Part shown: positions 1 to 4,285 of the stretch, in pieces
Layout of the letters: the number at the start of each line of letters is the position of its first letter
How positions within the stretch are numbered: the first letter of the stretch is position 1
From: a virus
Taxonomy: Duplodnaviria; Heunggongvirae; Uroviricota; Caudoviricetes
Virus record (IMG/VR): IMGVR_UViG_2728369591_000004
Span: 1-4,285 of that record
DNA: 4,285 nucleotides
Strand: one strand, 5' to 3'
The notes under the pieces: generated by a model
Told to the model about the DNA's origin: nothing
The model's input: the letters and a program-made list of their open reading frames with translations, nothing else
Databases searched by the model: none
Made by a program: the position numbers and the translations under genes

Positions 1-46
1 GCACCTCAAAAACACCATCATACACTAAATCAGTAAGTTGGCAGCA

Positions 47-328
47 TCACCCATCCGAGCATCTGCGTTTCTTCGCGATAGAACGCAGTGAGATACCTAT
101 AACAAAGTGAGCAATGATCAGTTCATATTCTTCTGGTTTATATTTACGCAACCGCACCACACAACCGTCTATCATGATCCCTTCATCATCATCACACTGG
201 AGGCGTGACTTTTTACCGTGTGGTAAAAGCCCCTTGAAGCCTGCCGCGATCGGCTGCCAGTCCACTCCGCTGTTATCTGCTGCTGCCCATGCTCCCCAGC
301 GGTCCAAAACCTCGTACATATCACGCAT
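47..328 (-). CDS. Q: Phage antitermination protein Q-like (phage 21/82, QuuD-like family), 93 aa, possibly C-terminally short
   Basis: ATG at 328-326 preceded by GGAGAG with 5-nt spacing; the ORF track's TTG at 343 is probably an artefact. Translation MRDMYEVLDRWGAWAA...IAAGFKGL...SRLQCDDD...GC..RL.K...CSDG matches, from memory, the conserved pattern of DLP12 QuuD (MRDIQMVLERWGAWAA...SIAAGFKGL...CCDDD...CCSDG). Stop TGA at 49-47; QuuD as I recall it is about 127 aa, so this copy may lack about 30 C-terminal residues. Confidence 0.7.
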   Translation of the reverse strand: MRDMYEVLDRWGAWAAADNSGVDWQPIAAGFKGLLPHGKKSRLQCDDDEGIMIDGCVVRLRKYKPEEYELIIAHFVIGISLRSIAKKRRCSDG

Positions 329-345
329 CAAATCTCTCCACAAAA

Positions 346-735
346 TCAGGCCAGCACACCAATTGCCAGCGCGCGATCGATAAATCGAAAAATTAGCTCC
401 AGTTGGGAACCATACTTCTCTTCAAATGCCACAGTGTCCACATGCAACTCGTCGTGATGCTTTCTGCACAAAGGCAATACAAAGAGGTCATGCGCTTTTG
501 TACCCTGGCGACGCGCCTTACGCGTTAACCAGCCTTCTGCTTCCAGCCGTGCGATAGCCGTTCTGACGGTACTCATCCCCGCGCCAATCTGGCGGGCAAT
601 GGTTTCAATTGATGGCCAGCACACACCTTCGTCATTACTGAAATCAGCCAGGCGGGCCATAATTGCCACACTGGATAATTTCATGCCTGACGCTGCGCAA
701 CCATCCCATACATAGCCGGTTAATTTAGTGCTCAT
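346..735 (-). CDS. HTH_36-type DNA-binding protein resembling the N-terminal domain of phage replication initiators (O-like), with an atypical Cys/His-containing C-terminus; possible deletion fusion
   Basis: ATG at 735-733 with AGAGG about 6 nt upstream. Residues about 18-80 (LSSVAIMARLADFSNDEGVCWPSIETIARQIGAGMSTVRTAIARLEAEGWLTRKARRQG) fit the PF13730-like pattern (LaLadhan.dG.cwPS.etLA...G.S.rTV.RAl..LeE.GLl). The C-terminal 45 aa (LPLCRKHHDELH...) do not continue the usual replication-protein pattern. Stop TGA at 348-346, 17 nt before the Q start. Confidence 0.55.
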   Translation of the reverse strand: MSTKLTGYVWDGCAASGMKLSSVAIMARLADFSNDEGVCWPSIETIARQIGAGMSTVRTAIARLEAEGWLTRKARRQGTKAHDLFVLPLCRKHHDELHVDTVAFEEKYGSQLELIFRFIDRALAIGVLA

Positions 736-1083
736 GACCGACCTCTATTTCCCTGAATTTACGACGAAACTGTTCGAGCGGGCTGAAGCACTCATGCTCA
801 TAGCCTTCGCGGAGGTAGATAACCCGTTGTGTTTCCGGCTCCCAACGAATGACTCTGACGGGCACTCCGTAGTGATCTTTGAACCAGCGGTTAACTTCTC
901 GCAAAGGACTGTCTCCTTCTGCCGGTTGAAATCCCCCACAGCCCACTCAGCAAAGCTGTGGGTTACAATTTCCCTGTCACCTGGTACATTCACTGCATAG
1001 CAATACTCCACCTTCGCTTTTCCACCCGGTACAGGAAGCGCAATCAGTTGCGAGTGACGGTAGTGTGTTGTTAAACTGTTCAT
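725..1083 (-). pseudogene. Small phage protein of unknown function, interrupted by a -1 frameshift at a G5 (plus-strand C5) run at 933-937
   Basis: ATG at 1083-1081 overlaps the upstream TGA (ATGA coupling), with GGAGA upstream. The N-terminal 50 codons in this frame look protein-like ([50 protein letters not shown]). After the G5 run, that frame turns Ser-rich and low-complexity, while the -1 frame (725..946) reads [53 protein letters not shown] and ends with TAA overlapping the next gene's start. One extra G would join the two frames into about 120 aa. Confidence 0.4.
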
Positions 1084-1631
1084 GCGTTAGTTTCTCCACA
1101 GTCACGACACGCCACGGCGCCCGGAGCTGCACACTCGCGGGCGTCATTACTTTCTGAAATGCAAAATATTTTGTAGACCAGTGCTGCATGCTCCTGCAGC
1201 TTCGAAATTGAGAGATACAGCTCGTCGTTAATTGCTGTCTTCTCATGCGGTTCCACTACACCGTCTTCAATTGCTGAACGAATCTGTTTTGAATAACTGC
1301 CGATCTGTTCAATGACCTCCAGCAGGCGTTGGTTGATATCGGCGTTGTCCACATCCTCGACATCAGGAAGAGACACAAAGACGCCATTTGCAGACTGCGC
1401 CACAGCGTCAGCAATGAAGTGAGTTCCACCAGCACGTTGCAAAATCATTGCCCATCCCAGCGGGAAAATCTGATCGCCATCGGCACGAAGGCGGTTAAAT
1501 AATGCGTTCTCTGTTACATCCAGCCAGTCAGCAGCTTCAGCGTACCCCCCCGGCAACGCTGCGATAGTTTTTCTGACAGCTTTCACGTACCACTCAGGCT
1601 GTTTTTCTACTTTCCAGTGATGCTTACCCAC
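1080..1631 (-). CDS. Phage CII-like regulatory protein (putative Phage_CP76 / YdaT-type), 183 aa
   Basis: GTG start at 1631-1629 preceded by AGGAGG with 6-nt spacing; it overlaps the cro-like stop by 8 nt. Its position directly downstream of cro matches lambda cII and the Rac/CP-933P ydaT arrangement. The segment [35 protein letters not shown] resembles, from memory, the HTH region of 186-CII/CP76-family proteins. The C-terminus carries a Cys-containing tail ([14 protein letters not shown]). Family assignment is moderate; gene presence is high. Confidence 0.55.
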
Positions 1632-1884
1632 GGTTCACCTCCTGTTCCTGTGGTTTAAACCCATTCTGGTTTTGGCTAGATTGAAAACGTGCCGGATAAA
1701 GAATCTGCATTTCGCTGACTTCACCCTTAAAAAAATTGGCTAATCGTTCTGCAAGCTCGATAGATGGAATCTGCTCCAGCCTCTCAATACGACTCAACGT
1801 CGCTGGATTGACTTGAACACCCGCAGCAACATGCTGCAAAGTGAAACCATGCGCCTTACGCACATTTCGTAATGGTGATTGCAT
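1624..1884 (-). CDS. cro: Cro-like XRE-family HTH transcriptional regulator, 86 aa
   Basis: ATG at 1884-1882 with AGAGGG 3 nt upstream. The segment LRNVRKAHGFTLQHVAAGVQVNPATLSRIERLEQIPSIELAERLANFF is a typical Cro/C1-type HTH. It is divergently transcribed from the CI-like repressor across a 97-bp operator-rich intergenic region. Confidence 0.8.
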   Translation of the reverse strand: MQSPLRNVRKAHGFTLQHVAAGVQVNPATLSRIERLEQIPSIELAERLANFFKGEVSEMQILYPARFQSSQNQNGFKPQEQEVNRG

Positions 1885-1981
1885 ATGCCCTCTAAATATT
1901 GCGCGTTATGCATGTCATTTCACGCAATTATTTTGCGCAAGTTGATTTGCTTATCACGCAATAAAGAAATGTAATAAACGC
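1885..1981. promoter_or_regulatory. OR-like divergent promoter/operator region between cro and cI
   Basis: The 97-bp intergenic region contains 15-bp sites with TTGC-N7-GCAA symmetry: 1899-1913 TTGCGCGTTATGCAT, 1913-1927 TGTCATTTCACGCAA and 1947-1961 TTGCTTATCACGCAA, plus the palindrome TTGCGCAA at 1933-1940. TCACGCAAT occurs at 1920-1928 and 1954-1962. Exact -35/-10 elements were not confidently assigned. Confidence 0.6.
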
Positions 1982-2674
1982 ATGAACATAGGAAACCGAG
2001 TCAGACAACTTCGCCAAGCGAAGAACATGAAAATCGCCGATCTCGCTGAAGCAATAGGAGTAGATGCGGCGAACATCTCGCGCTTAGAAACGGGTAAGCA
2101 AAAACAATTTACCGAACAAACACTGAGTAATATTGCCAAGAGCTTAGGTGTTGATATTGCTGATCTCTTTACCTCTGCCCACAAAAGTAATACTGTATAT
2201 AAAAACAGTAATAATGAGGATGTTGCGCAGGTGAAGGATGTGTTCCGTATTGAAATGCTGGATATCAGTGCCAGTGCGGGAAATGGCCTTATCCAGGGCG
2301 GTGATGTCATTGATGTGATTCATGCCATCGAATACAGAACTGATAATGCTGTATCAATGTTCGGCGGACGACCAGCCAATCACATCAAAGTTATCAACGT
2401 TCGTGGGGACAGTATGTGTCCAACCATTGAGCCAGGAGATCTCATCTTCGTTGATATCAGCATCAATCAGTTTGATGGTGATGGTATATATGTCTTTGGT
2501 TTTGATGACAAAATATACGTTAAAAGACTTCAAATGATTCCTGACAAACTGCTGGTGATTTCTGATAACCAGATTTACCGTGAATGGGGAATTACTAGCG
2601 AAAACGAACACCGATTCATGGTCTTTGGAAAGGTCTTAATCAGTCAGTCGCAAACCCTTAAGAGACATAATTAA
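1982..2674 (+). CDS. cI: Phage CI-like repressor: N-terminal XRE HTH plus C-terminal S24 (LexA-like) autopeptidase domain, 230 aa
   Basis: N-terminus RVRQLRQAKNMKIADLAEAIGVDAANISRLETGKQ is an HTH. The C-terminal domain has the catalytic Ser in GDSM (S144, nt about 2411-2413), Lys in VKRL (K181) and a candidate Ala-Gly cleavage site (A99-G100 in ISASAGNG). The SD before ATG 1982 is weak (aataaacgcATG), so the transcript may be leaderless or short-leader like lambda PRM. Stop TAA at 2672-2674. Confidence 0.9.
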   Translation: MNIGNRVRQLRQAKNMKIADLAEAIGVDAANISRLETGKQKQFTEQTLSNIAKSLGVDIADLFTSAHKSNTVYKNSNNEDVAQVKDVFRIEMLDISASAGNGLIQGGDVIDVIHAIEYRTDNAVSMFGGRPANHIKVINVRGDSMCPTIEPGDLIFVDISINQFDGDGIYVFGFDDKIYVKRLQMIPDKLLVISDNQIYREWGITSENEHRFMVFGKVLISQSQTLKRHN

Positions 2675-2693
2675 CCTCAATATCCCATCCATC

Positions 2694-2716
2694 GGCCACC
2701 TAAAGGTGGCTTTTTA
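2694..2716 (+). terminator. Rho-independent terminator downstream of cI
   Basis: Stem GCCACC (2695-2700), loop TAAA, stem GGTGGC (2705-2710), followed by TTTTT (2711-2715), about 20 nt after the cI stop. Confidence 0.7.
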
Positions 2717-2728
2717 TTACCTATAAAT

Positions 2729-2765
2729 TTGCATATCTCGCAAATATCACTTGCATATCTCGCAA
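2729..2765. promoter_or_regulatory. OL-like operator pair: two direct copies of TTGCATATCTCGCAA
   Basis: Identical 15-mers at 2729-2743 and 2751-2765, 22 bp centre to centre. Each has TTGC-N7-GCAA symmetry and matches the OR site 1947-1961 (TTGCTTATCACGCAA) at 13 of 15 positions. TTGCAT could serve as a -35 and TATCTT (2774-2779) as a weak -10 for rightward transcription. The position after cI parallels lambda OL/PL. Confidence 0.5.
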
Positions 2766-2931
2766 TTTAATTTTATCTTTTGTTCCAGACCAACTACAGG
2801 ATTACAACAAAATCTGGTTGCAACACGGTGCATGTGTCGTAAGCAGTCAGTAAATGTCAAAAACGAACAGGCAGGACGCCCACGAAGTAGCCGCCTGGGG
2901 CATATGAAGTCCAGGATGATTCGTTAGCAAC

Positions 2932-2954
2932 AAAAAAGCGTCCTACAGGACGCT
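2932..2954 (-). terminator. GC-rich hairpin with a U6 tract on the minus strand: intrinsic terminator for the antigen 43 remnant transcript
   Basis: Stem GCGTCC (2938-2943), loop TACA, stem GGACGC (2948-2953); plus-strand A6 at 2932-2937 gives UUUUUU after the hairpin on the minus strand. The stop codon of the minus-strand ORF (2945-2943) lies inside the hairpin. On the plus strand the same hairpin lies directly 5' of the boxA-like element. Confidence 0.5.
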
Positions 2955-2955
2955 T

Positions 2956-2968
2956 AGCTCTTTAACAA
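2956..2968 (+). promoter_or_regulatory. boxA-like antitermination element (GCTCTTTAACAAT)
   Basis: Plus-strand GCTCTTTAACAAT matches the rrn/lambdoid boxA consensus (T/C)GCTCTTTAACAA at 12 of 12 positions after the first base. It sits in the leader between the OL-like operators and the strong RBS/ATG at 3001-3016, where a nutL site is expected. Confidence 0.4.
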
Positions 2969-3000
2969 TCTGGTCCCCATCAACAAGTAACTGATAACTT

Positions 3001-3050
3001 GAGGAGGTGTGAAATGCACAAAACAGAACCAAAAATCGTCGCGCCCGGAT
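3001..3050 (+). other. Orphan translation start: strong RBS plus ATG and 12 codons (MHKTEPKIVAPG) of a truncated first early-left gene, possibly N-like
   Basis: GAGGAGG (3001-3007), 6-nt spacer, ATG 3014-3016. After about 12 codons the plus-strand sequence becomes the antisense of the antigen 43 remnant (junction about 3050); the remaining ORF to 3190 is low-complexity antisense. Identity cannot be determined from 12 residues. Confidence 0.3.
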
Positions 3051-4285
3051 GCCCAGACGGAAGCCGGCACGCACATGTTGTGCACTGCCATGCCCGAACT
3101 TCACATAACCGGCGTTATCCTGGCCGTCATCCAGGGAGAGTCCCTGCCAGGTGTACTGCAGTTGCGGCTCCAGCATCAGATTGTCAGTGATACTGAAGGG
3201 CAGACCGGTTTCCAGTGAGCCCAGCCAGCCCCAGCCCCGGGCGCGGAAGTCGTTATTGTCCGATGACGCTTTCATGCTGTGGCGGGTTCCCTGTGCCACA
3301 ATGTCAGCCCACAGGCCGGAGGACGTGTGTGTCAGATTCAGGTATCCGCCCAGGCTGCCGGCATCATCCCGGACCGTGCCGGCGCGGGAACCGTCATCAT
3401 CCTTAACATCAACGGAAGAATGGCCTGCAGCACCATATACCCCTGTCGTCAGAGACATACCGGCAACCTCTGTTCTCAGCAGGTCACCCTCCAGACGGAC
3501 GAAGCCATAGCTGCCGCTGCTTTCCGGCGTGGCTCCACGGGCAATACCCCCCATTCAGCGTGGTATCCAGTGCGTGACCATGTACAGTCTGGTCGCCGCC
3601 GGCATAAACCACAGTGGTATTTGCCGTTCCTTCAGCAGCCACAATCTGACGACCATTTTTATTGATGGTGGTGCGTACGGCATCTCCGTAGACGGTCTGC
3701 CCTGTATCACCATTTTCTGCATCCGGTCCCCCTTCCGCGCCGGTATTCACAACCGTGTCGGTTGCCATTGCGCCGGATTTGACGGCCTGCCAGCCCTTCT
3801 CATTAATGACGGTACCCGTTGCAATCCCGCCTTCATGTACCCACTGCTCACCGCCGTTCAGAGTGGTATTCACTGCCTGCCCCTGAAGGCTCTGTCCGCC
3901 TCCGGCACTGATAACCGTGTCTGAAACGCTTCCTCCGGCATTCACTCTCTGAAGACCACCACCGGTGACAGTAGTGTTGTTGGCGGTACCGCCATTTTGT
4001 ATCCATTGGCCGCCGGTATTCGCCTCGTTATCCGGCCCATACTCCAGCCCGGTACTGATGGTCATTCCGTTGGCCGTACCGAGAACAATCTGGTTGTCAT
4101 GATTTGTCAGTGTTCCGCCGCTCACGGTTTCTCCCGCCTGTACGACCGTGTCAGCAGCCAGTGCCGGGACTGATGTGACAGCAGCAAGAGACAGCACAAT
4201 CGCCACACCGGCGCATTTTCCCCGTGAGCGGGCCAGTTCGGAAGCCACCACCAGGGTGCCCGTAATGTGATTCCATACCAGCCTG

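Follow-up and report, generated by a model that had tools for sequence, protein, structure and literature searches.

The window analysed here, a 4,285-nt stretch of DNA, carries at positions 52–3057 the stump of an SfII-type lambdoid prophage, namely its immunity region. Over positions 501–2925 it is 98.8% identical in nucleotide sequence to Shigella phage SfII (NC_021857), with 28 differences in 2,425 nt. CI, its operators (OR and OL) and the beginning of the PR operon, comprising cro, ymfL and ymfM/DUF4222, survive intact, and the Q, DUF968 and HTH ORFs are each flagged as pseudogenes in the genome annotation (PGAP). The ORFs confirm the gene order proposed earlier from the letters alone (the sequence-only reading): cro, a CII-like gene, a small ORF, an HTH ORF and Q on the minus strand. 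A CI-like gene lies on the plus strand. Positions 1–51, which that reading had counted as prophage, are not phage DNA and belong to the end of an IS1 element. At the other side, a stump of the early-left (PL) leader (2766–3057, plus strand) ends with the phage homology at approximately 3045–3057 and gives way to a frameshifted and truncated autotransporter pseudogene of the AIDA/Ag43 type (3051–4285, minus strand), recognized from domain matches and PGAP. In the wider locus, the remnant is flanked by IS1A and a truncated fdeC on the left and by the autotransporter pseudogene, a GTPase gene and hsdMSR on the right. No Rfam families or tRNAs were found in the window, and a PADLOC search of it for defence systems returned only generic HTH matches.

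The CI-like repressor (1982–2674, plus strand; 230 aa) was assigned by Pfam and alignment and shares 229 of its 230 residues with SfII CI, the sole difference being a conservative I/V exchange. It comprises an N-terminal DNA-binding domain (HTH_3 and HTH_26 at residues 7–64) and a C-terminal Peptidase_S24 domain (PF00717, E = 5.5e-19). The S24 serine and lysine and the Ala-Gly site are retained, as had been noted: Ser144 (GDSM) and Lys181 (VKRL) align with the catalytic dyad motifs of UmuD (GDSM and VKKL), and a single AG, Ala99-Gly100, lies 44 residues ahead of Ser144. SfII, the source of the near-identical repressor, was recovered by induction from a lysogenic wild strain and forms plaques (PMC3772137); from the match to the SfII repressor, RecA*-stimulated autocleavage would be expected of the CI described here. 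The cI–cro intergenic control region (1885–1981) differs from that of SfII by only two SNPs, at 1893 and 1916, and contains operator-like 15-mers (TTGC-N6-CGCAA) at 1899–1913 and 1947–1961. This motif is matched nine times in the window against 1.9 expected, a number reached in none of 200 shuffles. Inverted repeats are present in the operator regions flanking cI, and operators lie on both sides of the gene; a repeat search located putative OL-type operators, two identical 15-mers (TTGCATATCTCGCAA) 22 bp apart, at 2729–2765 (plus strand). A terminator-like hairpin 3′ of cI (2694–2711, plus strand) has its equivalent in SfII as an annotated rho-independent terminator. A sigma-70 consensus scan of the cI–cro intergenic region found no promoter, so PR and PRM are placed solely by identity to SfII. 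Since CI is intact and the operators are present, an SOS-responsive switch driving cro–ymfL–ymfM is plausible.

The first gene of the PR operon encodes a cro-like HTH_3 protein of 86 aa (1624–1884, minus strand), identical to SfII cro in 86 of 86 residues and to the protein accession found in an intact prophage of strain E4. Its stop overlaps the GTG start of ymfL by 8 nt, in agreement with the overlap reported previously. Pfam, PHROGs and alignment identify ymfL (1080–1631, minus strand) as a CII-like regulator, 182/183 identical to SfII cII and 95% identical to K-12 YmfL, with matches to PF06892 (Phage_CP76; E = 1.5e-13) and to PHROG 101 ‘CII-like transcriptional activator’ (E = 4e-70). Its family domain suggests that YmfL belongs to the phage 186 CII-type regulators (PF06892). 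The other boundary features of the operon described from the letters, ATGA at 1080–1083, TAA at 725–727 and ATG at 733–735, are all in place, but the single small ORF drawn between them is in fact two overlapping frames, ymfM-like and DUF4222, to which the quoted features belong separately. The ymfM orthologue (745–1083, minus strand; 112 aa) is identical to K-12 YmfM at 108 of 112 positions (96%) and follows ymfL in the PR operon, the position that it takes in the e14-type SfiC module. In K-12 the gene is annotated as ‘cell division inhibitor YmfM’, and YmfM of e14 is SfiC, a SulA-independent, SOS-inducible division inhibitor placed behind a CI-like repressor (bioRxiv 10.1101/2020.11.19.390815). 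The YmfM in the window is therefore predicted to block division and is probably an SOS-inducible inhibitor of the SfiC type. The DUF4222 gene (725–904, minus strand; 59 aa; Pfam E = 1.3e-18, PGAP CDS) starts at a TTG after AAGGAG, overlaps ymfM in another frame and overlaps the start of the truncated O-like gene by 11 nt; compared with a Klebsiella phage, it shows 4, 3 and 26 substitutions at the first, second and third codon positions, respectively. By its ORF coordinates, the published YmfM filamentation clone would also carry most of the DUF4222 frame, of which the filamentation paper makes no mention (bioRxiv 10.1101/2020.11.19.390815).

The 129-aa ORF at 346–735 (minus strand), previously described as an HTH protein, is an in-frame fusion of residues 1–78 of an O-like/primosomal initiator to residues 278–329 of a DUF968/HNH protein, as assigned by Pfam, PHROGs and alignment. 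HTH_36 is matched at residues 23–70, DUF968 only at its positions 120–171 of 171, and the PHROG ‘replication initiation O-like’ at positions 1–81 by the N-terminal part. Residues 1–80 agree with SfII_41 (78/80) and residues 78–129 with the C-terminus of SfII_47 (50/52), and PGAP renders the ORF as two pseudogene fragments. It is a deletion scar, a chimera of two unrelated genes rather than a gene family. The O-like parent has 313 codons, of which the first 78 are kept, and the DUF968 parent 329, of which the last 52 are kept. Their junction (501–505) is a 5-nt microhomology, TACCC, present in both parental sequences. The deletion of approximately 4.2 kb removed the rest of O (residues 79–313) together with the PerC-like, methyltransferase/PAPS-reductase, LexA-like, RusA and KilA-N genes and the iteron origin, which in SfII is an array with a 15-bp period inside the deleted part of O (8786–8942 of the compared SfII segment). 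Of the features of a lambda-O-type initiator, the N-terminal DNA-binding domain is kept and the iteron origin and C-terminal domain are missing; the locus is a replication-less prophage remnant, as the sequence-only reading proposed. The Q/DUF968 segment is 79% identical to SfII and 87% identical to another prophage, a lower identity that we ascribe to mosaicism.

The interval from cro to Q, correctly described as compact, measures 1.84 kb here, whereas it takes up 6.09 kb in SfII, an intact relative. With ORFs that overlap or lie end to end, like those of a streamlined operon, the layout might be taken as original to a small phage or satellite in which O/P-type replication genes were never present. 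We regard this as having practically no chance of being correct, because the 129-aa ORF consists of pieces of two genes that are whole in SfII and many prophages at 96–100% identity, and because the junction between them bears a microhomology signature. The compactness does not reflect an unusual architecture, since one 4.2-kb deletion and truncation at both ends account for it.

Q′ is a pseudogene of a Q21-family antiterminator (47–328, minus strand; Pfam, PGAP and alignment) in which 93 codons remain and the frame is cut after Gly93; the ORF itself runs over 47–328/343. A terminator-like hairpin lies ahead of it at 350–370. Its family matches in Pfam and PHROGs are strong, but it covers only positions 1–92 of the 118 in PF06530, whereas the Q of a relative covers 1–118. 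Full-length relatives have 103–120 aa, and Q′ lacks 21–26 C-terminal residues (PGAP: ‘missing C-terminus’), its TGA stop codon being made by the IS1 terminus. The N-terminal 86 residues align with Q21 residues 20–99, and the lost part falls after Q21 residue 99. In Q21, the second helix of the HT[loop]H motif binds the QBE and C-terminal residues contact RNAP, and the protein has to load at the PR′-proximal paused complex (10.1101/651190). Judging from the alignment, Q′ would lack both the predicted DNA-recognition helix and the RNAP-contacting tail. The IS1A end (1–51; end sequence GGTGATGCTGCCAACTTACTGAT... on the minus strand) is the terminal 51 nt of a 768-bp element (11284–12051 of the wider locus) with IS1 terminal repeats and an annotated IS1A transposase. 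The 9-nt flanks of the element are unlike (CAGCAAGCC versus CATCCGAGC) and a target-site duplication is absent, which argues for an IS1-mediated deletion or rearrangement and not a plain insertion into Q. Strain E4 (H4) was considered as a precursor with a common IS1–Q junction and was rejected, its IS1 being located elsewhere.

These features bear on the proposal that the locus keeps an apparently intact CI/Cro/CII/Q cascade in which Q drives SOS-inducible read-through beyond position 1. The gene order, the tightly coupled ORFs, the intact CI and the good ribosome-binding site of Q (GGAGAG Shine–Dalgarno), each of which we also find, are in keeping with it. However, the HTH ORF is chimeric, the truncation of Q removes an essential domain, namely the segment corresponding to the recognition helix and RNAP tail of Q21, and the Q family loads only at its cognate PR′/QBE, normally located just 3′ of Q. 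At that place, where a PR′/QBE, pause site, terminator and late genes would be expected, the sequence to the left of position 1 contains IS1 and then a truncated fdeC on the strand opposite to Q, with neither promoter nor late genes. With recognition helix, loading site and cargo all gone, Q′ would not act. On the sequence as it stands, the proposal is already refuted, and we consider it extremely improbable.

The remnant is thus an approximately 3-kb, replication-less leftover of an SfII-like prophage in E. coli, and its anatomy (stump, deletion, truncated Q and flanks) is established with near certainty. Three events shortened it: a 4.2-kb deletion with its ends at codon 78 of the O-like gene and at codon 278 of DUF968/HNH in the nin region; an IS1-associated rearrangement that took the last 21–26 codons of Q, PR′/qut and all late genes; and a cut of the early-left arm approximately 380 bp past cI, against the autotransporter pseudogene. 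In an unstressed cell, CI would hold PR off and give immunity to phages of SfII immunity. Upon SOS induction, RecA* would stimulate self-cleavage of CI at Ala99-Gly100 and PR would be turned on; Cro and YmfM would then be the only consequential products, and YmfM would stop FtsZ-ring formation and lead to filamentation. This regulation and phenotype, drawn from near-identity to SfII and e14, we favour slightly. A different possibility is that the switch is unresponsive or has no physiological output and that the remnant persists as recent, neutral debris. The exact configuration occurs in only two of 5,426 complete E. coli genomes (strains CH4784 and PCN061) and is therefore recent, with no sign that selection maintains it; IS1 and pseudogenes flank it, no consensus promoter was detected and the control region has two SNPs relative to SfII. 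Against this, CI, Cro, YmfL, YmfM and DUF4222 are full length and 96–100% identical to their counterparts in functional phage or e14, the operators are conserved and the analogous e14 module works in K-12. We therefore judge inert debris to be unlikely, though worth serious weight, and the account as a whole, a shortened SfII-type stump with a retained SOS-responsive CI/cro–ymfL–ymfM switch, to be likely.

The locus adds to the decayed lambdoid remnants of e14 type, and its situation is essentially that known from e14. In e14 of K-12 (ymfK(cohE)–ymfT(croE)–ymfL–ymfM–oweE), as in the window, an S24 CI-like repressor gene is divergent from cro–ymfL–ymfM, which is followed by a truncated O-like gene; O′ is identical over residues 1–78 and broken within approximately 1 nt of the same position. 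Immunity differs, CI and Cro in the window being of the SfII type with similarity to YmfK over only 15/39 residues of the S24 domain. In e14, O′ is fused to terminase, and int/xis, tail-fibre genes, pin and mcrA are kept, whereas O′ in the window is fused to the DUF968 tail and followed by Q′, and the remnant lacks an integrase and does not occupy the icd site. For a remnant without replication genes that encodes a division inhibitor inducible by SOS, e14 is the documented case (bioRxiv 10.1101/2020.11.19.390815). SfII shares cI–cro–cII(ymfL)–ymfM–O′, the operators and the terminator after cI, but is complete, with a full O-like gene with iterons, nin-region genes, a 103-aa Q, lysis and structural genes and int/xis/gtr. 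Compared with the Q21 family (PF06530; PDB 6P18), Q′ aligns N-terminally, ends short of the recognition helix and is not followed by a PR′/QBE or terminator cassette. In CPS-53/KpLE1 of K-12 (yfdO/oweS), this O-like gene is broken at the identical TA and the complementary part remains: CPS-53 retains the ori/C-terminal side of O without any of the immunity region, whereas the window retains the immunity region.

The break in O is recurrent, being shared by many unrelated remnants of prophages of the SfII/e14 type. It falls at the TA of 5′-GCGGT-TA-CCCTGG, approximately 60 bp from the iteron origin, and at least 19 distinct junctions occur at this dinucleotide, including those of e14 and CPS-53. 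Here the N-terminal side of O is joined to no fewer than 14 different downstream partners, among them a LexA-like gene approximately 2 kb away, DUF968, genes for lysis, terminase, capsid and tail, and lom; the ori side has five different partners, including that in CPS-53. Five more junctions lie at a second TA (GCGA-TA-GCCG) 54 bp away. The sites in the partners are similar to the break site, CGG(N)-TA-(N)CC, and one such site was used twice. The ori-side junctions are not natural mosaic O alleles, as all of them lack an alternative N-terminal domain in frame. Cutting by terminase at a site resembling cos was rejected, there being no meaningful similarity between the SfII cos (nt 1–140) and the break site, as was a hairpin or cruciform, the DNA folding z-scores at break sites (−1.5 to +0.3) being unexceptional. 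BstEII recognizes GGTNACC, and the break site reads GGTTACC; cutting of this type was also discarded, since the motif occurs ten times in 20 kb of SfII and ligation of 5-nt overhangs predicts junctions 1 nt longer than those seen. Literature searches for a breakpoint or deletion hotspot returned nothing relevant, the oweS query being drowned by the English word ‘owes’. Candidate causes are a sequence-selective nuclease or recombinase and breakage of forks linked to the origin, with subsequent joining at microhomologies. Whether the break reflects an unrecognised process of site-directed breakage and rejoining that repeatedly disables replication and drives prophage domestication seems to us evenly balanced.

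The remnant represents a second immunity flavour, with CI and Cro of the SfII type, wired to the ymfL–ymfM module, and can serve as a natural test of whether division inhibition encoded by prophages and induced by SOS is generally retained in such stumps. If the recurrent break has a specific mechanism, this would explain the repeated locking of such prophages into the chromosome; the break site itself is a defined sequence on which the mechanism can be examined.

All of the ORFs and overlaps listed in the sequence-only reading are present. Pfam assigns HTH and Peptidase_S24 domains to CI (1982–2674, plus strand) and, on the minus strand, HTH_3 to Cro (1624–1884), Phage_CP76 (CII of phage 186) to YmfL (1080–1631), DUF4222 to 725–946 and no family to 745–1083. 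CI keeps the S24 Ser, Lys and Ala-Gly, as claimed: a single Ala-Gly lies at 99–100, and Ser144 and Lys181 correspond in alignment to the catalytic dyad of UmuD. However, according to Pfam and PHROGs, two of the five minus-strand genes do not fit the description of the cascade as intact. Q (47–343, minus) matches Phage_antitermQ at model positions 1–92 of 118 only, and the 129-residue ORF at 346–735 (minus) combines two unrelated pieces, HTH_36 at residues 23–70 and, of DUF968, no more than the last 52 positions. The PHROGs result for this ORF is consistent with Pfam, with matches to primosomal/O-like positions 1–80 and HNH endonuclease positions 280–334 of 334.

The window was matched to the chromosome of E. 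coli CH4784 (3,543,401–3,547,686) and to PCN061, the only two of 5,426 complete genomes in which at least 80% of it occurs at a single location; this rarity argues that the remnant is recent rather than selected. An intact reference is provided by Shigella phage SfII, which was obtained by induction of a wild S. flexneri 2a strain and can infect several serotypes (PMC3772137); it is 98.8% identical to window 501–2925 (28 differences, no gaps). CI is identical to SfII CI at 229 of 230 residues (I159V), Cro to SfII cro at 86 of 86 and YmfL to SfII cII at 182 of 183 (95% identity with K-12 YmfL), while the 112-residue ORF shares 108 of 112 residues with SfII_40 and likewise with K-12 YmfM. The cro-to-Q interval of SfII is 6.09 kb and encodes 313-aa O-like/primosomal, PerC-like, methyltransferase/PAPS-reductase, LexA-like, RusA, KilA-N and 329-aa DUF968/HNH proteins, followed by Q. 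Residues 1–80 of the fusion ORF match SfII O at 78 of 80 positions (residues 1–78 are identical to YmfN of e14, a cryptic prophage of K-12), and residues 78–129 match the C-terminus of SfII DUF968 at 50 of 52. The deletion junction lies at 501–505, where TACCC is present in both parental sequences (TTTTG-TACCC-ATTCC in DUF968; GCGGT-TACCC-TGGCG in O); 4,212 bp are missing in SfII coordinates, and the O::DUF968 fusion is in frame. Within the deleted part, the O-like gene SfII_41 contains an iteron array of 15 bp period (about 8786–8942 of the SfII locus L004), with at least six GTCAGATTTTGACGG-like copies and internal dyads, unannotated in the record. This array is probably the origin, which in lambda likewise lies inside the O gene.

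Phage homology ends at about 3057, and the early-left operon has therefore been lost; to the right, CH4784 carries a frameshifted autotransporter pseudogene, a GTPase gene and a type I restriction system. The sole indel between the window and CH4784 is in a poly-C tract (3541–3546; six C in the window versus seven in CH4784) at the frameshift between the passenger and β-domain ORFs; it arose by homopolymer slippage or is a sequencing difference. At the other end, window 1–51 is the terminus of an IS1 of 768 bp with typical ends. Beyond position 1, where PR′/qut had been anticipated, CH4784 instead carries this IS1A directly, then a 3′-truncated fdeC on the opposite strand. The 9-nt flanks of the IS1 (11275–12060 of the CH4784 locus) differ from each other, so that this is not a simple insertion; the missing 9 bp target duplication and the abutting truncated fdeC suggest that the phage stump came to lie beside fdeC through a deletion or rearrangement mediated by IS1. 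No integrase or att site lies nearby. In the PGAP annotation, Q and both fragments of the fusion ORF (DUF968 and HTH) are pseudogenes.

The Q frame ends in ...KKRRCSDG followed by TGA, a stop codon formed by the IS1 end. Its relatives run 21–22 residues further (TIRKELQTALGFIEGCFYFIK in strain 300033), and a 120-aa relative spans the entire Pfam model. The N-terminal 86 residues align with residues 20–99 of Q21, in which the second helix of the HT[loop]H motif reads the QBE and C-terminal residues contact RNAP, loading occurring only on the PR′-proximal paused complex (10.1101/651190). The truncation would thus fall just before the Q21-type second helix. Because Q is truncated and the DNA expected to carry PR′/qut is gone, Q-dependent read-through beyond position 1 is refuted; the earlier observation is confirmed in part (the ORFs and their overlaps, not intactness), and its interpretation is supported in part, without the read-through. 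The replication-less yet Q-competent configuration imagined there is found in another prophage, IMG/VR 2718218128_000007 (gene-sense 6326–10400), since it retains a full-length 120-aa Q and a holin–lysozyme–Rz cassette. In it, an independent deletion joins the same O site to the DUF968 tail, some 60 nt away from the partner site in the window; it also has a 1,275-aa ORF beside the integrase and a second deletion joining the terminase small subunit to a tail fibre.

The break site, TA in GCGGT-TA-CCCTGG of the O-like replication gene, recurs with nucleotide precision. It corresponds to window 501–505, SfII locus 9001–9002, e14 8404 (locus L003) and 3403 in the K-12 cryptic prophage CPS-53 (L136); homology to SfII is lost at 9001 of the SfII locus in the window and 9002 in e14. 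When IMG/VR and GTDB genomes were scanned with the 30-mer adjoining the junction on its right, 115 loci proved intact; besides the e14 type, three other left flanks diverge at the same point. Patterns excluding intact and e14 flanks gave eight further junctions, and a sample of complete genomes one more (ETEC4067). On the N-terminal side, 14 distinct partners are joined after ...ARRQG(78): a LexA-like gene, DUF968 (twice, at two different positions), endolysin, Rz, a spanin-like ORF, terminase (e14), major capsid E, head completion protein, tail terminator, tail fibre, tail-fibre assembly, Lom and one unknown. All identifiable partners have the same orientation, which makes these junctions simple deletions of some 2 to 30 kb. 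Microhomology with the native partner sequences is 2–5 nt; the O-side end always falls within GGGTA (gene sense), and TACCC is kept in 13 of the 14 junctions. On the ori side, five junction types (CPS-53 yfdO and four others) keep ...GCGGTTA and then diverge, none with an alternative in-frame N-terminus. Five distinct junctions use a second site, GCGA|TAGCCG, at a distance of 54 bp (equivalent to window ~551–555; SfII locus 9055; L002 8629; loci L138 and L148–L152). Each of the two O sites is joined once to the DUF968 site GCCACGG-TA-TCCG (in L129, the Q-competent prophage, for the first and in L150 for the second), and partner sites resemble CGG(N)-TA-(N)CC. The e14 terminase, joined to the truncated O-like gene oweE (~8404; native terminase in L063), contains the break-site core GGTTACC 6 nt past the actual junction (CATCACC|GGGGTTACC); speculatively, this junction could have arisen from a TA–TA join with subsequent ACC...ACC slippage of 9 nt.

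The pattern searches were able to find breaks at these sites only. Less biased evidence comes from five lineages that break at 8997–9002 versus four singletons elsewhere in the 940 bp gene, two of them in iterons, and from sampled partial matches, which end at 8911, 8998, 9002 (e14) and 9053, with a reciprocal end at 9002; in the partial-match search, 1,573 of the 2,111 genomes carrying the region are intact across the break site. As candidate mechanisms, cos-type cutting and a hairpin were rejected because the break sites show neither similarity to cos nor a strong hairpin; GGTNACC was rejected as a site-specific explanation because the motif is not unique to the break site. No earlier report of this breakpoint was found in the literature searched.

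Within the control DNA, the 15-mer TTGC-N6-CGCAA (one mismatch allowed) occurs nine times versus 1.9 expected, a count reached in none of 200 shuffles. Operator-like copies lie between cI and cro (1899–1913 and 1947–1961), and two identical copies lie past the cI terminator (2729–2743 and 2751–2765), a placement that, judged from sequence, is the one expected for OR and OL in a lambdoid immunity region. No consensus σ70 promoter was called between cI and cro; putative promoter function there rests on identity to SfII with two differences (1893 and 1916). Position 1893, the only substitution relative to CH4784, lies in the cro Shine–Dalgarno (AGAGGG in the window versus GGAGGG in CH4784 and SfII), and 1916 lies in the operator region. 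The layout is that of e14 (ymfK/cohE, ymfT/croE, ymfL, ymfM, then truncated O), and the window is therefore probably an SfII-immunity version of the e14 module. CI would repress PR and confer immunity; SOS would lift this repression and allow expression of cro, ymfL and ymfM/DUF4222. In e14, ymfM is the SfiC gene, whose expression stops Z-ring formation independently of SulA, SlmA and MinC and contributes to SOS filamentation, CohE being the proposed SOS-sensitive repressor (10.1101/2020.11.19.390815).

The ymfM ORF (745–1083, minus) overlaps DUF4222 (725–904, minus, with a TTG start behind AAGGAG) in a different frame. Compared with a Klebsiella phage homologue, the overlap has 4/3/26 substitutions by DUF4222 codon position; DUF4222 is identical at 53 of 59 residues, and the YmfM frame at 24 of 51 in the overlap and 36 of 59 in the non-overlapping N-terminal part. 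Evolutionary constraint in the overlap follows the DUF4222 frame. The published ymfM clone is the ymfM ORF (10.1101/2020.11.19.390815), which by coordinates holds DUF4222 minus its last six codons, together with its own Shine–Dalgarno. Since the ORF defining SfiC also holds most of DUF4222, assignment of the phenotype needs frame-specific mutants. The object itself is a decayed prophage stump like e14, ordinary of its kind and with Q dead; of its features, only the recurrent breakpoint at the scar might be new.

Follow-up and report, generated by a model that had tools for sequence, protein, structure and literature searches.

A lambda-like repressor-operator switch predicted at OR and at the early-left promoter of a decayed SfII-type prophage of Escherichia coli

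Does the DNA on either side of the cI gene of this prophage carry one operator that is used at two clusters, as in phage lambda, and what sequence would its repressor recognize? The window, i.e., the whole stretch of 4,285 nucleotides that was analyzed, represents a decayed lambdoid prophage of the SfII type in E. coli and carries its on/off switch. The immunity module is the one intact part, and the remainder of the SfII-type prophage is wrecked (Table 1). Positions 1600-2960 are a 99.9% match to a chromosome segment of E. coli strain CH4784 and positions 1600-2925 a 99.4% match to Shigella phage SfII, and the phage homology stops near 3050. Of 5426 complete E. coli genomes, 2180 contain DNA similar to 1600-2960, and most of the segment is present in 1040. 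The immunity type is also found in the Shigella serotype-converting phage SfII, Salmonella ST64B and the Stx2a-converting phages of O157:H7.

Table 1. Features of the window and of the predicted switch (positions count from the first letter of the window; scores in bits of the operator matrix).
Feature	Position	Strand	Description
IS1 end	1 to about 52		
Truncated Q gene	right of the IS1 end (left-to-right order)		
Fused HTH/DUF968 fragment	right of the truncated Q gene		
Small ORF	between the HTH/DUF968 fragment and ymfL		
ymfL (CII/CP76 family)	1080-1631	minus	Pfam Phage_CP76; cII annotated in SfII
cro-like gene	1624-1884	minus	86 aa; ORF list; Pfam HTH_3, E=5e-10; Cro annotated in SfII
OR site over the putative PR start	1899-1913		TTGCGCGTTATGCAT; TTGC-N7-GCAT form; matrix score 16.7
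Putative PR -10	1912-1917	minus	TGACAT; conserved block GCATATTAT; 17 bp from TTGCGC
Near-invariant block	1933-1940		TTGCGCAA; putative PR -35 and two abutting operator half-sites
Putative PR -35	1940-1935	minus	TTGCGC; reverse complement within TTGCGCAA; near-invariant
OR site overlapping the putative PRM -35	1947-1961		TTGCTTATCACGCAA; exact match; matrix score 17.4
Putative PRM -35	1947-1952	plus	TTGCTT; conserved position
Putative PRM -10	1970-1975	plus	TGTAAT; 17 bp after TTGCTT; 6 nt before the cI ATG
cI repressor gene	1982-2674	plus	230 aa; Pfam HTH_3 and Peptidase_S24; 99.4% DNA identity with the SfII cI region
Intrinsic terminator of cI	2694-2716 (hairpin 2694-2711)	plus	7-bp stem with 5 G-C pairs; T-run
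Early-left leader	3' of the cI terminator		about 330 bp
OL distal site	2729-2743		TTGCATATCTCGCAA; exact match; matrix score 18.9; -57 to -43 of the putative pL
OL proximal site	2751-2765		TTGCATATCTCGCAA; exact match; its TTGCAT is the putative pL -35
Putative pL -10	2774-2779	plus	TATCTT; 17 bp after TTGCAT; start near 2786
Structured leader RNA	2862-2925	plus	64 nt; P1 2862-2867/2920-2925; P3 2894-2898/2911-2915
Hairpin, then rrn-type boxA	hairpin 2936-2955; boxA 2957-2968	plus	GCTCTTTAACAA; in the pL leader
Frameshifted Ag43-like autotransporter pseudogene	right of the early-left leader	minus	

The cro and cI genes are divergent and separated by a gap of 97 bp, which is the arrangement expected of a lambdoid switch and is the same in the SfII annotation; cro is the first gene of the rightward (PR) operon, and the ymfL/CII-like gene (1080-1631) is the next. 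A terminator-like hairpin with a T-run was confirmed at 2694-2711, after the 230-aa repressor ORF; this terminator is annotated in SfII and was found in nearly all relatives. By its Pfam matches (HTH_3 at residues 7-62 and Peptidase_S24 at residues 104-218), CI consists of a helix-turn-helix of the 434 type and an S24 self-cleaving domain. It has the Ser-Lys dyad and the Ala-Gly cleavage site expected of a lambdoid repressor, and A99-G100, S144 and K181 were invariant across 21 homologues, the most distant of which had 69% identity. In these homologues, the recognition-helix region of CI, DAANISRLETGKQK, was almost invariant. Thus, one operator is expected for the whole family, which is large (1200 proteins at E <= 1e-20). 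A PDB sequence search with CI returned remote HTH and UmuD matches only, with weak matches to the 434 repressor and a designed 434 variant; no close structure and no operator complex were found. BLASTP detected no significant similarity between CI and Cro, and their helices were compared in its place in a manual register taken from the Pfam matches, in which the aligned recognition helix of Cro also has the residues S-R-x-E.

The original prediction had proposed a 15-bp site, TTGC-N7-GCAA, that recurs in the gap between cI and cro and again after the cI terminator, and the positions and sequences it gave for the individual sites were all reproduced. Exact copies of TTGC-N7-GCAA occur three times in the window (at 1947, 2729 and 2751), all of them beside cI, compared to 0.13 expected, and none of 200 shuffled sequences contained three exact sites. 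With one mismatch allowed, the whole window holds 7 sites vs. 3.2 expected, a count that is not significant by itself; thus, the case rests on the exact sites, their clustering and the relatives. An operator matrix built solely from relatives that do not belong to the SfII lineage (consensus TTGCGTAATACGCAA) identified four strong sites in the window, at 1899-1913, 1947-1961, 2729-2743 and 2751-2765, which scored 16.7-18.9 bits, while the next-best site of the window scored 9.9 bits and the 95th percentile of the maximum in shuffled sequences was 12.6 bits. In the complete SfII genome (41,475 bp), the top four matrix matches fell in the same four places, and the next best scored 10.6. The sites are real and non-random.

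Sites were compared between species in 24 loci from contigs representing one genome per species plus three phages, and were placed relative to cI. These relatives represent over 10 genera (Shigella, Citrobacter, Kluyvera, Klebsiella, Trabulsiella, Buttiauxella, Pantoea, Mixta, Rosenbergiella, Proteus, and Serratia), their cI was 40-100% identical, and their sites held fixed positions. In most of them, a pair of sites 22-24 bp apart starts about 42-67 bp past the cI stop, beyond the terminator. In several relatives, cro contains an additional site, 134 bp upstream of cI, and P. alvi has a third OL site. The site density was 19.6 per kb in the two zones and 0.52 elsewhere in the loci (about 37-fold), while the density of exact sites was 9.2 and 0.056 per kb, respectively. 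Absence of the sites from equivalent positions in relatives had been named as grounds for refuting the original prediction; the opposite was observed in the 24 loci.

Between genera, TTGC and GCAA are conserved and the middle 7 bp drift. A scan of viral contigs with cI yielded 99-100% identical copies only, and these were used for population analysis and not for footprinting between species. Among 80 near-identical prophages, the number of non-majority bases per column was 9.0 in the center of the distal OL site and 7.4 in the spacer between the sites, compared to 0-1.5 in TTGC/GCAA and 0.12 in cI; the TTGC of the proximal OL site was invariant in all 80. The outer bases are held and the center is variable, a footprint such as a dimeric helix-turn-helix protein would be expected to leave when it reads the outer bases.

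The same observations bear on a different view of the 2729-2765 repeats, i.e., that they are chance repeats, replication iterons or inert relics. There are two copies only and the left operon is deleted in the window, as this view would have it. Chance is at odds with the shuffled sequences and with the fixed positions of the pair across more than 10 genera. The repeats read as palindromes, not as directional units, no replication gene is nearby, and the O-like gene of the SfII annotation lies on the other side of cro, away from the repeats, all of which argues against iterons; two copies with palindromic outer 4 bp beside a terminator and a promoter were not accepted as such. Moreover, the half-sites stay constant amid very high local polymorphism. 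We find this view scarcely credible.

How many operators does OR contain? From the matrix scores and the relatives, OR is predicted to contain two strong sites, accompanied by orphan half-sites, rather than three or four full ones. The two strong sites (1899 and 1947) lie over the putative PR start and the putative PRM -35, with only orphan half-sites between them, and no third full OR site is recognizable in the SfII lineage. In 20 of the 22 relatives of standard geometry, an exact TTGC-N7-GCAA lies 35 bp (or 34 to 36 bp) upstream of the cI ATG. The site at 1899-1913 is one mismatch from TTGC-N7-GCAA; its position, 83 bp upstream of the cI ATG, is conserved in nearly all relatives, in nearly all of which the GCAT variant itself is also kept there. 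Hence two of the OR sites first proposed, the exact one at 1947-1961 and the conserved one at 1899-1913, were upheld. The third, at 1913-1927 (TGTCATTTCACGCAA), was rejected as a full operator: it has two mismatches in its left half, scores 1.4 bits vs. 16.7-18.9 bits, and at its offset no site with one mismatch or fewer was found in any of the 24 relatives. It overlaps the putative PR -10.

The palindrome TTGCGCAA at 1933-1940, which had also been listed with the operator-like sites, is real and near-invariant. Its information content is 1.7-2.0 bits in 8 of 8 columns (20 relatives), and it is the most conserved block of the region, even in a relative with 40% identity. It is not, however, part of a full 15-bp site in the window, where 1933-1947 scores 0.4 and 1926-1940 scores -1.4 and shows no conservation as a site, and it holds the putative PR -35.

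A consensus promoter scan of 1500-3100 called no promoter, because each of the three -35 elements proposed here matches TTGACA at 3 of 6 positions only. The promoters were placed by conserved position, with the relatives aligned without gaps from the cI ATG. So placed, PR would start near 1905, the cro ATG with its GAGGG would follow about 21 nt later, and the PR -10 element reads TGACAT in the window, TAACAT in SfII and TAATAT (the reverse complement of GCATATTAT) in most relatives. The putative PRM -10 is TGTAAT (TTTAAT or TAAAT in a few relatives) at a fixed distance from the cI ATG. The cI start in the window has no Shine-Dalgarno sequence, and PRM would start at or next to the ATG near 1982, so that the cI mRNA is probably leaderless.

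For the early-left promoter pL, nearly all relatives have a TATnnT box that follows the proximal TTGC at a spacing of 17 bp, and the SfII genes annotated downstream of the pL position are on the same strand, up to xis and int. A TTGACA-17-TAnAnT promoter occupies the equivalent place past the terminator in the heteroimmune phages SfV, ZF40, YeP2 and SPN3UB. Motifs found also in the OR of the respective phage overlap this promoter in SfV, YeP2 and SPN3UB, and in all four phages the promoter is followed by the same leader sequence, whose shared start (ATCAACAGCG) is 6-7 nt past the -10 element in ZF40 and YeP2. A consensus sigma-70 promoter at the same place in heteroimmune phages lends independent support to pL. 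Between the cI terminator and the left-operon genes, no other promoter candidate was found.

The two OL sites begin 55 bp past the cI stop, after its terminator. They are identical, their starts are 22 bp apart, and they agree with the site at 1947 at 13 of 15 positions, as first described. A second cluster of the same operator at the putative early-left promoter is what a lambdoid switch is expected to have, and the comparison supports the use of one operator at both OR and the cluster after the terminator, as was originally predicted. The short distance between OR and OL (~0.8 kb) is no special feature, because nothing lies between cI and pL. In the window, the left operon is cut off ~270 bp past pL; thus, little is left here for the OL pair to regulate.

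Alternatively, the downstream pair might bind CI without belonging to a promoter and serve as a loop anchor to OR that tunes PR and PRM, like OL3 of lambda, with early-left transcription starting elsewhere. Such a role would agree with the absence of a consensus promoter at 2729-2790 in the scan and with an OL that lies only about 800 bp from OR, which is a workable looping distance. It would leave without explanation the TATnnT box that nearly all relatives keep 17 bp after the proximal TTGC and the TTGACA-17-TAnAnT of heteroimmune phages exactly there, 6-7 nt before ATCAACAGCG, and it would require a start that none of the sequence from the cI terminator to the left-operon genes offers as a candidate. 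We consider a promoterless anchor very unlikely indeed, and pL at this position is retained below.

Which protein would occupy the sites? CI most likely binds the 15-bp TTGC-N7-GCAA beside its own gene and at the early-left promoter. It should be noted that the DNA itself is silent on the binder and that Cro is also an HTH_3 protein, which leaves room for the proposal that the sites serve mainly another protein (Cro alone, a YmfL/CII-like activator or a host factor) and that CI recognizes something else. This proposal is very unlikely, given that the motif tracks the cI family across genera with a CI recognition helix that is nearly invariant, that it lies on every one of the three promoters a prophage repressor has to control, and that CII-type activators use direct repeats at cI-facing promoters and not palindromes over PR and pL. 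To our knowledge, no E. coli factor has a TTGC-N7-GCAA motif.

With CI as the binding protein, it is highly probable that this locus is a lambda-like OR/OL switch in which the CI operator is present at OR and at pL, with two sites in OL. In this switch, a CI dimer would bind the 15-bp palindrome with the consensus TTGCGTA-N-TACGCAA, the outer TTGC and GCAA of which would carry the specificity; Cro would probably bind the same sites as CI. At OR, PR would be directed leftward and PRM rightward, so that the promoters face apart. Occupation of 1899-1913 would cover the PR start and thereby turn off cro and the lytic operon, while occupation of 1947-1961 by CI at a high level, or by Cro, would cover the PRM -35 and turn off cI. 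The TTGCGCAA block would provide the -35 of PR, and for a cooperatively bound dimer it would be no better than a weak half-site. At OL, the sites are two helical turns apart, the proximal one would form the pL -35, and a cooperative pair of dimers would silence pL, which would drive the early-left operon (to xis and int in intact SfII). Induction would proceed via RecA-stimulated self-cleavage of CI at A99-G100. The analysis shows the motif, with its statistics and its conserved positions, and the domains of CI; we infer the promoters, the protein that binds each site, the cooperativity and the looping between OL and OR over about 800 bp.

Like the lambda switch, the one proposed here has divergent cI and cro genes with back-to-back promoters, which would be about 77 bp apart. 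In lambda, the distance between PR and PRM is 82 bp. Also as in lambda, the early-left promoter carries a second cluster of the palindromic operator, neighboring sites are ~two helical turns apart, CI consists of an HTH and an S24 domain with an Ala-Gly site, and the cI mRNA from PRM is probably leaderless. In contrast to lambda, the sites are 15 bp (TTGC-N7-GCAA) instead of 17 bp, there are two OL sites instead of three and only two clear OR sites, and the PR site would cover the start point rather than the spacer between -35 and -10. The best-matching OR site is on PRM rather than on PR, which departs from the affinity order of lambda. No rex lies between cI and OL, and OR and OL are about 0.8 kb apart compared to 2.3 kb in lambda. 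Moreover, no N gene has been reported for SfII-type phages, and in the comparison published with SfIV, SfII has cI and cro without homologues of cII, cIII and N (PMC3851460).

Phage 434 shares with this switch the HTH type (Cro/C1, HTH_3) and an operator (ACAA-N6-TTGT) in which each half has four conserved outer bases and the center is variable and not contacted. The half-site sequence differs, however, the site is 15 bp here vs. 14 bp in 434, and the proteins are remotely related (E about 1e-2 to 1e-4). The lambdoid phage 933W has five natural repressor sites and lacks OL3, i.e., it has two OL sites, and in 933W the match to the consensus does not predict affinity (PMC3317979). The switch described here resembles that of 933W in having two OL sites, and Stx2a phages are among the carriers of the SfII immunity type. 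The repressor and operators described here are, however, unrelated to those of 933W, in which OR contains three clear sites and cooperativity is reportedly absent.

Downstream of the putative pL, the transcript would include the 64-nt structured RNA of Table 1, of which at least 115 distinct variants were found in a pattern scan of viral contigs followed by retrieval of the loci. Covariation supports the structure strongly: in an alignment of 34 variants, compensatory changes were found in 10 of the 11 pairs of two helices, 93.9% of the cells were paired vs. 20-43% with slid partners, and none of 500 shuffles reached the covariation score. RNAalifold recovered the same P1 and P3 helices. No match to the leader RNA or elsewhere in the whole window was found among the 4227 covariance models of Rfam at E up to 1, and the literature searched contained nothing relevant on the leader sequence. 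The RNA is common to SfII, SfV, ST64B, ZF40, YeP2, SPN3UB and many prophages with unrelated repressors; mEp460 and the Stx2a phages, both with the SfII-type cI, lack it. The leader RNA travels independently of the immunity module.

Phage HK022 has a structured RNA of ~65-70 nt, put, right after pL (PMC9378689). The leader RNA described here is similar in size and in its position right after pL, and it is common in SfV/ST64B-like phages, which are without N, in a group of phages said to lack N (PMC3851460). It is not, however, a homologue of put: BLAST found nothing, and its covariance model had no match in HK022. HK022 has a pair of put sites (putL and putR), whereas the leader RNA is present once per phage genome (a single copy in SfII by covariance-model search), and its predicted fold differs as well: a closing helix encloses a single hairpin and a long internal region that is invariant. 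We suggest only tentatively, as a doubtful possibility, that the leader RNA may be a protein-independent processive antiterminator or another RNA polymerase device that replaces N in N-less lambdoid phages. If so, it would represent a second class of put-like RNA, with no relation to put of HK022. Farther downstream, the boxA at 2957-2968 is a perfect match to the rrn type, compared to 0.08 expected. It was rejected as a general feature of these leaders, because a single downstream module, present in 26 of 141 leader contexts, carries it. Read on the minus strand, the hairpin at 2936-2955 resembles an intrinsic terminator.

In the literature searched, we found no description of the operators of SfII, SfV or ST64B or of any TTGC/GCAA operator, and no report of binding by, or expression under, this CI; the GenBank record of SfV, a phage of a different immunity type, marks a "putative operator region." Within the literature and databases searched, the recognition sequence proposed here thus appears to be previously unrecorded. 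The switch would be one more case of the known lambda design rather than a design of its own. The operator TTGCGTA-N-TACGCAA may provide a handle for predicting homoimmune prophages and for designing reporters and footprints, as well as for orthogonal repressor-operator pairs and for studies of the induction of Stx2a phages.

The early-left transcript of the SfII-type remnant, which would start at the inferred promoter pL near 2786, carries a conserved structured leader RNA of 64 nt (Table). It is common to SfII, SfV, ST64B, ZF40, YeP2 and SPN3UB, which have unrelated repressors, and to many prophages, with one copy per genome. Covariation strongly supports two helices, and the internal 26 nt are invariant. 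A search for an Rfam match to this RNA found none. The RNA is also unrelated to the put RNA of phage HK022. In SfII and the window, ~75 nt separate pL from the leader RNA (window 2786-2855), and this segment is missing from Kluyvera, ZF40 and YeP2. It includes a predicted hairpin at ~2814-2846, and the stretch 2766-2834, which lies partly within it, is also found in mEp460 and the Stx2a phages.

The pL leader also contains GCTCTTTAACAA directly 3' of a hairpin, and the sequence is identical to the boxA core of rrn operons. The order of the two elements is boxB-then-boxA, as in rrn operons. This module occurs in 26 of the 141 leader contexts. On the minus strand, the hairpin and its T-run resemble an intrinsic terminator.

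Table. Features of the pL leader and of the prophage ends
Feature	Location	Strand	Remarks
Structured leader RNA	window 2862-2925	+	at start of early-left (pL) transcript; conserved
Leader RNA copies in comparison loci	L003 3618-3693; L113 1500-1575; L114 1500-1575; L115 1493-1568; L116 1488-1563		
Hairpin GCGTCC-TACA-GGACGC, then boxA-like GCTCTTTAACAA	window 2936-2968	+	in pL leader
IS1 end	window 1 to about 52		adjoins truncated Q antiterminator gene
Q antiterminator gene	window 47-343		truncated
HTH replication-type fragment	window 346-735		in-frame fusion to DUF968 tail
First left-operon ORF start	window 3001-3051		Shine-Dalgarno and ATG at 3014
Ag43-like autotransporter pseudogene	window 3051-4285	opposite to left-operon ORF	frameshifted, C-terminally truncated

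In public records, the repressor cI of mEp460 (L002, 3383-4075) and those of the comparison loci L004 and L005 are started at Met16 (215 aa), which would remove helix 1 of the HTH. We favor the 230-aa form as the probable product, because TGTAAT-N6-ATG is conserved and the Pfam match begins at residue 7.

An exact TTGC-N7-GCAA operator motif lies inside the cro coding start, ~134 bp upstream of cI, in seven comparison loci (L091, L096, L097, L099, L104, L105 and L109). The window has a degenerate counterpart at 1849-1863 (ATGCGCCTTACGCAC, 8.7 bits). The site at the start of cro may be a fourth operator that acts downstream of PR. A few positions are hypervariable in a set of 80 prophages whose cI is 99-100% identical. 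Positions 1886-1888, just before the cro ATG, had 36, 17 and 23 non-majority bases, and the center of the distal OL site (2733-2739) and the inter-site OL spacer (2744-2750) averaged 9.0 and 7.4 per column, respectively. This variability could stem from a mutational hotspot, from selection that tunes operator strength or from the edge of a recombined segment. TTGCGCAAGT (window 1933-1942) is conserved above the operators themselves, even where the cI of a relative is only 40% identical. The invariance of these 10 bp seems to exceed what the inferred PR -35 alone would impose, so another protein may also bind there.

The right arm of the prophage (window 1-735) is wrecked. On the left, the first ORF of the operon runs for ~12 codons to its junction with the Ag43-like pseudogene, and phage homology ends at about 3045-3057. 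The window also has a private T-to-C change at 1916, inside the site that the original prediction placed at 1913-1927. The change converts the inferred PR -10 from TAACAT, which is kept in SfII and 76 of 79 near-identical prophages (C in none), to TGACAT, with loss of the key A at position 2. The substitution may have a promoter-down effect and so lock the lytic promoter of the remnant.

Follow-up and report, generated by a model that had tools for sequence, protein, structure and literature searches.

The locus

The window, by which we mean the whole stretch of 4,285 nucleotides analysed, is identical (100%) to a stretch of the chromosome of E. coli PCN061. It is the stump of a lambdoid prophage resembling SfII, SfIV and e14 that has been cut by IS1 and fused to an antigen 43 (Ag43) pseudogene. 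An IS1 end lies at the left end of the window, followed on the minus strand by a Q-antiterminator gene that has been cut by IS1, together with other gene fragments. Further to the right the minus strand carries a gene of the CII family (1080-1631, Phage_CP76) and a cro-like gene (1624-1884), and the plus strand carries an intact gene for a cI-like repressor with HTH and Peptidase_S24 domains (1982-2674).

The repressor gene is followed by an intrinsic terminator on the plus strand (2694-2711), which is found as a terminator-like site in our scan and is an annotated terminator in phage SfII. Beyond it lie two identical operators of the OL type, TTGCATATCTCGCAA, at 2729-2743 and 2751-2765. They have the form TTGC-N7-GCAA, and the same motif is present on the OR side at 1947-1961. 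A putative PL promoter on the plus strand (TTGCAT-17 nt-TATCTT, 2751-2779), recognized from its sequence, overlaps the operator. It is too weak to have been called in a consensus promoter scan of the window; a near-consensus PL is present at the equivalent place in the relatives SfIV and PhiR29. The order of repressor, terminator, operators and leader identifies the plus strand as the direction of leftward (PL) transcription in lambda. The first-pass annotation had called the leader nutL-like, and as far as its location goes this is correct, since the leader follows the repressor gene, the terminator and the OL-type operators just as the nutL regions of lambda and P22 do.

The leader itself contains three elements: a conserved structured RNA, a hairpin and a boxA sequence. 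Downstream of these are a ribosome binding site, GAGGAGG (3001-3007), and an ATG at 3014 that opens a 68-amino acid phage ORF, identified by alignment with SfIV and Kati, by the annotation of Kati and by a match to phrog_1744. Just its first 12 codons (3014-3049, plus strand) remain before the ORF is cut off. Colinearity with SfIV and Kati runs to 3050, that is, to codon 12, and the junction between prophage and Ag43 is located at 3047-3050, where the sequence GGAT is common to both partners. From 3051 to 4251 the minus strand carries the remnant of an autotransporter gene of the Ag43 family, which is frameshifted, lacks its 3' end and is fused to the prophage. The cargo gene described below and the rest of the early-left operon have thus been deleted from the window, and the combination of hairpin and boxA is present there as a relic. 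Were PL to fire in the window, it would produce RNA antisense to the Ag43 pseudogene, and transcription coming out of the pseudogene would run up against the terminator of the phage.

The hairpin and boxA form a module in intact phages

The window between 2600 and 2925 is 99.4% identical to phage SfII, and from about 2855 to 3057 it is 95-97% identical to SfIV, Kati, 569R4 and 689R6. The section 2859-2973 is common to PhiR29 and PhiR49, with sequences that diverge directly past boxA, and the hairpin with boxA alone (2930-2971) is found at 90.5% identity in Klebsiella phages, where a different leader lies in front of it. The same hairpin-boxA module is present in the intact relatives SfIV, Kati, 569R4, 689R6, PhiR29, PhiR49 and Klebsiella Kp4882. 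The first-pass annotation had stated that a lack of boxA at the homologous position in related intact phages would refute its proposal, and boxA is found there in SfIV, Kati, PhiR29 and others. Downstream of the module SfIV and Kati have the 68-amino acid ORF and then an oppositely oriented gene for 144 amino acids. An oppositely oriented gene is also present in PhiR29, PhiR49 and the Klebsiella phage, where it ends about 20 nt past boxA.

We have scanned a collection of viral contigs with three independent seeds, comprising the hairpin alone, boxA alone and the upstream RNA alone. The upstream RNA alone retrieves 96 distinct leaders, of which 31 have the hairpin with a perfect boxA, one has the hairpin with a degenerate boxA and 64 have neither. 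Using a crude ORF rule to call the dominant ORF downstream of each leader, we find it on the minus strand in 30 of the 31 leaders bearing the module versus 14 of the 65 others (Fisher p = 4e-13), although copies of the module are related by descent and recombination so that these counts overstate the number of independent events. A convergent gene similarly follows the module in 21 of 22 species-representative genomes across the Enterobacterales. These genomes come from Escherichia, Shigella, Citrobacter, Enterobacter, Kosakonia, Raoultella, Buttiauxella, Scandinavium, Mangrovibacter, Sodalis and Symbiopectobacterium. The region is matched with a coverage of at least 80% in 585 of 5,426 complete E. 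coli genomes.

What surrounds the module is variable. The convergent cargo proteins fall into five unrelated clusters, and at least four unrelated types of leader precede the module, including leaders in Klebsiella, Sodalis, Mangrovibacter and Symbiopectobacterium that do not contain the upstream RNA. We conclude that the hairpin and boxA are a constant junction module that lies beside a variable, convergent cargo slot. Neither the 68-amino acid ORF nor the cargo proteins match a defense system in Pfam, PHROG or PADLOC, and the only matches are to PHROGs without an assigned function. Inspected by eye, some of the cargo proteins may be membrane bound and one may be secreted, while others appear cytoplasmic.

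In the relatives, the RNA transcribed from PL beyond boxA is antisense over a median length of 750 nt (range 488-1524 nt). This antisense stretch contains 22.2% C and 21.4% G, so that by this compositional proxy for Rho loading there is no clear bias of C over G.

The hairpin is very probably a terminator for the opposite strand

The hairpin comprises an 8-bp stem (AAGCGTCC/GGACGCTT, 2936-2943 paired with 2948-2955) closed by the loop TACA (2944-2947). The first-pass annotation had identified a 6-bp stem with a 4-nt loop at 2938-2953; this is real, and its six G+C-rich base pairs are the core of the stem, which in full extends to 2936-2955. The folding energy on the plus strand is -12.6 kcal/mol with z = -3.7; in the comparison of hairpin variants described below, the window copy folds at -11.6 kcal/mol on each strand. 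On the minus strand UUUUUUG comes directly after the hairpin, corresponding to an A-run at 2932-2937 on the plus strand, so that an intrinsic terminator of the minus strand occupies 2932-2955. The scan of the window ranks it first among terminator-like sites, and in PhiR29 the hairpin likewise ranks first; in both the scan flags the hairpin on the minus strand only.

The strand on which the hairpin functions is revealed by its sequence variation. Fifteen of 17 distinct hairpin variants have a stem in which a G·U wobble on the minus-sense RNA corresponds to a C·A mismatch on the plus-sense RNA, and the mean folding energy of these 15 is -7.3 kcal/mol in the plus sense versus -11.4 kcal/mol in the minus sense. 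In the window copy a derived T makes the stem perfect on both strands. The A-run that encodes the U-tract of the minus strand is present in every variant, and the loop of the Klebsiella hairpin reads UUCG on the minus strand. The asymmetry of the pairing shows that the hairpin serves the minus strand. In the relatives the convergent ORF ends between 9 and 223 nt from boxA, and the hairpin with its U-tract is very probably the terminator of the convergent phage cargo gene. An intrinsic terminator on the minus strand had already been suggested in the first-pass annotation, and is fully in accord with these data. That it closes the Ag43 ORF, as was also suggested there, is not the case in origin. 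In intact phages it closes the cargo gene, which Ag43 has replaced from 3051 onwards, and the relation of the terminator to the Ag43 remnant is an accident of the deletion.

boxA is selectively conserved

The boxA sequence GCTCTTTAACAA lies at 2957-2968 on the plus strand, one base further on than in the first-pass annotation (2956-2967), which had otherwise correctly reported an exact boxA. It is a perfect match to GYTCTTTAANA, the published working consensus for gamma-proteobacterial boxA, and is located on the PL-sense RNA. The sequence occurs once in the window, on the plus strand only, and the expected number of chance matches in the window is about 0.02 even when one mismatch and both strands are allowed. 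An occurrence by chance had been thought unlikely from the outset, and this is borne out both by that number and by conservation in intact relatives with variation at the N position. The end of boxA is separated by 45 nt from the ATG at 3014, agreeing with the distance of about 45 nt to a strong ribosome binding site and ATG given earlier.

We have analysed conservation in 24 distinct copies that were collected without using boxA as a seed. Ten of the 12 columns of boxA are invariant. The two that vary are position 2, where a single copy has A, and the position that is N in the consensus, which in the scan of species-representative genomes is C, A or G. The same 24 copies have ten different loops and four states of the linker (A, C, T or none). 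On its 3' side boxA is extended by the conserved sequence TCTGG (2969-2973), in which TC never varies and TGG is conserved at 92-96%, and conservation of the 3' flank then decays to noise about 10 nt past boxA. The extension is shared by phage T7, where an identical 18-mer, GCTCTTTAACAATCTGGT, is found at nt 813-829 in the early leader, between the E. coli promoter A3 and gene 0.3. We conclude that boxA is under selection, and that it has been conserved selectively in intact relatives.

It might be argued that boxA is without function in RNA of the plus strand. The 12-mer could have been retained because it belongs to the minus-strand terminator or the 3' UTR of the cargo cassette, or because mosaic modules recombine there, and its match to the consensus would then be coincidental. 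Such an explanation would account for the failure to find boxA without the hairpin within the family of leaders that share the upstream RNA, and for its position in the 3' UTR of the convergent gene; exact boxA matches do arise by coincidence inside coding sequence elsewhere. Yet a match of 11 out of 11 to GYTCTTTAANA beside a terminator is very unlikely by chance, and the module has been retained with five unrelated families of cargo and several types of leader. Moreover, boxA is fixed but for the consensus N and the single A at position 2 while the loop, the linker and the flanks have drifted, and T7 carries boxA with its extension on the sense strand of its early leader, with neither the hairpin nor a convergent gene. 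These last two observations make both coincidence and hitch-hiking with the hairpin poor explanations, and we consider a functionless boxA to be rather unlikely. We think that boxA is probably a functional Nus site.

One further group of contigs, lacking the hairpin and containing GCTCTTTAACAATCTGGACTTGATTTGAGTC, has the appearance of a boxA followed by a boxB. This lies inside a minus-strand coding sequence (...VQIVKEL...), and we have rejected it as a coincidence of coding. Separately, the supplementary table of Baniulyte et al. 2017 (PMC5725501), which lists 11-mers only, has a 'cI' entry from a prophage of E. coli 55989 with GCTCTTTAACA.

A conserved three-helix RNA upstream of the module

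The promoter-proximal part of the leader contains a conserved structured RNA at 2859-2926 on the plus strand that had been missed in the first-pass annotation. It is supported by covariation and by a covariance model, and has three helices, comprising a closing stem P1 (2863-2867 with 2920-2924), P2 (2870-2872 with 2878-2880) and P3 (2894-2898 with 2911-2915). Across the alignment 95.9% of cells are paired, and double changes are found in eight of the 13 base pairs. This level of pairing was reached by none of 500 shuffles, and slid controls gave no more than 48% pairing. An alternative proposed by RNAalifold, in which a 3' UUCG pairs with an internal CGAA, exhibited 83.9% pairing without covariation and was dropped in favor of the 5' closing stem.

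A covariance model built from the RNA scores 98 bits on the window. No match was found in a scan of the whole window against Rfam with E values up to 1. The element is present with fixed length in SfII, SfIV, SfV, ST64B, SPN3UB, mEp237, phiNP, ZF40 and in Yersinia and Pantoea phages, and in SfIV, PhiR29 and many contigs it starts a few nucleotides past the -10 of a strong PL. The covariance model finds no second copy in SfIV, and there is none in the PR operon. The three-helix RNA is a candidate for a new family of cis-regulatory RNA.

The known RNA that it most invites comparison with is put. Like the put RNAs of HK022 and HK639 it is a structured RNA of about 65-70 nt placed just past PL in lambdoid phages lacking N. 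Antitermination by put depends on the beta-prime zinc-binding domain. Short motifs shared with HK022 putL and putR can be seen by eye, and we considered it as a put homologue. However, the covariance model does not match HK022 putL or putR, or the annotated putL-like RNA of HK639, with E values up to 10. The architecture also differs, put RNA being formed by two side-by-side stem-loops in place of three helices with a closing stem. We conclude that 2859-2926 is a positional analogue of put, and is not a member of the put family.

Proximity of this RNA to boxA raises the possibility of a bipartite antiterminator, in which the RNA would modify RNA polymerase in the manner of put, or bind a factor, with boxA adding the Nus factors. 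The two are present in one leader with 30 nt between them, the RNA covaries, shows strong conservation and begins a few nucleotides past PL in many phages, and the phages concerned have no N. But 64 of the 96 leaders that have the RNA have no boxA, and the module is also found behind the leaders of Klebsiella, Sodalis, Mangrovibacter and Symbiopectobacterium that have no such RNA. Since each occurs without the other they are separable modules, and a single bipartite device is improbable.

A model for the function of the module

We propose that the module combines a one-way terminator for the cargo gene with a boxA that acts independently of N, guarding the PL transcript from Rho. We would put the probability of this complete reading at about 0.55. 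The anatomy of the module, its coupling to a convergent gene, the strand asymmetry of the hairpin and the selective conservation of boxA are direct observations, onto which the model adds predicted Nus factor binding and a predicted action against Rho.

In the model, transcription of the cargo gene, presumably active in the lysogen, would end at the minus-strand terminator and so would not continue antisense through PL, the operators and the repressor gene. Since the C·A mismatch found in most copies weakens the stem on the PL-sense RNA, the hairpin should hinder transcription from PL only weakly. boxA would then emerge in the PL transcript just ahead of 0.5-1.5 kb of antisense, untranslatable RNA. 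There it could bind NusB/NusE and nucleate a host Nus complex (NusA, NusG, SuhB) without N, and with this complex the transcript would be shielded from Rho as far as the early genes downstream.

Four considerations temper the anti-Rho part of the model. The antisense stretch shows no clear C-rich, G-poor signature of Rho loading. By the crude ORF rule, fourteen of the 65 leaders lacking a perfect boxA also appear to face a minus-strand ORF, so boxA may be dispensable. Were the upstream RNA a put-type antiterminator, it could already suppress Rho, which would make boxA redundant. Lastly, Nus factors bound to boxA can also promote termination by Rho, as they do at suhB and hisG.

The last of these is the basis of an opposite interpretation, in which boxA would have a negative function and the Nus factors would repress the ORF located 46 nt downstream or promote Rho termination, thereby limiting read-through from PL. 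At suhB (Baniulyte et al. 2017, PMC5725501) translation is repressed, and Rho termination set off, by a boxA in the 5'-UTR that lies less than 50 nt from the start codon. The geometry is shared by the SfIV-type copies including that of the window, where a consensus boxA lies 45-46 nt from an ATG with a ribosome binding site. The similarity does not extend to most variants of the module, however, which have no ORF on the plus strand past boxA and a convergent gene just 9-30 nt away, so that translational repression cannot be the general function. In addition, the early-left genes that lie past the cargo gene still require expression from PL. We therefore regard a negative role as improbable too.

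The least probable reading, and one that is already largely refuted, is an atypical nutL in which an N-like protein would bind the hairpin as the equivalent of boxB and, together with boxA and the Nus factors, antiterminate PL; the module lies where lambda and P22 have nutL and its boxA is nearer to consensus than lambda's CGCTCTTA, but the loop varies freely, the stem is mismatched in the plus sense in 15 of 17 variants, two thirds of the leaders with the same upstream RNA have no module, and the protein and RNA partners expected for a nut site are absent, as detailed below.

Beyond the N-independent boxA with its one-way terminator, we can tentatively suggest a broader scheme. A large group of lambdoid phages lacking N may run the early-left operon on two RNA devices that depend on the host alone, a put-like three-helix RNA and a portable 'anti-polarity cassette'. 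The cassette would comprise the opposite-strand one-way terminator and boxA, and may be added with each insertion of a convergent cargo gene. The three-helix RNA may be a new class of protein-independent antiterminator that, along with the cassette, replaces N and nut. The scheme may apply to SfII, SfIV, SfV, ST64B, phiNP and others, with relatives across the Enterobacterales. In a full-text literature search of incomplete coverage we found neither the arrangement nor the upstream RNA described, and the boxA 17-mer appeared there for T7 only.

Significance

In rrn operons, at suhB and in CRISPR arrays, boxA and the Nus factors are known to act in antitermination without N. The boxA of temperate phages is familiar chiefly as half of an N-dependent nut site. 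What looks new here is a boxA placed in a phage early operon that would act independently of N, and its coupling to a one-way terminator, with a predicted role for the Nus factors. If this is true it would show how phages that have no N avoid Rho-dependent polarity. It would also explain how an operon that is essential can take up 'moron' or exclusion genes in antisense orientation and still work. Given the presence of the region in more than a tenth of complete E. coli genomes and its spread across the Enterobacterales, the way in which prophage induction, the silencing of prophages by Rho and the targets of the Nus factors are read would be affected.

Comparison with known systems

The module shares with the nut sites of lambda and P22 its place on the map, after the repressor, the operators and PL, and the presence of boxA. 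A comparison with nut regions had been suggested in the first-pass annotation; with lambda and P22 it finds a common position, but the order of the elements and boxB are different. In lambda and P22 boxB lies 8-9 nt past boxA; here the hairpin is 5' of boxA and there is no conserved fold on the 3' side. A lambda-type boxB (about 5 bp with a GNRA-like pentaloop) was sought 3' of boxA in three contexts that we folded, and none was found. The ORF that follows boxA does not match an N family; the 68-amino acid protein has no match in Pfam, and matches only phrog_1744, which has no assigned function. The authors of the SfIV study report no N in SfIV, SfII or SfV. The whole genome of SfIV contains a single match to GYTCTTTAANA, as does the window, so that there is no partner corresponding to nutR. 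Of five defining nut features examined, four are absent; the one present is boxA, carried by the sense RNA of the early leader. Membership of the lambda-type nut family is rejected, and with it the earlier proposal of an N-utilization site. A different parallel with lambda and P22 is provided by the exclusion gene sieB, which comes directly behind N or gene 24 near the start of the PL operon and has the slot and the convergent orientation of the cargo gene.

The T7 early leader resembles the module in having boxA on the sense strand behind promoters for the host RNA polymerase, with no boxB seen past boxA. T7 is not known to encode an N protein. It differs in that there is no adjoining opposite-strand terminator and no convergent gene, and translated genes follow boxA. 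A BLAST comparison of hairpin-less boxA contexts with the T7 left end revealed no similarity, and in the full-text literature we found no functional study of the T7 boxA.

The leaders of rrn operons share with the module a consensus boxA on the sense RNA, a hairpin located 5' of boxA and independence of any phage protein. The first-pass annotation had likened the order of hairpin and boxA to rrn leaders and set it apart from lambda nut, and this comparison holds. A section of 13 nt, GCUCUUUAACAAU, is identical to what we take to be the boxA region of E. coli rrn. Antitermination in rrn leaders (boxB hairpin, boxA and boxC, with NusA, NusB, NusE, NusG, S4 and SuhB) guards long untranslated RNA from Rho. 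In contrast to rrn, the hairpin of the module terminates a gene of the opposite strand and in its sense-RNA form usually carries a mismatch, no G/U-rich boxC is seen in the module, and the RNA past it is antisense to a phage gene instead of being an rRNA precursor.

The closest functional analogy is provided by CRISPR arrays, where a stand-alone boxA in the leader recruits Nus factors and blocks Rho on the untranslated RNA of the array (Stringer et al. 2020, PMC7665894). In both systems a stand-alone boxA lies directly ahead of a long transcript that is not translated. In the phages, where we infer a corresponding role, boxA is placed within an early operon and is coupled to a terminator that serves the opposite strand.

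A conserved leader RNA downstream of PL

Directly 3′ of PL in many N-less lambdoid phages lies a conserved 68-nt RNA of three helices, found here at window positions 2859-2926, and within it there is strong covariation. The element has no match in Rfam, and was not detected as either the HK022 or the HK639 put sequence. The leader RNA is a candidate for a new family of cis-regulatory RNA. The covariance model built from this element also gives weak matches (E about 2) at window positions 403-468 on the minus strand, and at 34446-34511 of SfIV. These lie at equivalent places in the two sequences, within coding region upstream of Q; since the DNA there is homologous, the hits most likely arose by chance in both.

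In many contigs (loci L243-L285, for example L245 and L265) helices one and two of the leader RNA lead into another conserved tail, GGATGAGGTGGAGAGATTAACGCGCATCAGGTGTAAACGTTCCGCTGGCCGGCGATAAGGCAAA, which lies immediately 3′ of the homologue of window 2859-2915. In the copies from Klebsiella, Buttiauxella and Citrobacter, the latter half of this tail also forms the leader 5′ of the hairpin and boxA module, and this recurrence suggests a larger modular RNA system.

A complete enterobacterial leader RNA together with the hairpin and boxA module is also present in a contig titled Chryseobacterium sp. 18061 (L332), from a genome labeled Bacteroidota. This copy is probably the result of contamination or of a mislabeled contig.

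On the minus strand we find a second, weaker terminator-like hairpin with a U-rich run at window 2867-2883, overlapping helix P2 of the leader RNA, and a matching minus-strand site is present in PhiR29. The hairpin may be incidental, or it may provide a second point at which antisense transcription is halted, as a back-up.

The edges of the prophage

The prophage is cut on the side of the Q antiterminator by insertion of IS1, whose terminus (window 1-52) adjoins the truncated Q-antiterminator gene (47-343). At the other junction, with the Ag43 remnant, the sequence GGAT at 3047-3050 is common to both partners, and on the prophage side the junction falls at codon 12 of the 68-amino-acid phage ORF beginning at 3014. 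This looks like a deletion or fusion mediated by microhomology.

BoxA elements in other phages

Repeated boxA units, two or three per contig, occur in two other viral contigs, at 718 and 1107 in L162 and at 706, 989 and 1611 in L176. In each unit a consensus boxA (GCTCTTTAACAA plus either TCTGGATAG or CATGGATAG) comes first, then what may be a hairpin, and after it an RBS with a small gene. The contigs may represent early regions in which more than one stand-alone boxA is employed. BLAST reveals no similarity between these units and the left end of T7. We found no functional study of the boxA of the T7 early leader in the literature searched. That leader (813-829 of T7) carries boxA plus extension, GCTCTTTAACAATCTGG, the same as in the module of this prophage.

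Follow-up and report, generated by a model that had tools for sequence, protein, structure and literature searches.

A probable deletion scar joining an SfII-type prophage remnant to an antigen 43 pseudogene at the thrW locus of Escherichia coli, and a structured RNA in the adjoining phage leader

Closest described systems and layout of the locus

The decay of cryptic prophages has been described in E. coli K-12 for e14, CPS-53/KpLE1, Qin, CP4-6 and CP4-44, and the locus analysed here follows the same pattern, in that a lambdoid or SfV-like prophage has been cut down to its immunity region by deletions and insertion sequences (IS) and, at a tRNA integration hotspot, has become fused to the DNA of an adjacent island. 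The locus also shares its yfdN-yfdT and ymfL families with CPS-53 and e14. Unlike the K-12 elements, this locus carries a strain-specific junction between a ydfC-like gene and antigen 43 (Ag43), and its cI, cro and cII genes are still intact. The second described counterpart is the Ag43 gene (flu/agn43) of CP4-44-type islands, with which the locus shares the ESPR, AIDA-type repeats, part of the beta-domain, the GTPase gene and the GATC spacing; however, the copy found here is a pseudogene with residues 257-758 deleted and the last 114 residues of the barrel missing. The third comparison is with lambdoid early-left operons (PL or dicB-type), which are matched by the position on the cI strand downstream of cI, a terminator and duplicated operators, by a first gene of the YdfC family according to its annotation in related phages, and by a boxA in the leader. 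In contrast to such operons, no N-like arginine-rich protein follows, the leader contains an uncatalogued RNA structure and only 12 codons of the first gene are left. The ydfC gene itself is a member of the early-left dicB operon of prophage Qin. Integration at thrW is known for the phages SfI, SfII, SfIV and SfV (PMC3851460).

The whole stretch of DNA analysed, hereafter the window, comprises 4,285 bases (Table 1) and is nearly identical to segments of two complete E. coli genomes, CH4784 (NZ_CM166352.1; a human isolate from Sweden), with one homopolymer indel and one SNP as the differences, and PCN061 (NZ_CP006636.1), which is four SNPs apart. These two strains are the only carriers of the junction at 3050 among 5,426 complete E. 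coli genomes, and a search of metagenome contigs with the 29-mer spanning it gave no match. Since Ag43 genes and lambdoid prophages occur in several copies and are easily misassembled, and CH4784 has a homopolymer difference at 3546, an assembly or scaffolding artefact might be suspected. However, two complete genomes that were sequenced independently show the junction in identical form down to the base, and since the window is a few SNPs off both of them it represents a third observation; the chance of an artefact is thereby close to negligible.

Table 1. Coordinates of the features in the 4,285-base window
Feature	Position	Strand	Remarks
IS1 end	1-50		IS1 truncated at 50/51
Q antiterminator and DUF968 gene fragments	51-505
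Further deletion junction	501-505		5-nt overlap; ~4.2 kb lost, most of the replication/Nin region
cII-like YmfL gene, intact	1080-1631	-	Pfam/PHROG assignments
cro, intact	1624-1884	-	Pfam/PHROG assignments
cI-type repressor gene, intact, 230 aa	1982-2674	+	Pfam HTH_3 and Peptidase_S24; PHROG CI-like repressor
Intrinsic terminator after cI	2694-2711	+	Terminator scan; SfII annotates one at the homologous place
Two identical OL-type operators TTGCATATCTCGCAA	2729-2743, 2751-2765		Candidate PL overlaps both
Structured RNA motif of the early-left leader	2862-2925	+	Alignment and covariation
8-bp GC-rich hairpin	2936-2955		Stop of the minus-strand ORF (2943-2945) lies inside
Exact rrn-type boxA GCTCTTTAACAA	2957-2968	+
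Shine-Dalgarno GAGGAGG, then 12 native codons of the YdfC-like gene	3001-3007, 3014-3049	+
Probable deletion crossover	3050		One T common to phage and Ag43
Chimeric 58-aa ORF	3014-3190	+	12 phage codons and 46 codons of Ag43 antisense
Out-of-context tail, 35 codons and stop	2943-3050	-	Antisense of the phage leader
Ag43 beta-domain fragment, K-12 residues 759-925	3051-3548	-	Last 114 codons gone
Second junction, Ag43 internal deletion of 1,241 nt, out of frame	3545-3548		4-nt TACC microhomology
Ag43 N-terminal fragment, K-12 residues 10-256	3549-4285	-	ESPR signal peptide and first passenger repeats

The phage half of the window is a lambdoid immunity region that is 99% identical to that of SfII, with divergent cI and cro genes, a cII-like activator and operators on both sides of cI. 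Its CI protein retains the HTH and S24 domains and differs from SfII CI solely by V159I. The operator motif TTGCN6CGCAA occurs at 1899, 1947, 2729 and 2751, including the cI/cro intergenic region, and is enriched, with nine matches observed against 1.9 expected. By virtue of these operators and of its position, we read TTGCAT (2751-2756) and TATCTT (2774-2779) as the -35 and -10 elements of a candidate PL; a scan for strict-consensus sigma-70 promoters gave none in 1600-3300 or 2950-4285. The cII-like YmfL gene, cro and cI (1080-2674) have all survived in a prophage of which little else is left; immunity of the SfII type against superinfection may still be provided by the remnant.

At the left edge of the window, the Q/DUF968 fragment (51-505) shares 99.6% identity with another related prophage of CH4784, a full-length one about 90 kb away (L015, 34244-34698), and only 88-92% with other prophages of the family, a pattern that suggests exchange between the two prophages resident in CH4784. 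The left flank of IS1 is a truncated fdeC in CH4784 and a truncated ykgL in PCN061, and the ykg-fdeC segment is oppositely oriented in the two strains, which indicates an IS1-associated inversion or deletion probably later than the junction at 3050.

The junction at 3050 and the undeleted arrays

A sequence-only reading of this DNA had proposed that comparison with intact phages and intact Ag43 genes would define the breakpoint and any microhomology, and base-by-base alignment does so to the nucleotide. Phage homology extends up to 3050 and Ag43 homology starts from 3050/3051, A3049 being specific to the phage and G3051 to Ag43, while T3050 is shared; the GG at 3047-3048 is shared too, and the parental endpoints have one nucleotide in common, or three of four if one mismatch is allowed. 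On the phage side, gap-free matches run from 501 to 3045-3050 in prophages of strains AH65, 2016-17-292 and CH4790, and on the other side intact Ag43 genes match from 3047-3050 onwards in N47, YSP8-1, G3X16-2, CAVP814 and K-12. In the independent PGAP annotation, the Ag43 pseudogene starts from the counterpart of base 3051. The same alignment against intact prophages and Ag43 genes revealed no filler DNA at 3050, and searches for IS ends, att sequence or repeats at this position found none. With few shared bases, no filler, no IS or att sequence and the parental orientation kept, the junction has the features of an illegitimate, microhomology-poor deletion. An integrase- or transposase-mediated, site-specific event might be envisaged instead, as the interval presumed lost contained an att site as well as both integrases, and the vicinity shows IS1 activity. 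However, both endpoints lie inside coding sequences, neither of them at an att core or an IS end, and they have only the single nucleotide in common (three of four with a mismatch), which makes such an origin most improbable.

The phage gene entered at the junction could be traced in its intact form. That the ATG at 3014 is a native phage gene start, as had been assumed from the sequence, is borne out by an intact 68-aa gene (WP_000549623/6) starting MHKTEPKIVAPGY at the same place in the prophages of AH65, 2016-17-292 and CH4790, and likewise in the phages Kati, vB_EcoS-569R4 and SfIV. The intact homologue aligns with phrog_1744 over positions 1-68 of 68 (E = 6e-35), and relatives at 40% identity, which are annotated as YdfC, align from residue 1. 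The assignment of this gene as the first of the early-left operon also held, since it is the first plus-strand ORF past cI, the terminator and the OL-type operators. In the window only residues 1-12 remain, and the truncated product is not itself a YdfC-like member of phrog_1744.

Extant genomes preserve the arrangement from which such a junction could arise. In the intact prophages examined, the int gene adjoins thrW and proA. The Ag43 island has the order HsdRSM, GTPase, Ag43, DUF932 ... CbtA/CbeA ... DUF4942, integrase; in G3X16-2 and NT1N31 it occupies this same region of the chromosome, and a partial, 56-nt copy of thrW lies beside the island integrase. Using the 3' end of phage int joined to this integrase as query, 16 complete E. 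coli genomes were found in which phage int lies about 160 nt from the island integrase. Two of the 16, YSP8-1 and CAVP814, were inspected in detail, and in both the array continues with DUF4942 ... DUF932, an intact Ag43 gene (948 aa) and the GTPase gene in the orientation of the window; in CAVP814 a complete prophage is present on the other side of the array. An arrangement with phage int directly beside DUF4942 was considered and found in none of the 5,426 genomes, the island integrase and the partial thrW lying between the two. NT1N31 offers the closest island context and was rejected as the ancestor, having a different element on the phage side.

Among the sequenced genomes, none has SfII immunity, the ydfC-like gene and the same island allele together in undeleted form. 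The ancestor was therefore modelled as a composite of CH4790, YSP8-1 and CAVP814, because no genome unites the exact phage and island alleles. On this composite, the deletion would comprise 5,009 nt on the phage side (measured in CH4790) and 7,674 nt on the island side (measured in YSP8-1), i.e. about 12.7 kb. The reading we prefer, at a probability of roughly 0.8, is that illegitimate recombination deleted some 12-13 kb in one event from a mobile-element array at the thrW locus and left the junction as its scar; both the single step and the deletion size are what we infer from the composite. According to this model, an SfII/SfIV-type temperate phage would have integrated into the partial thrW copy at the far end of a CP4-6/CP4-44-like island, giving the order cI, PL leader, ydfC-like gene, other early-left genes, phage int, att and island integrase, continuing with DUF4942 ... 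cbtA ... DUF932, Ag43, GTPase and HsdMSR. A deletion almost free of homology, with one shared T, would then have brought codon 13 of the ydfC-like gene up against codon 925 of Ag43, taking out roughly 20 genes, among them both integrases together with the att site, so that the remnants would now be fixed in the chromosome. As the orientation of the flanks equals that of the undeleted array, one deletion suffices.

The undeleted order in extant genomes also supports the earlier proposal that one breakpoint cut both genes, although the loss from Ag43 amounts to 114 codons and not to the roughly 170 first estimated. In the same proposal the loss was confined to the body of the phage gene and the end of Ag43; both gene ends are indeed gone, but so, by the reconstruction, are some 12-13 kb in all, with roughly 20 genes and both integrases. 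Two or more steps, whether separate truncations of phage and Ag43 followed by loss of the DNA in between or an IS-mediated deletion after which the IS disappeared, would fit a locus with repeated local events (the IS1 end at 1-50, the 4.2-kb deletion at 501-505 and the internal deletion of Ag43) and with IS1-associated inversion differences between CH4784 and PCN061. However, filler DNA, an IS end and a repeat are all absent at 3050, the flanks are oriented exactly as in the undeleted array and no intermediate was seen among the 5,426 genomes, so that a stepwise history is unlikely. The single deletion preferred here would make the junction a textbook case of tandem mobile elements decaying at a tRNA hotspot with two pseudogenes left behind. 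As such it is ordinary, routine mobile-element decay of a kind already known, and it can be used as a lineage marker for the CH4784/PCN061 clade.

The Ag43 remnant and the fused reading frames

Ag43 is cut after K-12 residue 925 of 1039, with a loss of 114 C-terminal codons, and it has in addition been interrupted internally, K-12 residues 257-758 being deleted out of frame (1,241 nt when measured against the intact 948-aa allele of YSP8-1). Searched with NF033177, the model for Ag43/Cah family autotransporter adhesins, the window yields two fragments in different frames, one with 483.7 bits over model positions 10-257 and the other with 404.5 bits over positions 668-836 of 948. Neither reaches the curated cut-off of 1200 bits, and a full-length member would have the signal peptide, the passenger and a complete beta-barrel in one frame. 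Judged from these alignments, the remnant is a pseudogene of the Ag43/Cah family and not a member protein, and it is predicted to be dead irrespective of the junction at 3050; the internal deletion may be earlier or later than that junction. The earlier description of this reading frame needs a correction: the frame across the junction is Ag43 up to RAGFRLG, but it is discontinuous with the Ag43 N-terminus owing to the 1,241-nt deletion at 3545-3548. Beside this second junction, at 3546, a run of six C is present in the window and in PCN061 and of seven C in CH4784, a difference that may be either slippage or a homopolymer sequencing error. The seven-C run of CH4784 was considered as a restorer of the Ag43 frame and rejected, five C being needed; six C fails too.

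The genomic context of the remnant remains that of an Ag43 locus. A GTPase (yeeP-like) gene adjoins it upstream in CH4784 and PCN061, and the Ag43 side as a whole keeps synteny with the GTPase and HsdMSR neighbours of the island. Both the start of the gene and its phase-variable promoter fall immediately outside the window; there, CH4784 preserves the three GATC sites of the Dam/OxyR phase-variation region, spaced by 19 nt and 13 nt as in K-12.

Two chimeric reading frames cross the junction. On the plus strand, as predicted from the sequence, the Shine-Dalgarno sequence and ATG (3014-3016) open a frame of 12 phage codons, MHKTEPKIVAPG (3014-3049), which then runs through Ag43 antisense (...APGCPDGSRH) to a stop at 3188-3190, giving 58 aa; a profile search found no family match for this chimera. 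On the minus strand, the predicted exit of the Ag43 frame was confirmed as well: the 203-aa ORF (2943-3554) leaves Ag43 after ...HVRAGFRLG (Gly codon 3051-3053), continues for 35 foreign codons (IRARR...ELSVL), ends ...RAGFRLGIRARRFLV and has its stop within the hairpin at 2936-2955. This hairpin has an 8-bp stem with five GC pairs and a 4-nt loop (-16.2 kcal/mol, z = -3.1), and read on the minus strand (2955-2936) it is followed by TTTTTGTT, so that a GC-rich stem and a U-run, the components of an intrinsic terminator, are both found. It is predicted to be a canonical intrinsic terminator of the minus strand, which in intact phages would serve a convergent gene of the ECs1072 family.

A functional role of the fusion, either as a selected 58-aa chimera or 203-aa minus-strand ORF or as a convergent PL/agn43 antisense switch, could be argued from the strong Shine-Dalgarno and ATG of the plus-strand ORF, the intact GATC triplet for Ag43 phase variation upstream, the SOS-responsive control afforded by an intact cI and the location of a terminator exactly at the end of the minus-strand ORF. 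However, the terminator and the Shine-Dalgarno sequence are inherited from the phage, the junction is rare (two of 5,426 genomes), and the chimeric parts are the antisense of unrelated coding or leader sequence without family match. Moreover, a frameshift separates the minus-strand ORF from the Ag43 start, no Shine-Dalgarno precedes its ATG on reading of the sequence, and a beta-barrel lacking its last 114 residues cannot form. Such a role is thus very unlikely; neither fused reading frame is in all probability a functional gene, nothing suggests selection for the fusion, and in annotation the 58-aa and 203-aa ORFs call for caution as fusion artefacts.

Transcription across the junction can be envisaged from both sides. 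With cI intact, PL should normally be repressed outside the SOS response; upon derepression, PL transcripts would extend over the leader and past the junction, and from there would be antisense to the Ag43 remnant. Such antisense transcription is plausible, and terminator-like sites on the plus strand of the remnant amount to a single weak one (3981-3994), not above chance. The Shine-Dalgarno and ATG would permit translation of the meaningless 58-aa peptide, for which PL would have to be active. In the opposite direction, the phase-variable Ag43 promoter seems intact, and the predicted terminator at 2955-2936 would stop its transcripts.

A structured RNA in the early-left leader

The 64-nt leader segment 2862-2925 is almost invariant after quite different cI genes, namely those of SfII, SfIV, SfV, Citrobacter phiNP, Pantoea AH07 and Yersinia YeP1-3, and at least 120 IMG/VR contigs contain the element. 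In the predicted fold, a closing stem encloses two hairpins, the first of them small and of the GGC/GCC type, with an invariant single strand between the two. Across 78 distinct sequences, compensatory changes are observed in eight of the 17 pairs (131 cells), a level reached by none of 500 shuffles, and register-shift controls collapse; G-U pairs favour the plus strand, i.e. the PL transcript. By these comparative criteria, 2862-2925 as a real structured RNA is well supported. In 88 of 111 loci a cI-like gene precedes the element on the same strand, at a median distance of 100 nt. A consensus-like promoter is present in 62 of 118 loci, the end of its -10 element mostly 17-18 nt before the search pattern, and from this spacing the RNA would start almost at +1. 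A scan of the whole window against Rfam 15 (E <= 1) gave no match, leaving the motif, the hairpin and the boxA uncatalogued, and a literature search with the motif core sequence and for RNA elements of ymfJ/ymfK found nothing relevant. No Rfam family exists for this conserved leader RNA, which stands at the start of the early-left transcript in a large number of temperate enterobacterial phages, e14 of K-12 among them.

The nearest described counterpart is the put RNA of phage HK022, a cis-acting processive antiterminator of about 65-70 nt that is found in N-less phages immediately downstream of the PL start (PMC9378689). The leader motif is similar in size and in its position near the PL start, but put is no more than a lead. 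In contrast to put, which has two tandem stems and two copies, the leader motif has a closing stem with two internal hairpins and one copy per phage, and 2862-2925 has no covariance-model similarity to putL or putR, such similarity being one defining trait of a put-type RNA and terminator read-through dependent on the RNA polymerase beta-prime zinc-binding domain the other. Homology to HK022 put was rejected, a covariance-model search with filters off returning noise only (E > 0.5, with none between nun and cI).

It is conceivable, if rather doubtful, that the leader (2862-2968) carries an undescribed, widespread cis-acting RNA which protects early-left transcripts from termination in SfV/e14-type phages that have no N. 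Once SOS had derepressed PL in the strains with the junction, antisense transcription would then continue processively across the Ag43 remnant and enter its phase-variable promoter. That the RNA acts in antitermination, or affects the Ag43 locus in any way, is speculation on our part. Should the RNA turn out to be a true antiterminator or another regulatory element, it would deserve a study of its own and be of more interest than the junction.

The boxA follows the RNA motif by about 90 nt in 31 of 117 IMG/VR loci and is never on the other strand. Within 2936-2968 of the window, the plus-strand boxA begins one base after the hairpin, an order of hairpin then boxA that we take to be like that of rrn leaders and unlike that of lambda nut sites. 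The e14 copy of the motif in K-12 scores 82.5 bits and is located between the repressor gene ymfK and ymfJ (NC_000913.3, 1,202,104-1,202,186, minus strand; L145, 6105-6187), where the RefSeq record NC_000913.3 annotates no RNA feature. A second, weaker copy of 38.6 bits is present in one IMG/VR contig (L073, 975-1045, minus strand), and a variant with a different 3' half, scoring 32.3 bits, occurs in three contigs (L031, L106 and L113).
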